In this document: positions 1 to 64,000 of the stretch, one piece after another | Position numbering within the stretch: the stretch's first letter is position 1 | Layout of the letters: each line of letters begins with the position of its first letter | Source of the DNA: an uncultured virus (IMG/VR IMGVR_UViG_3300027360_000001) | Taxonomy: Duplodnaviria; Heunggongvirae; Uroviricota; Caudoviricetes | Length of the DNA stretch: 64,000 nt | IMG/VR virus record: IMGVR_UViG_3300027360_000001 | Direction: 5' to 3' (one strand) | Position numbers and translations under genes: made by a program | The notes under the pieces: model-generated | Seen by the model: the letters and a program-made list of their open reading frames with translations, nothing else | What the model was told of the DNA's origin: nothing | Database searches by the model: none

Positions 1-489
1 CACGTTGTTTCCGTTTATTTCGTACTCGGCTTCGAATCTCTCGAGCGCGTTCTTGAATAGCGCTAGGCAATTATCCTTGCCGAATTTCTCGAATGTCAGC
101 GATGGAAACGAGTCGATAACCGAGAACGTCCACGAGGTTCCCGTGAAGATAAACGATAGGATTTGGTTAATCGTCTTCGAACCGTCGGTCAGTTCCGTGT
201 ATCGATACTCGTCGATTAAATCGAAAAAGCGGTGCAACGCTGTAACACGCTTCACCGCCGTCTGGCCTATCGTACATTCTTCGAGGGACTTGATTCGATA
301 CTCCTCGCCGTCGCATTCGATAATGGACTCCTCGGCGACAAGCGGAAAGGCGTCCTCGTTGCGCTCAGTCGACAGTACCGTGAATGAAATCGACCGCTCC
401 CCGTTGACGGTGCGCTTGCGTTCGAGGCTGTCTCGTTGGTAATCGGTGAGCGCTTCGGTGACGCCCGATATGTTAGTTACGATGAGCAT
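1..489 (-). CDS. Tail-associated (Tal / prophage tail endopeptidase-like) protein, truncated by the window edge
   Basis: Not in the ORF track. ATG at 489 after an AAAGGAGG RBS; manual translation MLIVTNISGVTEALTDYQRDSLERKRTVNGERSISFTV... stays open to base 1; lies downstream of Dit. Confidence 0.7.
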   Translation of the reverse strand, partial: MLIVTNISGVTEALTDYQRDSLERKRTVNGERSISFTVLSTERNEDAFPLVAEESIIECDGEEYRIKSLEECTIGQTAVKRVTALHRFFDLIDEYRYTELTDGSKTINQILSFIFTGTSWTFSVIDSFPSLTFEKFGKDNCLALFKNALERFEAEYEINGNNV

Positions 490-571
490 AGCGTGCCTCC
501 TTTCGTAGAATTAAAAAAGAGCGGAGGGCATCCGCTCACTAATCGATATAGAAGCCGTATTTGGTTAAAAA

Positions 572-2338
572 TTAAGTTCCAGTAATTCCTCTATCTTCAA
601 CCCAATCAGTATTTAATACATTGTTAGAGCTTGTTGTAATTCGCACCCAACCTTTAACTGTATACTGACTTCCTGCTGTGCCTAAAACAGTAGGTGCGGT
701 ATTTCTAACATAATCTCCTTGCTCCCAACTTCCAGAGGTAGGCATAGCGTTACGATTGACAAATCGTTTTGTGAATTGCAATCGTGTTGTATTACCGTCT
801 CCTGTATTCGGGAATACAACTTGGAACTGTTTATCGGCTTCAGAAGATATAAAGAAGTCACGCAATGTATTTGCTGGATTCGTTCCGATAAAAACACGCC
901 CGTTTGCCGTTGTGAATCGTCTGGAATCATATCCCCATGTATCCTCTATTACTTTAGGCGTAGGCGTTGTGCCTGTGTCCTTATCGTAGATAGAACCGCT
1001 AAATCGTTGTGATTCATGTAAAACGACTCGAACTTCTGCTGAGTTATTACCGTAGAAGTATAGTAGCTTCTTCAAATTGGAGTAATAGGAACTTCCTGCC
1101 GTACCATCAAAGACAATACGTGTTGCATTTCCTATTTTTGCGAAGTATTGCACTTTACCCGCTGACGCTTGTGGGTTTGTATGGATTGACGTATTTCTAA
1201 ACACCACATCAGTAATAGCATTTGTTCCATCAATATCAATAAACGCATCTGTTACTTTGGTGTTGTCTAGATGTTCAAACCAACAATCATTAAATGTTAC
1301 TCCATGCGTACCTCTTGTATAACTTGATTTGATAAGGAATGGACTAAGCGCACCGAATCCGTTAATTACAAACTGACCATCACGAATACGAGTGTGCCAC
1401 GCCCCATCGATCTCAAGAACTCTGTCGTTAAAGAAGGCATACAGGTAATCTAATTTATTTTGGTCACTTCTAGCACCAAGATAAATACCTGTTTTATTGT
1501 AGAATAAATACACCTTCTTGAACTGATTGATATCACTCTGTACTCCCCAAAAACCATATTCAAAGTTTTCAATTTGTACATTTTGAAGAAGGATGTCTCC
1601 ACCTCTCCAATCTCGAATACCGTATGTTCCAGTTCCATAAGTGCCGAATCCATTTGTCAATGCTGTGGTAGATGAGCCGAAATATTTCAAGGACATATCG
1701 ATCATGGAGAATCCTTGGATACCATTATAGTTGTTGCTGTCGTACGCTTGACCGTCATCCGTACCTAACTGAATACATGCACCTGTACCATAGAATTGTA
1801 GTCGGCTTCCTCCGTTTTGATCTGGTCGCCCATCTCTCGTTCCGACGAAAACAAGCCCTTTTGTGTTAATTTGGATAGTAGAGTATACCTTGTAATCATC
1901 ATAAAAACGAATAATCCTATTCTTCTGCGTTATTGCTTTATTAATCGCGGCATTGATACATGGAGCGTAATCGTAACCACCTGATACAGCTACTTTTAAA
2001 TTATCGAACTCTTCAATCGCTGTCCATGTTACCTTTTTAGACTGAATCCCAATTTGGTCGTAGTTCTCGTTAATAGCGCCTTTCACCGTCTGCGCCGTCG
2101 TCTTCAACGTCGCCGTACCGACCGCCGCATCCGCGCTATCCAATCGATTCCCAAGCGAAGTCTCTCCGCCACGCGCATCCACGATCTCCGCATTCGAATC
2201 GCCCGCGCTTACCACGAGGTTATCAATCCGCGTGTCCTGCGCGTCTAACTCCGTTTTAACATCCGTAAAATTCGCATTTAAATCGTTGCGGAACGCTCGA
2301 TTAAACAACGTCCCTAAACTTCGAGGATTAAACGCCAT
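572..2338 (-). CDS. Tailspike / receptor-binding protein with pectate-lyase-like beta-helix
   Basis: N-terminal about 95 aa paralogous to 61751..63952 (RNDLNANF...AEIVDARGG); DYAPCINAAI motif followed by beta-helix-like sequence. Confidence 0.7.
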   Translation of the reverse strand: MAFNPRSLGTLFNRAFRNDLNANFTDVKTELDAQDTRIDNLVVSAGDSNAEIVDARGGETSLGNRLDSADAAVGTATLKTTAQTVKGAINENYDQIGIQSKKVTWTAIEEFDNLKVAVSGGYDYAPCINAAINKAITQKNRIIRFYDDYKVYSTIQINTKGLVFVGTRDGRPDQNGGSRLQFYGTGACIQLGTDDGQAYDSNNYNGIQGFSMIDMSLKYFGSSTTALTNGFGTYGTGTYGIRDWRGGDILLQNVQIENFEYGFWGVQSDINQFKKVYLFYNKTGIYLGARSDQNKLDYLYAFFNDRVLEIDGAWHTRIRDGQFVINGFGALSPFLIKSSYTRGTHGVTFNDCWFEHLDNTKVTDAFIDIDGTNAITDVVFRNTSIHTNPQASAGKVQYFAKIGNATRIVFDGTAGSSYYSNLKKLLYFYGNNSAEVRVVLHESQRFSGSIYDKDTGTTPTPKVIEDTWGYDSRRFTTANGRVFIGTNPANTLRDFFISSEADKQFQVVFPNTGDGNTTRLQFTKRFVNRNAMPTSGSWEQGDYVRNTAPTVLGTAGSQYTVKGWVRITTSSNNVLNTDWVEDRGITGT

Positions 2339-2357
2339 ATCTTATCGCGTCCCTTCT

Positions 2358-3182
2358 TTATACGTAATAATATCGAAACTCGAACGAAATACTGTACGTC
2401 CCGCTCGCGCCCGTCATCGTAAAGCTATTCGCACCTGGCGCCAATGTCAGCACCTTGCGATTCGTCGCGCCGAACACGCTCGACCCGTTCTTCAGCGCCT
2501 TCGTACCGTCGAGCACTATCGTATTGCCCGCCACTGTTGTTCCCGTGTACTGCCACGTTTCGCCTGTCGTGTTGTTCACGATTTGGAGGTTCGTGCTTGC
2601 GCCGGTGAACGTAATTGTGAGCGGCATATACCGAGGGTCGACCGTTACGTCGCCCGCGTTAAATACGCTGAACGTCGACGTGCTGAACGTATAATCGTGC
2701 TGCTCGTCCTCCACCGATAGCCCCTGCCCGATCTGCCAAAGCTCGCTGTCGAAGTCGAATGTGCCGAGCGTAGTCGACACGGACTCGCGGTAAGCCCCCG
2801 CACTGGCGAATGTTACGCTAAACTCGCCATTTGTCGGCGTGTGCTGCGTGACCTCGAAGCCTTCCGCCTTTACGAGCATTCGCTTACCCGGCTCGCGACC
2901 GTCTACGAGGTAGAACGCCTGCTTGCTCGAAAGCATCGCGAATATGTCGTTAACTAGCAACGGAAAGTCGAGCGAATCTGCTGCCGAAAAGAAAAAAGAC
3001 GCCGAGAGCTTTCGCCCCTTCAGCGTCGTGCCTGCGTCGACCATGTGGTCGGCGACTTGTTCGTATAATAGTTCCGCCTCGGGCGTGCGCATCGTGAGGT
3101 CGGTCAGCGTAATGCCGAGCTCCTCGAAATCGTAGCGCACACCGTCCTGGCGGATGAGAGTTACGTTATGTGATTGCGCCAA
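2358..3182 (-). CDS. Distal tail protein (Dit, Sipho_tail family)
   Basis: Directly downstream of the tape measure gene; 274 aa; C-terminal LAPGANSF...FRYYYV typical of Dit. Confidence 0.8.
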   Translation of the reverse strand: MAQSHNVTLIRQDGVRYDFEELGITLTDLTMRTPEAELLYEQVADHMVDAGTTLKGRKLSASFFFSAADSLDFPLLVNDIFAMLSSKQAFYLVDGREPGKRMLVKAEGFEVTQHTPTNGEFSVTFASAGAYRESVSTTLGTFDFDSELWQIGQGLSVEDEQHDYTFSTSTFSVFNAGDVTVDPRYMPLTITFTGASTNLQIVNNTTGETWQYTGTTVAGNTIVLDGTKALKNGSSVFGATNRKVLTLAPGANSFTMTGASGTYSISFEFRYYYV

Positions 3183-3184
3183 TA

Positions 3185-6013
3185 TCAGCGCCCTCCTTTC
3201 ATGCCGAGCTGCACTTGCGCTAGGCGAGCGTTGTTCGCGCCAAATAAGTCAACCCACGGGTACACGCCCTCGGCGACCGTGCGTCCGTCCATAATAAGCT
3301 GCAGCACGGCGTTCCCTTGCGGTGCCTGCATCGATTGCTGCACGGATTGAGATGCGCCGAATGCAATCGAGTTTCCTGCGTCAATACGAGCGTTTTGCAC
3401 AGGCGGTAACGTAGCGGAGGCCATATTTCCTGCTGCGGCTTGAATCGACGAAACTTGCCCTTCTATCCCTTTCGCAAAACCTTGCCCGACGTATCCACCT
3501 ATTTCGACCATGACACGAGACGGCGAGTGGATGTTGAGGAGGTTTCTGATTTTATCAGTAACTGCATCGGCTGCGCTTTTTACCGCGTCTTTCACTGCTC
3601 CTACTGCACTACTTATTCCGTTCGCTAGCCCTTGGATGATGTTTACGCCGATTTCATACAAGTCAATACCCTGCAAGAAAGAAACGGCCTCATTCCACCC
3701 ATCAACAATCGCGGACTTAGCGTTTGACACTCCGTCGGACACTGCGCTCGTCATACTGCTGAACGCGCTTATACACCAACTAACGGCGTTATTAAGAGCA
3801 CTCGATATCGCTGACACAATCGCGTTCCACGTACTTACCGTAGTGGATTTGATGTTATTCCACGTACTCACGATCATACTTCCAAGATTCGTAATAGTTG
3901 CGATTGCGCTAGACGCTAGATTAGTCGCTGCCTGTATTACCCATGATTTAATAGCCTCCCATGCGGCAGACGTTGCGCTCGAAAGCGCGTTCCATGCGGA
4001 TACCACTCCGTTTACAAGTGCGTTAAAACTGTTAGTAACGGACGAAACAATAAACGTTACAATCGCCATTAGCCCCGCTTGCAGTGCGTTCGTAATCATA
4101 ATGCATTGATCCTTAAGCCCCGTCCATATAGCGATTAACGACGTCTTGACGCCCTCGAAGTTACCGACGAGAAGGTTAAGGAATACGCCAACAATCCCGA
4201 GCACGACGAGCTGAATGTTCTGCCAAGTTTGCGCGAGAAATTCTTGTATTGCCGCCCATATCGGAGTGATGAACGCAACTAGCATCGAGCAGGCCGTGGT
4301 AATTGCCGTAACAAGCCCCGTCCATATCGCGGTCGCCAGCGCAATAAGACCAGTCCATGCGGCTACTGCCGTAGTCACGATAGCGGTCCAAATTCCCGAG
4401 AAGAATGCGACAATGGATCCCCAAACGCTTTGCGCTGTCGCCACGATCGCGGTCCAAATCGCCATGATAGCCGCACCTAGCTCGATGAGTTTAGCAACCG
4501 TGTACGCTTTTACCGAATCCCAAACGCCAGACAGGTACGATACAATCGCACTCCACGTCGATATGGTCCACGCTTTCAATTCGTCCCAATACGCTATGAT
4601 TGCGATAACTGCTGCGACGACTACCGCCACAATCCCCGCTATGATAGCGCCCGTTGTTCCGATAATCCCGAACACAATGACCAGCGCCCCGATTGCTAAT
4701 GCGACAAAGCCAGCGACCGTTGCCAACACGAGAAGAGCGCCTACGATTAACGTAGTAACCGCGATAGCCTTTTGAATACCTGGGCTCAGGTTCGTGAACC
4801 AATCGGCTAACTTTTGAACGACTTCGGCAACCTTCGAGATTGTCGGGATTAGCGCCGTTCCGAACGCTGCGGCTGCGGTTTCCACTGATCCTTTCAATCG
4901 CTCCATCGCACCATTGAACGTATCCATTTTCGTAGCCGCTACGCTTGCCGCTGTCGTCTTGGACATTGCGTCGGCCATCTCGTTCATACCACTCGCGCCC
5001 TCTTTGTAGAGAATATTCGCAGCACGAATCGCATCGGACCCGAACATCGTGTATAGTGCTTGTTGGCGTTGCTCATCCGTTAGCCCTGCGAGACTCGTTT
5101 TGAGTATCTCCGAGATGTCGGCCATCGACTTGATGTGGCCCTGCGCGTCGTAAAATTGATTCGCGCCGTCTTTCGTTATGATTCCGAGGTCCGACATTTC
5201 TGTCCGAGCCTTCTTCGTCTGTGGCGTTAAGTTCATCAACATCGTTTTTAATGACGTACCAGCGTCCGAACCTTTTAGTCCGTTTTGGGCAAATAATGCC
5301 AACGCCGTCGACGTATCTTTAAACGTCAGCCCTACGCCAGAAGCTACCGCCGATACCATTGATAATCCGTATTGCATTTCTCGTACATCTGTCGCGGAAG
5401 CATTCGCAGCCCCCGCGAGGATATTAGCCGCGTCAGCAACCGATAGTCCATCCTTCTGAAACGCGTTCAACGCCGTAGACGCAATCTGCGCTGCCTCTCC
5501 GAGATCTAACTCGCCAGCTGTTGCGAGGTCAAGTGACGCCTGCAGTCCGCCACTCATAATCTGCTCAACGGATACACCCGCCTTTACGAGCTCCTCGAAT
5601 CCTTTCGCCGCTTCAGCCGATGAGTACTTCGTTTCCTTTCCGACATCTATTACGAGTTTCTTTACTTCATCCATCCGACTCGCTAATTCAGGTGCAACCG
5701 CCTTAATGTTCGCGAGGCCTTGTTCGAAAGTAGCCGCTTGTTTTACGGCATACCCAATACCGCCCCCAACCGCTGCCGCCATAGCCCCGAATGACATTGC
5801 GATGGCACCGCCCGCCTCACTCAACGAATGCCCGAGCCCTACCATGCGGTTTTGTAGTCCGTTCGCGCCGTTACCCATTTGACTGAATTGGTTCCCAACG
5901 CCCTGCATCGTCTGACCTAGCCCCGCCATTGCGGACCTCGTTTCGCTTACGGCGCTTTGTACGCCGGAGGCGTCTGCACTAATAGTTACGCGAATATCAC
6001 CGATATTTGACAA
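3185..6013 (-). CDS. Tail tape measure protein (TP901 family)
   Basis: 942 aa; TP901-type core (GLKGSDAGTSLKTML), hydrophobic segments, Trp-periodic repeats, IHSPSRV motif. Confidence 0.92.
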   Translation of the reverse strand: MSNIGDIRVTISADASGVQSAVSETRSAMAGLGQTMQGVGNQFSQMGNGANGLQNRMVGLGHSLSEAGGAIAMSFGAMAAAVGGGIGYAVKQAATFEQGLANIKAVAPELASRMDEVKKLVIDVGKETKYSSAEAAKGFEELVKAGVSVEQIMSGGLQASLDLATAGELDLGEAAQIASTALNAFQKDGLSVADAANILAGAANASATDVREMQYGLSMVSAVASGVGLTFKDTSTALALFAQNGLKGSDAGTSLKTMLMNLTPQTKKARTEMSDLGIITKDGANQFYDAQGHIKSMADISEILKTSLAGLTDEQRQQALYTMFGSDAIRAANILYKEGASGMNEMADAMSKTTAASVAATKMDTFNGAMERLKGSVETAAAAFGTALIPTISKVAEVVQKLADWFTNLSPGIQKAIAVTTLIVGALLVLATVAGFVALAIGALVIVFGIIGTTGAIIAGIVAVVVAAVIAIIAYWDELKAWTISTWSAIVSYLSGVWDSVKAYTVAKLIELGAAIMAIWTAIVATAQSVWGSIVAFFSGIWTAIVTTAVAAWTGLIALATAIWTGLVTAITTACSMLVAFITPIWAAIQEFLAQTWQNIQLVVLGIVGVFLNLLVGNFEGVKTSLIAIWTGLKDQCIMITNALQAGLMAIVTFIVSSVTNSFNALVNGVVSAWNALSSATSAAWEAIKSWVIQAATNLASSAIATITNLGSMIVSTWNNIKSTTVSTWNAIVSAISSALNNAVSWCISAFSSMTSAVSDGVSNAKSAIVDGWNEAVSFLQGIDLYEIGVNIIQGLANGISSAVGAVKDAVKSAADAVTDKIRNLLNIHSPSRVMVEIGGYVGQGFAKGIEGQVSSIQAAAGNMASATLPPVQNARIDAGNSIAFGASQSVQQSMQAPQGNAVLQLIMDGRTVAEGVYPWVDLFGANNARLAQVQLGMKGGR

Positions 6014-6019
6014 TCATAC

Positions 6020-6301
6020 TCACCGCCCTTCCTTCGTGATTCCGAACTGCTCGTATAGCGCATCGAGTTTCGCCCGCTTTTCTTCCAGCGAGATGACATT
6101 ACGCTCACCACCGCCGAGACCCGCGATTTCTTCAATCCTCGGAACTTTCTTAACGTGAGGGCTTACGAGATATTGGATATAGCGAGCCTTGCGCATTTCG
6201 CGATCGCGGAATCCTTCATACATGAGCGAAAACTGCCTCGGCGTTAACTCGAAAAATTGCTCCGGAGTTAGTTCGAGTACACCGTATGCCGTCCGCTCCA
6301 A
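6020..6301 (-). CDS. Tail assembly chaperone, C-terminal frameshift extension (gpT-like)
   Basis: LTPEQFFELTPRQF motif; lies in the -1 frame reached from the upstream gene at the A_AAA_AAG site 6340-6334. Confidence 0.8.
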   Translation of the reverse strand: MERTAYGVLELTPEQFFELTPRQFSLMYEGFRDREMRKARYIQYLVSPHVKKVPRIEEIAGLGGGERNVISLEEKRAKLDALYEQFGITKEGR

Positions 6302-6327
6302 TGCGTCCCAATCGATACCGTCGCGGC

Positions 6328-6675
6328 TTACTTCTTTTTTCCTGTCGCAGCGCCTTTTGTTGCTTTCTGTAGCGTATTGGATTTATCGAATGCGTCCTTC
6401 ACAAGCGCGGCTAGTTCTTCGAGAGTCACCGCTCCGTCTTCGAGCGTTTCGTCTAGCTTCTCGATAAGGTCATCGAATGTGAGGTGTTTGAAGTCGCTGT
6501 GCCGTTTCAGACATGCATAAATAAATGCGGTAAGTGTGCGCAGGCTTTCTAGGTCCTCTGTTTCAAAAACCTTGCTGATGCCCTTGCTGTAGTGCTCCTC
6601 GATTGCCAATAGGCTCGAGTACGTAAATTTCATATCGTAGGCTTTTCCGCCGATTACGATTTCTGCCATCGTCAT
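6328..6675 (-). CDS. Tail assembly chaperone (gpG-like)
   Basis: Between major tail and tape measure genes; ends GKKK over a slippery heptamer. Confidence 0.8.
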   Translation of the reverse strand: MTMAEIVIGGKAYDMKFTYSSLLAIEEHYSKGISKVFETEDLESLRTLTAFIYACLKRHSDFKHLTFDDLIEKLDETLEDGAVTLEELAALVKDAFDKSNTLQKATKGAATGKKK

Positions 6676-6716
6676 ACCCTCCGTTTCAAATAAAAAAGGC
6701 GCCTAAGCGCCCGTTA

Positions 6717-7130
6717 TTATGGAAGTGTTACCTCCGATAAAGCTCCCGTTCCTTGTAATTCGACGGAATAAGTTGCCACATCGTCGTATGGCGCATCAAG
6801 GTCTCGGGATGTTACAATCGCAAAACCTTCTAACGCTTTTGTTGCGCTCTCCTTTACGCGAACCTTTACTTTCTCTTGACCGCGCATTGCGTCAACAAGC
6901 GCCGCATACGCCACGTCGTCAAGGATAAGTACGCCGTCTGCGCTGATCGTCCAAGAATTTAGCGAGTAATCAAACTCGCGATAGTTGCTCGATTGCTTAT
7001 TCGTTGTTTCCATCGTATCAGCCGTCTCGGATAGCGTTGCGTTTTGCTGTCCGCCTACAATAGACCACGTAGGAGTGCCGCTACCTGTGTCGACCATGAT
7101 TACGATATCCACGCCTTTAGTAACTGCCAT
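6717..7130 (-). CDS. Major tail protein (TP901-1 family)
   Basis: KGVDIV...GGQQNATL...WTISADG...TYSVELQGTGAL signature. Confidence 0.88.
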   Translation of the reverse strand: MAVTKGVDIVIMVDTGSGTPTWSIVGGQQNATLSETADTMETTNKQSSNYREFDYSLNSWTISADGVLILDDVAYAALVDAMRGQEKVKVRVKESATKALEGFAIVTSRDLDAPYDDVATYSVELQGTGALSEVTLP

Positions 7131-7141
7131 TTCGTTTCCCC

Positions 7142-7582
7142 CTAGATTAAGTTAATGTCACGCACACGAACGTCTAAATAGACACGGTGCATGTTTGTTA
7201 CGTCCTCGACTGCTTCCGAAATATTCGGGCTTATAAACACCACATCAGCACGGAAATGTCCGATTACTGGCGGAGGTGCCGGTTGCGTTGTGTCGAGCAA
7301 ATCGATTTCATAACGCAAAAAAACACGCTTCAGACCGTCTTGTAAGCGAGCGAGTGACGAGGCACTTTCGCAAAACAAGCCGACCGTAAACGTGTAGTCG
7401 TTTTGAGCATATTCGTATTGTTTCTCGAGCACTTGCACGCCGGTTGACAGATGCCGAACGGTTGCGAACGGGAACGACTTGCCGCTAATAGGCACGCTAT
7501 CGTACGCCCACACAACGTCGGTCATATCTGGCATCGCATTTTTCAAGTGCGCGATAATCGAGTACTGAATTTCGTGGAGCAA
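7142..7582 (-). CDS. Tail terminator / tail completion protein
   Basis: Position and size (146 aa) immediately upstream of the major tail protein. Confidence 0.6.
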   Translation of the reverse strand: MLHEIQYSIIAHLKNAMPDMTDVVWAYDSVPISGKSFPFATVRHLSTGVQVLEKQYEYAQNDYTFTVGLFCESASSLARLQDGLKRVFLRYEIDLLDTTQPAPPPVIGHFRADVVFISPNISEAVEDVTNMHRVYLDVRVRDINLI

Positions 7583-7583
7583 A

Positions 7584-7943
7584 TCAAACGCCCCCTATAC
7601 TTCGTCTAACTGCGTTTTCTAATTCTGTTTTAAATGTACCCTCATGTTTCGTAACCGATCGGCGTATATATCCGCTCTTTGTGCGATGTTCGTACTCTTG
7701 GCGCCTAGCGTACTCAACGTCTGAGCCCCACGTCCGCTCGCCTTGCTTCGTATCTTGCGGAAAGATATCGATGCTGTTCGCGAGCCGTCCTGTTAGCCTC
7801 GGCGCTTCCTGTCGCGATGTATTTACCATCTGCAACGCTGTGCGCTCGACTGCTTCGTCAACTTCGTTTGGTACATCGGAAGCAATCTGCTCTAGATTCG
7901 CTAGCACTTCGTTTAGTCCCGTCAAATTAACCCGTATCCTCAT
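7584..7943 (-). CDS. HK97 gp10-like neck / tail completion protein
   Basis: APRLTGRLANSI...VEYARRQEY motif; start adjusted to ATG 7943. Confidence 0.8.
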   Translation of the reverse strand: MRIRVNLTGLNEVLANLEQIASDVPNEVDEAVERTALQMVNTSRQEAPRLTGRLANSIDIFPQDTKQGERTWGSDVEYARRQEYEHRTKSGYIRRSVTKHEGTFKTELENAVRRSIGGV

Positions 7944-8323
7944 GTCGTCCGCCTCGCAATGCACTCGTACCTCGTAATGACGTCGCCGACACCCTCGGGA
8001 CGAGTCGAGATTAACGTATAGTAATATCCGTCGTGAATCACCTGTCGCACGTCAGATAAGTCGATTGCATCTGCGAATGAAACGAGCATATCGCCTGCTT
8101 CGATTTCGTATCCGTCGATTAACTGCACGTCGCCCTTAACGCCAGCCGAGGCGTTCTGCCATACTGCCGAAACAACTTCGATTTGCTCCTCGGTAATATT
8201 CTCGTCCGTGTACGGGTCCTCCCCAGTGACAACGGATCGCACGAGTTCCGTTTCAGTTTCGCGGCCTGCGACAACCTCGGCACGATTCGCAAGCATCCAC
8301 GCCTTATCGTTATCGTTAAGCAT
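7940..8323 (-). CDS. Head closure / head-tail joining protein
   Basis: Synteny in the neck module; 127 aa. Confidence 0.55.
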   Translation of the reverse strand: MLNDNDKAWMLANRAEVVAGRETETELVRSVVTGEDPYTDENITEEQIEVVSAVWQNASAGVKGDVQLIDGYEIEAGDMLVSFADAIDLSDVRQVIHDGYYYTLISTRPEGVGDVITRYECIARRTT

Positions 8324-9152
8324 TTCGTTTCACCGCCTCTACATCGTCAACTAACTCGTATGTCGTATAACTCGTGCAATTCACATGCGGGTGGAGCACT
8401 TCGGGGTCAGTCGGTTTATACAATCCGTTTCCATAGCCGTATCGGTCAATCTTCTCGAGTTGGCTGCATCGATGCTCCGGTCGGTCTGCCTTCCCGCGAT
8501 GTATCCGCAACGCCTTAACGTACGGACTTTGTTGCGCTGTGTAAGAACTTGCCATACGGTATGTGATATTTCCTTCGGTCACAACTAACCGCTTGATTTT
8601 CCACGTCTCGTTATCGTATACCTTGCGGACGTCTGCGATAATCGAATTCACGCCTTTGCCCGTAACCACGCCCGAAGTCAACGCTTGCTGTATCGCAAGT
8701 CGTTGCTCGCGTGTTACCCGCCAGACTCGATTCAATATCACGAGACCGTCGTCTCCATAACGATTGATAGCCGCTTGGAATACGTTCTGATTTACGCGGT
8801 CAAACGCCGCACCTCCGAGCATTTCCCCGACAGTTACGCCGATCACGCCCGCCGTTATCTCGCTATATGCCGTCACACCCGCCGCAGCCGATTGTTCAAT
8901 TACGCTATTCATCGTCGTCGCATTCGCCTCTCGCATTCGCATCTCAATCGTATTTAGGTCGTTGATGAGCGATTGCAAGCGTACTTGCGCAATCTTGCCG
9001 TTCGCGTCGGTATATGACGCCAGTTTCTCGATTAACTCCGCTCGAATTCGGTTGAGCTCCCGTATTGCCTGCGCTTGTAGGGACGCGTTGATGCGCTGGT
9101 ATTGGTCAGCGGCTTGCTCTAGTAGCCTATCGAGTTCTTCGTTCCGTGCCAA
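8316..9152 (-). CDS. Minor head protein (SPP1 gp7 / Mu F-like)
   Basis: RLVVTE motif and C-terminal HPHVNC. Confidence 0.7.
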   Translation of the reverse strand: MARNEELDRLLEQAADQYQRINASLQAQAIRELNRIRAELIEKLASYTDANGKIAQVRLQSLINDLNTIEMRMREANATTMNSVIEQSAAAGVTAYSEITAGVIGVTVGEMLGGAAFDRVNQNVFQAAINRYGDDGLVILNRVWRVTREQRLAIQQALTSGVVTGKGVNSIIADVRKVYDNETWKIKRLVVTEGNITYRMASSYTAQQSPYVKALRIHRGKADRPEHRCSQLEKIDRYGYGNGLYKPTDPEVLHPHVNCTSYTTYELVDDVEAVKRNA

Positions 9153-9164
9153 TCCATTCGCCTC

Positions 9165-9509
9165 CTATCGTCCATCGCCTCGCGCCGGCATATACGTTGC
9201 CGAACCGCCTCCATTGCGGTATTTACGGTAGGACGCTCGCGCCGCTGCCGCTAGTTTCGTGTAGTTCTCGAACACATTCGTTTTGTCGACGGATTCGTCT
9301 CCGTCCGTGTATCGGAAAAACCTCGCCGCGTCCTGCGCTATCGTTTCGTATGCGAGTGCAAGCGAAAGGTATAGCAACACGTTATCGTTCGTGCCATCGT
9401 CGACTAGGCCGCTTTCGTCTAACGCCTCGGCAATCCATTCGGCGATGTCTGCCGATGTGATTCCCGGCACGTTTTTTAATCGAGTTTCTAATCGGTCAGA
9501 TACCGCCAT
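9165..9509 (-). CDS. Head-tail adaptor
   Basis: YTDGDESVDK motif; follows the capsid genes. Confidence 0.6.
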   Translation of the reverse strand: MAVSDRLETRLKNVPGITSADIAEWIAEALDESGLVDDGTNDNVLLYLSLALAYETIAQDAARFFRYTDGDESVDKTNVFENYTKLAAAARASYRKYRNGGGSATYMPARGDGR

Positions 9510-9528
9510 TTGTCGTGCCTCCCGTTAA

Positions 9529-9729
9529 TTATTTCGTCTTGCCTTTCGGTGCTGGCTTCGCTGGGGATTCGGCTTTCACCGGCTTATCGACGCGTTCGCA
9601 GTCGGTAACTTTATCGAGCACAGCGATTTCCTTTTCGTCCTCCGTTACGTAACGGCCGTTCGTAAAATGAAGCGGGACAGCGCCGTTGTAAACGACAAGC
9701 GACGAGTATTTCGATTCGTAAACTGCCAT
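9529..9729 (-). CDS. Small head-associated protein
   Basis: GGAGG RBS; directly after the major capsid gene; FTNGRYVTEDEKEI. Confidence 0.5.
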   Translation of the reverse strand: MAVYESKYSSLVVYNGAVPLHFTNGRYVTEDEKEIAVLDKVTDCERVDKPVKAESPAKPAPKGKTK

Positions 9730-9814
9730 CGTTGATACCTCCGTTCAACACGAAAAGCCCCGCACACAGGCGAGGCTAAACGTTATTGTATATCGTATAA
9801 AATAGGCGTAAAAA

Positions 9815-10897
9815 TTAAGCTAGAGTTTTAATTCTGCCATGCGCCTTCTCTTGCAAAAATTCTAGCGTGTACTCTCCTACTAAAATTCCGCGAGTGTAAT
9901 CGCCTTGCTCGCCAAGATATTTATGGAAGAAATCACGTCCAACTAGCGGGCGGATAGCCATACGGTTAACGTCGACTAGTAATAACTCGTCAGCTTCCAA
10001 GTTGTTATTCAATACGATTTCGAAATCACCGAAGTCTGTTGTGAAGTGGTCAACTACTTGGCCACGACCGTTATCTTGGCGATTTAATTGGATTTTGTTC
10101 GCGTCAAGAGCAGACAACGCACGTTTTTGCTTCGCGCCAACCATGATTTTGAAGTTTCCGCCAGTAGAAAAGCCGCCTTTTTCGTAGATTGATTGCCCTA
10201 GGTTGTTGAGGTGGTCAGCAGTTAACGCGCCGCCCGCAGCCACAACGTTGGAAGTGATGAAGTTACGGATACCCTTCATTTGGCGTACATTTCCGTTAGT
10301 GTAGCCTACACCACCGATTAACGCTTTCTCTAATTGAAGCACTAACTCTAATTGTTTCTTTTGCTTCTCGTACTCGTACAAGTCGCTGATTCCGTAGTTT
10401 GTCACCGCTTCAGCAGTACCGGAAATCTCGATAGAGTCGTCAAAGATTTGAGTGTAGTTAGATTTTTGAGCGCGAGCTTTATAACGTGCTGCACGAGCAT
10501 CTGCGCCTTCAGTGCCTTCTGTGAATTGGAATACGATTTTAGCGCCGTCAGAGATCGCTGCCGCTGTAGTTGAAGCGTATCCCCTAACCGCGGTTAAAGT
10601 ATTAGTGGCAACCGCAGAAATGTAAATTAACTCATCGCCAACCTTTACAACGTTTCCAGCGCGGAAGATAGATCCGTCAGCAACTACGATAGAAGTCGCA
10701 ACGTTTGTTACTGCGCCAACTACTGTAGACTCGTCAGCCACCATCTCATCTTCGAACCACTGGTGTGTAGTTTGCGTTACTGCATCTGAGAAACCTAGTA
10801 AGCTAATAAGTGGTGTGGAATGTGGGTTTAAAAGTAATAACTCATCTACTACGGATAGTTTTTTGCCGATTAAATCGGAAGTATAAATTTTTGCCAT
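9815..10897 (-). CDS. Major capsid protein (SU10 / DUF5309-like)
   Basis: TPLISLLG, HQWFEDE, NYTQIF, GEYTLE motifs; biased codon usage typical of a highly expressed gene. Confidence 0.88.
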   Translation of the reverse strand: MAKIYTSDLIGKKLSVVDELLLLNPHSTPLISLLGFSDAVTQTTHQWFEDEMVADESTVVGAVTNVATSIVVADGSIFRAGNVVKVGDELIYISAVATNTLTAVRGYASTTAAAISDGAKIVFQFTEGTEGADARAARYKARAQKSNYTQIFDDSIEISGTAEAVTNYGISDLYEYEKQKKQLELVLQLEKALIGGVGYTNGNVRQMKGIRNFITSNVVAAGGALTADHLNNLGQSIYEKGGFSTGGNFKIMVGAKQKRALSALDANKIQLNRQDNGRGQVVDHFTTDFGDFEIVLNNNLEADELLLVDVNRMAIRPLVGRDFFHKYLGEQGDYTRGILVGEYTLEFLQEKAHGRIKTLA

Positions 10898-10944
10898 GTG
10901 GAAAATCCCCCTAATTTTTATTGGTTAAATATAAAAAAGACACC

Positions 10945-11850
10945 TTAAGAGGCGTCCTTTTTACTATCTAGGTATTCTTTTAATTGTTCTTCATTTGTGT
11001 CCCGAGATCCATACAACTTGTGAAAATTGATGTGGCATCTTTCGCAAAAAGTTATACCGTTATTGACGTCGGCTCGCAACTCTCTGTTGTCCGCATAGTT
11101 CCTAATATGATGGGCGTGTAACTTACCTGCGTGGTCACCGCACTTCTGACAAGTAAACTCATCTCTTAGAAGTACAAAGTTCCTCCATTTGTCAATACCT
11201 TCTGACCGCCTTCTCTTATCCTCTCTATCCTTTTGGGATAATTCAGGATTCCAACCGTGGTGCTTTTCGCCTCGATAATCTTCGATATGACAATGGCCAC
11301 ATTTACGTCCCTCTTGGAAATGGTCAAAACGGACTTTAATCTCATGTCCTCTCGGACAGACACATGCTAATTGCTTTTTACTTGAAGTATACTCTTCGAG
11401 AAGTGTGTAGCCTTGTTTTTCAACCTCACTTCTAACAAAAGCAGGGTCTAGTTTTACGGAAGCGACAGAGCGCTTGATTCCGCATTCTCTACACCTAACA
11501 CCTAATGTAAAATGGTTGAAAGTACTATAAAACTTGTTTCCACAACTACATTTAAAATTAACCTTGCCTCGGGAGTGTACGTAAGGGTCTAATAGCTCAC
11601 AACCAAATTTGGCTACGTACTCAATGACGTATGATTCGTCCAGGGTAACCCCTTTCCGCATTCTCTCGTACCCGCAAAGAAGACATTTCCCTCCGTTGTT
11701 CACGTTTTTAACCGTGGTGTGGGCTATTCTTCCGCAAGAACACCGGAATTTAAGTTTCGTGCGGTTATTGATGTAGACGTCATCAAGTAATTCTAATCCG
11801 TTTTCTGAAAAAATACGGCGCACTTCTTCGATTGTAAGTTTTTTACCCAT
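10945..11850 (-). CDS. HNH homing endonuclease with N-terminal zinc-ribbon repeats
   Basis: Repeated CxC...CxxC units; C-terminal RDEFTCQKC...LHAHHI...NGITFCERCH; AT-rich insert between scaffold and capsid genes. Confidence 0.85.
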   Translation of the reverse strand: MGKKLTIEEVRRIFSENGLELLDDVYINNRTKLKFRCSCGRIAHTTVKNVNNGGKCLLCGYERMRKGVTLDESYVIEYVAKFGCELLDPYVHSRGKVNFKCSCGNKFYSTFNHFTLGVRCRECGIKRSVASVKLDPAFVRSEVEKQGYTLLEEYTSSKKQLACVCPRGHEIKVRFDHFQEGRKCGHCHIEDYRGEKHHGWNPELSQKDREDKRRRSEGIDKWRNFVLLRDEFTCQKCGDHAGKLHAHHIRNYADNRELRADVNNGITFCERCHINFHKLYGSRDTNEEQLKEYLDSKKDAS

Positions 11851-11976
11851 ATTAACAACTCCCTTTAGTTGTTTTAGTTAGGAGGAGTCCGCTAAGGGTG
11901 CGGAACAATCGGGCGTCCCCTATCCTCCATCTAATTAATTATACCATATTGTATAAAGTATATTCAATAGTGAATT

Positions 11977-12663
11977 TTAAAAAAGTCCTAATTTCTTTTT
12001 CAATTGAACGAATGCTACGCGATCCTCATTCTTCCCTGAGCGTTTAGCCTTCGCCTCTGCCTCCGCAAGCTGTTTAACCGCCTTAGCCTTTTCGTCTTCC
12101 CTTTTAATTTCGTGATTGCCAGGGCTAGGATCTGCGTGCTGCACTGCGCCGAACATGAACGCGTTATCCTTCTTAAACGCCTCCAACGCTTCGACCACGC
12201 CTTGCACGTTGCCTTCTTCGTCAACTGATACGCTGGACACATCGAATACTTTAATCGCTGTCTTCATCGCATCGTTACGAATACCCGCCTCTTTCAACGC
12301 GACCTTTAACTCCGCATCGATTAGGCGCTTATTTGCCTTCGCGAACGCATCGGATTGTTTCGCCTCGAATTCCTTCGCCTTCTGCTCCGCGAGTTCTTTC
12401 TCGTGCTGCAGGCGTTCGATTTCGGACATCTCCGCTTTCTTGCGATCTTCGCGCTCGGCTCTTAACTCCGCTAATTCCTTCGTGATATCATCGTAGTCAG
12501 CATAGCGCTTTTTAACTCGACCCTTCTCACGTCCGATTAGCTCGTTAAGTTCGTCTTGAGTCATCGTCACCGTTTTAACTTCGGACTTATTTTCCGGTTC
12601 CCCAACCGTTGATTTATCGGTAACTTGCTCGTCGATTTGTTCGTTGTTTGGTTCATTGCTCAT
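11977..12663 (-). CDS. Capsid scaffolding protein
   Basis: Acidic, coiled-coil; TQDELNELI...KYADYD-like motif; upstream of the major capsid gene. Confidence 0.8.
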   Translation of the reverse strand: MSNEPNNEQIDEQVTDKSTVGEPENKSEVKTVTMTQDELNELIGREKGRVKKRYADYDDITKELAELRAEREDRKKAEMSEIERLQHEKELAEQKAKEFEAKQSDAFAKANKRLIDAELKVALKEAGIRNDAMKTAIKVFDVSSVSVDEEGNVQGVVEALEAFKKDNAFMFGAVQHADPSPGNHEIKREDEKAKAVKQLAEAEAKAKRSGKNEDRVAFVQLKKKLGLF

Positions 12664-12743
12664 CGTAATACCTCCCGTGATTTAAGCCGCACGTCGGCTA
12701 TGGATTCCGAAAGTTTAGTGCCATTCCGTAAGGCCAATAATAT

Positions 12744-14336
12744 CTATTCAGTCGGAAGTCCTTCCGCTTTTGGTGCGGCCGGTTGCGCTACTTGCGGTGT
12801 AGCAAACGCGCCCATGTACGGATCCTCATTCGCTTGCATCATGCGCTTCTCCGCCATAATTTCCATGAGTTTCGCTTCCGGATTCTCGATGCCATTGCGG
12901 GCCATTGCGCCTTTAATCGATTCTAGGTCGGATGCCATTTCGGTCGTCAAGCGATTCACTAACGCCACTTGGTCCTCCGGTAAAGGTAAGCGGAAATGTA
13001 CTTGGTTATCGTAATTATCATCAATCTGCGCCACTTGCGCCTTGTCGTACGCGAAGTTCACGTCGTCCTGTCTCGCTTGCATATAGCGTAGAATATATTC
13101 GTTTAGCAACTGTAACCGCGATCGCCAGATTACCCACGAGCGCTGCGTTTTCGAAATGATCGCGCTGAACAAGAGCTTCACGGCCATGTCGTTAATACCG
13201 CCGACGTTCATCTCGGCAGTGTTCACGGACGGCACCTCGGCAATCTTGTGCAAGTTCGCGTATAAGCGGTCGAGGTACGCTTCCGTCGCTTCCTTAAAAC
13301 GGAAATTCGATTCGAGCTTCTTAACTTCCGGTAACTGCCCCTCGAGTAGCCCACCGTCGCCCACGATATTCCACAGCGCACCTGGCGCCGTCTTAAGCCC
13401 CTTCGCGTCGTCCACGTTCATTAATAATGTAATAGCGAACATCTCGAAGCGGATAGCATCGCTGTAGTCAGATAGCTTGCGGTTAATCTCGTCGGTAATA
13501 TCTGCGTATTTATCAATCTCGCTGTAACCACGAGTCATGCCCGCGAGCTTCTCGTTCGGTACGTCTACGACCGGTATAAAGTCGAGGCCCATCGATTGAT
13601 AAGCAACGTGCTCCTCTACGATTTCCATTGCGTCAGGGTCGGTTACATCGTAAGTTGCTTCGTGTACGTAACACTCGAATGCGCCGGTTGTAGGGTTCGT
13701 ATCCATGCGGTACGACTGTCGCCACATTTTCGTGAGCTCCGCGTCGAGGTACTTGAAGAAATGTACCTCCTCGAGAGTGTCTGCGTCGTCCATGCTCCAT
13801 TTCGCTACCACTTCGAGGTCAGGGCGGAATGCCAGACGAATCTTGCCCGTGCGCTTGTCGTACGCCAGCTTAATCCAAACGGTGCCGGCGATCTTACGGT
13901 CCTTCGCCGCCTCGAGTAGCTTCTCGTGTGAGCGGTTATCGTTGTGTACGCGGTTAATCAAGAGCTCCTTCGCGGCCGCTCGGCGGTTCTCCGCGTCCTG
14001 CTCAGCGCTTTCCTCGTAGGCTTCGCTGGCCATGTCGATAGGGTCGTCGATAATGCCAGGCGATACGTCGTGCTTCGGTGCCATCTCGAATTCCCACGCC
14101 GCCATCGTGTCGACTAGCAAGCGATCGTAGTTGATTGTCAAAAGAGTTGGTTGATATTGTAAATCGTCAGGTTTTTGATAGTTCTCGAAAACTTGCTTTC
14201 CTTCGTATCGGTCGTATAACTTAACTAAACGCATCACTCTCTCGTGATTTTCGTCGCCCATCCATTCCTGGACGGAACTCTTTAGCGGAGTAGGGTGCGT
14301 GTCGTTTCGGTTACTGAATAAGCCGAATAATCCCAT
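12744..14336 (-). CDS. Portal protein (SPP1 gp6-like)
   Basis: 530 aa after TerL; FIPVVDVPN, GYSEI motifs. Confidence 0.85.
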   Translation of the reverse strand: MGLFGLFSNRNDTHPTPLKSSVQEWMGDENHERVMRLVKLYDRYEGKQVFENYQKPDDLQYQPTLLTINYDRLLVDTMAAWEFEMAPKHDVSPGIIDDPIDMASEAYEESAEQDAENRRAAAKELLINRVHNDNRSHEKLLEAAKDRKIAGTVWIKLAYDKRTGKIRLAFRPDLEVVAKWSMDDADTLEEVHFFKYLDAELTKMWRQSYRMDTNPTTGAFECYVHEATYDVTDPDAMEIVEEHVAYQSMGLDFIPVVDVPNEKLAGMTRGYSEIDKYADITDEINRKLSDYSDAIRFEMFAITLLMNVDDAKGLKTAPGALWNIVGDGGLLEGQLPEVKKLESNFRFKEATEAYLDRLYANLHKIAEVPSVNTAEMNVGGINDMAVKLLFSAIISKTQRSWVIWRSRLQLLNEYILRYMQARQDDVNFAYDKAQVAQIDDNYDNQVHFRLPLPEDQVALVNRLTTEMASDLESIKGAMARNGIENPEAKLMEIMAEKRMMQANEDPYMGAFATPQVAQPAAPKAEGLPTE

Positions 14337-14357
14337 TCCTTCGAGCGCCTCCTTTCG

Positions 14358-16124
14358 TTATCTGAATCGTTTTGTTGACGTTTGTATTTTTCGTTCCTTC
14401 GTTTTCAATGCGGACACTGACATTTCAACACTATCGATGCAGTCATCGTGTGTAGTACCGTACTGCTCGAACTGTTCCAGTAGTAATGCGTGTCGACGAT
14501 TAAATTGAAGCTCTCCGTTTTCTATCATCGGGTGCATCGCCTCAATACGAAGCGACTTTTTATTTCGTTGTTTAACTTTTCGTAATCTCGTTCGCGCTGG
14601 GTATCCCACAGCCTGAAGACGTTTGTAAAGTACGTCAGCTATGAATTCCTGTGCGGCCTGTGCCTCCACGGATAAAATATCGGGCTGATACGTCATGGCG
14701 AATTGAACCGCCTTCTCGATAAACTGATCGGGGTGAATACGATCGCCCGTCGATTCCACAACGTACTTCGTTTTCGTTTTCTTATGCTCGGCTACCACGG
14801 CGATAGACGAGTAGTCGCCGCGCTCTTTTCCCATTGCCGGGTCTAGGGCCATACTAATGCGGTACTGACCGTCGAAGAAATTAATGTTGGGCGTGTAGTA
14901 ATGGAACTTCTCAGGATTAAAAAGTAAATCTTCCTCCGAGATTGGGTTATTCATCAGCTCCGTATTAAAGGCGCGTGATCCATTGTCCCATTTAAACGTC
15001 ATGAGCTTCCATATCGGCTGCACGGACGGCCAAAGAACGACCGCCCCTGCGTCCATCTCCGCTTTATGTGCAACGTAAAAAAGCTCGGCATCGCGAGCTC
15101 TATCGGGGTTATTTCTATCGGTATATATCTCCTGGCATCGCTGCCACATATCCATTCGTTCGGGCCACTTAATTACCGCTTGGTATTTCTTCGACTTAAA
15201 GTCGGAGCGGTTATATAATACGTCAATCAATAATGACTGCGGATGGACCGTCGTACCCATGAATACGATAGCGGTCTTTTCGCCTGCAGGATCACCTAAA
15301 GGTACGACAACTTTCGTGAACCAGTCCTTTAATTCCTGGCGAAGTTCCTCCGTATTGGTGTTCCGTTTATCCTCGAGGTCGTCCGCGACAATTAAATCAG
15401 GGCGTACGCCGTTCCAGTTACGTCCACGAAGCGCTTGCCCCGATGACGCCGCTTGGACCAACGTTAACAGCTTCTTACCGTCTTCCCCTTTCGGTTCCCA
15501 TGCGATAAACTCACTCGAGTTATCTTTCGGGTTCATCTGCTGCTTCGGATTCAATAGCGGACCGAAATCACGCCGTAGCTTTTCGTTAGACGTTAACTGT
15601 AGCTTTATCCACTCGAGATTTGCCGTCGATACACTCGGCGTCTCCGATATAATAATGATGTATTTACGTAGCCGATACACGATCTCATGAATCGGGAACC
15701 CCTTCGATAGGAAGCTGGACTTCGCATGAGACCGGGGAGCTGCTACGGCTATCTTCTCGTTTATTACATCGGTGGACACCACGTTCATAATGTCGCAAAT
15801 CTCAACGTGAAAGTTCGGCGCCAACTCCGTCAGCTTATACGCATCGATACCGTCAGGTACGTTGTACCTCGGGACCCAGTTACCGGGATTGTCGGGGTTT
15901 AGATTCTCGCCGAACCAGTTATACACGAAAAACAGTACGTTTCGCTCCCCGAAATCAATCGCCTTGATGCGTTCATACTCGTCGATGTACGCCTTGAGCT
16001 CGAGTTTCTCTTCGCCAGTCAGACGGTCGCGCTCCGCAAGTTTAGCGCTAATATAGCGATGGAGTTTGTCGATGCGTTCCCGTCGTGCTGGCCCGTCTAA
16101 CCATTTACCGTCAACCCATGCGAT
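14358..16124 (-). CDS. terL: Terminase large subunit (probable ATC start at 16124)
   Basis: APRSHAKS Walker A, LRGRNWNGVRPDLIVADD Walker B, DPAMG and HDDCID nuclease motifs; the frame extends 66 codons upstream of the tracked GTG (15926) to an ATC 8 nt from GGAGG. Confidence 0.9.
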   Translation of the reverse strand: MAWVDGKWLDGPARRERIDKLHRYISAKLAERDRLTGEEKLELKAYIDEYERIKAIDFGERNVLFFVYNWFGENLNPDNPGNWVPRYNVPDGIDAYKLTELAPNFHVEICDIMNVVSTDVINEKIAVAAPRSHAKSSFLSKGFPIHEIVYRLRKYIIIISETPSVSTANLEWIKLQLTSNEKLRRDFGPLLNPKQQMNPKDNSSEFIAWEPKGEDGKKLLTLVQAASSGQALRGRNWNGVRPDLIVADDLEDKRNTNTEELRQELKDWFTKVVVPLGDPAGEKTAIVFMGTTVHPQSLLIDVLYNRSDFKSKKYQAVIKWPERMDMWQRCQEIYTDRNNPDRARDAELFYVAHKAEMDAGAVVLWPSVQPIWKLMTFKWDNGSRAFNTELMNNPISEEDLLFNPEKFHYYTPNINFFDGQYRISMALDPAMGKERGDYSSIAVVAEHKKTKTKYVVESTGDRIHPDQFIEKAVQFAMTYQPDILSVEAQAAQEFIADVLYKRLQAVGYPARTRLRKVKQRNKKSLRIEAMHPMIENGELQFNRRHALLLEQFEQYGTTHDDCIDSVEMSVSALKTKERKIQTSTKRFR

Positions 16125-16226
16125 GGCGACCGCCTCCTTTCGAATAAAAATATGTAAATAATGGTTGTAATTCGTGATTGTATATCGTATACTAAACGTA
16201 AGATGAATCGAACATAACGAGGAGAT

Positions 16227-16787
16227 GTGATATTAATGAATACAGTACAACCGCTTAAAAATAAGAAAGACATCGAGAAAATGAAGAAAGCGCTAGGCCG
16301 CGATCGTGACCGTTTGCTTTTCATATTCGGGATAAATAGCGCACTACGTATCAGCGACATACTAAAGCTGAAGGTCGGCGATGTACGCGGCAAGGAATTC
16401 TTATCTCTACGTGAGCAAAAAACGAACAAGGAACGCCGCTTCCCGCTGAACCAATCGATTAAGAAAGCGATAGTCGAGTGCGTTCCTGCTGACGCTTCCG
16501 ACGACGACTTCTTGTTCCCGTCACGTAAAGGCGGAAAGGCAATCGGTCGTGGGCAAGCGTACCAAGTATTAAACGATGCAGCTAAACGTGCTGGGCTTCT
16601 CGAAAAGGTAGGCGAGATCGGTTCGCACAGTTTACGTAAAACGTTCGGATACCACGCGTATAAGAACGGCGTAGATATTTCGTTGTTGCAGTCGATATTC
16701 AACCACGCTAGCCCGCATACGACGCTGAGATATATCGGTATTACACAAACGATGAAGGAAGACGTATTCATCGCGATAAATTTATAA
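16227..16787 (+). CDS. Minimal tyrosine recombinase (catalytic domain only)
   Basis: ALRISD, EQKTNK, HSLRKTFG, FNHAS, TLRYIG catalytic residues; only 186 aa with no N-terminal arm or core-binding domain. Confidence 0.9.
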   Translation: MILMNTVQPLKNKKDIEKMKKALGRDRDRLLFIFGINSALRISDILKLKVGDVRGKEFLSLREQKTNKERRFPLNQSIKKAIVECVPADASDDDFLFPSRKGGKAIGRGQAYQVLNDAAKRAGLLEKVGEIGSHSLRKTFGYHAYKNGVDISLLQSIFNHASPHTTLRYIGITQTMKEDVFIAINL

Positions 16788-16812
16788 AACTATAAAACAC
16801 AAGCGCCCGCAA

Positions 16813-17973
16813 TTAAGCGAGCGCCTTTTCTATTTCTGCAAGTTTTCTTACGTAGTAATTTTGTTTTGGTTTAGGTAGTCCTTCAACGTACTTATAAACG
16901 TTAACCAAGCGATACTTTCCATTCACTGTACGATCACACGATTTATCTCCTCTCAAAAATACGAGGGTAAGTGAATTGCAGTGCGGAAGGTATTTCCGTA
17001 CCGTCTCCGTGTGCCCTGACGCGTACTGCGAAAGTTTAACGTCAATCCATTCGTTATTTGGTAAAACGAAATCCGGGTCGTAGTGCTCATGTTCGTATTG
17101 GCTGTATTCGACTCCGAACTCCGTTAATATCTCACCGAATAATTCTTCGAGTGCGTACCCGCATTCTGAAGCGATATTCGAGTCGAGTTTTATATTTTCG
17201 TAATCAATGCCCGACGAATTTACCGCGTCTGCCCACGTAGGAAACAACGCCTTTGAAGCCGCTATTAGATGCGTCTTCTTACGTTTTATATACGTATAAT
17301 TCAACGGAACCCCTTCGTCGTAGAGGCGTTTAATTTCAAACGTAAGGCCCTCACGACTTTGTAAGTCCGGTATATAGCGCTTTGGCTTCTCGATAACTTC
17401 TTTAGGTTTATCTATCGTTATGTGGCAGATATTAAGGATTTGCTTAAGATCCTCAATTGTTAAAGATAGCTTAGTCATCGAATTACTGAATCCTCTAACG
17501 CGAGCTGAAAGTGCTGTATGCGTAGGCTCAGTCCCCGATAACAATTCCATAATTACTAACGAGAGAAACTCGTCTTTAGACTTACTGGAACCCGCGAGAT
17601 AGTACGGCTCATGCCCTGATGCTATTATCGCATCGTTCCACGTACCAAATCGACGTTTAGCTGCAGCGACTAAATCTCGATGTCCACTTCGTTTAAGATA
17701 ATCAGAGGATAGTGGGATTCCGCTGTTAGCGAGACGTTGTATCCCATCGATTACTCTCTCGTTAGTCCAATCAAGTTTACGCTCGCCTTTCTGTCGAGGA
17801 AGTCGGTTAATCCCGAAATGGTCGCACGCCTTACCCATCCCGTTAAACCTACGATCGATAGCGCGACATTCATTAGTGTATAACGCCCTGAATTGAGAAG
17901 ACGTAAGCCTTTCGGTTGACGCTTCGGTAAGTAATTCCCGTAGGTAATCGTCTGTATATTTACTTTTCGCCAT
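16813..17973 (-). CDS. Putative homing endonuclease (helical repeats plus PD-(D/E)XK-like nuclease)
   Basis: Repeated RRFGTWNDAI-type units; C-terminal PDFVLPNNEWIDVK. Confidence 0.65.
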   Translation of the reverse strand: MAKSKYTDDYLRELLTEASTERLTSSQFRALYTNECRAIDRRFNGMGKACDHFGINRLPRQKGERKLDWTNERVIDGIQRLANSGIPLSSDYLKRSGHRDLVAAAKRRFGTWNDAIIASGHEPYYLAGSSKSKDEFLSLVIMELLSGTEPTHTALSARVRGFSNSMTKLSLTIEDLKQILNICHITIDKPKEVIEKPKRYIPDLQSREGLTFEIKRLYDEGVPLNYTYIKRKKTHLIAASKALFPTWADAVNSSGIDYENIKLDSNIASECGYALEELFGEILTEFGVEYSQYEHEHYDPDFVLPNNEWIDVKLSQYASGHTETVRKYLPHCNSLTLVFLRGDKSCDRTVNGKYRLVNVYKYVEGLPKPKQNYYVRKLAEIEKALA

Positions 17974-18575
17974 TTTATCGGCCTCCTATCGTATGCCCTA
18001 TCGATTAGAATAAAAAAGACGACCCAAACGCCGATAGGTGCGTATACTTGCGGTAGCTAATCGCAAGCTGAGTCGTCAATATCTACGTTACCACAAAACT
18101 GCCAACCGGTGCAATTACGATTGACAGCGTTCTGGCAACGTAGTAAGCTAATCGGAAACCCAAACGTTATTTTTGATATCCGGATTGAAACTCCATGTGG
18201 CGACGGGTTTTCGCTTTTCCACTCCCCCGCGGGGTCTATACGCCTGCATACGATACACACTCGACTGCATAACGAATCGTACAGAAGTATATTAAGTCCG
18301 ATAGGCAACGTGCCTTGAGCCGCGTCACACCAACGTTTATCACTATCGTTATCATTAATCGTTTATTTATTTATTTATGCACACGGTATATCAACGTTTG
18401 TAGCCCATCGCTGTCAGCCTGCGAGTGTATAAGAATGTGCATAAAGCGGTAGCCTCACGCCTGAAAGTTTCGGGGTGTGCGTCCGTCAGGAGGGCGAGGC
18501 TGACCTATTCGGAAGCCATCGGCTAGCCTCACGTACTTATATATACGAGTTCCTTCTATTATATAGGCGACTAAC

Positions 18576-18974
18576 CTATTCGCTTTCCGCCCCGAATCCT
18601 TTCGCCAGCTTATCGAGTTCCTCATCGACCTTACCCATATCGACCTTGCCATCGACGTTCTCCGTCTTGACCTCGACCTTTTCCGTTAAGAGGCCGTTCA
18701 TAGTTAAGACTAGTTTCGCTGCAGCCGCATTACCTTCCCGAATAGCAAAGTCGGCCATACTCTCGATTACCTCAGGTAAACGGTCTTGTGATTTACGAAC
18801 CATCTCACGCTTTAACTCCGCTTGGAACGTTTCGTCTCGTCTCCAATTATAGAGAGTTCGCACATCCACTTCGCATACCTCTGCGATTTCCCCTAGCGTC
18901 TTACCTCCGAACTTAGGCTGCGCTAACCATTCGATTGCCACGTATTGTTCTGGTCGTAGTAATTTCTTCGCCAT
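18576..18974 (-). CDS. terS: Terminase small subunit (phBC6A51-like HTH)
   Basis: HTH KTLGEIAEVCEVDVRTLYNWRR; GNAAAAKL; upstream of terL. Confidence 0.7.
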   Translation of the reverse strand: MAKKLLRPEQYVAIEWLAQPKFGGKTLGEIAEVCEVDVRTLYNWRRDETFQAELKREMVRKSQDRLPEVIESMADFAIREGNAAAAKLVLTMNGLLTEKVEVKTENVDGKVDMGKVDEELDKLAKGFGAESE

Positions 18975-19104
18975 GTTTATCGTTCTCCTTTCGCCTTGCT
19001 ACGCTCGTCTAAGCGTGCTATAATCGTACTGCTCTTCATTTACAAGCGGAAGCATACGCGCTAGCGTGGCCGTTGTGCTGTCCGCTGCTTTGCGTATCTA
19101 ACGC

Positions 19105-19236
19105 CTACTTACGTCTATACCGTTCTAACTCGTGTTTCAATCGTAGCATATACTCGCTATTCTCATCTTCGCCTAACTCTCGTAATACCTCGATAAAGTT
19201 CTCGGTGATATTCGCTTTATACTCGTTACCAAGCAT
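19105..19236 (-). CDS. Small hypothetical protein (43 aa)
   Basis: GAGGAGG RBS; MLGNEYKANITENFIEVLRELG...; below the ORF-track cutoff. Confidence 0.5.
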   Translation of the reverse strand: MLGNEYKANITENFIEVLRELGEDENSEYMLRLKHELERYRRK

Positions 19237-19572
19237 CGCACAACCTCCTCGTTAACCTATACGACAACCTAATCGACTAACCTAGCGTTTAACCTCTCGT
19301 ATAACCTAACGTACTAACCAGCGATAGTAACCAACGTAGTGTAACCTATCGTATACATACGTATATAACGCTTATGCTATCGTATAGGCTAAAGCCTTTT
19401 CGTAAGCATCCTCGTTCTTTTATACAATCGTAAATACAAAAGAGGGCGAGGTTTTCACCTCGCTATCAATCGTATATAATCGTAACCTATCGTACTCTTT
19501 TATTATCGAATATAAATACTATCGATATCTTTAATGGCTGCGTGTTCATGTATATGGACGCGCTATCTTTTA

Positions 19573-19682
19573 GTAAATGTATATAACGTAAATGTATATA
19601 ACGTAAATATATATAACCCATAATATTTATGGTTACGGAACCGTAAAATTCATGGTTACACGCCCATAAAATTCATGGTTAC
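19573..19682. repeat. Iteron-like tandem repeats
   Basis: 3 x GTAAATRTATATAAC (19573-19617) followed by 3 x CCRTAAWATTYATGGTTAC at a 23-bp period (19618, 19641, 19664). Confidence 0.85.
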
Positions 19683-19686
19683 CATT

Positions 19687-20190
19687 CTAAATCCAATCCG
19701 ATAAGTCTTCGCCTGAGTCATCCGTTGTGGTAACGACTGGCTCCTCGACTTGCTTTTTCGCCTTCTCGTAGTGCTTACGTTTACGTTCCTTACCGCCTTT
19801 TACGCGAGTCTCATGCTTTGCCTTACGCTGCTCATTCCGTTCCTTAGCTTGTGGGTACGTAGCATAGAATTCCTCTTCGTCCGTTATCGGAGCGAATACG
19901 TAGTAAACGTTGTTCCCGAACTCCTCATTCGTTCCTGTCTCGATTAGGGCGTATTTCTTTAACGTTTCCTTTATCGCTGTCACAGTCGATTCTGATACGT
20001 TTAGAGCCTCCATTAAGTCCCACGTTGAGGGAAACGCATAGCCATAATTAACGTTGTAGTTCTTCATCAATACGATGTAGGCAAGCGCATCATCTGCGTG
20101 AAAGTCTTCGAGTTTGGTATACAACGTAAATAAAGCGTAATGTACTTGTACGAAGTCTCTTTCGGGTTCAAACGGTTTTTTGTTAGTCAT
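19687..20190 (-). CDS. Winged-HTH protein, replication-initiator-like
   Basis: YAFPSTWDLMEALNVSESTV (HTH_36-like); adjacent to the iteron-like repeats. Confidence 0.6.
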   Translation of the reverse strand: MTNKKPFEPERDFVQVHYALFTLYTKLEDFHADDALAYIVLMKNYNVNYGYAFPSTWDLMEALNVSESTVTAIKETLKKYALIETGTNEEFGNNVYYVFAPITDEEEFYATYPQAKERNEQRKAKHETRVKGGKERKRKHYEKAKKQVEEPVVTTTDDSGEDLSDWI

Positions 20191-20242
20191 GCACGATCTC
20201 TCCTTCGATTTATAAGTCGTTAATTTAACAAAAACGAAAGCC

Positions 20243-20422
20243 CTAGCGATTGCCAGGGCGTTCTTTACTATACATAGCGAGTAACTCGTTTAATTTATCG
20301 GTCCGTGCGTATTGCCAAAACTTGCGAAGTGTATTTTCGTTGAGGCCAGCGCAAATGTATCGCTCACCATGCGTTCGTAAAAAGTCGTGTAGATTCGTTG
20401 AATAGCAGTAGTAAAATTCCAT
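20243..20422 (-). CDS. Hypothetical protein (DUF5659-like)
   Basis: MEFYYCYSTNLHDFL...; GGAGG RBS. Confidence 0.55.
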   Translation of the reverse strand: MEFYYCYSTNLHDFLRTHGERYICAGLNENTLRKFWQYARTDKLNELLAMYSKERPGNR

Positions 20423-20448
20423 ATCGATCATCCTCCGTTTACTTATCG

Positions 20449-20670
20449 TCATATTTCACCGCCATAGACTAGCGCCAGTAACTTCGATCGTATTGTTTTC
20501 TTCGATATTGCAACACGATGGCTATGAAACCACTCGCTTATCTTCTCCGCTGCTTCATCGACATTAACATATAGATCCACGCTGTCCATCGCTTGTAGCT
20601 CCCGCAAATCGTACCCGTAGTGATTAAGTTGTATGTGGTACGTTTCTGCCTCCGCTTTACTTATCCGCAA
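20449..20670 (-). CDS. Hypothetical protein
   Basis: GGAGGT RBS, TTG start. Confidence 0.5.
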   Translation of the reverse strand: MRISKAEAETYHIQLNHYGYDLRELQAMDSVDLYVNVDEAAEKISEWFHSHRVAISKKTIRSKLLALVYGGEI

Positions 20671-20810
20671 TTTGACCTACCTCCGTTTATTTAACGCAAA
20701 ATAAAAAGACGCCTTCTGGCGCCTGTATACGTTATGCTATAAGGAATATTAAAGGCCAACTCAAATCGGTATTTCTCAACTATCCTGATACAATATTTTC
20801 ATAATTATGC

Positions 20811-21473
20811 TTAATTTCGCAATCTTTCTAATAGATTCTTTATTTTTCTTCTTATCCCTCGGATTTCCTCGTCAATTTCTTCAAGCCTTTCATTCAATTG
20901 CTGTTTCTCATCTTCATACTCTTGCCTCCATTCAAGGTAATCTTCGTCATCGTGTTTAAACTGTATATCATCCTCATGGCCTTTAGCGAGGCCTCCCGTA
21001 AAGTTGTTGTTATATATCTTATATTCGGGCTCTGCGTAATGCACCTCGAGCGCATCTAGTTCCTCTAATATATCGTGACGTAACGTTTTCAGCGTTCGCA
21101 ACTCATACTTTAAGTCCTCGATTAGCTCGACTTGGCAACGTAGCTTCCCTCGTGCTTTGAACGACTTAGCCTTGTTATAAATACCTCCGAGCGCACTTAT
21201 CGCGTACGTCTCGTATATCTCCCTTTCGTAAGGATCTGCGGCAAAGTATATCGTTACATAATCGATGGCATCACGGTAGGCGCTCGGAATATTGAAGTGA
21301 TTCGATAGGCGGCTTATTAAATTCTTCGACTGCCCAACGTATAAGCAACGGTTATCCTTATCGTATAACGAATAAACACCTCCACATTTAACCGAAAGTA
21401 GCTCGCGATAGTCGCCAAACTCCGCTTTCTTAAACGTTATCTTATCGTCCGGTAACGTTACTTGTATCGCCAC
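20811..21473 (-). CDS. GIY-YIG nuclease with acidic coiled-coil tail
   Basis: GGVYSLY...LYVGQSKNLISRLSNH...E...YN. Confidence 0.8.
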   Translation of the reverse strand: MAIQVTLPDDKITFKKAEFGDYRELLSVKCGGVYSLYDKDNRCLYVGQSKNLISRLSNHFNIPSAYRDAIDYVTIYFAADPYEREIYETYAISALGGIYNKAKSFKARGKLRCQVELIEDLKYELRTLKTLRHDILEELDALEVHYAEPEYKIYNNNFTGGLAKGHEDDIQFKHDDEDYLEWRQEYEDEKQQLNERLEEIDEEIRGIRRKIKNLLERLRN

Positions 21474-21981
21474 CTACACCAACTCCCTCGTATAGATTGT
21501 ACGTTTTAATAGGCTGCGTCTTCGTAAACTCCCGATACTTCTCGCGCCTCTCCTTATTTCGCGACCTAACGTTTTCATCCATGTACATGTTTTCATTGTC
21601 GGAGCGCTCCCTGCGCTTGTTATCCCCGTATAACCTTCCGTCGCTTCCGTACGTCGCCGTTGCATCCATCGATACCTCTTTTATACCCGATTCGTAGCGT
21701 CGCTGGTGAACACCGTTTTGCCTTCTCGCGAGCTGTAATTCGCTCAGAAACGGGTACTCGATCTGCCTCGTCTTCCACGATGTCGGGTCGAACAGCTCCT
21801 CGTACAGACACAAGTCAGCTAATCGCTCGACCGCCTTCGCATCATTCTTCCCACCCGGACTCAATACGTGCTCCTCCGCTAGTCTTTCGATAGCCTCCAT
21901 ACGCTGTTGCCTGTCGCTCATCTCCTCGTCGCCAGCACGTATGAGGCGTTGTATTTCGGTAATCTTTTCGTGTATCGTCAT
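21442..21981 (-). CDS. Hypothetical phage protein
   Basis: GGAGGAG RBS; downstream of a phage-type promoter motif. Confidence 0.55.
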   Translation of the reverse strand: MTIHEKITEIQRLIRAGDEEMSDRQQRMEAIERLAEEHVLSPGGKNDAKAVERLADLCLYEELFDPTSWKTRQIEYPFLSELQLARRQNGVHQRRYESGIKEVSMDATATYGSDGRLYGDNKRRERSDNENMYMDENVRSRNKERREKYREFTKTQPIKTYNLYEGVGVGGDTSNVTGR

Positions 21982-22028
21982 CCTCGCTCCTCCTCCGCTG
22001 TATGTCGGCGCACAACGCGCCCTCTACT

Positions 22029-22061
22029 TATACATCGTAAGCTGGGCGCGGTTTTTGGCAC
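22029..22061 (-). promoter_or_regulatory. Phage-specific promoter motif (one of six copies)
   Basis: Minus-strand consensus NTGTCAAAAA-N14-CGATGTATA; other copies at 25885-25917, 30755-30787, 41906-41938, 48008-48040 and 53369-53401. Confidence 0.75.
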
Positions 22062-22544
22062 TTTGGACGTAAAAAAGAGCGTTAGCATAAGCGCCAACAC
22101 TCGCGTACTACTATTCCGTATCCACCTCGCCACTACCTCCGCATGTGCCACACGTCGGCTCCTCGTATGTCCCGTTGTCTAGCGTCCGCACTGTCGTACC
22201 GTACCCGTCACATGTCGTGCAGGATTGCGTTGTCATGTCGATCGCCCCTTTCGCTACTCTCGTTATAGCATATGCGATAAGGGCTCACGTATTGCCTGGG
22301 CGAAGTAAATGAACGCAAAAAAGACGCGCCACACGCTATGGCACGCCGAGAATCTTATACGTAACGTAATAGTAGGCGATGATTGCTACGATGAGCATGA
22401 CGCCCGCCCACGGGAATCGAGGCGAATTCATACGCGACCTCCTTTCGATCACTTAGCCTCTTTAGTTTCCGCAATTAGTCGTGTTATTTCGTATACCAAA
22501 TTCTGCATGCTTGTGCCTCCTTTCGTTACAAAATGCGGGTTCTG

Positions 22545-22841
22545 TTAAAAAGTTAATTCTGATGGTTTCAGCTTCTCCCAAACATCATTTAATGCTTCCA
22601 GAAGCAAATGCTCTGGAACAACTTCTAAGATTTTAGCTTTTTGCGCTTCTCGTCTACCGTCCCAATTTAAAGCTCTCCAACCATAATCATTAGTTAATGA
22701 TGCTCCTAAGTACACAGGCTTTCTTTTTCCTTTGGCAATAAACCCAACATCCTCAACCTTTAATCCACTACCCATGAACAATATCCTTATGTCGTATTTA
22801 TTTCCATCTGCATCTTTTTTAAGGATGTTCCAAGATTTCAT
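22545..22841 (-). CDS. Hypothetical protein (AT-rich cassette)
   Basis: RBS present; bounded by the cassette motif. Confidence 0.6.
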   Translation of the reverse strand: MKSWNILKKDADGNKYDIRILFMGSGLKVEDVGFIAKGKRKPVYLGASLTNDYGWRALNWDGRREAQKAKILEVVPEHLLLEALNDVWEKLKPSELTF

Positions 22842-22866
22842 GCAAACACCTCACTTTACGAATGAA

Positions 22867-23046
22867 TTAAAATCCGTATTTTTTCTTTTGGTACTCCTCC
22901 AACGCCTTAATCGCTTCATTGATCTCTTTCGTTTGTTTCTCATAGCATTTGTATCTCGCTGATGTTGCAGGGCAATTCTCCATTCCTTCTTCCAGTTCGT
23001 TTCGCTCAACCTTTAATGTACTAATTGCGTATGAAACACCTGACAT
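22867..23046 (-). CDS. Hypothetical protein, 59 aa (AT-rich cassette)
   Basis: GAGGTG RBS; MSGVSYAISTLKVERNEL... Confidence 0.5.
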   Translation of the reverse strand: MSGVSYAISTLKVERNELEEGMENCPATSARYKCYEKQTKEINEAIKALEEYQKKKYGF

Positions 23047-23085
23047 TTATCATCACCTCATTTTTAACTGAATTCGGATTTGGTT

Positions 23086-23202
23086 TTATTTTTCTTCATA
23101 ATCCTCTGCATCTGCCTCTTCTAATCCACATTCTTTACAAAATGAATTTCCACAGCAAGGGCATTGTATAAACCAACCATTACACACAGGACACTTATCC
23201 AT
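23086..23202 (-). CDS. Small Cys-rich protein, 38 aa (AT-rich cassette)
   Basis: GGAGG RBS; MDKCPVCNGWFIQCPCCGNSFCKECG. Confidence 0.5.
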   Translation of the reverse strand: MDKCPVCNGWFIQCPCCGNSFCKECGLEEADAEDYEEK

Positions 23203-23235
23203 ACTTTAAACCTCCTACAGATTCGGATATTGGTC

Positions 23236-23430
23236 TTACTTCTCCCAAAGATAATCTAAAAACCCCATATAATCATTCAAGAATCTATCATTCATACCAT
23301 CTAATTCTTTTGGTATTAAGCCGAATTCCTCTTCACTTTCTTTGATGTATTCTCTATATGTTTGAGTATTTTGAGAATCTGGTTCAATATCACAAATACG
23401 CGTATCTAAATCTTCTTTAGTTATCAGCAT
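23236..23430 (-). CDS. Hypothetical protein (AT-rich cassette)
   Basis: ORF track; RBS; bounded by the cassette motif. Confidence 0.55.
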   Translation of the reverse strand: MLITKEDLDTRICDIEPDSQNTQTYREYIKESEEEFGLIPKELDGMNDRFLNDYMGFLDYLWEK

Positions 23431-23465
23431 TAAATCCCTCTTTCCTACAAAATCAAGTTTCTATC

Positions 23466-23852
23466 TTACTCTCCGATCGTCACCGTATAGCCCTCGCCTC
23501 GACGCGCCCACGCTTCATAAATACGGGCCACCTTCGTATGCACAGCGCCCAGCAATCGACTCACTCGATACTGCGCCACGCCCATCGATGCGCCTGCGTC
23601 CACTTGCGTCATATCCTCGATGTAGACTAGGCGGAGTGCAGCTCGTTCCATGTCGCTGAGGCCTGCGCGTTCGATTGCCGTTTCGAGGTCGGTCATAATA
23701 ATTACCGCATCGTAATCGCCTGCGTATTTACGGGATTCGATCGCGTGGTAGTCCGCTAGGAGTAGCGAAATTCCCAGCGGGTTATCTAACGCGATGTACT
23801 GCGCTTCTAGGCGTCGTTCTCCTTCGTGTAGGTCGCGTTTCACAGAGCCCAT
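23466..23852 (-). CDS. Sigma-70 region 4-like HTH regulator
   Basis: LSDMERAALRLVYIEDMTQVDAGASMGVAQYRVSR; start adjusted to ATG 23852. Confidence 0.7.
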   Translation of the reverse strand: MGSVKRDLHEGERRLEAQYIALDNPLGISLLLADYHAIESRKYAGDYDAVIIMTDLETAIERAGLSDMERAALRLVYIEDMTQVDAGASMGVAQYRVSRLLGAVHTKVARIYEAWARRGEGYTVTIGE

Positions 23853-24484
23853 TAGTCGGTCGCCTCCGTTCGGTCCAGACGTTTTTCTGCGGGAATGACG
23901 AGGTGTAACTTTTCCGCGAGAACCCATACGCCATTCGCTTCGAATCGTGCGCCGATTCTAACAAGACCGACCGCTCCGTCTGATTCGATTACAACGTTAT
24001 GAGTCGCGCCGAACCCGTCTTCCTCTGCGCGAGTAACGATATCGCCTCGCTTATACTCGTTAACCTTCCGCCCGAGCTTCGCCCACCATCTACGTTGCTT
24101 CTCCGCTACGATTTCTTCTGGCGTGGCAAGTCGGACACTGTGCGGAGTGAAACAGATATCGATAGTAGGCGCATTGTATAGACTATCTAACGTTAAAGAA
24201 AAGCCCTCTCCGTGAATCCAATCGATTTTTCCGACGTATTCTTTGTATATAAATGTGCCCACGACCCAATCACCGACTTTGAACGCAGGCTCCTCGATGA
24301 GGTCGTAGCGGTAGCCCCTCACGTCACACTCGACTGGGTTGTTAGAGTTGGCGTATTTTAAACGATCGGCAATGATAACAAGCGTTACGGCATCATTTTC
24401 AAATTTATCCCCGTCTTTATACACGCCTTGCTCCATCCCTACGAGAATCTCGCCTCTCGTTAACCCCTTCGTTTTCCGTTCCAT
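23852..24484 (-). CDS. Hypothetical phage protein
   Basis: ORF track; FKVGDWV and RLATPEEI motifs common in Bacillus phage proteins. Confidence 0.55.
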   Translation of the reverse strand: MERKTKGLTRGEILVGMEQGVYKDGDKFENDAVTLVIIADRLKYANSNNPVECDVRGYRYDLIEEPAFKVGDWVVGTFIYKEYVGKIDWIHGEGFSLTLDSLYNAPTIDICFTPHSVRLATPEEIVAEKQRRWWAKLGRKVNEYKRGDIVTRAEEDGFGATHNVVIESDGAVGLVRIGARFEANGVWVLAEKLHLVIPAEKRLDRTEATD

Positions 24485-24485
24485 A

Positions 24486-24716
24486 TTATCGCTCTCCCTT
24501 CGCCTCGTGGCGGTTATTAGCCCTCTTTTCCTCCCGCAACATAGCCCACTGGCACCAGTAGTCTCGTTCCTTGCGTACTACCTCCGTGTGCTCCACGCCG
24601 TAGTCGTACAACGCGCATGAGATGTCATGACGTAGTGACTCCGGAATTTGTACGCCCAGCTTCGTGTTAATCAGATATTCCAGGTGATTCGTGTACGCTC
24701 CGATTGATGCGATCAT
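24486..24716 (-). CDS. Hypothetical protein
   Basis: RBS; operon context. Confidence 0.5.
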   Translation of the reverse strand: MIASIGAYTNHLEYLINTKLGVQIPESLRHDISCALYDYGVEHTEVVRKERDYWCQWAMLREEKRANNRHEAKGER

Positions 24717-25252
24717 ACTAGCGCTCCCCTTTCGTTATACCATATCGTATATGCTAGCGCACAAAAAGACGCCCGCTCAGTAATTCCAAACGATTGCAAT
24801 AGCGGCGAGCCATCCGATAATGAACGCTGCGTCCTCTATCGCGTCTTGATACTTCGTCTGCTTCCATTCGCAGATTGCGTGTGCTATTTCGCTGCAGGCG
24901 AGCGGCATTAGCGTGATAAATGCGATTGCTCCCATAAAACTCATCGCGTTTCCTCCTTCCGACAGGCGCATTCGCTGTCTGATACGTGTATATATCGCCC
25001 ACAGTTCGGGCACGGTTCGAAGCAGTTGGCGTTGCCTTTTCGTTCAACCACAGCGTTCAGCTCCTTCGATAACTTGTCGTAGTAACTCAGCGACGAATTC
25101 ATCCGACATAGATTCGGAGTCGTACGTTAGCTTCCCGTCGTTGTCTATGAACAAATCGAACTGTCCGAATCCTTCACGGCAAGCCCATTCGATGCGCATG
25201 CCGCCTTTATTGCGGTCCCACGGTCCCCAAAACGATACGTGTGTCGCAATTT

Positions 25253-25564
25253 TCATTCGATGCTCCACTCCTCTCCCACTTCGATTTTCATATCGCCGAA
25301 ATCCGTTACGAAATGGTATTGCATGGCGACGTCTGTACGAGAGGGAATCGTGTTTCCTGTGCGTACTCGCCACTTATCTACGCTATCGAGGTGCTTTCGA
25401 ATCTCTACGAATATATCGTGCGGGACAAATACGACTGTCGGCGATGTAGCGTTAGCGGTATAATAAGCGAGCGCCATGTCGTTAATGTGGGCGTTAATCT
25501 TTTCAATCGAGGCTGACGTTGGATAAGCGTAAAATGCCTCTATTTTATCGAAGACATCGCTCAT
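25253..25564 (-). CDS. Hypothetical protein
   Basis: Translationally coupled to the upstream gene. Confidence 0.5.
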   Translation of the reverse strand: MSDVFDKIEAFYAYPTSASIEKINAHINDMALAYYTANATSPTVVFVPHDIFVEIRKHLDSVDKWRVRTGNTIPSRTDVAMQYHFVTDFGDMKIEVGEEWSIE

Positions 25565-25830
25565 TCGCCATCTCGCCAGTACTCGTGTACTTCGTAATCA
25601 AGCGTGGTCGTCTGCTGGCGGCACGATGCCATTACTGCGAGGATCAAAGCGTAGAGGCGCTCGTCGTTGCCGTCGATCCAGTTGCGTACGTTGTCATCGC
25701 TCATGCTTACGATTTCTTCGAGCACGCGATACGGGCGGGGCACCTCCCCTGCGTTTGTTAAATCGGATTTGATATCATCTATGGATGCGTTTACGTGCTG
25801 TGGAATGTTATACGTTTTCAGTATCGTCAT
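25561..25830 (-). CDS. Hypothetical protein
   Basis: AAGGAG RBS; downstream of the phage promoter at 25885-25917. Confidence 0.55.
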   Translation of the reverse strand: MTILKTYNIPQHVNASIDDIKSDLTNAGEVPRPYRVLEEIVSMSDDNVRNWIDGNDERLYALILAVMASCRQQTTTLDYEVHEYWRDGE

Positions 25831-26127
25831 AGTATCAACTCGCTCCTTTCGGTTGCTTTATCGAGGCGTCGTGCGCCTTCTAACTATACATCGAAGGCTG
25901 AACGGCGTTTTTGACACGTATGCGGTAAAAAATTTCAGGCGAAAATAAAAAAGAACGCATCGATTGATACGTCCCGTTTCGAGATGATATTAATATTTAG
26001 TCAACACGGCGGAGCCGCACCGTCTTTCTTTGTCGCTATATCGCTGTCCTCGGCGTCGTCAGGTCCGAGAGCAGTACCGTAAGTACCCCGCTATACTACG
26101 TACGTATGTACACAGATCGGGTCGAGA

Positions 26128-26340
26128 TTAACCTTCGAAGCCCATTGCGTCAAGCAGCGCGTGCATCTTCGTCTTCGTGTTCGTGGATAACCATTCGCGA
26201 AAGATATCGGAAGTGTGAACGTCGGCGGAGAACAGTAGGGCGATGATTTCGAAAGCGTCGTCCTCCATGCTTTTGATATCCGCCAATTCTACGAGGATCT
26301 CCTTTGGTACAACAACCTCATTATAAGCCTTCTGTTCCAT
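26128..26340 (-). CDS. Hypothetical protein
   Basis: RBS; ORF track. Confidence 0.5.
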   Translation of the reverse strand: MEQKAYNEVVVPKEILVELADIKSMEDDAFEIIALLFSADVHTSDIFREWLSTNTKTKMHALLDAMGFEG

Positions 26341-26477
26341 GAAACATTACCCCTCTCGTCGTTTTTCTCAGCGCATTTCTCCCTTCCTGTTGACATTTTA
26401 ATATCACCTCGATATCATTATACTACATAGTATCAAGGGTGTACACCTAAATATTACAAAAAAAGGAGGCAGATATT

Positions 26478-26723
26478 ATGCCGCACAGAAGAGAGAAAGT
26501 ATCATTTCCATTGTACCTCGATAAACAAACGCTACAATTGATTGAAAATTACCAACATAAGCACTATTTACGCCTTACTTCCCGCAATGCAGCTTTAGTG
26601 GAATTAATAATGAGAGGGCTTACGGAAGCGATGATTACCGATAACAATAGGTTTGACAAATTAATGAACTTATACGAGGAAAAAGAAAACGAGGTAGAAA
26701 CAAAAGAAAAAGACGACGAATAG
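26478..26723 (+). CDS. Ribbon-helix-helix-like DNA-binding protein
   Basis: VSFPLYLDKQTLQLIENY...SRNAALVELIMRGL; AAGGAGG RBS; TTGACA upstream. Confidence 0.6.
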   Translation: MPHRREKVSFPLYLDKQTLQLIENYQHKHYLRLTSRNAALVELIMRGLTEAMITDNNRFDKLMNLYEEKENEVETKEKDDE

Positions 26724-26949
26724 ATCGCCGCCTCAGTCTTCAAACATATCGTCGATAAACGATCGCAGATTCTTTGTATCTTTTTTCAACCAGTCTTTCG
26801 TCAATGAATGCCGGTCATTCTCGTCTATTTCTCGAAAAGCATCTACCGGATTTGTATACCCATTTTCGCGAAGTTCTTCCGCTGAGCCTTGCACGCCTTT
26901 AGGCGGTCTCTTTCCGAACATAGTATCCGCTCCTTATTATAACATATAT

Positions 26950-27348
26950 TTAAAATGCATGTATTAATTTTGTTAATCCAGTTATTACCATACCGACTGT
27001 TACGATAAGTACCTCGGCTCCTCCCGTTACTGGGAATAGTTTCGGGTCTGGCATCGCGTCCGCTTTCGGAACGCTAATCGGTTCCCCGTTTATTTTAACG
27101 ATAGGCGTTGCAGTATGTTGTAAGCGCTGCACATCCGCTTGAAGCTGCGTCACTTGCTCCGACTGTAGCCGATACGCCTCCGATAAGTCGGTTAGGTTTC
27201 GTTGCATGTCGGTCGTCTTGCGAATAAGAAAATCAATTTCGAGGTGCATCTGCCACGCCATCCATGCGAGTAAGGCTAGCGCGGCCAGCAACGCAAGTAC
27301 CAGGCGAGTGTGACGGGACGGCTTGCGACGCTTGTGCTCCCGCTTCAT
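26950..27348 (-). CDS. Membrane protein with coiled coil
   Basis: N-terminal basic stretch and transmembrane helix; C-terminal hydrophobic segment. Confidence 0.55.
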   Translation of the reverse strand: MKREHKRRKPSRHTRLVLALLAALALLAWMAWQMHLEIDFLIRKTTDMQRNLTDLSEAYRLQSEQVTQLQADVQRLQHTATPIVKINGEPISVPKADAMPDPKLFPVTGGAEVLIVTVGMVITGLTKLIHAF

Positions 27349-27725
27349 TTCGCCACCGCCTCGCTTTGAAATGTAAACTCTCGACCGCCCTTTACGTGTT
27401 TCTTCATCGAGCTGTAGAGGGCGAAACTAGGACGGTCGTTTGTCGCAATGGCCATATCGATAAGCACGTCGAGCTCGCGCTCGTTGACAGTACGTTCGTC
27501 TTCCGCTGGAATCAGTTCGGACAATAGCTCTTGCTCCTCTTCGCCGTACTCCGGAATAAATACACGAGCGAGTTGCGCACGCTCTCCGGAATCGCCAGTG
27601 CCGAGAAGTATTTGCGTAACGTATCCGACTTTATAAATAGCGCCACCGTCTATATCCCAATCGACAGGGACCTTCGCCCATTCCCCTATTTTAACAGCGT
27701 TCTCCATGTCGCGGTTCCTCCTCAC
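27345..27725 (-). CDS. IDEAL-domain-like protein
   Basis: LIDMAIATNDRPSF resembles the IDEAL motif. Confidence 0.5.
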   Translation of the reverse strand: MRRNRDMENAVKIGEWAKVPVDWDIDGGAIYKVGYVTQILLGTGDSGERAQLARVFIPEYGEEEQELLSELIPAEDERTVNERELDVLIDMAIATNDRPSFALYSSMKKHVKGGREFTFQSEAVAK

Positions 27726-27824
27726 GATCGAATTGTCGAAAACTTTTCTTAAATTTATATTGCATATCGTTTATGCTGTAACGTATAATAGACACATAAG
27801 TAAACGAGTAAACGACAAAGGGAG

Positions 27825-28070
27825 TTGTTTGAAATGACAGTTGCAAACCGTAAATATGACGAGCTTAAAACGAAGGTACGCCCAAGATTAAACAAAATAC
27901 TCGCTTCAAAACGAATGGTGCAACGTGATCTCGAAAAACGTAGCGGCGTGACACAGGCATCGATTAGTCGTTTCGATAAATCTAGCCGTTTCGAAATCGC
28001 CCACCTTATCGCAATCAAAGAAGCCTTAGGCTTGAACAGCATCGACGAGTTGTTCGAAATCGAGGCGTAA
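27825..28070 (+). CDS. XRE-family HTH transcriptional regulator (candidate repressor)
   Basis: MVQRDLEKRSGVTQASISRF; divergent orientation with a sigmaA-like promoter upstream. Confidence 0.8.
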   Translation: MFEMTVANRKYDELKTKVRPRLNKILASKRMVQRDLEKRSGVTQASISRFDKSSRFEIAHLIAIKEALGLNSIDELFEIEA

Positions 28071-28192
28071 CATGCTGCGCCGGTATAATAGAGTAACCAC
28101 CTACCCGTGAGACAATCGGTTATATGCCGAGGAAACCTCACGGGTTTTTATATGTCGGGATTACAGGCACGACACCGGCAAAGATGATACTG

Positions 28193-28768
28193 TCAGCGAA
28201 AGTCTGGACTCGGGTCGATTCGTTGCTTCTCGATGCCCAGCGCCTCCATTACGTCGTCTAATTGTGAGTACAGATGTGCGATATCCCAATCGTTGTACAG
28301 TTCATAGTCAACGTCGAACGTATCGAAGTGCAGCTCGGTCGGCTTCGTTAGATTCTCCTCGCTGATTACATCCGTCTTCATGGCCCGTGAGAGGCGTGCG
28401 CCTGGGTCAGCGTTTATACGGACGATCGTAAACCCGTTGGCAACGCACCAATCGTATTCGTTAGGCTGGCGTAGGTCGTCAATTACGATGTGCCTACCGA
28501 AATACATATCGACGAATCGAGCGTTAACCCTCGCATCCACTCGCTTTACCCACACATCAGGATCACGCTCTCGTAGCGTCTGTCCCCACCAAACGTAGTC
28601 CGAGACGGGCTTCGGATTCGGAGGGACGTCAGGGAACATTTCGTGGAACGTGCGCTTGAGATCGGCGCCGAACGATTCCCTTTCGAAATTGTAGTACGTT
28701 GATAGGTACGAGGATGCCTCGGACTTTCCCGCCCGAAGCCCTCCACAAATGGCCACCCGTTTCCTCAT
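28193..28768 (-). CDS. Deoxynucleoside monophosphate kinase
   Basis: P-loop GGLRAGKS; FGADLK, DPDVWV, IDDLRQPNE motifs. Confidence 0.75.
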   Translation of the reverse strand: MRKRVAICGGLRAGKSEASSYLSTYYNFERESFGADLKRTFHEMFPDVPPNPKPVSDYVWWGQTLRERDPDVWVKRVDARVNARFVDMYFGRHIVIDDLRQPNEYDWCVANGFTIVRINADPGARLSRAMKTDVISEENLTKPTELHFDTFDVDYELYNDWDIAHLYSQLDDVMEALGIEKQRIDPSPDFR

Positions 28769-29004
28769 TCGCTCCCCTCCATCGCTTCTATTTTCGCTCG
28801 CAGCGCCTCGACTTCGACCGCTAGCGTACGCACAGCGTCGTGTACGCTCGTTTTCTGTCCGCCAGGTAGTTCGTACTCACCGTCGGTTACAAAGCGTATC
28901 TGACGTCCAGCACGCGCCTTAATGAGTCCGGAGTGGTAAACATCCTCAACGGTGTGGTCGACGCCGCCGATGCGAATTGTGCTGCCGGTTGTAACGTTGG
29001 TCAT
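28765..29004 (-). CDS. Hypothetical protein
   Basis: Coupled ORF with RBS. Confidence 0.5.
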   Translation of the reverse strand: MTNVTTGSTIRIGGVDHTVEDVYHSGLIKARAGRQIRFVTDGEYELPGGQKTSVHDAVRTLAVEVEALRAKIEAMEGSE

Positions 29005-29969
29005 ATCGATTCCTCCTCGATTCGGATATTTCGAATAGCCTTGCCGAGATGCTCGCCTACAGGGACGCTCACAGCGTTTCCGAATTGCTTACGGGCCTGC
29101 GTGTCGGATACTACTATTTCGAATGAGTCGTCGAAGCCTTGGAGGCGTGCGTACTCTCTCGGCGTGGCCCTACGTACGTGCTTGCCGTCGAATAGCTTCA
29201 GCTCCCGGTGTCCGCCTGCGCTAGTGTGTAGCGTTGGGGAGATACCTTTTATCGAATAAATTCGCTTCATGATTTGTAGCCAGTTCGTGTGGAACTCGCC
29301 GACTTGTATAAGCGTGTTAGGTGAGCGAGTATGGTCCGTATTGTGCAACGTGTAAGGATATCGATCTTTATCGTATAGATACTTTTCATCTACGTTAGTC
29401 TCTACGACATCCTCTAGTACCTTCGACTCGATATCCGGTTCATTTAGGAATTCGAATTCTACACCGAAAGGGACGCCGACCATAAGGAACCGCAATCTAT
29501 TCTGCGCTAGGCCAAAGTCTTTCGAGTTGTACTGGCGAATGTGTAAGTTGTACCCGAACTCGTTGAACCAATACCGGATAACCGGCTCCGCTTCTTGTAC
29601 CCCGTCGACATTCTCAGCGAGTAGAACCTTCGGCAATGACCGGCCGGCTTCCCTACGCTCTTTCAGCATCCGCATGACCTGGAAGAAAGTTCCGCTTCCT
29701 TTCCCTTCGAGCATCTTACGCTCTCCTATACGGGCCTTCGATACATCCACGCAAGGGAATCCGAATGACCACATGTCTGCATCGAGGATATCCTCGCCCC
29801 TCTGTTCAGTTACATCCGCAACCTGTGCGACAGGTTCAACGTTGTGGTTATACGACTGCACAGCGAACTTTTCCCAATCGTAGGCTGCGACGCTTCGGAT
29901 TCCCGCCTTTTTCAACCCGAGCCCAAGCCCGCCACACCCGCAAAAGAAGTCTATATTCGTCTCGATCAA
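29001..29969 (-). CDS. DNA (cytosine-5)-methyltransferase
   Basis: FCGCGG, GFPC, ENV, QNRLR, RLQGF and FGNAV motifs. Confidence 0.92.
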   Translation of the reverse strand: MIETNIDFFCGCGGLGLGLKKAGIRSVAAYDWEKFAVQSYNHNVEPVAQVADVTEQRGEDILDADMWSFGFPCVDVSKARIGERKMLEGKGSGTFFQVMRMLKERREAGRSLPKVLLAENVDGVQEAEPVIRYWFNEFGYNLHIRQYNSKDFGLAQNRLRFLMVGVPFGVEFEFLNEPDIESKVLEDVVETNVDEKYLYDKDRYPYTLHNTDHTRSPNTLIQVGEFHTNWLQIMKRIYSIKGISPTLHTSAGGHRELKLFDGKHVRRATPREYARLQGFDDSFEIVVSDTQARKQFGNAVSVPVGEHLGKAIRNIRIEEESI

Positions 29970-30018
29970 TTTCGCATCTCCTTTCGTTCCGTTATACTAT
30001 ATCGTATCAAAAAAGACG

Positions 30019-30711
30019 TCACTTAACGATCTCCGACAGAGATACCGGAAAGTGTTCGCGGGATAACTGATCGACTGCCTTTGCGTACTCTTGGATCTCG
30101 CGCTGCGAATCGTGGGCTAGTCGTTGATTTAAGAAATTCGCTACGCCTGCGAGAGATGCCGTCCAGTACCAACGTACGTACATTCCGTAAGCTGGGAGGA
30201 ATAGGCGTGCTTGCTCTGCCGCCACCCCTGACGCCATTGCATCGTTATACAGTTGCTCTCCTTGTTCGATGTAATCTGAAAGTTCTTTCGTAAGAACAGA
30301 CCCGAGATAGCCTCCGACTATTTCTCCGCTGCCTTGCTTACTATTCTCCGGAGCTGATCGCCACTCATTCGCCTGTGGGATATAGAACGCGGGCTCCTCC
30401 GTAATATATCGCCGGCTGCTTTCGTTCCATGCGGCCATATTGTCCTGGTGCGAGCTGCCTACCACGTATTTCCACCATTGCCTAGCGATCATTAAAGGCG
30501 CATATACTTCGAACTGCATCATAGCATGTCGGAATGGGCTCGTGTGTCCCTCTCTCGCCAAGAATCGAATGAGCCTTTCGTCCTTATCGCTGATTTCCTC
30601 GGATGCCTTATCGTAGCTTACTCGTGCGCTATTTACGACAGTCAAGTCGCTTCCCATTACGTCCACTAATCTCACGTACCCCTTGTCGAGTACATTAATC
30701 ATCTCGTTCAT
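30019..30711 (-). CDS. thyX: FAD-dependent thymidylate synthase
   Basis: GHTSPFRH, ARQWWKY, NESSRRY, EQARLFLP, SQREI. Confidence 0.92.
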   Translation of the reverse strand: MNEMINVLDKGYVRLVDVMGSDLTVVNSARVSYDKASEEISDKDERLIRFLAREGHTSPFRHAMMQFEVYAPLMIARQWWKYVVGSSHQDNMAAWNESSRRYITEEPAFYIPQANEWRSAPENSKQGSGEIVGGYLGSVLTKELSDYIEQGEQLYNDAMASGVAAEQARLFLPAYGMYVRWYWTASLAGVANFLNQRLAHDSQREIQEYAKAVDQLSREHFPVSLSEIVK

Positions 30712-31216
30712 CCAACGATCCCCTTTCCATCGGAGCCTCATCGCCCCTTCTACCTATACATCGAATCCAGTATCGCCTTTTTGACAGTCTACCGTAAATT
30801 TATTGTAACTTTTTTGTAGCAACGCCGTTCTATACCACGCCCGTCGGACTCTTTGTCGGCTTAGTCTCGATCACGCCCGTGCTACCGCGCTTCGCTTGCT
30901 TGGGCGTTCCGGTTGCAGCCATTGATAAGACTTCGCTATCGCTACGCCTTACCAACAGCGTGCAATCCTCACACCACGTTTCCTCCGCCAAAACAAATCT
31001 AATATCCGCTCATCGCTTCCTCTTTTTATTTTCGTTTTGTCCCTCGCGCCCTGTCTTGTATAATTTCACGTCCCACAATCGAAGCATCTATCGTAAATAC
31101 CGAACGTTATTAGCGAAATTCACGCTTGACGTTCGTAACGATTTTAACTATGGGTAGGTTGCGGAAGAGAAACGGCTCGGCGACGCAGTAATCCCGTGAA
31201 TTTCGACACGAACAAT

Positions 31217-31650
31217 ATAAAAAGCACGCTCGAAGGCGTGCGATCATAAGCGTATCTAATTCACGAGACTACGATTCATGCGGTGCTGCCTATGGTTTAG
31301 GAGCGTCGAGTTTCCGTGTACCGTATGACCTTGTTTCGTATCAGACTTTCGTCCGCATCGGCTTGACATACGTTGTGTCGGACTTTTGCCACGTATGCGG
31401 TTCGCTGTTATACGAACCTGACCGGATGTCCCTGCGACCTTAATCGCACGACAACCCACCCCGCGCTGCTTCTTTCGGCGGTTACTCCCGCTCGGGCATC
31501 AACTGGCGATCGATTCCCATAACGTCCCGCCAGCGTAAACAAGGAAACGCTCAATAGGCGGCAACGGGCGAGTTCTTTAGCAATGGCCTCGCCAGACCTG
31601 TCGTAGTTTAGTCGATAACCCGCGTCGAGTAAGGCTATTGGACGCATGGG
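31217..31650 (-). ncRNA. Candidate structured non-coding RNA downstream of an attenuator
   Basis: No ORF with an RBS; dense run of hairpins; ends at the terminator GCACGC-CTTCGA-GCGTGC-T5 (31241-31219). Confidence 0.5.
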
Positions 31651-31651
31651 C

Positions 31652-31716
31652 AAAGAAAAAGCGCACAGTACTCCCGACGTGTCCAAACGAGAACCCTCAC
31701 CGAGAATACTACGCGC
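31652..31716 (-). terminator. Conditional terminator (attenuator)
   Basis: 16-bp stem (31716-31701 with 31676-31661) containing 4 G-U pairs valid only on the minus strand, followed by UUUUUCUUU. Confidence 0.7.
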
Positions 31717-31781
31717 CTTTTGGCGAAAATTTCTAACGTAAAAATGTTGCGTATATCATATAATAGCTATATAATATACGT

Positions 31782-31925
31782 ATCTGTAGCGTTGATAGCG
31801 CTACGCCGAGTTGGTAGCTCGGTTAATCAGTGAAAAAGTCTTTGGTTTATAGTCGATGTGGTAGTCGACTTGAATCTCTTTCTCGGTAAGGGTCTCGCTG
31901 TTGATTGCAGCGGGCCTTTTTCTTT
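31782..31925 (+). ncRNA. Antisense small RNA with four U-turn-like hairpins
   Basis: Promoter TTGCGT-17-TATAAT (31747-31775); loops TTGATAG, TTGGTAG, TGTGGTAG, TTGATTG; U-tract after the last hairpin. Confidence 0.7.
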
Positions 31926-32043
31926 GGTTATGTATTTAGTTGGTCAAACATTATGTATCGATATGTATTAATAGGTTTATTCGATTCTACCATTTCGTGT
32001 AAAATACGACAATATAAAAGTACAACGTTTTAATTCTACGTCC

Positions 32044-32072
32044 ATCATATACGATATCGAATATCGTGTCAA
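32044..32072 (-). promoter_or_regulatory. sigmaA promoter overlapped by a palindromic operator
   Basis: TTGACA-17-TATGAT; ATACGATATCGAAT at 32049-32062. Confidence 0.75.
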
Positions 32073-32187
32073 TAAAGAGTTTCAATTAGCTATCGAATTA
32101 TTAGCAATGCCTAACGATTTCATAGCCATGCCCTCTAAACGAAAAAGGGCGCCGCCCATATCGTGAAGGGCCGCGCTCGGTCATCGC

Positions 32188-32667
32188 TCAGTATCCGCTT
32201 GCTAGTCGATCGTAATTCGTTTGCATCTTCGAAAAATAGCTCGATTCCATGTCGGCCTCGCTCATGCCGATGTACTCCCCGATAGACAGCAGCGCTCGGA
32301 AGGCGAATGCGTACTCGCGAATGTTCGAAAAGTCCGCGCGGTACAACTCGGAGAATAACTCGTTGAGCGACACGTCTAGGTATCCTAACGATTTCACCTC
32401 GGCGATGTGATCGCTATGCCCATATTTGTTACCCAGCGAGAGCATGAAGTGCAGTACGTCAGCCCATTCGTCGAACTGGCGGGCCTTGTCATTGCGCTTG
32501 TTCAGCTTCCAATACTTAAAAAATCCGATTTCCTGCGCGAGCTCGCCTAATTCTACGTGAAGGGCTGTCGTAACATCAGCCGTGAGGTTGCGGTCCTGCA
32601 GTGAATGAACTTCGATTACCTTGCGATCAAGACGCTCCTGCGCGTCGAAATATTTTACTAGATTCAT
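32188..32667 (-). CDS. Dimeric dUTPase (dUTPase_2 family)
   Basis: VELGELAQE, FKYWK, EWADVLHF, KMQTNYDR. Confidence 0.88.
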   Translation of the reverse strand: MNLVKYFDAQERLDRKVIEVHSLQDRNLTADVTTALHVELGELAQEIGFFKYWKLNKRNDKARQFDEWADVLHFMLSLGNKYGHSDHIAEVKSLGYLDVSLNELFSELYRADFSNIREYAFAFRALLSIGEYIGMSEADMESSYFSKMQTNYDRLASGY

Positions 32668-32691
32668 CGTGATTCCTCCTCGATTCGTATT

Positions 32692-32856
32692 TTACTTATC
32701 GCTTGAAAATATCTCGTTATCAGCTAAAGTAATAATAATGTCATGCTCTTTTACCTCAATATTAACGTTACTCCAACCGCCTTCTTCGTCTCTAAAAATA
32801 AATATCTTACCTTTATCTTCTTCAGACACTCGCTTTAATAAATCGTTAAGACTCAT
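32692..32856 (-). CDS. Small hypothetical protein
   Basis: GGAGG RBS before MSLNDLL. Confidence 0.45.
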   Translation of the reverse strand: MSLNDLLKRVSEEDKGKIFIFRDEEGGWSNVNIEVKEHDIIITLADNEIFSSDK

Positions 32857-32867
32857 ATTACCGCCTC

Positions 32868-33263
32868 CTATTTGTGCCACTCGCCGAAATCCTTACTAGC
32901 GCCTGGGTAGTATGTCTGCGCCAGACCCTTCGCAAGTAGGTCCTCGTTTAGATTTATCCATTCGCCGTTCTCGTTGTAGTATATCGTCGCCAAGTATCGC
33001 CCGTAGCCGTCCAATTCGAACCGCTCGCTCAGGATGCGAACGTCCTTGTCGAGCACTTTCGACTCAACGTAGGCTTTCGCATCCTTTGCGAGTTGCAGGC
33101 GGGCGCCGGTGCTACCGCGCATTTCTGCGGTGTTGACGCCCTTAAAGCGAAACTTGTTACGTCTGTATTGGTCGTAGCCTAGCGATACCATTGCGGTGAT
33201 CGTGTCGCCGTCGTACACGCTGGTTACGCGTGCGTCTCGGATGTAATTGTCTCGTATATCCAT
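32868..33263 (-). CDS. Thermonuclease (staphylococcal nuclease-like)
   Basis: VYDGDTI, RFKGVNTAE, DGYGRYLA, LNEDLLAKGLA. Confidence 0.88.
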   Translation of the reverse strand: MDIRDNYIRDARVTSVYDGDTITAMVSLGYDQYRRNKFRFKGVNTAEMRGSTGARLQLAKDAKAYVESKVLDKDVRILSERFELDGYGRYLATIYYNENGEWINLNEDLLAKGLAQTYYPGASKDFGEWHK

Positions 33264-33267
33264 TCGT

Positions 33268-33996
33268 TTATCTCTCCGTTCTTTGCTCTCGTTGTAGTGC
33301 TTCGATAGTTTCGTTGATTTGGTCCGCATGTTGGCTGAACCAGCCTCGGTAGTTTGTTTCGAGCTTATGGTACGTAACTGGCTTACCTTCGTAATGCTTC
33401 ATGTAAATTTCGAACGGTGTTAGCCCTGCGATGCGTTTCAGCTTCGGATTATCGATCTGCAGTACGCTACCAACTCCGACAAACTTGCACGAGTCGTCTA
33501 CACGAGTGAGCACCGCTTGTAACTCAGCCATGTCCGCATTTTGAACCTCATCGTATATAACAAACGAGTTCTTCCACGTTACGCCTCGAGCGAACGCCGT
33601 TGTCAGCGGTAGTACGCGTACTTGCTTCGTCATAGCATCCGGTAAAACCCATCGGTCGAACGTGCCTGGCTTAACGTATTCGAGCGCGTCAGCAAGCGGA
33701 GCCATGTACGGCGCATTCTTCTCGGTAGGATCTCCCGGCAAGAATCCCTGGTCGCGAATCGGAATGGCGGAGCGAATGTAAATGATTTTGTCATACGTCC
33801 CTTTCTCGACCTCATAGGCGCCGGCTAGTACGGCTAAAGTTGTTTTTCCAGTTCCAGCAGGCGAATCTACCCAAGACGCTTGCACGACGTCAGTTGGCTG
33901 CCATAGCGCTTGCATATACGCGTATTGATGACGGTCCGCTAATACGTTGAATCCTCGCTCTTCTAACCACTTCCAACGAATATCGTGCTTGCCCAT
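33268..33996 (-). CDS. phoH: PhoH-family ATPase
   Basis: PAGTGKT, GFLPGD, ARGVTW, DEVQN, LTRV. Confidence 0.88.
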   Translation of the reverse strand: MGKHDIRWKWLEERGFNVLADRHQYAYMQALWQPTDVVQASWVDSPAGTGKTTLAVLAGAYEVEKGTYDKIIYIRSAIPIRDQGFLPGDPTEKNAPYMAPLADALEYVKPGTFDRWVLPDAMTKQVRVLPLTTAFARGVTWKNSFVIYDEVQNADMAELQAVLTRVDDSCKFVGVGSVLQIDNPKLKRIAGLTPFEIYMKHYEGKPVTYHKLETNYRGWFSQHADQINETIEALQREQRTER

Positions 33997-34016
33997 TCGA
34001 TCAGCTCCCATCGTTT

Positions 34017-34700
34017 TTATAGGTATCTAAACGTCCACCCTTTATGTTGACGCGTTCTTCCTTGTAAGCAGCTTGTAATACCTTGTTTAATCAGTCCGTG
34101 GTTACGTGCGAATTCTCTTATTCCTAAAGCTACGAGTCTTTCTCCCGAAGGACTAATTGCCTCGAACTCCTTCTTTAGATGTGTTCTATCTACTATCGCA
34201 GAGTTTTTCGTTTTGGTTAGAAATGTGCAAGTATTAAGTGAGTAGATTTTCGTCTCCGCTTTCATTTGCTTCATGTCTTTATCGAGGTTGAGCACGCCAG
34301 CCTCAAAAAGAGACTGGTCATACCCATCGATTAGTGGGATATCTTTGACGAACTGTTCGAAAGAGCACCATTCCTCCGCTACCGTAACGCCTTTACCTCC
34401 GTAATTTATATACGAGTTATCAGTAACGTCATAGCAACGGCGTAGCATCTTGTGCCATATGTTATAACTCCTTCTATTAGTGACAACATCGGCGTTCCCT
34501 ATATAACCGACACCTAGTATGTCTCGAGCGAATCGGTCCTTTATTTTCCCTCGTTTCATTTGGACCTTTTCGACTACCGTTTCGTAGCCAGTATCTAAAA
34601 ACCGGATGCGCCATTTCTGATTATTGGACTTGCTCTTTCCTTCGGTCGCTAAGACAACATACTTTTGACCGGATTTGTTTTCCAGAATTTCTCCAATCAC
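34017..34700 (-). CDS. Free-standing homing-type endonuclease (NUMOD1-like C-terminus)
   Basis: YNIWHKMLRRCY...YGGKGV...LDKD; C-terminal FARNHGL...HKGWTF; AT-rich. Confidence 0.7.
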   Translation of the reverse strand: MIGEILENKSGQKYVVLATEGKSKSNNQKWRIRFLDTGYETVVEKVQMKRGKIKDRFARDILGVGYIGNADVVTNRRSYNIWHKMLRRCYDVTDNSYINYGGKGVTVAEEWCSFEQFVKDIPLIDGYDQSLFEAGVLNLDKDMKQMKAETKIYSLNTCTFLTKTKNSAIVDRTHLKKEFEAISPSGERLVALGIREFARNHGLIKQGITSCLQGRTRQHKGWTFRYL

Positions 34701-34719
34701 AGTGCACCCTCCTTAGATA

Positions 34720-35937
34720 CTAGAATTTGAATACGTCGTCCGTAATCGGCTGTACATTCAGCGCCTTTACATACCCGTTTCCTTTACCTTTCGTTCCCGC
34801 AAGCTCGCTAGACTTACGGCGGGACCAACGCCCAGCCTCGCATTACTACGAGGAGCAGACTATCTCACCGACCACTTGGGCCGCCTCCCATTTCGACTGC
34901 CAATCGCTTGCAGCCTACGGTTTACGCCTAGTCGTTACACCTTCCGATTGCTCGGCTTGGCTCGGTATTGCCCATTACGGGGTTTCACCGAATTAGAGAG
35001 GTTATTCGATCGGCATCGCTGCCGAAAGCCGCTAATTGTTAACGGAGAAGAAATCATGCGTCTTCGTCTCGGTGCGCAGCCCGTTGAGTACAATCGGATT
35101 AACCGGCTCGTCAGGGTAAAACGTATCGCGTCCGAGATTCATCAGCGCCTTGTTCGCGTTGTATCGCACGAAGCGTAGCACGTCGTCAGTCAATCCGATT
35201 TGCTCGTAAACTTCCTCCGTATACGCCTTCTCGATATCGTATAACGTTTCAAGAAGGGAGAGTGTTTCCGCATCCGCACGCTTCTGTTCGTCTAGCGTTA
35301 GTTTGGCGTAGGTTTCTTGCGCTAGAAGGCCGACGAATACCCCATGCACGGCCTCATCACGAATTATTAGATTGATTATCTCGCCGCTTGCCGTCATCTT
35401 TCCTTGACCAGCGAGGTATAGCGGGTAATAAAAACCCGAGAAAAACGCGAAGGTTTCTAGGAAGACGCTCGAAACTTTCGCCATATACAGTGAGTAATTG
35501 TCCGTAATCCTGCGGTAATATCGCGTGATAATCTCGGCTTTTCGCTGCAGGCGAGGATTCTTCTCAACCCACGCGAATACTTCGTTTATATCCTCCGATG
35601 AGATGAGCGTAGTGAATATCGTTGAATAACTCTTATGATGGATTGCTTCGGCCATCGACATAAAGTTAAGTACGGCTTTTTGCTGCAAGTCGGTTACGCA
35701 TTGAGATATTAACGGCATCCCTACGTTACTCTGCTCGGTGTCGAGGAGCGTAAGCCCCGCAAGCACCTTTTTAAATACGTCCTTTTCCGACTTGCTTAAC
35801 GTAAACCATACGTTTTTATCTGAACTAACGGGGATTTCTGTATCTACCCAAAAATTACGGATATTAGCCTCCCAAAACATCTGCGTGTAGTCGTCGTTTC
35901 TTACGTTCCAATTCGTCGGAATGTGTGTTTGTGTCAT
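34720..35937 (-). CDS. nrdF: Ribonucleotide reductase class Ib beta subunit, spliced: join(35937..35042, 34786..34720), 320 aa
   Basis: Di-iron motifs (LTLLD, EAIH, RDEAVH); splicing restores the conserved HDFFSVKGNGY C-terminus. Confidence 0.92.
34787..35041 (-). ncRNA. Group I intron, ORF-less, 255 nt
   Basis: P1 CCGU/UA...UAGCGG with a U-G pair at the 5' splice site; P AAUUCGGUGAA, Q AAUACCGAGC, R AACGACUAG, S AGAUAGUC; terminal G. Confidence 0.9.
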
Positions 35938-35950
35938 CGTATCGCCCTCC

Positions 35951-38044
35951 TTAAATTGCGCATGCGGTGCATTCGCTTGCTGATAAATTCCGTGTTCTCG
36001 TATAGTACAGCGATTTTAGTCCCTTCTTGTGGGCGTATACGTAATATCTCGCTAGGTCCGCCGTGCTCACATCGCTGTTCACGTATAGAATCGTTGAAAT
36101 CCCCTGGTCAACGTGTTGCTGAATTTCCGCAATCAAGTCGATGAGCTTCAGCATGTTGCGATCATAAGCCGAGCGATAGTAGTGTACGTAAGTCGTTTCG
36201 CTCAAGAACGGCATCGGGTAGTATGTCGTGCTGTTTCCGTATGTCCGCGTCTCAATTACTGATGTAACAGGCATTACGCTTTGTGTCGCGTTCTGTACGT
36301 ACCCAATCGATTGAGTCGGGGCTATCGCAAGTCTGTACGCATTGTATAATCCGTAGAATTGTACGTTACCTTTCAACTCAAACCAATCCGTCGTGCTCGG
36401 GATGCTAATCCCCTCGAATAGCTTACGAACCTTTTCGGTGCGTGGCGAGAAGTCTTCCGTTAAGTATTTATCGAAGTAATTACCGTTTGCGTATTCGCTT
36501 TTCTCGAAGTCCTTAAACGTCTCGCCGCGCTCCTTCGCGATCTCCATCGATTTCTCAATCGAGTAATAGTTCATCATCATAAAGAACGTGCGAGCAAAGT
36601 CTATCGCCTCTTTCGACTCGTAGCCTATATCGTTCTTCGCTAAGTACCCGTGTAGATTCATAGCGCCCAACCCTACACTGTGTAGCTCCTCGTTTGCTTT
36701 CTTAACGGTCGGAGCGTTTTGAATCGTAGTCATATCGGATACAGAGGTAAGCGCCTCAATACCAGCGTGTACGGATTCGCGCACCTTCTTTGTATCCATT
36801 ACGTTTACGATATTTAGAGAGCCGAGGTTGCACGATATATCGCGACGGATAATGTCGCCCACACCGTAATCGTTAATTTCTGATGTTTCTTGGATCTGGA
36901 ATATTTCCGAACACAGATTCGACATTTTAATGCTACCGATTTCCTTCAACGGGTGTACATTATTCGCGTTGTCTTTGAACATTAAATACGGGTATCCCGA
37001 TTCGAGGTTCGTCATAGCCATGCGGTTTAACATATCGCGAGCACTCATAACCACGCGCTTCTTCACGTCAGGATCTGCGACTAGAACGTCGTACATTTCG
37101 TCCATGTTCATGTCGTCTAGATGTTGTCCGTATTTCTTATACACCGTATACGGAGCGAATACGTATAATGGTTCGTCCTTCTCCGCTAACTCGAAGAACT
37201 TACTCGGAGCAATTAGGCCGATAGATAGCGTTTGAATACGGCTCTTTTCGTCGGCGTTTATCTTCTTCCCGTCCAATACCTCGAGTACGTCCCAGTGCAT
37301 GATATTGATGTAGACGGCGCCCGCTCCCTTACGCTGACCTAATTGGTTCGCATAGTTGAACGAATCCTCGAGTAGTTTTATGACTGGCATTACCCCGCTC
37401 GCTGCGTTCTCGATTTCCTTAATTGCTTCGCCACGTCCTCGCAGCTTGGATAAATTAATCGCCACGCCTCCGCCTATTTTCGAGAGCTGCATTGCGGTAT
37501 TAACGTTGAAACCTATCGAATTGAGGCTATCGTCCATTTCGAGAAGGAAACACGAGACCATTTCGCCTCTGCGCGATTTACCTGCGTTAAGGAACGTCGG
37601 CGTCGCCGGCTGGTAGCGCTGCTCCATCATCGACTCTACATAGCGCTTTGTCTTAGCGAAGTCCCCACGCCCTAGCGAAATGGCAACGGCAACCACGCGG
37701 TCCTCGTAGCGCTCGAGATACTGCTTCTTATCGTTCGTTTTCATCGCGTAATCGTTATAGAACTTCGATGCAGCCATGTACGACTGGAATTCGAAGCCAT
37801 AAGCGTAAGCCAAGTGCGTAAGGTACTCGATTTGCTCGAGCGTTAAGTATTCGTACAGGTTCTCGTAAAAGTCGTTTTCGATCAGATAGTCGATGCGCTC
37901 CTTTACGCTGCCGAAGCGGAGTGTCTTCTCGTCAACCTCCCGCATGAACTCGGCGACCGCTTCTTTATCGATAGCCAGCGCTGCAAAGTCGCCTGTTTTG
38001 TCAAACGTGTCAAACATTTCGTTGTTCAATTCGATATGTTTCAA
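35951..38044 (-). CDS. nrdE: Ribonucleotide reductase class Ib alpha subunit
   Basis: PATPTFLNAG, VSCF, SNLCSE, APTQS, KSLYY; C-terminal CTAC. Confidence 0.95.
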   Translation of the reverse strand: MKHIELNNEMFDTFDKTGDFAALAIDKEAVAEFMREVDEKTLRFGSVKERIDYLIENDFYENLYEYLTLEQIEYLTHLAYAYGFEFQSYMAASKFYNDYAMKTNDKKQYLERYEDRVVAVAISLGRGDFAKTKRYVESMMEQRYQPATPTFLNAGKSRRGEMVSCFLLEMDDSLNSIGFNVNTAMQLSKIGGGVAINLSKLRGRGEAIKEIENAASGVMPVIKLLEDSFNYANQLGQRKGAGAVYINIMHWDVLEVLDGKKINADEKSRIQTLSIGLIAPSKFFELAEKDEPLYVFAPYTVYKKYGQHLDDMNMDEMYDVLVADPDVKKRVVMSARDMLNRMAMTNLESGYPYLMFKDNANNVHPLKEIGSIKMSNLCSEIFQIQETSEINDYGVGDIIRRDISCNLGSLNIVNVMDTKKVRESVHAGIEALTSVSDMTTIQNAPTVKKANEELHSVGLGAMNLHGYLAKNDIGYESKEAIDFARTFFMMMNYYSIEKSMEIAKERGETFKDFEKSEYANGNYFDKYLTEDFSPRTEKVRKLFEGISIPSTTDWFELKGNVQFYGLYNAYRLAIAPTQSIGYVQNATQSVMPVTSVIETRTYGNSTTYYPMPFLSETTYVHYYRSAYDRNMLKLIDLIAEIQQHVDQGISTILYVNSDVSTADLARYYVYAHKKGLKSLYYTRTRNLSASECTACAI

Positions 38045-38400
38045 AGTTCCACTACCCTTCGTTTAAAAGTTTCGACGTCTGTCGGCGTCCCGCTTAGTTC
38101 GAACGTGTATATCAACGGAACCTTGAACGCTTCCGATATCGTGTACGCCGCTTTGCCGAAAAAGTCGCCCCAGTTACGATTCCCGCTAGAAGCGACGCCC
38201 CGTAGCATCCCGTGATTCTTCGCTAGAAATTCCGTCGTGCTCTCCGGTACTTGACCGAAGCCTGTCGTGTAGGTCACGAGGGTAAACGGCTCGTCGACCG
38301 TCAGTCCCTCGCTAACCTTTACCGCCGGCAGGCCGAGCTTGTGTATGAACCGCTCGACGTTGCCGGTCTTGCTATCGTATACAATTAACATCGGACTCAC
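38041..38400 (-). CDS. nrdI: NrdI flavodoxin
   Basis: SKTGNVERF, TYTTGFG, SGNRNWG, FELSGT. Confidence 0.93.
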   Translation of the reverse strand: MSPMLIVYDSKTGNVERFIHKLGLPAVKVSEGLTVDEPFTLVTYTTGFGQVPESTTEFLAKNHGMLRGVASSGNRNWGDFFGKAAYTISEAFKVPLIYTFELSGTPTDVETFKRRVVEL

Positions 38401-38589
38401 CTCGTATTAGTCGTAATACTATATCGTATCAAAATAGGCGGTCGATAACCTCACACATTAAATACCCGAAGGGGGCCGCGCATACAATAAACGAGACTAG
38501 CGTCATAAGACTTGACTCTTCCTCTGTTACAGCCACAGTTAACCCTCCGATAAACACGAGAAATGAGCAAAATGTTGTGATATATAACA

Positions 38590-38949
38590 TTAGAAAGGCG
38601 CTCCTTCCTCTTTATTATCGTTTAAAACGAGAATCTCTTCGTCGACCGTAGTTAATAGAGGGAGGTTCTCCGCAAGTACTTGGTGCAGTACGTTCGAAGT
38701 CCTATTGACGAGAGATTCATCTTGTTCCTCTGGGTTATACCCCGCTTCAAACATTATTGCGTGAAGCACCTCGTGAACGAGGGTCTGCTCTTTTCTTTCT
38801 GTTGTTAAATCAGCGTCTATTTGAATCACACAATCGCTGAAATCAACTTGACCAAATAATCCGTATTTTCGCTGCAACCCTTCTACTTCTTGGACAATAT
38901 ATAGAGCTCCTCCCACTTTGATTTCCTTCTCGTCGAATATTTTATTCAT
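38590..38949 (-). CDS. ImmA/IrrE-like metallopeptidase
   Basis: TLVHEVLHAI (HExxH). Confidence 0.65.
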   Translation of the reverse strand: MNKIFDEKEIKVGGALYIVQEVEGLQRKYGLFGQVDFSDCVIQIDADLTTERKEQTLVHEVLHAIMFEAGYNPEEQDESLVNRTSNVLHQVLAENLPLLTTVDEEILVLNDNKEEGAPF

Positions 38950-39673
38950 TAATAATCCCCTCCATTTTCTCGAATGTATTTAATCTAGCTTTATCCCCAT
39001 GAAGTTCTATCGCGTATACATTGTACATCTCGGCCGCTACGCGCTCTGTCCCGAAATAACCTATAAATATAGATTTTCCTTGCTTTTTAATCTGTGCTAC
39101 ATATTTACTTCGTCTTTTATCGTAAGTAACTCCTATATACTTTGAGTGTACCCCTCTCACTTTATCAACTGAAAATACCTCGGTCGGTACGTAATCTTTC
39201 GGTATATCGTTTATGACAGCATACTCCCCGAAGTACTCTTCCGCCTTTTTATTATAGTGATACGCAGCATCGATCTCGTTAACAAAACACCCTAAATGCT
39301 CAGTTTTACCGTTAATCTTTATCGAGCTTTGGTATTTTCCGACGCTGATATTAAAGTGAACACCCTTGTATTTACTTGTTGTACTTGAGGACCTTTTACC
39401 TCTATTCCAAGAGTTTTCTAAATGGTTACATATCCTCAAATTCGCTCTTCTATTATCGAGGCCGTTTCTATTTATATGGTCAACGATTTCCCCATCTTTG
39501 GCTCCTGTGATAACTCGATGCATTCTCACGCTCGTTCCAGTCCCGTTAACAATGTCGACTGCAGCCGCGTAGTCAGGGTTTTGAAACCGCCAATTCCATT
39601 GTATAAGGTAATCATAGTCCTCATCATCGACTATCGCTACTTTCCCTTTCGTCAGAGGTATTTCTTTAGCCAT
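38942..39673 (-). CDS. HNH endonuclease with two AP2 domains
   Basis: VDHINRNGLDNRRANLR; twice SKYxGV...LGxF...AA..YN. Confidence 0.9.
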   Translation of the reverse strand: MAKEIPLTKGKVAIVDDEDYDYLIQWNWRFQNPDYAAAVDIVNGTGTSVRMHRVITGAKDGEIVDHINRNGLDNRRANLRICNHLENSWNRGKRSSSTTSKYKGVHFNISVGKYQSSIKINGKTEHLGCFVNEIDAAYHYNKKAEEYFGEYAVINDIPKDYVPTEVFSVDKVRGVHSKYIGVTYDKRRSKYVAQIKKQGKSIFIGYFGTERVAAEMYNVYAIELHGDKARLNTFEKMEGIINE

Positions 39674-40181
39674 CGATTAGCTCCTCCTTTAATAGGTACG
39701 CAAGCGCGATCCCGCACGCGTCCGATTCATCATTTGTAGCGAAAGGTCCTGTATATCCCGTAATCCTCCGCACCGCCTCCTCGACTTCCCACTTCTCGGC
39801 CTTGCCTCTGCCCGTGACCAGTCTCTTTATTTCGGAAGGCGGCATCGCATCTAGTTCGATACGCATCCCGAGATGATGCAGCGCCCTATCAACGGCGGAC
39901 CATGAACTGAAAACCGAATACTCAATCTTCGAGTTTTTCGAGTCGAAGTTTTCTCGCACGATCGTATCAATCGGACGCTGCTCCCGAAAGAATGCGTACG
40001 AGTAATACTCGATATGTTGCGTACGCTGTGCGTAGTTGTCTTTCGTGTCTGTCTTGACGTGGAATAACGCTGTGACCTTCGGCTTGCGGTCGATTACCTC
40101 GATAACCGCGAAACCTGGACTAGACATCGAAGTATCTACGCCCAGCACCCGCAACGCCTTGCTTCGTTTAGGCTTCGCCAT
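39666..40181 (-). CDS. RuvC-like Holliday junction resolvase
   Basis: LGVDTS, VRE, GRGKAEK, DESDA. Confidence 0.85.
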   Translation of the reverse strand: MAKPKRSKALRVLGVDTSMSSPGFAVIEVIDRKPKVTALFHVKTDTKDNYAQRTQHIEYYSYAFFREQRPIDTIVRENFDSKNSKIEYSVFSSWSAVDRALHHLGMRIELDAMPPSEIKRLVTGRGKAEKWEVEEAVRRITGYTGPFATNDESDACGIALAYLLKEELIDG

Positions 40182-41218
40182 TAGCCCGCCTCCTTACTAC
40201 CTCGAACGCTATCGATGAAGTCCAGCGCCTCTATGTAGCCGCGCTTCTTGTAATCCGGTAATCTGCTGCGCTTGACTTGCTCGACTTGCTGACGGATTGC
40301 CTCGTATTCCTCATCGCTGAGATTTTGCGAGATTGCCGTCTTGTAATCGTTGAATCGGAATGTCGTTAGGTCTAGCGGTGGTGCGATGCCCTCGCGAGCC
40401 GCCTTCGTTACTCTAGCGAACTTCTCGAGCACCGTATCGCGTTCAGCCTGCGAAATGTACTTGCCGAATGCCTTGTTTCGCTCGACATCTTCGCGGAACC
40501 AATCGTACCCATACGTTAGGTGGTACAGCACGATATAGTAATCGAGTCCATACATTTCGGAGTAGACGATCGTTTGGTCAACGTGCGCCTGCTTAGGGTC
40601 GGCGAGTTTCTTAAAATCCGTCCAGCTCTTTTGGAACGACTTGACCTCGAGGCCTACACGGAGCACCTCGCCGTCATCCGTCGTATATAGCAGGATTCCG
40701 TCAGGCAATCCGTTAAGCCCGAACTTCTCACCGTCATACTCGACTTCGTGAATCGTCTTCTTGAAATGCTCGAAGGCAGGCTCGTTTCTCTCGGTGCGCT
40801 CGAATCGGAATCGCGGCTCCTTGCCCGTTAGCTTCTTGAAGTGACGTTCAGCGAGCATGATTTCGCGCTGAAGGTACCCTCCGACCGCGCTGCCCAATCC
40901 CGTCCAGTCACGCTGATTCGGCGTAGGGTTGCTCTCGTCTTTCTTGGAGCGCCGCACCTTTTCGTACAGCTCCCGCTCACTATTGCCCGCCGAGCTTGGC
41001 GAGAACAGCGGTCGAGGCGTTCCGTCAGGTGCCGTTTTCCAGTTAAAATAACCCCATTTCGATTGCTCACGTAGGACTCGTGCGTACTGTTCGTAAAACT
41101 CCGCGTCCATCGCATCGTCATACGGCTGTGCGTACGAGTGGAATTCCGCCATGTACGATACGAACTCATCCGCTATCTCCTGCGCTTGATTCTGCTTACG
41201 AATATTTGCTAGGCTCAT
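40181..41218 (-). CDS. PD-(D/E)XK exonuclease (Cas4/RecB-like fold)
   Basis: FSPSS; GLPDGIL...LEVKS...Q...Y. Confidence 0.65.
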   Translation of the reverse strand: MSLANIRKQNQAQEIADEFVSYMAEFHSYAQPYDDAMDAEFYEQYARVLREQSKWGYFNWKTAPDGTPRPLFSPSSAGNSERELYEKVRRSKKDESNPTPNQRDWTGLGSAVGGYLQREIMLAERHFKKLTGKEPRFRFERTERNEPAFEHFKKTIHEVEYDGEKFGLNGLPDGILLYTTDDGEVLRVGLEVKSFQKSWTDFKKLADPKQAHVDQTIVYSEMYGLDYYIVLYHLTYGYDWFREDVERNKAFGKYISQAERDTVLEKFARVTKAAREGIAPPLDLTTFRFNDYKTAISQNLSDEEYEAIRQQVEQVKRSRLPDYKKRGYIEALDFIDSVRGSKEAG

Positions 41219-41544
41219 GCGTTCACCCCTTCGATTTTGATGCCGAGGATTTCGAGTACATCGACCATCCCTACCTTACGCTCCATCGCTGATGGACTAC
41301 CGCCAAAGCTGGCGTAATGTGCCGCGATGAGTTCATCCGTCGTCTTCTCGACTTCATACCCATTCTCGATAGCCTGTGCTAGTTTTACGAGGTTTCCGTT
41401 TTCACGTACCCAAGAAGCTACGTTATAGGACTCTTCGTTCATTAATTCGTACATTACATAATCAACAGACTGTCTCATAACGCCAGATTCTTCGATAGCC
41501 TCGGCGACAAACTTCGGAATCACGACCTTATGCGTCAAGCTCAT
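41215..41544 (-). CDS. DUF1642-like protein
   Basis: KVVIPKFVAEAIE...NGYEVE. Confidence 0.6.
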   Translation of the reverse strand: MSLTHKVVIPKFVAEAIEESGVMRQSVDYVMYELMNEESYNVASWVRENGNLVKLAQAIENGYEVEKTTDELIAAHYASFGGSPSAMERKVGMVDVLEILGIKIEGVNA

Positions 41545-41840
41545 TCGTCGCCCTCCTCGTCTTCAACGTCAGCCCCTACGATGAACTCCTCGAGCTCATC
41601 CGCTGGTACTACGCCAGTCATACGACCGATTTCTCGTTCGCCTTCGAATAGGATCAGCGTAGGCACGCTCGCTAGTCCGTACTCATCGATAAACTGCGGA
41701 GCCGAGTCGATGTTAATATCGTGTAGCGTTACGCCTAGCGCCTCGAAGTCAATCGAACCCAGTACGTTCTCCATTACGCGGCAGCCGGGGCAATTCGTTT
41801 TATGAAACTTAACGAGTAACTTTCCTTGCGTTGTGTCCAT
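41541..41840 (-). CDS. Thioredoxin / NrdH-like redoxin
   Basis: CPGC, SVPTL. Confidence 0.88.
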   Translation of the reverse strand: MDTTQGKLLVKFHKTNCPGCRVMENVLGSIDFEALGVTLHDINIDSAPQFIDEYGLASVPTLILFEGEREIGRMTGVVPADELEEFIVGADVEDEEGDE

Positions 41841-41950
41841 CGTTTTTCCTCCTTTATGTTCGTTATACCATATCGTATCAAACAGGGCGTTTCGTGCCCT
41901 CTACATATACATCGAAATGGGTAACTCCTTTTTGACAATTTGACGTAAAT

Positions 41951-44125
41951 TTATTTCGATTTATTTTCGAACCACTCGGCCTCGCTTACCTTTTCCGCCC
42001 ATCTTCTCGGATTGATTTCGAGGTCGCATCGCACGGGCACGAGCATCTGCACCGCTTGCTCCATCGTTTCCTTAATACGATAAAGCTCCTCGCGTGTAAT
42101 CGTCGCGGGACATTCGAAAACGAGTTCGTCATGCACCTGAAGGATTATTTCGCTGCCTGTTTCCGCTAATACTGGCGCTAGGTCCACGATTGCCTTCTTT
42201 AATATCGACCCGGCACTCGCCTGGATAGGGTAATTGCCAGCCTGACGATCGGCGCGGAATTGTAGGAAACGGTCCTTCGACTTGTACTCTTCATGCAGGC
42301 GTCGCTTGCGCCCGAACATATCCGTCACGTATCCTTGCTTGCGAGCTGCCGCTTTCTGTTCGTCCATGAATCGTTGAATGCCGGGATACCCTTTGAAATA
42401 GTTCTCGATAATCGTCTTCGCCTCGTTACGTGTGATGCCGAGCGTATCCGAGAGCCCTTTATCGCTCATTCCGTAAACGATACCGAAGTTAACTATCTTC
42501 GCCTGCTTGCGGTATTTCTGTTGCGCTGAGCCGTCGGTGTCTTTATCCGCCTCGATTTGCTCATACGTATACTTACCGTCGCTTATCATCGCGGCTGTCG
42601 TCGAGTGTATATCCTGACCGTTATGGAACGCTTGAATCAGCGCTTCCTCTTTCGCCATGTGCGCCAATACGCGAAGCTCAATTTGCGAGTAATCTATCGA
42701 CGCGAATATCTTATCGGGCGCCGCTGTGAATAACTGGCGAATCTCAGGGCGTTTAGCAGGGATCTGCTGAGTGTTCGGCGATGAGCACGTAAAGCGTCCT
42801 GTCGCAGCTCCAAATGTATTGTGCCACGGGTGAATCCTGCCGTCGTACTTTATTTCTCGCGGAAGTTTCTGCGTGAATGCCTGGCGGAGTTTCCCTACCT
42901 CGCGATACTCGAGAAGTTTACCAATTACGGGATGCTCGTTTTTAATTCGCTTTAACACCTTTACGCCAGTGGACCCATTTTCCAAGTCGGTTAGTTTCAA
43001 ATCAACGAATAGCTTCTTTTTTAACTGAATCGGCGAGTTTAGATTGATTTCTTCGCCTAGCAGTGCGAATATCTCCGACTGCAGCGCTGATTCCTCGGTT
43101 TCTAACTTTCTATCAATCTCGCCAGCTTTCTCGGCATCAAACCCGATACCGATTAAATCGGAGCGAATGAATCGGCGACATACCGGCATCTCGATATCAA
43201 ATACGAGGCTTTTAATCTCCGCAAGGTCCGCACGCTTATCGTAAAATTGGTGAATCCAATCGTACAGTGCAAGTGTCTTTTCGGTATCCCCTGCAGCATA
43301 AGGTAACGCCACATCAAGCGAAATCTGATTAAACGGAGTCTTATCGAATAGTTCATCGAAATTGTCGCTCTTTATTTTGAGCCAATCGGTGATGAGGTTC
43401 TTTAGGCGGTGGTCGCGATTCTCATCGAAAGCCATCGCCATGATACGTGTATCTGCGTGCAAGCCGTCCCATAAGTTTATCGCGTACTTAATCCAAAACC
43501 ATTTACAGTCGAAAGGAGCGTTGTGCATGACGGTCTTGGCGCCCTCTAGTGCGTCCTTGCAAAGTTCAACGATTGCGGCATCGCCTATCTCCGTCATTAA
43601 CTGCGTATCCTCTACGTGATTAAGTGGTACGTAATAACTAAGCGATCGCGTCGAAATTGAAAAGCCGGCCATCTTACCTGACCACGGGTCTAACCCACCG
43701 TCTGGCGTATCTCCAAAAGTTTCGCAGTCGAGTGCGATCAAGTCAGCCTCTTTGATAACGCGAACCATATCGCGCAGTTTATCCCACGTATCGACGAGCA
43801 CGTAATTCCCAGGCGTCTTCTCCACGAGCTCGCGAATCTTGCTATCGCGTTGCTGTTCGTTGAGCACTCGCCACATCCGGAGCGCCTCCGCCTTACTGAA
43901 CCGTTTACCGACGTCGCTAGGCTCGCGTCCTATCTTGCCAGCCGCCATTGCTCGTTGCACCTCGCGGAGCCTTTCGTTGTCGGCGTCGCTATTCTTCATC
44001 GCTAGGATCCGCTCCCACGCCTCCTCCATCGTCTCGGTTGCGGCTTTCTTCGCCTTCTGCGCAGCCTGCACACGTTCGGCGGCTCCGTTTATAGCCGGTA
44101 TGTTCAATCGTGCGTTAAGCGTCAT
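41951..44125 (-). CDS. DNA polymerase family A with 3'-5' exonuclease
   Basis: DCET, HNAPFD, TGRF, DYSQIELR, RKQAKIVNFGIVYG, QVHDE; start adjusted to ATG 44125. Confidence 0.95.
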   Translation of the reverse strand: MTLNARLNIPAINGAAERVQAAQKAKKAATETMEEAWERILAMKNSDADNERLREVQRAMAAGKIGREPSDVGKRFSKAEALRMWRVLNEQQRDSKIRELVEKTPGNYVLVDTWDKLRDMVRVIKEADLIALDCETFGDTPDGGLDPWSGKMAGFSISTRSLSYYVPLNHVEDTQLMTEIGDAAIVELCKDALEGAKTVMHNAPFDCKWFWIKYAINLWDGLHADTRIMAMAFDENRDHRLKNLITDWLKIKSDNFDELFDKTPFNQISLDVALPYAAGDTEKTLALYDWIHQFYDKRADLAEIKSLVFDIEMPVCRRFIRSDLIGIGFDAEKAGEIDRKLETEESALQSEIFALLGEEINLNSPIQLKKKLFVDLKLTDLENGSTGVKVLKRIKNEHPVIGKLLEYREVGKLRQAFTQKLPREIKYDGRIHPWHNTFGAATGRFTCSSPNTQQIPAKRPEIRQLFTAAPDKIFASIDYSQIELRVLAHMAKEEALIQAFHNGQDIHSTTAAMISDGKYTYEQIEADKDTDGSAQQKYRKQAKIVNFGIVYGMSDKGLSDTLGITRNEAKTIIENYFKGYPGIQRFMDEQKAAARKQGYVTDMFGRKRRLHEEYKSKDRFLQFRADRQAGNYPIQASAGSILKKAIVDLAPVLAETGSEIILQVHDELVFECPATITREELYRIKETMEQAVQMLVPVRCDLEINPRRWAEKVSEAEWFENKSK

Positions 44126-44307
44126 ACATCGCACACCTCCGTATACTGTTTTCGATACCATCGCATGAACTCGTCGAAGTTGTTCTCGATGTGTTCGCGA
44201 TCACACTTCGCGTCACAAAAGTAAGCCTCGACACGCTCATCGTAAAGCAAAACGGCGGGGCTTCGATGCTCCTCGCCGCAGTTTGCGCATTGATATGGCG
44301 TACTCAT
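44122..44307 (-). CDS. Small Zn-finger protein
   Basis: CANC...FCDAKC. Confidence 0.5.
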   Translation of the reverse strand: MSTPYQCANCGEEHRSPAVLLYDERVEAYFCDAKCDREHIENNFDEFMRWYRKQYTEVCDV

Positions 44308-44555
44308 CGGACGTTCCTCGCCATGATAACGACACGGAAATCATCTCCGAAACACTCCGTTTCAATAAAATCAACACGTACATTATCGCTAGTAAGATGC
44401 GCATACGTCCCGTCTAGCCCCTGCTTTACTCGCGCTAATCGCTCGGCTTCCTCCTCCGCCTTCTTCGGAAACTTCACGCCCATCAACTCCGCCGCCTTAC
44501 GAATCTCCTCCGGTGTCCCTTCGAATACTACTCCGTGACCTAATTCAACTCGCAT
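44304..44555 (-). CDS. Hypothetical protein
   Basis: EGTPEEI motif; coupled ORF. Confidence 0.5.
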   Translation of the reverse strand: MRVELGHGVVFEGTPEEIRKAAELMGVKFPKKAEEEAERLARVKQGLDGTYAHLTSDNVRVDFIETECFGDDFRVVIMARNVR

Positions 44556-44901
44556 ATTATCAATCCCCTTTCGTTCTTGGCGTCTCAGCCTTGCGTACTT
44601 GCTCTGCGCCTACCCACTCGCGGGCGCTCGGCTTAAAATGACCGTCTCGTACACGTTGCACACACAGCGGATGAATCACGTCGCTCACGTCGACCTCAAT
44701 CACACGAACCGGTTCGCCTATCTCGAAAACTGTATCGCTGTTATCGACTATCACCGCAATGTCTCCGACTTTTAGCATGCTATCGCGCTCCCTTCGGATT
44801 CCGCTTTTCCGCCGCACTTAACGCCATACACGTAACCACGATTCCTGCCACGAAACAAAACGCTCCGAACGCTAGATACGTAACCAAGACCTCCATCGGT
44901 A

Positions 44902-45195
44902 TCATACGGCCACCCACTCCGTTCTAACGATTTCTCGTTTTTCGACTTCATGAATGTAGCCGTCTTGGGCAAACGGTTCGTAACCGTAATCTTCGTGACC
45001 ATAGCGAACATACTCAACGTTATGGGAGAAGAGTTTTCCGTCACTCTCGCGCTTTAGTATCAACAACCAAGTGCGTCCATGCTCGTGCTCCACGAATCCT
45101 AAATCCTCGTGAATCTCATAATTAACGCCATCAATCTCCAATTCTTCATTGTTGCGGAAATAATCCATTTGATCCTTCGTTAATTTGATTTTCAT
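44902..45195 (-). CDS. Hypothetical protein
   Basis: GGGAGG RBS before MKIKLTK. Confidence 0.5.
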   Translation of the reverse strand: MKIKLTKDQMDYFRNNEELEIDGVNYEIHEDLGFVEHEHGRTWLLILKRESDGKLFSHNVEYVRYGHEDYGYEPFAQDGYIHEVEKREIVRTEWVAV

Positions 45196-45578
45196 ACGCT
45201 CGTTCCTCCCATCGCTATGCTTAATCGCTCCCACTTCGAATCCACCGCATCAGCCGCCGACCAGTACTCCGAAATCTCTCTGTTCTCGAACAGGTACACG
45301 TCTGTATCGAGCACCGTTATAAAATGCGTACAGTCGTCGAGTGTGTAGATTTTTCCGCTATTCTTCTTCGCGTACACCACGATCTCGCCATTACGGTCGC
45401 TTCGCCGCCTCGCCGTTTTGACTTGCACGTACATTCGCTCGCCTGTCGCTGGGCGTTCCGCTACCATATCGTAAGGCTTAGGCGTGGACGGGACCGATAC
45501 GTCCCATCCCGCACTGAGCAAAGCGGCCTGTGCGAGTAGCTCGCTGTGGTAGCCGCGTTTTAATGTATCGTCACACAT
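45192..45578 (-). CDS. PD-(D/E)XK endonuclease (group I intron-associated-like family)
   Basis: GYHSE, PYDMV, VQVKTA. Confidence 0.7.
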   Translation of the reverse strand: MCDDTLKRGYHSELLAQAALLSAGWDVSVPSTPKPYDMVAERPATGERMYVQVKTARRRSDRNGEIVVYAKKNSGKIYTLDDCTHFITVLDTDVYLFENREISEYWSAADAVDSKWERLSIAMGGTSV

Positions 45579-45593
45579 GCGCCTCGCCTCCGT

Positions 45594-46373
45594 TTAAAAT
45601 GGTAAATCGTCGTCGCTGATATCGATTGGCGCTCCGACGTTCTCAGCCTTCGGCTCAATCGCTGGCAGTCCGTCAAGCACCGACTTATCGAACTTGTCGC
45701 CGTCAGCCTTTCCGATAATCTCGCGGATAGACGCCTCATCGCGGAAGTTAACCTGCTCGGCGAAATCGAAGCTGATTCCGGTGTACTTCTTCGCGTCCTC
45801 TATCGCTTGCTCTAGCCCATCAGTGTCAGCGGATTCAAGCGAATACGTTTTGTCTTTTTTCTTGATTACGACCGCATCTCCGACCAGCGTATATTCCTTG
45901 TTGAATTTGCGAGCTGCTTTTTCGAGCTTGTCGTAGTCAGTGACGATGTTGTTAACGTGAAATTCTTTTAAATCAAGGAACCTGTATGTTCCGTATTGGA
46001 CATCATAAACGGGAACCACGAAATATAATTTGCGTTGATACTTCGGACTCTTCATCGCCTTACACGTTAAGCACACGGAGCTGTTCGGCTTATCGAACTC
46101 TTCGAAGTCAACGCCTGCCAGTTTCGGACTATGCAAGCACGTATGCTTTTGAATAAAGTCGGTGCGAGTAGCGAAATCTCCGTCTTCGTGTACGTAATAA
46201 GCGAACCAATTATCGGGATCCGCGATGATTACAAACTCTCTACCGTCCTTTAACTCGCGACCTAACGATACATACCTCTTCACGCCTTCCGGCAAATCGT
46301 TACCCTCGCCACGTAGCGCCTTTTCTGCTTGCGCTTTGTCATCTCGTGCTTTTAACTTATCTCGTAATCCCAT
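45594..46373 (-). CDS. Single-stranded DNA-binding protein (gp32-like)
   Basis: Cys/His cluster; acidic tail DISDDDLPF. Confidence 0.7.
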   Translation of the reverse strand: MGLRDKLKARDDKAQAEKALRGEGNDLPEGVKRYVSLGRELKDGREFVIIADPDNWFAYYVHEDGDFATRTDFIQKHTCLHSPKLAGVDFEEFDKPNSSVCLTCKAMKSPKYQRKLYFVVPVYDVQYGTYRFLDLKEFHVNNIVTDYDKLEKAARKFNKEYTLVGDAVVIKKKDKTYSLESADTDGLEQAIEDAKKYTGISFDFAEQVNFRDEASIREIIGKADGDKFDKSVLDGLPAIEPKAENVGAPIDISDDDLPF

Positions 46374-46771
46374 CGAATCACTCCTCGTTTATAATGCGGA
46401 CCACTGTCCGTTCGAACGCGGGAACCTCCACACGCTCGCACCGCTGATCGTCCGTAGACAATCGGCGGAACCAGCGTTGGATTATTTTCCCTGCGATAGA
46501 GATTCTAAGCCGAGAATTACCCCCGTAAGTATTGCTAAGAATATCGAACTACCTATCGCAAAATCGCTGACATGTGCGCCCGTCACAAATCGATAGAATG
46601 TTACCGTATATCCTAGCGCACCTATAAAAAACAATGTCGCAATAATTTTGTTAAACAAGCGAATCGCCTCCGATTATTTATTCGAGCATCGCTCGCTAAT
46701 CGCTACGCCCACGTCATGCCATCGTTTAGTTAGATAGCGTGCGCAACGATTAGCCAGCGCGGAGGCTGGCT

Positions 46772-47119
46772 TTAACCTTCGAAATTCTCACGATACCGTT
46801 CGTTCTCTGCCGCGCGACTCTGCAGCGTATTTCTCGTACGGTTTACCTGATCGGTCAGCGGCTTGATTTCGCGAATCGCTAGGTCAAGTGCTGACTGTTC
46901 GTGCTTCACGCGACGGCGCGTTTGCAGCGTAACTTGCAACGTTTTGAAAAACTCGAACGCCTCGACCATATCGACGTCGCCAGCGGTCTCTATTTCGTGG
47001 TAAATTTCGCTTAAACGCTTGTCGTACTTCGATTGTTTCTCGCGGAGCTTCCGCTCCATTTCGACCATTTCCTTGTACGTCGCCTGTATTTGCTTGACGC
47101 TCTCCAATGCGAAACTCAT
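46772..47119 (-). CDS. Coiled-coil hypothetical protein
   Basis: SEIYHEIE...RRRVKHE; AAGGAG RBS. Confidence 0.55.
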   Translation of the reverse strand: MSFALESVKQIQATYKEMVEMERKLREKQSKYDKRLSEIYHEIETAGDVDMVEAFEFFKTLQVTLQTRRRVKHEQSALDLAIREIKPLTDQVNRTRNTLQSRAAENERYRENFEG

Positions 47120-47173
47120 ACCGCTTTCTCCTTCCGATATACTATATCGTATATTAGATGGCGCACGAATCCC

Positions 47174-47362
47174 CTACGAGTAGCGTGCGCCTTGACGTGC
47201 GTAAATTTTAAGCGACAACTCATCCGTGTCTCTTGCGTACCCTTGATAAAACAACTCCGCTTGGTGCTTTCGTATTTCAGTTTTGTTACGAGTGTTAAGT
47301 TCGCACAAAAGTTGCTCTCGTCGTGTTGCGCGTTTGTATGACGTCTTTATATAATCGTTCAT
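47174..47362 (-). CDS. Hypothetical protein
   Basis: GAGGGG RBS. Confidence 0.45.
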   Translation of the reverse strand: MNDYIKTSYKRATRREQLLCELNTRNKTEIRKHQAELFYQGYARDTDELSLKIYARQGARYS

Positions 47363-47395
47363 GAAGCGTATAGCCCCTCTCGTCGTTGTTGGTTA

Positions 47396-47983
47396 TTACG
47401 CGATAATTTCAAGTGCCTCCTGGCGGATATGTTCGTCGCATTGTTTCGCCAGGCGTTCGAGTGATCTATATACTTTTTTAGGGTACGTACCAAGCTGTTC
47501 CGCTATCTGATTCGCATTCATGTCGTAATTAAGGAAAGCGGTTAATATCGCCCGTTGCAAGTCGTCGGCAATGGCGAAAAGGTGCTCGATCACTCGGCGC
47601 TTTGAATCGTTTCTCTCGTAAGTTGTTTGAATATTAACGGCAGTATCTTCGACGTCGAACTCGATTGGTTCGGCGTCTTCTTTTGTTTCTAGGATGGCTG
47701 ACATTGAAGTTTCTCGGGTGATTTGCTTTTTGTACTTTCGGATAAAATCAAGCGCGTGCTTTTCTAGTCGATAGTATACTCTCGTCATTAGTGGGGAACT
47801 ACCTGGTATGTAGGATTCTAGGATGCTCATTAACTTCGAATTTAGGTAACTCTCAACCTCCGAATCCCCTACGCGGTATACTATACCGTATCTTTTGGAG
47901 ATTTTTTTTACAACGCAAATACATTCGCCGATAACTTCCTCAACAATAACGCCGTTAGCCAATACGGTTTTCGTCATCGTCAT
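47396..47983 (-). CDS. Phage sigma-factor-like protein
   Basis: Region-2-like ALDFIRK; C-terminal HTH MNANQIAEQLGTYPKKVYRSLERL; about 195 aa. Confidence 0.6.
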   Translation of the reverse strand: MTMTKTVLANGVIVEEVIGECICVVKKISKRYGIVYRVGDSEVESYLNSKLMSILESYIPGSSPLMTRVYYRLEKHALDFIRKYKKQITRETSMSAILETKEDAEPIEFDVEDTAVNIQTTYERNDSKRRVIEHLFAIADDLQRAILTAFLNYDMNANQIAEQLGTYPKKVYRSLERLAKQCDEHIRQEALEIIA

Positions 47984-48077
47984 CCCCCTTTATTTTCGCC
48001 TTACACTTATACATCGAAAGCTGAACCGCTTTTTTGACACTTAGCGTAAAACTTTTTTGTATTTTGTTTTTTTTATT

Positions 48078-49055
48078 TTATAACGAACGGTCGTTCTTAT
48101 CAATACGTAAACCGAACGTTCTTTCGTATTTCTCGACGGTAATTTTTGACAGGCATCCCGCCATGAGCGCCTCGTTAGCGTCCTTGATTCCTGCGGGCAT
48201 ATATACGTTATATAACTCGACGCTTCCTCGTAATTCGTTTACGACCGACTCCCGTAGCTTCTCGCCTGCAGCATCGGCATCTGGCGCTAGGTACAGCCGC
48301 TCTATCGGGCTACGGCGAATAATGTCCGCTTGCATCTTCGTGAAGGCAACCCCGCCTATTCCGACCGCCGGTTTCCCCTTTGTTCGCCAGGACATTGCGT
48401 CCACTTCGGCTTCGCAGATAACACATTCTCTCGAACGGTCGGCGAATATCTTATCGATACCAAAAATCGATTCTCTAATCGGTATTGCATCCTTCGAATA
48501 CCAAAACGTTTTCTGATTCGTTTTACGATACTTAATGTTTGCCAGCCTCCCGAGTGCGTCGTACCAAGGGATAACGCAAGTATTCGAGAGTTTATCGAAG
48601 CGAACGCCGTACTGCCGCTGCACATCCATGGAAATTCCCCGATTGAGCAAGTACGTGTAATCTTCGTCATACTGTTCTAGTGATCTCGGATCTACGTAAT
48701 GTGATGACCTCGTAATCTGTAATACTGGTGGCTTCAATTCGATTGCGGCTCCGAGGCGAACACTGTATTTTTCGACTAAATACTGAACCGACTCCTCATA
48801 TGTTTCATCGCGCAAAAACGAAAGAAGTTTCGGGAGAGATCCGGACGCCCATTCGCCAGTCGCCCCGCTATCGGACCAACAGCCGGAATATTCTCCGGAT
48901 AGCGATACGAAGAAGCTAGGCGACTTGTCATAACGGAAGGGCGAGCAAGCAATAAGTTTGTCGCCGGCCCACCGTGCTCTGCTCCATGTAAATTCGGCGA
49001 GTTCCTCGGTTACATCTACGTCTAAGTCGCGGCCATGAATACGTATAATCGACAT
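48078..49055 (-). CDS. DNA primase (TOPRIM)
   Basis: CSPFR..KSPSF, YLLNRGI, CEAEVDAMS, DADAAG, KDANE. Confidence 0.9.
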   Translation of the reverse strand: MSIIRIHGRDLDVDVTEELAEFTWSRARWAGDKLIACSPFRYDKSPSFFVSLSGEYSGCWSDSGATGEWASGSLPKLLSFLRDETYEESVQYLVEKYSVRLGAAIELKPPVLQITRSSHYVDPRSLEQYDEDYTYLLNRGISMDVQRQYGVRFDKLSNTCVIPWYDALGRLANIKYRKTNQKTFWYSKDAIPIRESIFGIDKIFADRSRECVICEAEVDAMSWRTKGKPAVGIGGVAFTKMQADIIRRSPIERLYLAPDADAAGEKLRESVVNELRGSVELYNVYMPAGIKDANEALMAGCLSKITVEKYERTFGLRIDKNDRSL

Positions 49056-49068
49056 CGTTAATCGCCTC

Positions 49069-50406
49069 CTAGAAATTAAACTGACTCGCTGCGACCGCTC
49101 CCGTCGGAAACTCCGCTAGTACTCCGTAATCGAATATCGCCATAAGCTCAAGCGTGAAGTCCTCGCCGCCGTTACGTCCCTTCTCGATTCCCAGCATCGC
49201 TCGCCCATCTTTCTCGAGACTATCGAAGCTGATTAAATTCGTAGCGATATCGAGCAGGCGCTTCGTTGTTTTCACTTGGTCACGCTTCGGCAGATTTAGC
49301 TCGCGGCGATCTTCCTCGTCAGTTTGCTTTCGTTCCACCGTTGCCTGCACCGTATAGAATCCGACTACATCGTTATCCCCGATAATCTGTTCGAACCTTG
49401 TAGCCGCCCACTCTGCCGCTCCGCCTGCCGTTTTGTTGGCGTTCTTGCCGTATACGTCGCTCAGTCCGTAGAATGGGTCGATTACCACAGCGTTAACAAC
49501 TCCCGTCATCAGCTCACGTTCTAGGTCGTCTAGCGTTCTTGTTAACTCGCCGCCGCTTTTGCCCTGGAAGTATAGTTTGCCGGGATAATACGAATCTAGT
49601 GCATCGACAACCGCGAGGAACTGTTCGCGCACAACGTCTTCGAGTTTCCCGCTAAGAATCCGCTTGTTCGGCAACCCGACTTTTCTGCCAATCTCATCGA
49701 TTAGCATTTCGTCGACTGCGGTTGCTACGGAAATCAAACGAGCAATCCAAACGTATTCTTTTACCTCGAAGGACTTGACGAGTACGTTCGCGCCCTGTCG
49801 TAGTAATGAATCGACTATCTTAACGTTAAGGTACGTTTTACCGCGCCCTGACTCCGCCATGATTCCGTATACGTCACCGCTATACCATCCGCCTATCTCC
49901 TTTGTCAGCGATTCGAAAGGCGTCTGCCAGCATTTGAACGACTTCCCTTCCTCGCGCTTCAGATACTCGGATTTGAACGAGTCGCGAATATCGCTGAACG
50001 TGCGACCTAAATTGCTCCGAATCTCCGTGCCGTTTTTTATCGCCAGCAACCGCTCGATCGTCTCGTCAATCGTTTTGAATCCGTCGCTCGCATCGAATAT
50101 CTTCGGCACTTCCGTCTGTATAAGATCCGCGAATTGTACCTTTGCCGCATACGATTTAATCTGCTTCGTAAGGTATTCGTAGCTGTCCTCGACTTGCGGG
50201 TAGTAAACGAACTGAGGGCATTCAGCGACAGCCGTCCTATAATCTGGCGCCTGCCCGCCATTCTGCTCGGCGTACTCTACGATGAAGCGCAGCGTTTCCT
50301 TTTCCCCAGCCGTTTGCAAGTCGGACTCGCGTACGTTGTGCCTACGAAGTGCGGCTACGTCATTGTCATCCAATATACGGCTCAAAAGCATGTTGCCATA
50401 TTCCAT
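49069..50406 (-). CDS. DnaB-like replicative helicase
   Basis: AESGRGKT, SFE, VVIDP, KGRNG. Confidence 0.88.
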   Translation of the reverse strand: MEYGNMLLSRILDDNDVAALRRHNVRESDLQTAGEKETLRFIVEYAEQNGGQAPDYRTAVAECPQFVYYPQVEDSYEYLTKQIKSYAAKVQFADLIQTEVPKIFDASDGFKTIDETIERLLAIKNGTEIRSNLGRTFSDIRDSFKSEYLKREEGKSFKCWQTPFESLTKEIGGWYSGDVYGIMAESGRGKTYLNVKIVDSLLRQGANVLVKSFEVKEYVWIARLISVATAVDEMLIDEIGRKVGLPNKRILSGKLEDVVREQFLAVVDALDSYYPGKLYFQGKSGGELTRTLDDLERELMTGVVNAVVIDPFYGLSDVYGKNANKTAGGAAEWAATRFEQIIGDNDVVGFYTVQATVERKQTDEEDRRELNLPKRDQVKTTKRLLDIATNLISFDSLEKDGRAMLGIEKGRNGGEDFTLELMAIFDYGVLAEFPTGAVAASQFNF

Positions 50407-50428
50407 CGAAACACCTCCGTTTAGTTAG

Positions 50429-50617
50429 TCAGTTCGTTTGGGCAACCGCCCACTCTTTTACGCCGTCCTTCATTTCGAAGTACTTCGTTGCCATATTACG
50501 GAATATGTTCGCTTGTGGCGCGACTTCCTCCGCTGTCCAGTCCGTGCGGTCCTCGATTGCTAATTCGTTGAACATTTTTGCGACTAACGTGCATATTTCT
50601 CGTATTTCGTGATTCAT
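50429..50617 (-). CDS. Hypothetical protein
   Basis: GGAGGTG RBS. Confidence 0.5.
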   Translation of the reverse strand: MNHEIREICTLVAKMFNELAIEDRTDWTAEEVAPQANIFRNMATKYFEMKDGVKEWAVAQTN

Positions 50618-50794
50618 TCGTTTACACCTCCGTTTAATCTAGTCGCCCGATTGTCAACGGGTTTTCCTGCGATACGACGAATTCTTCTACGCCTACCTTG
50701 TAATAGTACGCTAACTTCATGAGCATATCGTCTAGTTCAGCGTCGCTATAAATGCCGACTATATATCCGTCTAGTAGCACTGTATTTGTACGAA

Positions 50795-51580
50795 TCATTT
50801 ACGTTTCCCCCTTTTACTCTCGCCTGTAAATCCGTACTGCAACGTGAGGTCCCTAACGCGATCATAAAGCCGTCTGTCGTAAATCCTCTCGAGTTCCTCC
50901 ATCGGAAAATTCGAAGTATAGACGGTCGGTAGTTGCTTCGATACCCGCGAATTAATCACCGTATGCAAGTCTGCGCGAAATGCATCGCTGGCATCGCGAA
51001 CTCCGAGGTCATCCAAAACGGCGAACCCTGCCGTACTTGCTGCATTCATCCATCGATAGTACTTTGCGCTATTCTCCTCGGCAATCTCACGCGGTACATT
51101 TGGTCGGCTGAACGCATTATACATGGTTTGCCATTCGTTCACGTCAAGGAAAAACGCGGGCATTTGCGCTGGCTGTAAGCCCCGTTTAACGCTTCCGATG
51201 TAGTGTCGTATCAGCCATTCGTTTAATAGCGCCGTGGCTGTCGTAGTTTTCCCTGTGCCCGTTTCCTTCGACCATAAATAGACCGACTTAATTCGCTTCT
51301 CTGGCGGCGTGTTCGCGTCCACCTCGAACTGCCTATCGAATGTCTCCGCTATCTTCACAAGTTGCGTATACACCTTCCACTGCTCCTCGCCCGCCTTGCT
51401 CGTGTCTAGCGTGGTAAGCGCGTATTCGCGGGGCACTAGCGATGCCGCCACGCGTCCGCCGCTTCCGGAGAGGCCATGTAAGGCTATAAAAGCAGGACAT
51501 GTACGGTTACACGACGAAGAGCCCGCAATATTACACGCCTGAGACAGTATACAATTCCTCTTATAATCAAATGGCATCAA
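50795..51580 (-). CDS. DnaC/IstB-like AAA+ helicase loader
   Basis: ETGTGKT, VLDDLG, YTSN, RLYDR. Confidence 0.85.
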   Translation of the reverse strand: MMPFDYKRNCILSQACNIAGSSSCNRTCPAFIALHGLSGSGGRVAASLVPREYALTTLDTSKAGEEQWKVYTQLVKIAETFDRQFEVDANTPPEKRIKSVYLWSKETGTGKTTTATALLNEWLIRHYIGSVKRGLQPAQMPAFFLDVNEWQTMYNAFSRPNVPREIAEENSAKYYRWMNAASTAGFAVLDDLGVRDASDAFRADLHTVINSRVSKQLPTVYTSNFPMEELERIYDRRLYDRVRDLTLQYGFTGESKRGKRK

Positions 51581-52487
51581 GGGACCCTCCCTCTGTACTC
51601 GGATTATCTAAGTTAACTAAATCATCTATATTACGTTTATTACCCTCACACCAATAAACATACTCCTCGAATTCTTCTACGGTCATTCCTAATCTAGCGG
51701 ATAGGTCAGGGACAAGTCTTTCGAAGAAGCGTTCTTGTATTTCTTTCTCTTGGCGCTTAATCCACTCAAAGGGATTCAGTGCGTTCTTGCTTAAATTCAA
51801 ATCACTAGATATCCAGTAGCAGTTCTGAAGAGTAGTACCGCCGTGCCCCCAAGAAAGAGGTATGAAGTGCTCTAGGTGTAGACATTCACTACTTCTGGTA
51901 AGTAGACACAAGCCTGATTGGTCTTGTAACAAACCTAATGCCTCAGAGTTAGTGAGTGTCGCCGGCAGTAGTCTCTTATAAGCACGCTTTCTTTGCCCTT
52001 GAACCACTTGCTGCTCCTTGTTTACCTCCCGCCACTTCTTCACGGATTCTCGTTTGTATTCTCTGTTGTTTGCGCTCCACTCCCTATTCCTCTTTAAAAT
52101 TTCTTCCTTTATGAAAGGGTACTTATCTCGCTTATTCTTGTTGTATATATCTCCTTTAACTTTTCTGCGATCGCGCATTTTTTGAAGTTGTTCATCCCTG
52201 TGCTGCTCATGATACATTTTGAAGTACTCTGGATTATTCTCTCTCCATAAGCGATCTTTCTCCCCTTTGCAAACTTTACACCTAGCTTCCTTCCCTGCAA
52301 TACCAGTACTCCTATTTCTGAAGTTGTCTAACAAATAAACATTCTCACAATTACAACATTTCTTTGCTAATATTTCTTCATCCGAATTCACGTAATAAAC
52401 AGATGCGTGCTTAGTGACTTTATTGACACGTACTCGCTCGTAAAGACCTATGAGGATTATTTCTTCTTTTGAAATTGCGTCAGACAC
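51567..52487 (-). CDS. HNH-type homing endonuclease
   Basis: CCNC...CKVC zinc site; EHFIPLSWGHGG...NLSK; AT-rich. Confidence 0.75.
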   Translation of the reverse strand: MSDAISKEEIILIGLYERVRVNKVTKHASVYYVNSDEEILAKKCCNCENVYLLDNFRNRSTGIAGKEARCKVCKGEKDRLWRENNPEYFKMYHEQHRDEQLQKMRDRRKVKGDIYNKNKRDKYPFIKEEILKRNREWSANNREYKRESVKKWREVNKEQQVVQGQRKRAYKRLLPATLTNSEALGLLQDQSGLCLLTRSSECLHLEHFIPLSWGHGGTTLQNCYWISSDLNLSKNALNPFEWIKRQEKEIQERFFERLVPDLSARLGMTVEEFEEYVYWCEGNKRNIDDLVNLDNPSTEGGSLDAI

Positions 52488-52794
52488 AAAATCCCTCCTT
52501 ATCGTTTATCGCTTATACAATAACGTATATTAACAGCAAAAATTAAGAGAACGTTCGTGTTTTTTCTGCGACGTTACTATATTCGTATAGCTATTCGACA
52601 ACCCTCGTATTCTACCTCGTCAGCGCCGTCCGTCGTGTACTAGATACCTATGCGGAGAACCTTGCGCTTAGAACGCCTAGATTCGCCTGTACAAGCGTTG
52701 AAACTATCACTTGGCTACCTTAGTATTCGATTGCGCTAAAATTCAACAGCGAGGCTCACAGACGTCCCAAACGTATTCCTGCGATTTTCGACCG

Positions 52795-53163
52795 TTAAAT
52801 CCAATCACTTAAATCCTCGTCGGCATCGTTTTTAACGTGCGTATAAGCCGCCTCACGCGCTTTCTCCGCCAGCACACGAGGTAGTACACGTTCTTTCATC
52901 CACGTTAACATAAACGTGAAATTAACGCCAGGATAATCTCGCTTTGGTTTGTAGTCGTCGAAACAGGCGTCAATAAACCGCTTTGTATCGTCTGCGCCAT
53001 ATTCGTTTAGAAAATTACGAATCATACCGGCCTCACGTTGTTTATTCCTCGTCGTGTATTTAATACCGTATAGCTCCGTATGACGATCGTATAGATACGA
53101 GATTACGATATTAGCGGTCCATCCGTCAACTGGCGTGTCTTGCCATTTCTTTTTTGTCGACAT
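52795..53163 (-). CDS. Replication protein (DnaD-like / initiator-associated)
   Basis: Heads the replication operon before loader, helicase and primase; ends EDLSDWI. Confidence 0.45.
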   Translation of the reverse strand: MSTKKKWQDTPVDGWTANIVISYLYDRHTELYGIKYTTRNKQREAGMIRNFLNEYGADDTKRFIDACFDDYKPKRDYPGVNFTFMLTWMKERVLPRVLAEKAREAAYTHVKNDADEDLSDWI

Positions 53164-53524
53164 AAGTATTAATCTCCTTTCGACGCTATCTGTTAGAGCG
53201 CTGCAGTGCGTTAGCGCTGCTATCTTTAAGATCTTTAATTAATTATTTATTACTAAAGACCTTAAGATCTTAAAAAGAACTTAAAATAGCACAACGTAAA
53301 AACAATGTCAAGTTAAATTTTCGTTAATTTTTAAAAAAGATTGGTCGTCGTATCCGACGCCCTACGCTTCTACATCGAACCTTCCTCAACGTTTTTGACA
53401 CTTTCGCGAAAATAAAAATAAGCGCCCTGCCATCGCGAGCGCCCTACGTTGCCACCGTTATTCTATTACGATAATATCATACGTTATACCATATCGAGTA
53501 AAATCCGAACATTCGCCGTTGGCG

Positions 53525-54133
53525 CTACCGCACGTATTTCGTCATGAACTCGTGGAAGTCAGCGACCTGCAGCACGCGAACACCTCGGCTGACATCGCCT
53601 AACTCATACGGTTTGGGAGCGACTAACAACACGTATGGAAACACAGGCTTATCCTTGCGTTGCCATTCGAGAGCCTTCCACGAGCCACCTACGTAATATT
53701 CCTCGTAGTCCTCGATTTTCCTCCGCACTTGCTTTGCCGTCCAGTTGCCGCGCACTTGCACCTCGACGAAGAACGGAGTGCCCCGCCATATCATGAACGC
53801 GTCGGGTATCACGCCGTCAGCCACCTTACGCTCGATCTCGAATACATCGGGCTCTATATACGAACACACATCGAGGTAAAAGTCGGCGATGGCCGCATGG
53901 TGCGGGAGCTTCGCGCTGTCTCGCTTCATCTTCGACCCCGAAGGGTAATATCGATATGGCCGCGCCTTCGTATCGACATCCACGCGCCCCTGCAGTTTCA
54001 GCCGATTCATGACCGTATTGCACCCCGATATAGGACTCCGATGCTGACGGAAGAACATGCGCACCAGCTGGTCGCGGTCCAGCACACGAAACTTTTCGAT
54101 TGCACCAATTATCTCCTTGTCACGTTGTTTCAC
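53525..54133 (-). CDS. Replication-relaxation family protein
   Basis: N-terminal wHTH (RDKEII..IEKFRVL.RDQL); HHAAIADF, IPDAFM, FFVEVQ. Confidence 0.8.
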   Translation of the reverse strand: MKQRDKEIIGAIEKFRVLDRDQLVRMFFRQHRSPISGCNTVMNRLKLQGRVDVDTKARPYRYYPSGSKMKRDSAKLPHHAAIADFYLDVCSYIEPDVFEIERKVADGVIPDAFMIWRGTPFFVEVQVRGNWTAKQVRRKIEDYEEYYVGGSWKALEWQRKDKPVFPYVLLVAPKPYELGDVSRGVRVLQVADFHEFMTKYVR

Positions 54134-55341
54134 TTTCGTTTCCCTCCGTTTTTGTCGAGTGTATCGAGCAGTCCTAATTCAATCGGTTGCTGTTCGGGCT
54201 CCATTTCGACTACATTAGTCGGTACAATATCGATAGGCTTCGCGGTCTTAAACGGTTCGAGCAACTCCTCCGCTGGGTCCTTCTCGAGTTCGGGCGCTTG
54301 GATCTGCGTATACTTGTTGCCGACGCTCGCCCACATGAGGCCGCCTTGCGTTATTTTCGAGGCGTCTACATCCGTCGAACTCAAGATAATATTCGAGTCG
54401 ATTTTCGAATTTACACGAAACGCCATGCGAATATTTAGGTTCGTTTTAATATCGCCATCCACTGCGTCAGCATCTGGCCTTTGAAGGCTGAGCACCATAA
54501 ACACGCCAAGCGCACGGCCGAGCAGCGCAATGTCCGTTATAATGTTTTGTAGTTTTTTATCCTTACGTAGAACGCCGAATTCATCGATGAACAACACGAT
54601 ATACGGCACGCGGCACTCTTTCGGCAACTGGTCGATGTTAAATACTTCGTGTGCCTCGAGTAAGTCAGATCGTCGCTCACATTCCGCCCATAACGTCTTC
54701 ACCATTACGACAAGCTCGTTGCGCCGTGTTACATAACCTTTTACGCATTCACAGCGACGGAATAAATGAAATTCAGACCGCTTCATATCTGCAAGGTATA
54801 ATTCGATATTCTTCTTCGAGGTGATTAACGTCGTAATTACGGAACGGAGCTGCGTCGACTTTCCGCTACCGCTCGATCCCCCGATAAGCACATGCGGCAG
54901 ATTGTCGCCCATCATATCGACGACTACATAACGACATTTCTCGTCTTTCCCGAGCAGAATCGGTACTTTGCATTTCCGAATAATCGGCGATATTTCCTCG
55001 ACATTGTACGCGTATTGAGGGAATCGCACAGGATCCGTATGGTATATCGTCAAAACGAAATTCTTGGCGTTGGACACTTCGCTGAGCTCGAATTTTTTCC
55101 CGTATAATTGCGATACTATATACGAATGCTTCTCAACATTCGCTGGATTTACGCCCGTTGGTAGCGAAAAAACGTAGACGTCTCGCTCCTCGCTATAATC
55201 GGTGTTCACTACCACGGGAAACTGCTCGCCCTTGCTGCCGCGAAACACGACTTCCTTCGTGAGATTCATTAAACGGAAGGCCTCTCGTAGCTTACGGAGT
55301 TTCTTCGCGTTCTCGCGGCGCTGTTTTAATGCTTCGAACAT
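54130..55341 (-). CDS. FtsK/SpoIIIE-family ATPase
   Basis: PHVLIGGSSGSGKS, DMKRSE, FIDEF, GRALG, QRPD. Confidence 0.92.
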   Translation of the reverse strand: MFEALKQRRENAKKLRKLREAFRLMNLTKEVVFRGSKGEQFPVVVNTDYSEERDVYVFSLPTGVNPANVEKHSYIVSQLYGKKFELSEVSNAKNFVLTIYHTDPVRFPQYAYNVEEISPIIRKCKVPILLGKDEKCRYVVVDMMGDNLPHVLIGGSSGSGKSTQLRSVITTLITSKKNIELYLADMKRSEFHLFRRCECVKGYVTRRNELVVMVKTLWAECERRSDLLEAHEVFNIDQLPKECRVPYIVLFIDEFGVLRKDKKLQNIITDIALLGRALGVFMVLSLQRPDADAVDGDIKTNLNIRMAFRVNSKIDSNIILSSTDVDASKITQGGLMWASVGNKYTQIQAPELEKDPAEELLEPFKTAKPIDIVPTNVVEMEPEQQPIELGLLDTLDKNGGKRK

Positions 55342-55353
55342 GTCATCGCCTCC

Positions 55354-55725
55354 TTATAATCCGATACACTCGATAATGAACGAGAGACAATCCAAAACGC
55401 TGATTTCCGCCGCAAACTTGATGAAATCCACGCTATCATCGATAATCAATCGGAATATGTTCGACGGATCTTCCTGGGCGCACTGTCCCCAGCTTTTAAT
55501 TATGTCAGCGAATTGGTACGTTTTTCCGCTCGCGAATTTATATACGGCGTCGGTGACCTCCGTCTTGCTCATTAGCGTGTATATTGTCCCGTCCATATGA
55601 CACACGATATCATCTCCGCAGACCTTCCGTACTTTCTCGAACGTGTCTAATTTATTTTCGACTTGTCGCCAACCGCTTTCGGGGTCGAATCGAAATAATA
55701 ACGATGACATTTTTGGTTCGCACAT
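55354..55725 (-). CDS. Hypothetical protein
   Basis: GGAGG RBS; in the FtsK operon. Confidence 0.5.
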   Translation of the reverse strand: MCEPKMSSLLFRFDPESGWRQVENKLDTFEKVRKVCGDDIVCHMDGTIYTLMSKTEVTDAVYKFASGKTYQFADIIKSWGQCAQEDPSNIFRLIIDDSVDFIKFAAEISVLDCLSFIIECIGL

Positions 55726-55743
55726 AATACCGCCTCCACTTCG

Positions 55744-56055
55744 TTATAGGAAATACGCAATGCTTCGGATTGTCAGGCGAATGAGATAAAACGCAAATGT
55801 ACCGAACAGCATCGCCTTCGTACCGTAATGTACCAGGCGGGCAGATTCGATGTGGCCGTTCGCAACGAGCTTTTGCTCTGCGATGACAGCGCCTATTAAT
55901 GCGATTGCAATAGTGAGTAATGTGAACGTGAGGTCGAACGAGAATGAGCCGAGGTAAGCGTAGTTAAGTGTGATCGGGGAAACCTTCGTTTTGTAAACGC
56001 TGGCAGCGCGCCAATCATTGCGGATGAACGAGCGGAAATCGATAACTTCCGTCAT
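55744..56055 (-). CDS. Small membrane protein of the FtsK module
   Basis: Two hydrophobic segments; GGAGG RBS before MTEVIDFRSF. Confidence 0.6.
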   Translation of the reverse strand: MTEVIDFRSFIRNDWRAASVYKTKVSPITLNYAYLGSFSFDLTFTLLTIAIALIGAVIAEQKLVANGHIESARLVHYGTKAMLFGTFAFYLIRLTIRSIAYFL

Positions 56056-56119
56056 GTGTATCGCCTCCATTACTTTGTTAATAACACGATACGCATTAAC
56101 GAAGTATTTCGTGCCTGTT

Positions 56120-56343
56120 TGTGGATAAATTTCTCGGATTTTTTTCGTGTAGAGGCGTAAACACAAAGAAAAGCACCCCGCTTCATGGTACGGGATGCTC
56201 ATCGAGAGGTTAATATTTAGAGGTGTTGCAGGACCTCGCTGACGACAAGGGTACTACAATCCTTATTTTACCGTATGTGGATAACGTTGTAAATACGTTT
56301 GTAAAAAATTACCGTTGAAAAATTTCTGTGGATAATGTATAAG
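56120..56343. promoter_or_regulatory. Three perfect DnaA boxes and two divergent sigmaA-like promoters
   Basis: TGTGGATAA at 56120, 56276 and 56327; TTTACA-17-TAAAAT on minus (56293-56265); TTGAAA-17-TATAAG on plus (56315-56343). Confidence 0.7.
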
Positions 56344-56859
56344 GCGTGAGCAAACGGGGCACCTTTGTCGTTCGTTCCCCACCTCCGTCGCTCCACTCTC
56401 TTAAACGTTTCGATAAATCCGATAACGGCGGGGCTCAGGGCGTAAATACCTCGTTATCAGATACTTTGGTAAATACATCGTTATATAATTCGTTAGTTAG
56501 CGGGGAATTACGTCGGTAGATACTTTGGTAGATGTTGGAATCGGACAGCAAATAAAAACAACGTAGAGACGGGCGGCATCTACCGAAGTAATAGACGTGC
56601 CTTCTACGTTGTCTAAAACGGCGTCTAGCGGATTGCAGGGCGCCTACCCACACATTTGTACCCGCCTGACCTCCGCACGCTCCACAAGGATTTCTACACG
56701 TTCTGACGACACTTATTCAGTAACCGTTTATAGTAACGATAAGAAAACGTAGTGCCCTCGCGGAAAAAACGTGCTCACCGAGTATAGTTACTACGTACGA
56801 TAACCATACGTATTTATATAGTAACCATATTCAGCGACTTTACTCGTCGTATTTTTCGC

Positions 56860-57447
56860 TCACACTGTCGCAACGGGCGACGTCTGCCGCTCGCCTTGTG
56901 CCCGGAGTGCCTCGATGTACATATCGGCGACATCACTGCCCGTTACGAGCTCAACGTTGAGGCCTTGCGCATACTTGCGAGCTGCATCGGTATAGCCTGC
57001 GGTCGATAAGACGTAGCCTCCGATCGCACCGTGTTTCACCATGTTCGAATGTACTTTCGCGATGGCATCGAAAGGTAAATCGTCCTTATAACATTTAACC
57101 TGGATAAAGTAAACGCCGTCTTCGCGCTTGTGTACCACGTCAATGCCATAATCACCGCTCCCTTGCGTTACCTCCGCCTTGCCTCCGTACTTGCGCTCGA
57201 ATAGCCAAGCGATAAATGCTTCGAACGCCCACGGATCCTCGCGAATAAACTCATCGCTATATTTCTCGCCTTCCTGGGCGGATTTGAAGCGAAGGTATAG
57301 GCCCATCGCCAGTGTACGCTTGAACGTATCGTTTGCATTGCGGAGGAATACGAGACTGTCTAGCGCCGAGATATGGCGACGCTCCGAGCGCATATATAGG
57401 AACGCGAATGCCGACGCGAGCACCGCGAGAATAGTCGATAATACCAT
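56860..57447 (-). CDS. Mrr-like restriction endonuclease-domain protein with N-terminal TM helix
   Basis: AFEAFIA...GSGDYGIDVV...IQVKCY...G.VLSTAGYT. Confidence 0.85.
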   Translation of the reverse strand: MVLSTILAVLASAFAFLYMRSERRHISALDSLVFLRNANDTFKRTLAMGLYLRFKSAQEGEKYSDEFIREDPWAFEAFIAWLFERKYGGKAEVTQGSGDYGIDVVHKREDGVYFIQVKCYKDDLPFDAIAKVHSNMVKHGAIGGYVLSTAGYTDAARKYAQGLNVELVTGSDVADMYIEALRAQGERQTSPVATV

Positions 57448-57572
57448 CGAGAACACCCTTTCGTCGTTGTATGTAAATAGTGTCGACAAATATTCGTGAT
57501 TGTATACCGAAAGATATTCAAAAATTCGTGAAATGGTAATATAATGAAATTATGACGAAAGGGGAGATTCGA

Positions 57573-58007
57573 ATGGATAAGAAGAAAAAGCCGATATATA
57601 AGCGTTGGTGGGCGTGGGTCATAGCGTTTATTGTTGTCGTAGCGATTGCGGGCGGAAATAGCGGCGGTACGAAAACAGAGCAAGCGAGTACGGAAGTCAA
57701 AGGCGATGCAGCAGCGGCGACAAAGCAATCCGAAGCACCGAAGCCGAGCAAGCCGGCGAAGATTACGCTAGCCGATTACGAAACTATCACGACGGGCGAT
57801 TCGTTAACTGGTGAAGGCGGAATGACTTACGAAGAGGTTGTCGCAAAGTTCGGCGAGCCTTCGAGCAAAACCGAGTCGCAGTCGGGCGACATGAAAATGA
57901 TAATCGCGTCGTGGATGAAGAATATAAACGGAGGCTTTGGCGCAAACTTTAATATCACGTTTATTAACGGGAAAGCCTCCGCTAAGTCACAAACGAGTAT
58001 GGAATAA
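57573..58007 (+). CDS. Membrane-anchored extracytoplasmic protein (DUF3862-like)
   Basis: KKKKPIYKRWWAW followed by a TM helix; GMTYEEVVAKFGEP; own terminator at 58016-58050. Confidence 0.7.
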   Translation: MDKKKKPIYKRWWAWVIAFIVVVAIAGGNSGGTKTEQASTEVKGDAAAATKQSEAPKPSKPAKITLADYETITTGDSLTGEGGMTYEEVVAKFGEPSSKTESQSGDMKMIIASWMKNINGGFGANFNITFINGKASAKSQTSME

Positions 58008-58083
58008 CGAAAAAGAAGCGCCGATCCCCTGCGAAGGAGCCGGCGTTTTTATTTGTGTTAGATTGTCATATTCTGTTGTATTA

Positions 58084-59931
58084 TCAACCTGTTGCTTTTT
58101 GAACCCATGTGTAAGTATCTGCTGCTGTCTTCATGCAGATATATTCCTTGTCAGCGACGCCAGTTCCACCTTGTAAGATAATGGTACGACTTCTATCAAA
58201 AGAAGTAGCTGACGGCAATGAAGTGTAATAATATTCGCCAATGTTCTTTTCGCGAATCAACTTTGTTAAAGTTGTATTTTCACTCACAAGAACAGCGGCA
58301 GAAGAACCTACACTCATATCACAAATGTTATTACTGATATTAAGTACATCATAGTTTGATTTAACTCGTATACCGTTACTTGCATTAGAGGAAACAGCGG
58401 TTACGTTATTGTTTAATACGGCAACGTTTTTCCATGTTTTGCTCGTTTCTGTATCAAGTAAAACTCCACAACCCCAAGCACTTGAACCGTAATTCACGAT
58501 ATTTCTTTGTATAGTGGAATTCTCAATACCTACGATGGTTATTCCTTGTGCTGATGCGCTAATTGTATTGCCTGATATGTTTGAAGCACTTAATTTCTTT
58601 GTGTAAATCCCATTTGCGACATTGTTAAAAATATTATCGGAAATAACAAGGTTTGTGATGGGATTTGCTACTTCATCCGCTTTAATCCCGTAATCACAGC
58701 CGACAACTAAGTTACCGCTTATAGTGATGTTTTTATCAGCTATTTCCATTAATTTAATACCGAAAATAGATGTTGCATTTGCTCGTTTGTCTGCTGCAAA
58801 TACTTTATTATTTACAATTTTCCAGTTACGACCTCTTGCCCATAAACCACCAGTATTCCCGTAACTTTTACCAACGTCATAAATGATATTGCCAATCATC
58901 TCCACTTTGTCAGCAGAACCATGCACATCAAGTCCCATCAACTGCGGATCATATACATAGTTGTTATTAATGAAAAGGCTGTCGCTTCGATGGGTGTTAT
59001 CCCCTCCTGCGACGCCATGTTTGCATTTAATCATCGTGTTGCTTTCAACCTTGATATTATGACCGGAGATGTAGATTCCATATCCTAAAATCTGAGTATC
59101 ATCAAGGAACTCTTCACAGTAGTTACGAGCTGCGTAACCATTGAAACAACTATGAAGCCAGATTCCCATATAACACTGACCGCCACCGTATAACTTACAA
59201 TCAGTTACAGTAACATTCATGCAATATTTAATCCATATTCCAATTTCTTTACTGTCGTATTTTAATTGAAAGTCTAAGCCTTTGATTGTGATGTTTTTAA
59301 TGGCTCTAATTACATTTACTTTCACATTATCTGTCGTGATAGATAAACTGTTTTCGATTCCACTGTCCAATGTTAATTGATTTCCGTTTATAGCCTTAAC
59401 ATATCGAATAGAGCCTAAAAAGTAGTTTGAAGAACCTGAGTTTCCTTCGTACTTACTCGTGGTGACAAGTATGAAGTCTCCAACTTGTATATTAGATACA
59501 TCAGAAAAAGAAATTGTGTAGTCTCCTTTAGTAATATCTGCTGTTGGGACAATGTTACTTCTCACTACTGTAGGATTTGCGAAAATCATTGTGGAAGCGG
59601 CTAAATCAGCAGTTACAGGGAGATTGGAAACTAATGTAGCTTGATCCCCTGATAAAGTTACATTGCTAACATTTAATGTAATCTGATCAACTAAGTAACG
59701 CCCTTTTGGGAAAAATACAGTTCCTCCCCCTAATCCAGCAACATAGTTTATTGCATTTTGAATAGCTAGTGTATCGTTTGTAGTTCCGTCACCTTTGGCC
59801 CCGAAATCTTTAATGTTAATAATTAATTCACTAACGCTTTTAGTTAATGAACGTGCTGACGTTCCTAATTCCGTCAGATTCCCGATCTTGTCGGAAAGCT
59901 CCGATGGTTTATTCCATTGTTTCCCGATCAT
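58084..59931 (-). CDS. Pectate_lyase_3 / right-handed beta-helix protein (tailspike-like)
   Basis: NIKDFGAKGDGTTNDTLAIQNAI...GGGTVFFPKGRY; many parallel beta-helix repeats. Confidence 0.85.
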   Translation of the reverse strand: MIGKQWNKPSELSDKIGNLTELGTSARSLTKSVSELIINIKDFGAKGDGTTNDTLAIQNAINYVAGLGGGTVFFPKGRYLVDQITLNVSNVTLSGDQATLVSNLPVTADLAASTMIFANPTVVRSNIVPTADITKGDYTISFSDVSNIQVGDFILVTTSKYEGNSGSSNYFLGSIRYVKAINGNQLTLDSGIENSLSITTDNVKVNVIRAIKNITIKGLDFQLKYDSKEIGIWIKYCMNVTVTDCKLYGGGQCYMGIWLHSCFNGYAARNYCEEFLDDTQILGYGIYISGHNIKVESNTMIKCKHGVAGGDNTHRSDSLFINNNYVYDPQLMGLDVHGSADKVEMIGNIIYDVGKSYGNTGGLWARGRNWKIVNNKVFAADKRANATSIFGIKLMEIADKNITISGNLVVGCDYGIKADEVANPITNLVISDNIFNNVANGIYTKKLSASNISGNTISASAQGITIVGIENSTIQRNIVNYGSSAWGCGVLLDTETSKTWKNVAVLNNNVTAVSSNASNGIRVKSNYDVLNISNNICDMSVGSSAAVLVSENTTLTKLIREKNIGEYYYTSLPSATSFDRSRTIILQGGTGVADKEYICMKTAADTYTWVQKATG

Positions 59932-59932
59932 A

Positions 59933-60175
59933 CTATCGAGCCTCCCTCACGTACCCTCTAAACGCTCCTGTCGCCGTAATCATAACGCTGCTAAACGGGT
60001 CGATACGCTCATCGAAATACTCGCCCGGCTTCAGCGTGAACGTAAAAAACTTCGTGGCGAACGTTACGTCCGCCGCGCCATCGTTGATAATAAAGAGCTC
60101 CTCACGTTCCCCATTAAACGTTACTGTTGCGTTGGCGCTACCGCTGAACGGCTCGCGTGCTATCGTGTCCTTCAT
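59933..60175 (-). CDS. Hypothetical protein
   Basis: GAGGGG RBS; between endolysin and the beta-helix gene. Confidence 0.55.
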   Translation of the reverse strand: MKDTIAREPFSGSANATVTFNGEREELFIINDGAADVTFATKFFTFTLKPGEYFDERIDPFSSVMITATGAFRGYVREAR

Positions 60176-60203
60176 TCGAATTCCCCCTCGTTTCTACTTC
60201 GTA

Positions 60204-61121
60204 TCATTTCGCCTCGGTATACGTTAATCCGTATCCGCGTCCTTGTAACTCGACAACCAACTGCGCTGTACGCGGGTGTGTCGTGTGAATCACGAATTTA
60301 TACGGATCCCCCTCCGATGGCTTCTCGTTCGGTCCGTACGTTTTGAACGCAACACCCTCGCATTTGAAGCCGCGATTCTCGAATTCGATTACGAGAGCCT
60401 TCGCTTGCCAAAACGCTGTATTCGGGATGACTACGTCGTACGGCATGTTGTCCTTAAGAGCCGCCATCGTAGCAGGCCCTACTACTCCGTCCACTTCTAA
60501 ACTGTTATCCGATTGAAATTTACGAACTTGAGCGTCAGTCTTATCGCCGAATTCCCCGTCAACTTCGCCCACATCGTACCCTGCTTTGTTGAGTAACGTT
60601 TGAAGTTCCTTCACAGCGTCTCCGCTATCGCTTTTCTCGAGATACCCTTTATTGGATACAGGCGCAGAAGCTGCCGACGTGTACGGTTTGATTTTCTCGC
60701 CTTCTACTACGTTATATAACTCGAAATGCGGATAGTCTTTGAACGATTTCCAGTCGCCGCCCCATTCGAAGCCCCTCGCTTTCATCGCGGCTACGACTTT
60801 TTTGAACTCCGCGTTTACCTCCCAAACCACATCGGAGCCGTCCGCGTTATACAAGCAAAGGTCGACCGCCACGCCGAAATTGTGATTCGATTGTCCGCCC
60901 TTCGCGTTCGTCACGACCTTACCTGACGTTGTTCTGCCTTGTGCGTATAGAGCGTTCTGTTCCGCAATAGAGCGATACCCTTGCGCTACGCATACGTAGA
61001 TGCCTTGCGCGTGCATCTCCGCAATAACCTGGCGCGTTTTCTCCGCTGTCTCTACGTTCATGCCCGCATCGGATAGCTTGCGGTTCGCTTTCGTCAGTAA
61101 AGATTCGAGTGTCATCGCCAT
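60204..61121 (-). CDS. Endolysin: M15 L-Ala-D-Glu peptidase with PG-binding domain
   Basis: GYRSIAEQNALYAQGR, SNHNFGVAVD, WGGDW, DYPHFE; DGVVGPAT. Confidence 0.93.
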   Translation of the reverse strand: MAMTLESLLTKANRKLSDAGMNVETAEKTRQVIAEMHAQGIYVCVAQGYRSIAEQNALYAQGRTTSGKVVTNAKGGQSNHNFGVAVDLCLYNADGSDVVWEVNAEFKKVVAAMKARGFEWGGDWKSFKDYPHFELYNVVEGEKIKPYTSAASAPVSNKGYLEKSDSGDAVKELQTLLNKAGYDVGEVDGEFGDKTDAQVRKFQSDNSLEVDGVVGPATMAALKDNMPYDVVIPNTAFWQAKALVIEFENRGFKCEGVAFKTYGPNEKPSEGDPYKFVIHTTHPRTAQLVVELQGRGYGLTYTEAK

Positions 61122-61333
61122 TAGATGCCGCCTCCTTTGTTGTCGTCGCTAAACCCTTTCGTATCCGTGTCCGGGTTATTCACGATACCCAAGAGCACGG
61201 CAATTTCGAGCACGCGATCGATTATTTGATTCCATACGCCCAGGTCGACGTCGACGCCGCTCGACTTCAGCGATAGTAAAAACAACGAAGCGACAGATAC
61301 CCACAGGCCGTAGTTTTTTAGTCGATTGTTCAT
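61121..61333 (-). CDS. Holin
   Basis: RLKNYGLWVS...LGIVNNP; two TM segments; precedes the endolysin. Confidence 0.85.
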   Translation of the reverse strand: MNNRLKNYGLWVSVASLFLLSLKSSGVDVDLGVWNQIIDRVLEIAVLLGIVNNPDTDTKGFSDDNKGGGI

Positions 61334-61351
61334 CGTAATGCCTCCTTCGTA

Positions 61352-61690
61352 TTACTTAAAATAAGCGACGAGCAGCGATAAAGCAGCCACCGCGATACCC
61401 ACCCACGATGACACTTGCGCCGCGCTCGCCCGCTTGTCGTTTTGCTGGTCGGTTTGTATAGCGGTTATCTCACCACGCACCGCCTTAATCTCATCGCGTA
61501 ATTCCTTCAATTCTCCCCGAGTTTCTTGAATGTCCTGATCACGACTTCGAAACATCTCCGTGGCTTCGTTACGAGTTAAGAAATTGGTCGACCACGTATC
61601 TAACTTCGCCTCCATACGAATAACAACGGCATTCATCTGCTCCACGTGCGCCTCCATCTTCGCCAATCTCTCGTAATCCTTCGGGTCCAT
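61352..61690 (-). CDS. XhlA-like lysis-associated membrane protein
   Basis: Coiled coil with a C-terminal TM helix; upstream of the holin. Confidence 0.55.
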   Translation of the reverse strand: MDPKDYERLAKMEAHVEQMNAVVIRMEAKLDTWSTNFLTRNEATEMFRSRDQDIQETRGELKELRDEIKAVRGEITAIQTDQQNDKRASAAQVSSWVGIAVAALSLLVAYFK

Positions 61691-61750
61691 GACGCACCTC
61701 CTTTCGTATATGAACACGAAAAAGACACGCTGATTTAGCGTGCCTATTCG

Positions 61751-63952
61751 TTAGTACAACAATTGAACGGTTCCGGTGCTGTCCTTGAATTTCAGCTTAT
61801 TATCTGCGGAATCGATAAACAGTTGCCCGTTCGCAGCAGAGGCGGCGGTCATTGCTGTTAATCCCAACGCTATTACCGTCTTCGTGCCTGCGTTATCGTA
61901 TGTGCTAGGCGTGTTTCCTTCGAGTATCGCCCCGTTCGTAATGTCCGTCGAGAGCGTTCCGGAGAACGAAAGCTCCGCTGTGGACCCGTTAGATTTAACA
62001 ACGTTCTGGAACATACGTAGTGCCGAAGATGACCTAAGCTGAATACCGTTTGTAGCATACCCTTCGATTTCGTTGGCTTCGACTCGGTAAAAACGCGTCG
62101 GCGCTTGGCTTCCGTAAATACCGCGATCAAACGAACCTCTAATCCGACAGTTCCGAACGCTTAGGTCTGTTGGCGCTGTTACCTCTGCTACACGAAGCGC
62201 CCCCGCTAGCCCGCCGTTAGGTGTGACTGTAACGCTGCTATCGAGGCCATCCACATCGATAATTCCTTGCGCGTCAATGTGTACGATTGCATTGCCTCGG
62301 ATTTTCACGTTTTTCACGTAGATGTCTTTCGGCAAAGCGACTGCGGTGGCCCCGTCCGCCATTTCAGCACGGCATAATATCGCGTACAGAAACGTGCCTG
62401 ACCCGTAGTTTTCGATAGTGCCGCCTTCGATACGGAAGTCCTCCGCGCCCCTTGCTACGCCTACCGCGTATTTGTTATTCGTGCGGATATGCGGATTAAT
62501 AACGCGCATACCTTTCGAGTACGTCTTCATGCCGATTGCGATGCCCTCGCCGCGATATGTCGGATTGATAATCGTGTAATCGTAGTCCGCGTTAAAATCT
62601 TGGTTCCCCATCGCCCAGCCTTCCGAGTTGCTGTCCACGCCGACCACCGTGTCGTCCACGCTTTTCGCCCGTTTAGACCCCAATCCGTGCGTGTAAAAGC
62701 TGACGCCATACGGGTACAGGCTGTAGTTCTTCGAGGACACCCCGTCATATGAACGCGACCAGTCGACTAAGTGGCGAACGTGCTTACCGAAGTTGCCTTC
62801 GAAAACGCCTCCCGAGCTGTTATCGAGCTTAATCATATACCCGTGACCGCCCGACTGAGGACGGAAAGGATCGTACGCCTGATTGTTCCGAGCGATCGGC
62901 TGAATGCAACGATGAAAGTTAATCGCGTGAAGCTGCCATCTATCGAAAATACAACGCTCTACTTTCGGCTCAAAGCAATATTGGAACTGCAGAATATGCG
63001 GATCGCCTGCGTTCGCAGTGGATGACGCACTGCCTGGGTCGACCTCGGTAATCTTAGCGAACCCGCGCACCGTAGGCTGTTTTAATACCTTCGTAATTTT
63101 TTGGATAGTAGGCGTGGTGTCGTACGTCCATTCAAGCGGCCTTGCCAGTGTGAGCGTATCAGTGCTTACCGCCGTTACCAGGTTAACCTCCCAACGCCCC
63201 GTATACGTAAACCCCGTACCGTCCCACGAAGGAGTTTGTTTACTGTCGCCAATAACGACATAATCTCCGTTCGCAAAGTTTGAGCCATCCCCAGTAGTAA
63301 GCGCAATCTGCGTCGCCCGTTCGTTAATCGTAGCGGGAATATTGTACGACGTGCCGAGCGTTCCTTTAAACCAAATCGCAGGCGCACCGGTTACTCCGCT
63401 TGTCGTCGGGTCAACGGTAGCGGTTGCGCCGTTCCCGTTAAGGTCGAGCGACTTCGTAGCGACAAGGTTAGACCACGTATATGAAACGCTCGGGTCGAAA
63501 ATAAGTTCCGCGTATTCTACCGCCGCGTCAATCGCACGCTGAATCCGTGCCGTGTCGTCCGTCTCGGCGCCTAGCCTCGGGTACTTTTCGATGTATACCT
63601 TGCTTTTGTCTACAGCCGCAAGTTTATCGTAATTTTCGTTAATAGCGGCTTTTATCGTCTGTGCTACCGTCTTCAGCGTGTCAGAGCCGATTGCGCTCGC
63701 ATTCGCTGTCGCCTTTGCGTCCGCTGTCTGTGTCGCCGTGTCTGCGAGATCAAGCCTCGTCCGCAGGGTGGGCTCCCCACCGCGAGCGTCCACGACCTCG
63801 GCACTCGAATCGCCTGCGCTTACCACGATGTTGTTAATTCGAGAATCCTGCGCGTTCAGTTCCGTCTCAATATCCGTAAAGTTCGCGTTTAAATCATTGC
63901 GCCATGCCCGATTCAACCACGTACCGAGCTGGCGGAGTATTATGTTTGCCAT
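61751..63952 (-). CDS. Tailspike / receptor-binding protein with beta-helix
   Basis: N-terminus paralogous to 572..2338; DDTARIQRAID motif; beta-helix repeats. Confidence 0.75.
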   Translation of the reverse strand: MANIILRQLGTWLNRAWRNDLNANFTDIETELNAQDSRINNIVVSAGDSSAEVVDARGGEPTLRTRLDLADTATQTADAKATANASAIGSDTLKTVAQTIKAAINENYDKLAAVDKSKVYIEKYPRLGAETDDTARIQRAIDAAVEYAELIFDPSVSYTWSNLVATKSLDLNGNGATATVDPTTSGVTGAPAIWFKGTLGTSYNIPATINERATQIALTTGDGSNFANGDYVVIGDSKQTPSWDGTGFTYTGRWEVNLVTAVSTDTLTLARPLEWTYDTTPTIQKITKVLKQPTVRGFAKITEVDPGSASSTANAGDPHILQFQYCFEPKVERCIFDRWQLHAINFHRCIQPIARNNQAYDPFRPQSGGHGYMIKLDNSSGGVFEGNFGKHVRHLVDWSRSYDGVSSKNYSLYPYGVSFYTHGLGSKRAKSVDDTVVGVDSNSEGWAMGNQDFNADYDYTIINPTYRGEGIAIGMKTYSKGMRVINPHIRTNNKYAVGVARGAEDFRIEGGTIENYGSGTFLYAILCRAEMADGATAVALPKDIYVKNVKIRGNAIVHIDAQGIIDVDGLDSSVTVTPNGGLAGALRVAEVTAPTDLSVRNCRIRGSFDRGIYGSQAPTRFYRVEANEIEGYATNGIQLRSSSALRMFQNVVKSNGSTAELSFSGTLSTDITNGAILEGNTPSTYDNAGTKTVIALGLTAMTAASAANGQLFIDSADNKLKFKDSTGTVQLLY

Positions 63953-64000
63953 CCGTTATCCCTCCGTTAAAACAAGTTCCCGATTTACTACGCGATACCT

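Follow-up and report, generated by a model that had tools for sequence, protein, structure and literature searches.

In-gene site-specific recombination is known to alter C-terminal host-binding domains, as in the tail-fiber inversions of Mu (Gin) and P1 (Cin) and in the R64 shufflon. The acquisition of receptor-binding domains (RBDs) with sharp boundaries is usually ascribed to homologous or illegitimate recombination. According to the part of PMC10408124 that treats E. coli phage tailspikes, their RBDs are flanked by motifs of 20-95 nt, 63-81% identical, which are interpreted there as homologous-recombination hotspots. Integrons (IntI, attI, attC) offer a model of site-bounded cargo without its own recombinase and of arrays of small genes. 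The pdif modules are bounded by sites with differing centers. For Xer sites, the relevant part of PMC5357621 describes E. coli dif as a dyad with a 6-bp center, and difSL and difH as having arms that end in AAAA/TTTT beside that center.

Here, we analyze a tailspike gene that partly resembles each of these systems. The window, i.e., the whole stretch of 64,000 nt analyzed (IMG/VR IMGVR_UViG_3300027360_000001), holds most of the circularly permuted genome of a Bacillus-type siphophage of ~65.5 kb, with L001 joining base 64000 to base 1 across 1,498 bases missing from the window. The terminase is 59% identical to those of Bacillus phages phi18-2 and 268TH002/007. The tail module lies on the minus strand and runs from the tape measure through Dit, the gene at 572-2338, a 612-aa tail protein, a second spike and the lysis genes to a third beta-helix gene. 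The features around the tailspike are as follows (ranks are from the site matrix described below).

1..489, minus strand: 5' portion of the gene for the 612-aa tail protein, at the Tal position and thus the downstream flank of the tailspike; it runs on through the 1,498 off-window bases into 64000, with L001 bridging the window ends
519..537, minus strand: terminator-like hairpin on the backbone side of the distal site
548..565: distal 18-bp dyad (minus strand ACCAAA-TACGGC-TTCTAT), 6 nt past the stop codon; rank 5 of ~64,000
566..2040, minus strand: cargo, a predicted C-terminal beta-helix receptor-binding/depolymerase-like domain (AlphaFold, Foldseek), AT-rich and CG-poor
572..2338, minus strand: tailspike gene of 588 aa, anchor plus cargo; phrog_4577 tail protein match on residues 19-75
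2041..2058: proximal, in-frame 18-bp dyad (minus strand ACCAAA-TTGGGA-TTCAGT), read as D-Q-I-G-I-Q; rank 6
2059..2338, minus strand: N-terminal anchor of phage-like composition, common to 61751-63952 and to Bacillaceae prophage genes with unrelated C-termini
2358..3182, minus strand: Dit (distal tail) gene (PF05709, PF22768), the upstream flank of the tailspike
61751..63952, minus strand: second tailspike (PF13229), whose anchor is common with 572-2338, of phage-like composition throughout

The locus would share with Gin, Cin and the R64 shufflon an in-gene site-specific recombination that alters a C-terminal host-binding domain, but it has neither an inverted spare domain nor an invertase, its new domains coming from other genomes. 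Specifically, a search of the tailspike locus for inverted repeats of at least 20 nt returned none, the cargo is single, and no recombinase gene is adjacent. The likeness to integrons lies in the site-bounded cargo without its own recombinase and in the small-gene arrays, whereas the phage locus has no evident attC-type hairpin and no integrase beside its array; the sole PF00589 gene found (at 16227) is separated from the array by 5.7 kb and from the tailspike by 14 kb. Further, the phage centers are fixed by slot rather than borne by the cargo, the distal site being 18 bp long and nearly invariant across 10 cargoes, and the cargo can be an in-frame protein domain. As in pdif, modules lie between sites of differing centers. 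The likeness to Xer/dif, difSL/XerS and difH/XerH, as presented in that part of PMC5357621, consists of a dyad with a 6-bp center and of AAAA/TTTT arm ends next to it. However, Xer/dif sites have arms of 10-11 bp (28 bp in all, with XerC and XerD arms of 11 bp), whereas the arms of the phage sites are ~6 bp, with conservation confined to ~18 bp and none further out; one phage site lies in a reading frame, and no xer gene is linked. The E. coli tailspike motifs in the cited part of PMC10408124 show the same conserved anchor and exchanged RBD, with motifs likewise placed where the anchor ends and beyond the gene, but the motif in the present case is a dyad of 18 bp at which breakpoints among relatives are precise to the base. 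Geobacillus virus E2 ORF18 (PDB 7CHU) has the same slot, anchor family, KIGIL junction and both sites, and is a Foldseek match; its cargo is unrelated, and its cassette also carries an O-antigen-polymerase-like gene. A literature search, with most subscription journals outside its reach, found no description of these sites.

A tailspike gene of two compositions

The gene at 572-2338 has the makeup of a phage tailspike: in its product a helical anchor precedes a right-handed beta-helix, and the gene lies in the tail module between Dit and Tal. This position and fold suggest virion location and receptor binding or depolymerase activity. The AlphaFold model (mean pLDDT 86.8), whose input of 83 rows comprised the query and 82 of its 149 listed homologs, has helices at residues 14-41 and 75-95, followed by a link of low confidence (97-101) and then a long beta-helix; judged from the model, the proximal site codes for the link between anchor and beta-helix. 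The top Foldseek matches of the model are tailspikes, including 7CHU. At E<=0.001, 932 representative proteins match residues 120-588, and the best matches begin near residue 120, behind many other N-termini.

The original prediction described a switch from GC-rich to AT-rich DNA at the junction, and this is borne out. GC falls from 0.53 in 2058-2338 to 0.39 in 565-2041, and CG dinucleotides per 100 nt fall from 14.6 to 4.3; the best GC change-points are at 2076 and 540, and a two-state dinucleotide segmentation returns 558-2058 as the AT-rich block. The 16-mers that had been named as its boundaries, CTGAAT-CCCA-ATTTGG (2042-2057) and TAGAAG-CCGT-ATTTGG (549-564), are both present, and each is better described as an 18-bp dyad of 6-6-6 layout. 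Homology to 61751..63952 had been said to stop exactly at the codons for AINENYD. It does end at the junction, but identity between the two genes is 75% in the 60 nt before the site, 8/18 inside it and 27% after it, and thus the similarity fades within the site rather than stopping at AINENYD. In the second spike, the equivalent position (63610-63627) no longer fits the site matrix.

Because a motif drawn from the window alone might be due to chance, the same junction was sought in other DNA. An 18-bp matrix, seeded by a pattern akin to the predicted consensus, was trained on 47 sites outside the window. Against local shuffles, the ranks at 548 and 2041 correspond to P ~0.001 each, and the distances from these two sites to the composition edges are at most 2 and 9 nt. 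Seven of the top eight matrix positions are at the edges of, or between genes in, the blocks named in the original prediction, and eight window positions score at least 10, against 2.6±1.5 in local shuffles or 3.8±2.2 in a dinucleotide null. The consensus itself, CARAAT-N4-ATTYKG, fails as a window-wide signal, not being enriched relative to 60 local shuffles: it has no exact copy, 4 copies with at most one mismatch (1.9±1.3 in shuffles) and 24 with at most two (23.7±5.5), and two further copies of the last kind lie inside the cargo (1561, 1570). A spacer-length control on the window alone gave no peak, with 4 arm pairs at 6 nt and 0-4 at other lengths. The sites in the window are degenerate and might have lost their activity. 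All close matches to this phage are identical copies, with no close relative found that has the same flanks and another cargo; hence, the breakpoint evidence rests on the orthologous slot in distant phages. Contigs of four out of 16 sequencing runs showed no joints, loose ends or variants, and contigs cannot show absence.

The same slot and site in other phages

Homologs of the anchor switch to unrelated domains (pectate-lyase-like, SGNH, phosphodiesterase) at the peptide words xIG[IN]L or [QS]LA[EDQ]. Among 55 anchor loci, 14 have xIG[IN]L, 15 have [QS]LA[EDQ] (by peptide pattern), 19 have neither (several of these being short, cut or distant), 4 are repeats and 3 have no match. The 14 slot loci, which include GVE2 and PK5.1, consist of 12 loci plus L123 and L124, whose anchor is common with L122. 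As they were picked for the xIG[IN]L word and many share ancestry, the proximal site is conserved partly by construction, and the evidence therefore lies in the sharp loss of identity rather than in conservation of the word.

The proximal DNA in the 14 loci reads ATRAAA-TYGGAA-WTTTRN. Ten of them have the distal site immediately ahead of Tal, as ATAAAA-TGACGC-TTTTAT or with one base changed, and the contigs of the other four end early, 0.3-2.1 kb after the proximal site. In 22 of the 91 locus pairs, identity is at least 80% across the 60 nt that precede the proximal site, and in all 22 it then drops to a mean of 0.32 (maximum 0.50), with exact matching continuing past the site for 0 nt in 12 pairs, 1 nt in 5, 2 nt in 4 and 3 nt in 1. 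Likewise, 11 of 45 pairs are at least 80% identical after the distal site, with a mean of 0.27 before it. For L122 and L123, identity is 98% across the 4.8 kb that lead to the proximal site. Thus, by the test that the original prediction had set for itself, breakpoints among relatives do coincide with the motif at the orthologous slot, identity being lost 0-3 nt past the proximal site in 22/22 informative pairs and regained at the distal site in 11/11. The 14 cargoes are unrelated: they span 1.4-3.1 kb, match one another over at most 55-113 (short N-terminal) residues, and in several cases add a second gene. Whatever the cargo, the centers are fixed by slot, being TTGGAA at the proximal site in 13/14 loci and TGACGC at the distal site in 9/10, and the window has TTGGGA and TACGGC at the same two positions. 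Across the 14 loci, the site columns are more conserved than the preceding anchor codons, codon choice within the site is nearly invariant, and no empty slot occurs.

The second gene in Geobacillus tailspike cassettes (L008 10498-11988; L021, L085, L113, L119) is annotated as O-antigen-polymerase-like in GVE2 and is membrane-protein-like in others; it is a possible matched receptor-modification partner. A scan of viral contigs for the junction pattern yielded 48 loci, of which one is real (L145, with the distal site right after the stop codon) and the rest are chance matches or repeats.

The same dyad recurs in phages of the Bacillus cereus group. Among the 67 alignment ends between seven such regions, 10 have a site no more than 14 nt away in each of the two genomes, compared with 1.8% of single positions taken at random, and 57 breakpoints lie away from the site. 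The centers at those 10 breakpoints are identical in seven cases and one base off in two, the tenth being paired to a neighboring match. Within the variable early region of these phages, sites follow most stop codons and centers recur in similar order. SPbeta has 37 sites scoring at least 14, against 5.3±2.0 expected, a 7-fold excess. In SPbeta and in the B. cereus regions, the spacing of arm pairs has its peak at 6 nt. Two hallmarks of a crossover site, dyad arms around a center of 6-8 bp and breakpoints between relatives at the site, are seen in this material, the latter at the orthologous slot and in the B. cereus phages, and the spacer peak at 6 does not appear in the window alone. Breakpoints among 268TH002, 268TH007 and phi18-2, compared by eye, had no evident site.

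Further sites in the window and candidate enzymes

Two other blocks of the window had been named as cassettes bounded by the same palindrome, and one gene was considered as the enzyme.

16227..16787, plus strand: 186-aa, catalytic-domain-only tyrosine recombinase (PF00589, phrog_216), a candidate enzyme whose link to the sites is not supported
22528..23464, minus strand: small-gene array (four genes, AT-rich) in which the dyad recurs at 23447, 23217 (weak), 23067, 22867 and 22528, with a further match at 22545
58084..59931, minus strand: third beta-helix gene, with a weak in-frame site at 59874-59891 (KIGNL) and no fitting distal site

The claim is upheld for the array, which has sites at both ends and between its four genes (ranks 1, 2, 4, 6 and 8, the weak one ranking 80). 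Homologs of its 64-aa gene elsewhere have no flanking sites, and DNA searches with the 22.4-23.6 kb block returned nothing useful. For the third beta-helix gene, only the in-frame end stands, with a weak fit (rank 62); at the far end, near 58059, the arms are good but their spacing is one base too long, and the score is below background. The cargo of this gene is found behind other N-termini in two homologs, joined at QIGDL and KVGNL.

The 186-aa recombinase gene sits between the terminase genes, on the opposite strand, as in phi18-2 and 268TH002, and has homologs in 179 phage records. Setting site enrichment against its presence, we found enrichment in six B. cereus-group regions and one Listeria phage record, and phi105, phi3626, 268TH002, phi18-2, G692, G701 and BMBtp16 carry a homolog without enrichment. 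Conversely, GVE2 and PK5.1 both have sites and neither has a PF00589 gene. This recombinase is therefore neither necessary in cis nor sufficient. YomM has no match in the window, GVE2, PK5.1 or the B. cereus regions, and was found in 1 of 48 Geobacillus-family genomes. The prophage that carries it there has 29 sites in the 180 kb examined; one, located where the tail-fiber region ends, has the identical TGACGC center, a post hoc match with a chance of ~1.4% (29 x 2 / 4096).

The FtsK (54130-55341) and relaxase-like (53525-54133) genes, together with the 186-aa recombinase, suggest a plasmid-like prophage. A 2.5-kb FtsK-relaxase block of 268TH007 (L048) is missing from 268TH002 (L046 24119-24127) through deletion between 9-bp direct repeats. 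Two dispersed repeat families, probably phage promoters or operators, lie 5' of genes: TATACATCG-N-TTTTTGAC, in six copies (window 22018, 25874, 30744, 41895, 47997, 53358), and TATACCATATCGTAT-like, in eight copies within 11935-53480. Three further AT-rich blocks (10717-12008, 38505-39515, 51539-52551) have no site pairs, and two contain HNH endonuclease genes.

A proposed addressed exchange and its rivals

The reading that we consider probable as a whole is an addressed, in-frame cassette exchange by two crossovers at dyads of the tyrosine-recombinase type. The tailspike gene would be an anchor joined in frame, through one 18-bp dyad, to a cassette that can be exchanged and whose far end is a second dyad ahead of the next tail gene. 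Most likely, the dyad (~ATAAAA-N6-TTTTAT) is where a tyrosine recombinase makes its crossover, and the 6-bp center of the dyad would act as an address, such that a site recombines with another of like center. As the two ends have unlike centers, the cargo would be replaced by two crossovers with a phage or prophage bearing the same address pair, a natural recombinase-mediated cassette exchange rather than the insertion or excision of a circle. The proximal address, reading as xIG[IN]L, would keep the frame open and lie where a linker connects the anchor helix to the beta-helix. The enzyme could come in trans, our leading guess being a YomM-type recombinase of SPbeta-like prophages.

The dyads might instead be conserved for other reasons, as the operator of a DNA-binding protein combined with a favored xIGIL linker, and supply the short stretches of homology that general or annealing-type recombination would use. 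The word xIG[DN]L does resemble tail-fiber repeat words. GVE2 and PK5.1 have no cognate recombinase in cis, and motifs around RBDs are taken as homologous-recombination hotspots in the part of PMC10408124 cited above. Nevertheless, we judge this alternative unlikely, given that only 17-18 bp are common, with symmetric arms and a center that differs between sites, that breakpoints are so tightly placed and codon choice in the site so constrained, that the same dyad occurs both between genes and inside a reading frame, and that a search of 440-2420 gave no promoter-like match. Chance matches in the window combined with a domain acquired by illegitimate recombination would accord with the background frequency of the predicted consensus and its copies inside the cargo, but this is largely refuted, and scarcely credible, because a matrix built from outside DNA ranks the two sites fifth and sixth next to the composition edges, and because Geobacillus phages have the same two positions and linker word.

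The original prediction held that RBDs are swapped in frame by site-specific insertion. A swap at a specific, symmetric site is retained here; insertion is not, as the spacers are unlike and fixed and no slot among the 14 loci is empty. An integron-like process, in which circular cassettes enter and leave at one site, could account for the small-gene arrays with a site after each gene (22.5-23.5 kb; B. cereus phages), for the nested junctions in L030, L113 and L145, and for two cassettes that occur in swapped order in PfEFR-4 and phage 11143. Circle insertion would, however, leave like centers at both ends, whereas the observed end centers are unlike and stay fixed across 10 unrelated cargoes, and the swapped PfEFR-4/11143 cassettes keep their own flanking centers. 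An attC-type system would let the distal site vary with the cargo, and it is fixed by slot instead. Both observations fit replacement by two crossovers better, and, with the lack of joints in the contigs (which cannot show absence), they make the insertion model improbable.

The base-precise loss of identity at such sites points to an undescribed route by which phages trade host-recognition parts. As a tentative extension, about which we are slightly more doubtful than confident, SPbeta-like, B. cereus Camtre/Hubei-like, GVE2-like and 65-kb-type families may have one common 18-bp address book, with a recombinase present in only some of them exchanging genes and in-frame tailspike domains across families and thereby reprogramming host recognition, and QLAE sites behaving likewise. 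A short, addressed site at the joint between anchor and domain makes the question directly testable, in SPbeta in B. subtilis and in GVE2 with its solved tailspike. Addressed exchange would account for some of the mosaicism in the early regions of Bacillus phages, and the sites could supply a compact, multi-address recombination system.

A second site family occupies the same slot: a 7-6-7 dyad (~CGCAGTT-GGNNNN-AAYTGCG), in frame as QLAE (L005, L018, L028, L072, L073, L077, L080, L081). In 7 of 11 genes tested, a second copy lies within 60 nt after the stop codon, the centers being common only in the first GG. The window's best match to this dyad is formed by the AINENYD codons (2059-2078, 63628-63647), abutting the proximal site; it is weak, with ~0.65 such scores expected by chance in the window. 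In L030, L113, L114 and L145, junctions are nested, a type-I site being followed by a QLA-type junction or end site, which suggests successive exchanges by two systems.

Follow-up and report, generated by a model that had tools for sequence, protein, structure and literature searches.

The question raised by this locus is whether the short palindromes that separate a run of small AT-rich genes in a phage genome are recombination joints and, if so, how the genes between them are exchanged. The window, by which we mean the whole 64,000-nucleotide stretch of DNA analyzed, constitutes most of the 64- to 65-kb genome of a temperate-type Bacillaceae siphophage that was detected in rhizosphere metagenome runs. 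A sequence-only reading had described the genes as integron-like cassettes bounded by inverted arms around a 4-base spacer, with the minimal recombinase at 16227..16787 or, equally possibly, an enzyme of the host or of another element acting on them. The array and its flanks are as follows; scores and ranks are those of the profile described below.

23466..23852, minus strand: sigma-factor-like gene (phrog_3512), conserved flank of the array
23448..23463, minus strand: outer site following the stop codon of the sigma-like gene; score 8.3, rank 2; GC step from 0.56 to 0.31
23236..23430, minus strand: cassette gene 1, 64 aa, function unknown (phrog_4072)
23218..23233, minus strand: degenerate site between stop and RBS; score -7.1, rank 285
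23086..23202, minus strand: cassette gene 2, 38 aa, Cys-rich (phrog_32630)
23068..23083, minus strand: site like the first site type of the B. cereus arrays; score 7.5, rank 4
22867..23046, minus strand: cassette gene 3, 59 aa
22868..22883, minus strand: site that overlaps the final codons of gene 3; score 5.1, rank 8
22545..22841, minus strand: cassette gene 4, 98 aa, from a family of about-100-aa proteins with 65 representatives
22546..22561, minus strand: possible sixth site within the last part of gene 4, forming a tandem with 22529; rank 357
22529..22544, minus strand: outer site, the best match in the window; score 12.3, rank 1
21442..21981, minus strand: 179-aa gene (phrog_13088), conserved flank of the array

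All five 16-mers named in the sequence-only reading turned out to be present, namely, CAAAAT-GCGG-GTTCTG at 22529, TAAAAT-CCGT-ATTTTT at 22868, CTGAAT-TCGG-ATTTGG at 23068, CAGATT-CGGA-TATTGG at 23218, and CAAAAT-CAAG-TTTCTA at 23448. Likewise confirmed were four minus-strand ORFs, each with its own RBS, and the return to GC-richer DNA at the outer sites (GC content of 0.31 to 0.39 inside versus 0.56 in 23464-23927 and 0.515 in 22100-22528). The palindrome also stood, its variable part being better read as a 6-base center between 5-base arms than as a 4-base spacer. Along the minus strand, the order is the sigma-like gene, a site, the 64-aa gene, a site, the 38-aa gene, a site, the 59-aa gene (which ends in a site), the 98-aa gene, and a site with its weak copy. 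The sites lie at stop-to-RBS junctions in one orientation, and all their centers are different. The weak copy at 22546-22561 may reflect only the conserved C terminus of gene 4. Sites 23218 and 23068, with the 38-aa gene between them, share an 8-base stretch. No promoter or terminator was matched on the minus strand within 22529-23463. After the last site, tiny ORFs of about 19 and 31 aa with an RBS lie at 22336-22508 on the minus strand and are ended by a terminator at 22323-22347.

To score the sites, we used a profile built from B. cereus-group prophage loci alone, without window data. The 80 loci behind it, the best 80 of 448, were fetched with one query, a homolog of the minimal recombinase, and are mutually related. 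Among about 64,000 minus-strand positions, the profile ranked 22529, 23448, 23068, and 22868 as 1, 2, 4, and 8, respectively, and a cluster of four sites scoring at least 5 within 990 bp was reached by only 1 of 2,000 Markov nulls. The plain consensus was not above chance in the window (35 matches versus 31.7 expected). The array sites are a real feature of this DNA. Their scores span 12.3 to -7.8, which makes the window itself a weak, degenerate instance, and the weight of the evidence comes from other phages. None of the six centers of the window is identical to a B. cereus center, the best agreeing in 4 to 5 of 6 bases; it is the motif, its position, and the GC steps that would place the window locus in the same system. 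Isolated profile matches with scores of 9 to 11, possibly due to chance, occur outside the array at 549, 17046, and 18159 (plus strand), two of them near the recombinase and an HNH-repeat gene.

The nearest named relatives of the window phage are 268TH002, phi18-2, and KLEB27-1, with about 45 to 51% identity in the sigma-like protein. In the collections searched, the near records of the phage were 100% identical copies only, other relatives being 45 to 52% identical; no alternative array was found in a relative in these collections, and none of 57 loci from the 45 to 52% relatives held a cluster of three sites. In each of 55 relative loci, the 179-aa gene was found behind the sigma-like gene, next to it or with a few genes intervening, and the interval between the two was empty or held other genes in the 20 cases inspected. 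The AT-rich block of the window is therefore an insertion peculiar to this phage. In one relative (locus L085, at about 8750), a lone perfect 6-4-6 AT palindrome stands right after the stop of a gene inserted in the same interval. A blastn search of the array region against phages and plasmids gave no match. All four matches to the exact window-site pattern in viral contigs were copies of the window phage, as were 4 of the 10 near-exact matches, the remaining 6 lacking an array; a site-plus-RBS pattern gave three matches across 201 genomes, not above a reversed control and with no arrays.

The cassette genes were followed individually. Gene 1 has homologs in 77 phage records, and the motif flanked none of the four examined. 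The single homolog of gene 2 in 201 genomes was not flanked by it either, and a search for relatives of gene 3 found none. For the gene 4 family, there was no Pfam or PHROG match, and an Atlas search with the gene 4 product (98 aa) led to nothing usable; its homologs occur in two independent contexts, with site-like ends in one and none in the other. At locus L198:5960-6330, a homolog of the 98-aa protein is flanked by other short dyads, distinct from the array motif. Elsewhere in the window, AT-richer ORFs encoding known or apparent homing endonucleases lie amid core genes at 10945-11850, 16813-17973, 20811-21473, 34017-34700, 38942-39673, and 51567-52487.

In the B. cereus-group prophages the consensus is (C/T)AAAA, six bases, and TTT(T/G), with AA in front, and the arrays comprise about ten sites. 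Across the 80 loci, motif density was 2.6 per kb at a distance of 2 to 3 kb upstream of the recombinase and 0.00 to 0.09 per kb downstream, mostly on one strand, the homolog of the minimal recombinase lying 1 to 5 kb from the array. Conservation covers about 18 bases and declines beyond positions -1 to 16 of the core, save for purine-rich, RBS-like bases. For the array analysis, we took the 65 of the 80 loci that had 4 kb or more upstream. Homology blocks shared between these loci started inside sites in 281 of 1,054 cases and ended there in 234 of 1,101, against 5.2% expected by length. Block ends fell at sites 4.5-fold over expectation; the corresponding figures were 2.3-fold for site-free gene ends in the array and 1.8-fold for downstream gene ends, which means that gene ends in general account for some of the enrichment.

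Nearly all of these arrays (57 of 59) were distinct. Their 534 segments fell into 394 clusters, and 49 of the 84 multicopy clusters had two or more upstream neighbors; many segments contained either a reverse gene or no gene in the forward direction. The sequence tracks the upstream cassette on the left of the core and the downstream one on its right. The two sites had the same center in 55 of 111 and 67 of 124 pairs that shared one neighbor, compared with 5,591 of 96,324 pairs sharing none; the loci are related and come from one query, so these pair counts are not independent events; about half of the same-neighbor pairs had different centers. The whole 16-base core tends to match in same-neighbor pairs, position 15 being shared beyond the center, and at same-centered sites with unrelated neighbors the flanks stay near background.

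Ten center types cover 400 of the 577 sites in the 57 distinct arrays, and their order agreed in 1,291 of 1,329 pairs (mean of 0.555 and maximum of 0.634 in 200 shuffles). Identical centers within an array numbered 19 versus 144 expected, and adjacent centers were identical in 1.1% of 455 pairs. One slot may hold up to 31 different cassette clusters, both orders were seen in only 12 of 2,139 pairs, and there were two clean insertion/deletion cases, both from one duplication. In these prophages, the comparison of cassette content and order suggested by the sequence-only reading showed a fixed center order with swapped content. By this comparison, array content is replaced slot by slot, not stacked, with the centers as addresses. 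In a related prophage (locus L185), a different 12-base motif lies right after two stops, at 16499 and 17526, flanking an AT-richer methylase-like gene, and is perhaps another class of boundary site.

An exchange of this kind could be followed in phages Wbeta and Gamma, which we compared from 22 kb to the end. Their identity is 100% as far as 8 bases beyond a site of the first type and resumes at 100% with the second base of a site of the third type; between these matched sites lies a differing block of about 2,824 bp in Wbeta and 1,361 bp in Gamma. A review gives these segments as 2,823 and 1,360 bp, the available portion of its text making no mention of the junctions (PMC4113786). The Gamma block was found at 99% identity in two prophage records that carry the full ordered site set and a minimal recombinase. 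Wbeta and the prophage with the Gamma block have only about 21 bases in common at the left joint, center included; at the right joint, the crossover falls no farther than 27 bases from the site, even though about 180 bases of 92% similarity follow. In the nine other Wbeta-like phages listed, similarity to Gamma stops no more than about 25 bases from this left site. The Wbeta-to-Gamma swap is a double crossover at matched sites, compatible with a site-specific recombinase and with short-homology recombination alike. It describes, at the level of sequence, how Gamma, the diagnostic phage, acquired its 1,360-bp block. Phage SPbeta, in turn, has 15 strict copies of the motif in 40 kb, all with different centers, 11 of them at or between annotated gene ends.

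The motif, its stop-to-RBS position, the fixed center order with swapped content in the B. cereus group, and one historical swap at two matched sites are established by sequence comparison, and we lean toward the view that the sites are addressed joints for exchange, on which a tyrosine-type recombinase from the host or another element acts in trans. A protein would bind the palindromic arms of the 16-mer, and the 6-base center would have to match, or nearly so, for strand exchange to proceed; with the centers differing within each array, the array would not delete itself. When two phage genomes meet in one cell, such as those of an infecting phage and a prophage, they would cross over at one matched pair, and resolution at a second matched pair would swap the block between. 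The block at 22529-23463 would then be an array piece taken into a family otherwise without arrays, its sites now partly decayed. The claim that such sites are recombination joints bounding exchangeable genes is well supported in the motif-sharing B. cereus-group phages; for the window, we infer from these phages that the block arrived and still moves by matched-site exchange. Whether the B. cereus-type, Wbeta-like, SPbeta-like, and window families all share one natural cassette-exchange system, with ordered center-coded slots and a putative recombinase in trans, we consider evenly balanced.

An alternative that we regard as possible, if doubtful, dispenses with a site-specific recombinase: the arms would be conserved for binding of a dimeric protein, and the sites would act as short homologies for annealing-type or RecA-independent recombination, matched centers being favored since they lengthen the perfect match. 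The blocks exchanged would be the same as under the favored reading. The perfect matches at the Gamma joints, 21 and 27 bp, exceed the 90th percentile (20 bp) of same-center pairs, and with the shared position 15, they suit homology-driven exchange as well. The tendency of the entire 16-base core to match in same-neighbor pairs points the same way, as do the Sak4-like annealing protein encoded by SPbeta and the precedent of PeSL shuffling in T4-type phages, taken from the accessible part of PMC2839356. This explanation, however, needs a second function for the arms, and a plain operator role does not explain the segments with no forward gene or a reverse gene; moreover, the near-background flanks of same-center sites do not grow into longer shared boundaries.

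Less probable still, to our mind, is that the window sites serve purely as boundary signals for regulation or translation, or are relics that have decayed and lost any present role, the AT-rich block having entered once by illegitimate recombination. Consistent with this are the degeneracy of the sites, the other small genes that the sigma-to-179-aa interval of the relatives takes without the motif, and the finding that contigs from 4 of 15 runs, in which rare forms are dropped and of which some may be the source of the window, held no variants or joints at 21000-25000. A recombinase-fold protein can also be a mere repressor, as MrpR is according to the part of PMC10516654 available. The array nevertheless lacks a promoter consensus, its outer sites mark the GC steps, and operators would not be expected to have slot-specific centers in a fixed order. 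ComK, LexA, and CodY boxes were set aside as an identity for the sites, their geometry being, as we take it, different.

As to the enzyme, the relevant features of the window are the following.

16227..16787, plus strand: minimal tyrosine recombinase, 186 aa, catalytic domain only (PF00589, phrog_216; catalytic motifs present)
16202..16216, plus strand: a different dyad on the recombinase's own promoter, between promoter and RBS
19687-20190: replication-initiator-like gene

No other tyrosine recombinase was found in the window, and tblastn with two recombinases detected no full-length integrase; given this and the replication-initiator-like gene, the phage may be a plasmid-type prophage. The dyad at 16202-16216 is likely the cognate site of the recombinase. 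Of 40 other recombinase loci, 12 have a related motif no more than 70 bp upstream of the gene. These 40 were drawn from 91 recombinase matches in 77 of 301 genomes and, the two closest syntenic relatives included, had at most three array-motif matches in 3 kb; in the two syntenic relatives, the sigma-like and 179-aa genes are adjacent. A de novo search of the same 40 loci found no stop-linked repeats, a result of little weight, as the search missed two of four positive controls and the window. No arrays were seen beside the homologs in phi105, phi3626, Javan584, and the named relatives of the window phage in the stretches examined, and in Wbeta and Gamma the stretches beyond 22 kb have seven sites each above a score of 12 and no recombinase homolog by tblastn. 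The minimal recombinase, one of the enzymes first proposed, is on these counts disfavored. On its side is the B. cereus-type homolog beside the array, which could act in trans on the sites; in 59 of the 80 loci (L103-L182), this homolog has two or more long dyads within 260 bp behind its stop, with a segment of about 55 bp between them, and these are probably its own sites, for a switch or for resolution. Two repeats were noted in the window. One is a 24-base near repeat (20/24) at 9781 and 16173, which the recombinase promoter shares with the region preceding a head gene; the other, 15 bases long and in tandem at 19576 and 19591, follows the replication-protein gene.

A search for an enzyme present in all array-bearing phages found none, and an HNH endonuclease, seen in 78 of the 80 prophage loci (20 kb each), was the only protein that these loci had in common with Wbeta. 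A host or other-element enzyme, first ranked level with the minimal recombinase, appears from these comparisons to be more likely than it, and the enzyme would be a tyrosine-type recombinase supplied in trans. By analogy, host Xer (CodV/RipX) is a candidate: the 6-bp center and the xrs-like logic fit, but 11-bp arms are absent and two inner bases differ. The right halves of the outer sites of the window may resemble a Bacillus dif half-site. The Xer/dif geometry, a 28-bp site with two 11-bp arms and a 6-bp center, agrees with our sites in the center only, and XerS sites have A-run/T-run inner arms (both from the available text of PMC5357621), which shows that arms of this sort do occur in sites of tyrosine recombinases.

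Least credible of all is the integron-like capture of the sequence-only reading, in which the minimal recombinase would excise single cassettes as circles and insert them at a site: its intact catalytic motifs, its homolog 1 to 5 kb from the B. cereus-type arrays and in a donor-like prophage record, and the 8 bases common to 23218 and 23068 around the 38-aa gene are outweighed by the rarity of identical adjacent centers, of insertion/deletion cases, and of pairs in both orders, by the fixed site order, by the 40 other recombinase loci, by the Wbeta and Gamma arrays in stretches without a homolog of it, and by the recombinase's own, different dyads.

Mosaicism at phage gene boundaries is usually ascribed to random illegitimate recombination followed by selection. 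Ordered sites with slot-specific centers would be a programmed route to it. If the proposal is true, it would explain not only the long-known block swap from Wbeta to Gamma but also much of the mosaicism among the accessory genes of these phages. About ten mutually exclusive sites, occurring naturally as a set, could also become a tool for genome engineering. We found no description of the motif in the literature covered, including the part of PMC3025954 available; most subscription papers, the 2006 Gamma/Wbeta genome papers, and supplements lay outside that coverage. The logic of matched-center exchange is known from Acinetobacter Xer cassettes, while its ordered form in Bacillus phages was not found described.

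Among known systems, integrons share with our loci the arrays of small, mostly unknown genes between palindromic sites. Unlike integrons, the Bacillus-phage arrays have no IntI, no stacking at one site, a fixed site order, and replacement in place of insertion. Integron attC sites are long imperfect hairpins, whereas conservation here is confined to about 18 bases with apparently no long hairpin. Nor does the window have the attI/promoter layout: genes for packaging and replication separate the array from the recombinase, 5.7 kb distant, and no promoter was matched in the array. The IntI integrase itself combines a core-binding domain with an IntI-specific insertion (PMC8138268, available in part); the only tyrosine recombinase found in the window has the catalytic domain alone. 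The PeSL cassettes of T4-type phages resemble ours in their repeated boundary elements and in the modular shuffling of nonessential phage genes, but PeSL consist of a promoter and a terminator and yield minicircles (as given in the accessible sections of PMC2839356); the window sites are promoter free, and their distinct centers disfavor circles. SPBRE, the operator of the MrpR repressor, is a 15-bp motif derived from 9 peaks (PMC10516654, from the same partial text), and repressor operators of this type sit at promoters. The window sites lie between stop and RBS. The SPbeta sites are 5-6-5 AT palindromes like those of the window, with another set of centers, the window array being short, degenerate, and from an unrelated 64-kb family. 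Heterospecific lox and FRT sites, used in recombinase-mediated cassette exchange, have common arms and different spacers and allow swaps between matched pairs; they are engineered, 34 bp long, and served by a known enzyme. The Bacillus-phage sites likewise have common arms and differing centers, but they are natural and short.

The closest parallel is offered by the xrs (pdif) sites of Acinetobacter, served by host XerC/XerD, for which a two-step exchange mechanism has been shown in part (here and below, from the portion of PMC11705084 available). There, too, a replicon carries several sites with different 6-bp centers and no deletion within the replicon, and exchange between replicons goes through closely related centers, which in our case is suggested by comparison. 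The Bacillus-phage sites deviate from the Xer inner motif at 2 of 8 inner positions, in columns that are 98 and 95% conserved (PMC11705084). They further differ from xrs in having about 18 conserved bases instead of 28, a one-way orientation, and about ten centers in a fixed order.

What the first reader, a model, noticed from the sequence alone, without database searches (positions are those of the whole stretch)
31217..32072. Antisense-RNA-controlled attenuator gating a long structured ncRNA: candidate Rep-less, RNA-based replicon
Seen: a minus-strand promoter TTGACA-17-TATGAT (32072-32044) fires into about 820 nt with no RBS-bearing ORF. A convergent plus-strand promoter (31747-31775) would make a roughly 140-nt RNA with four hairpins whose loops are TTGATAG, TTGGTAG, TGTGGTAG and TTGATTG. 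On the sense RNA, a 16-bp terminator (31716-31661 plus U-tract) competes with an antiterminator: 31897-31880 pairs with 31706-31688, and 31897-31880 is covered by the antisense RNA. G-U pairs make both structures valid only on the minus strand. Read-through gives a further 430 nt packed with hairpins (GGCGAG..CTCGCC, AGCGT..ACGCT, CTGGCG..CGCCAG, TGCGA..TCGCA, GGTTCG..CGAACC, GGAC-GAAA-GTCT) and a G-rich tract (GCGGGGTGGG), ending in a second terminator at 31241-31219. Known: antisense-driven attenuation controls copy number in pT181 and pIP501, where the gated product is rep mRNA. GAGTTGGTAGCTC is, from memory, a stem-loop of ColE1 RNA I. Inference: here the gated product is itself an RNA, possibly a replication pre-primer maintaining a plasmid-like prophage, a hybrid of the two control logics.
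Basis: partly seen in the sequence, partly recalled or inferred. Interest (0 to 1): 0.9.

Follow-up and report, generated by a model that had tools for sequence, protein, structure and literature searches.

The report
Phage copy of plasmid RNA control module
A gene-free stretch of a Bacillus-type phage holds a small antisense RNA, a transcription stop it controls and a large folded RNA, all matching a non-coding maintenance region of Bacillus cereus-group plasmids that may be a replication origin working without its own initiator protein.

Summary
These are the minus-strand promoter, the convergent four-hairpin RNA, the long strand-specific terminator T1 with its competing antiterminator, and the second terminator T2.

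The 430 nt behind T1 fold no better than shuffles. They are still a real structured RNA. Two covariance models built only from four plasmid-type sequences find the phage copy (71 bits, E 5e-18; 30 bits, E 3e-5), with compensatory changes in most helices and a covarying long-range pairing. Rfam has no family for it.

Relatives lie in unannotated non-coding regions of about 100 B. cereus-group plasmids, in at least 37 IMG/VR contigs and in Bacillus phage C30-2. The three relatives I examined for it have the same layout of antisense RNA, terminator and RNA. The module sits beside partition or stability genes, and I saw no recognisable Rep gene.

The attenuator reading is well supported in silico. 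The replicon reading rests on circumstantial evidence only. A link to the pHT1030/ori1030 replicon comes from my memory and was not tested. The phage lacks the plasmids' conserved downstream block and has no partition genes. No RNA data exist.

This is a new variant of a known kind, of moderately high interest.

The parts
32044..32072 (-). Sense promoter, TTGACA-17-TATGAT. The transcript would start near 32037.
   Evidence: matches 11 of 12 positions.
31717..32037 (-). AT-rich leader of the sense RNA (35% G+C). Its middle is fully complementary to the antisense RNA.
   Evidence: Sequence read. G+C. Whole-leader fold has z -4.67.
31747..31775 (+). Antisense promoter, TTGCGT-17-TATAAT. It lies within a 13-nt inverted repeat (31750-31762 / 31768-31780).
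   Evidence: Read. The inverted repeat is I10. The site fell below the scanner's threshold.
31782..31925 (+). Antisense RNA of about 140 nt with four hairpins: 31786-31804, 31806-31822, 31851-31870 and 31890-31917. Their loops are UUGAUAG, UUGGUAG, UGUGGUAG and UUGAUUG. The last hairpin plus its U run is the RNA's own terminator.
   Evidence: -52.6 kcal/mol, z -4.05. Terminator found. TTGGTAG recurs on the antisense strand of relatives.
31880..31897 (-). Antiterminator arm A. It pairs with 31688-31706 and is covered by the antisense RNA.
   Evidence: repeat I8. This pairing forms in the minimum-energy fold of the leader.
31652..31716 (-). Attenuator T1: a long hairpin (31716-31661) followed by a U run. 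Arm B of the antiterminator (31688-31706) lies inside it.
   Evidence: minus strand -32.8 kcal/mol, z -4.54. Plus strand -14.6, z -1.15.
31225..31651 (-). Body of the long RNA (54% G+C), made only after read-through of T1.
   Evidence: Folding energy alone is not above chance.
31450..31579 (-). Conserved domain 1. A closing helix uses the G-rich tract 31455-31462. Inside are helix m (CCGCC/GGCGG), hairpin a, and hairpins c and e.
   Evidence: Model R1, built from plasmid-type sequences only, scores 71.2 bits, E 5e-18. 96.3% of cells are paired and 6 pairs change on both sides.
31310..31463 (-). Conserved domain 2. It holds hairpin g, long-range helix i, stem j around GGCA..GACACA, GNRA hairpin k (GGAC-GAAA-GUCU) and the AUACGG box.
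   Evidence: Model R2 scores 30.2 bits, E 3e-5. 95.2% of cells are paired, 19 of 30 pairs change on both sides, and 0 of 500 shuffles reach this.
31537..31544 (-). 5' strand of the long-range pairing LR1 (CCUUGUUU), in the loop of hairpin a. It pairs with 31329-31336.
31329..31336 (-). 3' strand of LR1 (AAACAAGG).
31217..31241 (-). Terminator T2, the end of the long RNA (about 820 nt from the promoter).
   Evidence: 6-bp stem with 5 G-C pairs, followed by a T run.

Best explanation
**Layout.** Bases 31217-32072 form one minus-strand transcription unit:
- a promoter at 32072-32044;
- an AT-rich leader of about 320 nt;
- the intrinsic terminator T1 (31716-31661 plus a U run);
- a G+C-rich RNA of about 430 nt;
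- the terminator T2.

A convergent four-hairpin RNA of about 140 nt (31782-31925, plus strand) is complementary to the middle of the leader.

**Control (inferred from folds).** In the free leader, 31897-31880 pairs with the 5' half of T1, so transcription reads through. When the antisense RNA pairs with the leader, probably starting at its UUGRUAG loops, that segment is held. T1 then forms and the transcript ends at about 385 nt. The antisense RNA therefore sets how much long RNA is made.

**The long RNA (shown by homology and covariation).** It belongs to a conserved, pseudoknotted RNA family. The family is otherwise found in the non-coding maintenance region of B. cereus-group plasmids and phage-plasmids.

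**Function (inferred, not shown).** In those elements the module is most likely the replicon. The RNA would act as a pre-primer or origin RNA that host enzymes use without a plasmid Rep, and the antisense RNA would control copy number. In this phage the module most likely gives copy-controlled, host-driven replication, such as carriage as a plasmid.

**My odds.**
- Antisense-controlled attenuator gating a conserved structured RNA: about 0.8.
- The family is a replication determinant: about 0.45.
- The module serves replication in this phage: about 0.3.

The confidence of 0.5 given below is for the combined statement, not for the replication claim alone. On replication the step odds above govern.
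For: **Anatomy.** Searches confirm every part. The antiterminated form is the minimum-energy fold of the leader (z -4.67). T1 is strand-specific.

**Homology.**
- blastn against 72,556 plasmids gave one hit, the 7,380-bp B. cereus plasmid NZ_CP091449.1. The hit is 84 nt at 76% identity in an unannotated stretch.
- nhmmer extended the match to about 260 nt and added pKK1.
- A metagenome scan gave 14 loci. Two are further plasmid-type copies, one is identical to the phage, and 11 are chance matches in coding DNA.

**Structure.**
- Models R1 and R2 were built from the four plasmid-type sequences alone. They find the phage at 71.2 bits (E 5e-18) and 30.2 bits (E 3e-5).
- R2 also finds 3 type B plasmids, phage C30-2, and 37 of the 80 IMG/VR loci fetched.
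- Domain 1: 96.3% of cells are paired against 92.5% in shuffles and 29-48% when the partner is slid. Six pairs change on both sides.
- Domain 2: 95.2% paired against 71.8% in shuffles. 19 of 30 pairs change on both sides, and 0 of 500 shuffles reach this.
- The long-range pairing LR1 keeps its place while both strands change: CCUUGUUU/AAACAAGG in the phage; CCUCGUUA/UAACGAGG and CCUUGUUA/UAACAAGG in type A plasmids; CCCAUUC/GAAUGGG, CCUAUUC/GAAUAGG and CCUGUUC/GAACAGG in type B.
- GNRA and UACG tetraloops and many G-U pairs point to RNA rather than single-stranded DNA.

**Same control layout in relatives.**
- L084 has a promoter matching 10 of 12, a four-hairpin antisense RNA (z -4.64) and a long terminator hairpin.
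- L140 shows the same layout.
- TTGGTAG lies on the antisense strand in 29 of 54 distinct type B leaders, and on the sense strand in 1 of 54.

**Context that fits a replicon.**
- About 103 plasmids share the non-coding region, and 86 of them are non-mobilizable.
- L084 has no ORF above 207 aa and no Rep family match.
- A conserved 165-167-aa gene with faint similarity to PrgO lies divergent from the module in 6 loci.
- A ParA operon lies divergent from the module in both IMG/VR contigs I examined.
- Phage C30-2 carries ParA near the module.
- Neighbouring genes otherwise differ between carriers, so the RNA module is the shared unit.
Against: - The RNA body folds no better than shuffles (z +0.36).
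- There is no expression evidence.
- Only five type A sequences exist, and four of them are close relatives, so most changes in domain 1 trace to one phage-plasmid split.
- The alignments used for pair counts were fitted to the model, and I drew the structure from these same sequences.
- Type C plasmids were not found by either model.
- One proposed helix, n, is broken in the phage. Several of my helices exclude each other.
- LR1's stem length alone is not significant: 32.5% of shuffled windows reach 8 bp.
- The plasmids' conserved downstream block (GTCAAG box, CTACCACTAAC repeats) may be the actual origin. It has no match in the phage.
- The phage has no partition gene and no integrase. It does have its own PolA, primase, DnaB- and DnaC-like proteins and a Replic_Relax initiator, so it may not need this module.
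- Type C plasmids L087 and L092 carry a 346- or 334-aa gene just upstream. L087's shows faint RepA_N similarity (E 9e-4, below cut-off).
- No call shows that the plasmid module replicates anything. The link to pHT1030/ori1030 is from memory.
Confidence: 0.5

Rival explanations
1. The long RNA is a functional structured RNA with a role other than replication, still gated by the antisense attenuator. It could be a regulatory or scaffold RNA, a ribozyme, or an incompatibility or exclusion determinant aimed at resident plasmids of the same family.
For: - The fold is complex, with pseudoknot-like LR1, GNRA and UNCG loops and multi-helix junctions. That is more elaborate than a simple primer needs.
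- The phage lacks the plasmids' downstream conserved block and has no partition genes.
- The phage has its own replication genes.
- pKK1 holds the RNA core without the leader.
Against: - Every full-length relative I examined sits in a plasmid or phage-plasmid maintenance region beside partition genes.
- Antisense RNA plus attenuator is the classic design for copy-number control.
- L084 offers no other replicon candidate.
Confidence: 0.25
2. The module is a captured plasmid fragment, carried between dUTPase and ThyX after recombination with a plasmid, and does nothing for the phage now.
For: - The closest known phage, Mgbh1, has three small genes at this position instead.
- None of the 77 non-identical ThyX loci from IMG/VR holds the sequence.
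- The downstream plasmid block is missing.
- The genome is rich in homing endonucleases, which fits frequent DNA exchange.
Against: - Promoter, antisense gene, both terminators and the antiterminator are all intact.
- The phage copy has 54% G+C against 39-46% for the plasmid copies, yet keeps the pairs through compensatory changes. That implies a long period under selection in a lineage richer in G+C.
- The sequence is identical in contigs from several metagenomes.
Confidence: 0.15
3. The unit is a long regulatory leader for thyX and the genes behind it. The attenuator would tune expression of nucleotide-metabolism genes.
For: - The unit has the same orientation as thyX, and no other strong promoter was scanned between T2 and thyX.
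- The upstream operon ends in a terminator before the promoter (read).
Against: - T2 ends the RNA 480 nt before thyX.
- The homologous RNAs in plasmids are followed by no conserved gene, and never by thyX.
- No Rfam riboswitch matches.
Confidence: 0.07
4. The stretch codes for a protein, either the 92-aa ORF 31408-31686 or a small type I toxin controlled by the antisense RNA.
For: - The TTG-start ORF of 92 aa has a GAGG 7 nt upstream (read).
- A convergent antisense RNA is typical of type I toxin-antitoxin pairs.
Against: - The ORF has no Pfam or PHROG match.
- Over the conserved core, the phage ORF and the L084 ORF (6682-6882) use different frames (read).
- Changes come in paired, stem-keeping form rather than at third codon positions.
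- The only ORFs inside the leader are 21-23 aa, not hydrophobic and without a ribosome-binding site (read).
Confidence: 0.03

Closest known systems
pT181 / pIP501 (inc18) antisense-driven transcription attenuation of rep mRNA
   Same: A countertranscript is complementary to the leader. An intrinsic terminator lies downstream of the target. An upstream segment, covered by the antisense RNA, competes with the terminator's 5' arm.
   Different: The gated product is a conserved structured RNA, not a rep mRNA. The antisense RNA has four hairpins. The mechanism of those plasmids is from my knowledge and was not re-read here.
ColE1 RNA I / RNA II
   Same: It has a non-coding gated product that could act as a pre-primer, needs no plasmid initiator, and uses a multi-hairpin antisense RNA. 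The 13-mer GAGTTGGTAGCTC (loop UUGGUAG) is identical to a hairpin inside ColE1's RNAI. A conserved G-rich tract lies in the long RNA.
   Different: Rfam's RNAI model does not match the window. ColE1 has no attenuator. No origin, RNase H site or Rom was identified here. The host group is different. The shared hairpin is best read as convergence on a U-turn loop, and that reading is an inference.
pHT1030 / ori1030 replicon of B. thuringiensis (Lereclus and Arantes 1992, Mol Microbiol 6:35)
   Same: From memory, this is a 15-kb B. thuringiensis plasmid whose minimal replicon encodes no Rep and lies beside a stability locus, spbA. That fits the plasmid relatives found here, which include 15-kb plasmids of serovar thuringiensis strains.
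   Different: This was not tested, because no pHT1030 sequence was on hand. I saw only the paper's title in a reference list and the use of ori1030 as a vector origin. The phage shares only the RNA core and the control layout. It lacks the downstream block and the stability gene.
Large 'ornate' bacterial and phage RNAs (ROOL, GOLLD, raiA, OLE)
   Same: These are also large, conserved, non-coding RNAs with complex folds, and some are found in phages.
   Different: No Rfam family matches at gathering score anywhere in the window, or at E up to 10 in 30600-32300. None matches in plasmid L084 either. The genomic context also differs.

Membership tests
Antisense-controlled transcription attenuators (pT181 / pIP501 type) | A countertranscript complementary to the leader of the controlled RNA | tested here: met
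   The plus-strand four-hairpin RNA with its own promoter and terminator lies wholly inside the leader. This is in silico only.
Antisense-controlled transcription attenuators (pT181 / pIP501 type) | An intrinsic terminator whose 5' arm can instead pair with an upstream segment that the antisense RNA covers | tested here: met
   (I8).
Antisense-controlled transcription attenuators (pT181 / pIP501 type) | The gated product is rep mRNA | tested here: not met
   There is no conserved ORF. The frames differ between the phage and L084, and there are no family matches.
ColE1-type RNA I / RNA II replicon | The antisense RNA matches Rfam RNAI (RF00106) | tested here: not met
   There is no match in the window at gathering score, or at E up to 10. 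The same model finds ColE1 at 73.8 bits.
ColE1-type RNA I / RNA II replicon | The pre-primer forms a hybrid at the origin, is cut by RNase H and is extended by DNA polymerase I | not testable with these tools
   This needs mapping of RNA-DNA junctions.
ColE1-type RNA I / RNA II replicon | No element-encoded initiator protein is needed | tested here: inconclusive
   Plasmid L084 has no ORF above 207 aa and no Rep family match. Small unknown proteins remain possible, and the phage has an initiator-like gene elsewhere.
pHT1030 / ori1030 replicon | Sequence homology to the published minimal replicon | not testable with these tools
   The sequence is not held in any collection I could reach. The paper is not in the library.
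pHT1030 / ori1030 replicon | An adjacent stability gene | tested here: not met
   The 165-167-aa gene that flanks the module in 6 plasmid-type loci has no tblastn match in the window.
The plasmid RNA family defined here (types A and B) | A full-length match to covariance models of domains 1 and 2, with the pairs kept | tested here: met
   R1 scores 71.2 bits and R2 30.2 bits, both over the full model length.
The plasmid RNA family defined here (types A and B) | The conserved downstream block (GTCAAG box and CTACCACTAAC repeats) | tested here: not met
   nhmmer finds nothing in the phage at 30742-31330 or with the whole-region profile.
Type I toxin-antitoxin | A small hydrophobic toxin ORF with a ribosome-binding site on the sense RNA | tested here: not met
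   Six-frame reading of the stretch.

The most novel reading that the evidence does not exclude
Bacillota have their own counterpart of the ColE1 principle. This would be a family of Rep-independent replicons whose initiator is a large pseudoknotted RNA, with its dose set by antisense-driven transcription attenuation rather than by blocking primer maturation. The family would be shared by small plasmids, megaplasmids and phage-plasmids of the B. cereus group. It may also be the unexplained mechanism behind the widely used ori1030 vector origin. A PolA-encoding siphophage from a lineage richer in G+C would have taken up the RNA and its control circuit, without the partition genes, to persist as a copy-controlled episome or to start its own replication from an R-loop.
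Probability: 0.3. Interest if true: 0.85.

Novelty: new variant of a known kind. Interest (0 to 1): 0.68.

Why it matters
Antisense-controlled attenuation is known only as a gate on rep mRNAs. RNA-primed, Rep-free replication is textbook only for ColE1-type plasmids of enterobacteria. A module that joins the two in Gram-positive plasmids and phages would be a third design for copy control.

The RNA is not in Rfam. It occurs in about 100 sequenced plasmids and in dozens of predicted phage-plasmids. It has enough covariation to model and a clear bench test. If it is the ori1030 replicon, the work would explain how a vector origin used for 30 years functions. It would also show where its copy-number mutants should map.

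For phage biology, it would be a case of a phage with a full replication set also carrying a plasmid-type RNA replicon.

Tried and rejected
- **Rfam.** No match at gathering score anywhere in the window. Only chance-level rows at E up to 10 in 30600-32300. Nothing relevant in plasmid L084.
- **blastn of the gap against 50,697 phage records.** No match. The type A core against the same set: no match.
- **ThyX synteny.** 80 IMG/VR loci were fetched. Only the 3 loci identical to the window hold the gap sequence. None of the other 77 has dUTPase next to thyX.
- **Own genome and relatives.** Not held or not drawn.
- **Type A pattern scans.** Viral contigs gave 3 loci, all identical to the window. 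Genome contigs gave 0. Metagenomes gave 14, of which 3 are real.
- **Type C 20-mer in viral contigs.** 0 matches.
- **Profile of the whole plasmid region against the phage.** Nothing.
- **Profile of the downstream block against the phage.** Nothing.
- **Sequencing runs.** No RNA holder is listed. The laid contigs show no variants or joints in the module.
- **Folds of the DNA between T2 and thyX.** z -1.37 and +0.94, so nothing notable.
- **Group I or II intron, retron, IS-linked guide RNA, single-strand origin of rolling-circle plasmids.** I considered these by eye. I dropped them for lack of any Rfam match, lack of the partner gene, or because the tetraloops and G-U pairs point to RNA.
- **Literature.**
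  - 'pHT1030' gave 3 papers, all reference-list mentions only.
  - 'ori1030' gave 5 papers that use it as a vector origin.
  - Searches, and passages read, gave no account of the mechanism.
  - The supplement of PMC5678133 could not be read.
Full report
**Setting.** The window is almost a whole genome of a siphophage of Bacillales.
- All large genes lie on the minus strand. They comprise structural genes, a sigma factor, and a nucleotide-metabolism block (NrdI, NrdE, NrdF, PhoH, nuclease, dUTPase/MazG-like, ThyX, cytosine methylase, dNMP kinase). There is also a replication block with family A DNA polymerase, primase, DnaB- and DnaC-like proteins, a Replic_Relax-type initiator and an FtsK-like ATPase.
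- The closest named phage is Bacillus phage Mgbh1, with 54% amino-acid identity in the DNA polymerase.
- The finding lies in a 1,446-nt gap without a credible gene, 30742-32187, between dUTPase (32188-32667) and ThyX (30019-30741). Mgbh1 has three small genes at that place.
- None of the 19 ORFs of 300 aa or more is an integrase. I found no ParA.

The details are in the observation check.
- The promoter at 32072-32044 matches 11 of 12 positions.
- The plus-strand RNA 31776-31925 folds into four hairpins (z -4.05) and ends in a terminator.
- T1 folds at -32.8 kcal/mol (z -4.54) on the minus strand, but only -14.6 (z -1.15) on the plus strand.
- The inverted repeat that would form the antiterminator is present (I8).
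- The minimum-energy fold of the whole leader is the antiterminated form (z -4.67).
- T2 lies at 31241-31224.
- The one claim that fails a chance test is that the 430 nt behind T1 are unusually structured by energy: z +0.36.

**Not a known RNA, and no phage relatives.**
- Rfam gives nothing.
- The gap has no blastn match among 50,697 phage records.
- Of 80 IMG/VR loci that encode a ThyX relative, only the three identical to the window hold it.

**The lead came from plasmids.**
- One of 72,556 plasmids matched: the 7,380-bp B. cereus plasmid NZ_CP091449.1. The match is 84 nt at 76% identity in an unannotated stretch. Conserved blocks are separated by stems whose two sides both differ.
- nhmmer extended the match to about 260 nt and added the megaplasmid pKK1.
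- The plasmid's 1.5-kb non-coding region is shared in part by 103 plasmids, 100 of them Bacillus and 86 non-mobilizable. It is nearly always unannotated.
- The flanks are conserved across these plasmids. The central 420-620 nt come in at least three sequence types, which I call A, B and C.
- The phage belongs to type A with L084, pKK1 and two metagenome contigs. The metagenome scan returned 14 loci, of which 11 are chance matches in coding DNA and one is the phage itself.

**Structure.**
- I built two covariance models from the four plasmid-type type A sequences only, with helices I had read from per-sequence folds.
- R1 (domain 1) finds the phage at 31450-31579 with 71.2 bits, E 5e-18, over its full length. 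It finds no type B or C plasmid.
- R2 (domain 2) finds the phage at 31310-31463 with 30.2 bits, E 3e-5. It also finds type B plasmids L086, L090 and L088.
- On the model-fitted alignments, domain 1 has 96.3% of cells paired, against 92.5% in shuffles and 29-48% when the partner is slid. Six pairs change on both sides.
- Domain 2 has 95.2% paired against 71.8% in shuffles. 19 of 30 pairs change on both sides, and 0 of 500 shuffles reach this.
- These alignments lean towards the structure, and I drew the structure from the same sequences. The slid controls are therefore generous to it.
- Domain 1 rests on five sequences, four of them close.
- Examples that can be read directly:
  - helix m is CCGCC/GGCGG in the phage and CCUAC/GUAGG in plasmids;
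  - stem j is GCAUACGU/ACGUAUGU against GUAUUCAU/AUGAAUAU;
  - the GNRA hairpin is GGAC-GAAA-GUCU against GACA-GGAA-UGUC and GGC-GAAA-AGCC.
- A long-range pairing (LR1) joins the loop of hairpin a to the segment just before the conserved AUACGG box. It is kept in all 59 type B sequences and all five type A sequences, with coordinated changes. Its length alone is not significant, since 32.5% of shuffled windows reach 8 bp.
- One helix I proposed (n) is broken in the phage, and some helices compete for the same bases. The full fold is not settled.
- Phage identity to the plasmid copies is 64-72% in domain 1 and 57-66% in domain 2. The phage core has 55% G+C and the plasmid copies 35-46%.

**Not coding.**
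- The 92-aa ORF has no family match.
- Over the conserved core it is read in a different frame from the 66-aa ORF of L084.
- No downstream protein gene is shared among the plasmids.

**The control layout is shared.**
- L084 has a plus-strand promoter (10 of 12), a four-hairpin antisense RNA of about 145 nt ending in a terminator (z -4.64), and then a long hairpin with a U run just before the RNA.
- An IMG/VR type B contig, L140, shows the same order.
- The loop word TTGGTAG lies on the antisense strand in 29 of 54 distinct type B leaders, against 1 of 54 on the sense strand. It also occurs once in each of four type C plasmids. It is absent from L084.
- The same heptamer sits in the 13-mer that the phage shares exactly with a hairpin of ColE1 RNA I. 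Rfam's RNAI model does not match the window, so I read this as convergence on a fast-pairing loop. That reading is an inference.

**Context of the relatives.**
- L084 has no ORF above 207 aa and no Rep family match.
- A 165-167-aa gene with a faint PrgO-like match lies divergent from the module in six loci of all three types.
- Two type C plasmids instead have unrelated 346- and 334-aa genes upstream. One shows a sub-threshold RepA_N match.
- Bacillus phage C30-2 is an unverified partial record. It has a type B module at its start (R2 24.5 bits), clear phage structural genes and a ParA gene near its end.
- A type B pattern found 116 stretches in IMG/VR, and 80 loci were fetched. Of these, 37 match R2 at E up to 0.01 and 55 have both type B anchors. 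The rest look like chance matches.
- In both contigs I examined, a ParA operon lies divergent from the module.
- A non-coding unit with copy-control-type regulation, beside partition genes, in elements without a recognisable initiator, is what a replicon looks like. No call tests replication.

**What the phage lacks.**
- The plasmids share a block after the RNA with a GTCAAG box, two CTACCACTAAC repeats and more. It has no match in the phage.
- The phage has neither the stability gene nor ParA.
- It may therefore carry the RNA and its control without the site where DNA synthesis would start. Alternatively, the corresponding site has diverged beyond recognition.

**Known work.**
- From memory, the B. 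thuringiensis plasmid pHT1030, source of the pHT vectors and of 'ori1030', was described in 1992 as a new type of Gram-positive replicon. Its minimal region encodes no protein and lies beside a stability locus, spbA.
- I could see only the title in a reference list, a sentence on the vectors and vector tables. The paper itself and any sequence were out of reach.
- The plasmid relatives include 15-kb plasmids of serovar thuringiensis strains, which fits. The identity is untested.
- I found no account of an RNA mechanism for that origin in the searches.

**Verdict.**
- The gated RNA is real and belongs to an undescribed RNA family of plasmids and phage-plasmids.
- The replicon role is the leading hypothesis for the family, at about 0.45.
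- It is less sure for this phage, at about 0.3.

Noticed in passing
L111 (PQ069203.1, Bacillus phage C30-2) 316-1100 and 31798-32901: This unverified, partial 34-kb phage record carries a type B copy of the RNA module at its start. A ParA gene followed by a 101-aa gene lies near its end. If the record is circular, these are neighbours, which would make it a phage-plasmid with this module as its likely replicon.
   Followed up: partly
IMG/VR loci L112-L191, e.g. L140 3998-4700 and L170 3246-4135: At least 37 predicted viral contigs, mostly 45-80 kb and from isolate genomes, hold a near-identical type B module. In the two I examined, a ParA operon (276 aa plus 128 aa) lies divergent from it.
   Followed up: partly
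window 30746-30765 and 25876-25895: A 20-nt stretch just upstream of the thyX start codon recurs 4.9 kb away at 95% identity. It may be a shared ribosome-binding or regulatory element.
   Followed up: no
window 30882-30937: One metagenome contig (run X16) matches this stretch between T2 and thyX with 10 differences in 56 nt, and its flanks continue in a similar but diverged form. A relative may therefore conserve this part of the gap.
   Followed up: no
window 53525-55341: A Replic_Relax-family initiator-like gene sits directly after an FtsK/SpoIIIE-like ATPase gene. That pair is more usual in plasmids and conjugative elements than in phages.
   Followed up: no
window 10945-11850, 16813-17973, 20811-21473, 34017-34700, 38942-39673: Five homing-endonuclease-type genes (HNH, HNH-repeat, GIY-YIG) are scattered through the genome.
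   Followed up: no
window 56860-58007: An Mrr-type restriction endonuclease gene lies next to the only clear plus-strand gene, a DUF3862 lipoprotein with matches to superinfection-exclusion families. Such accessory genes are usual in temperate phages.
   Followed up: no
L088 (NZ_CP126527.1) 2568-2930: A GIY-YIG nuclease gene is inserted in the conserved non-coding block downstream of the RNA in one small plasmid.
   Followed up: no
NZ_CP053983.1 (1,629-bp record): A 1.6-kb record filed as a plasmid, without annotation, matches only the conserved downstream block of the plasmid region. It may be an assembly fragment of the 7.2-kb plasmid of a related strain.
   Followed up: no
L085 (pKK1, NZ_AP014865.1) 2989-3422: The megaplasmid holds the type A RNA core beside an IS232 element but without the leader and antisense gene. 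It looks like a remnant.
   Followed up: partly
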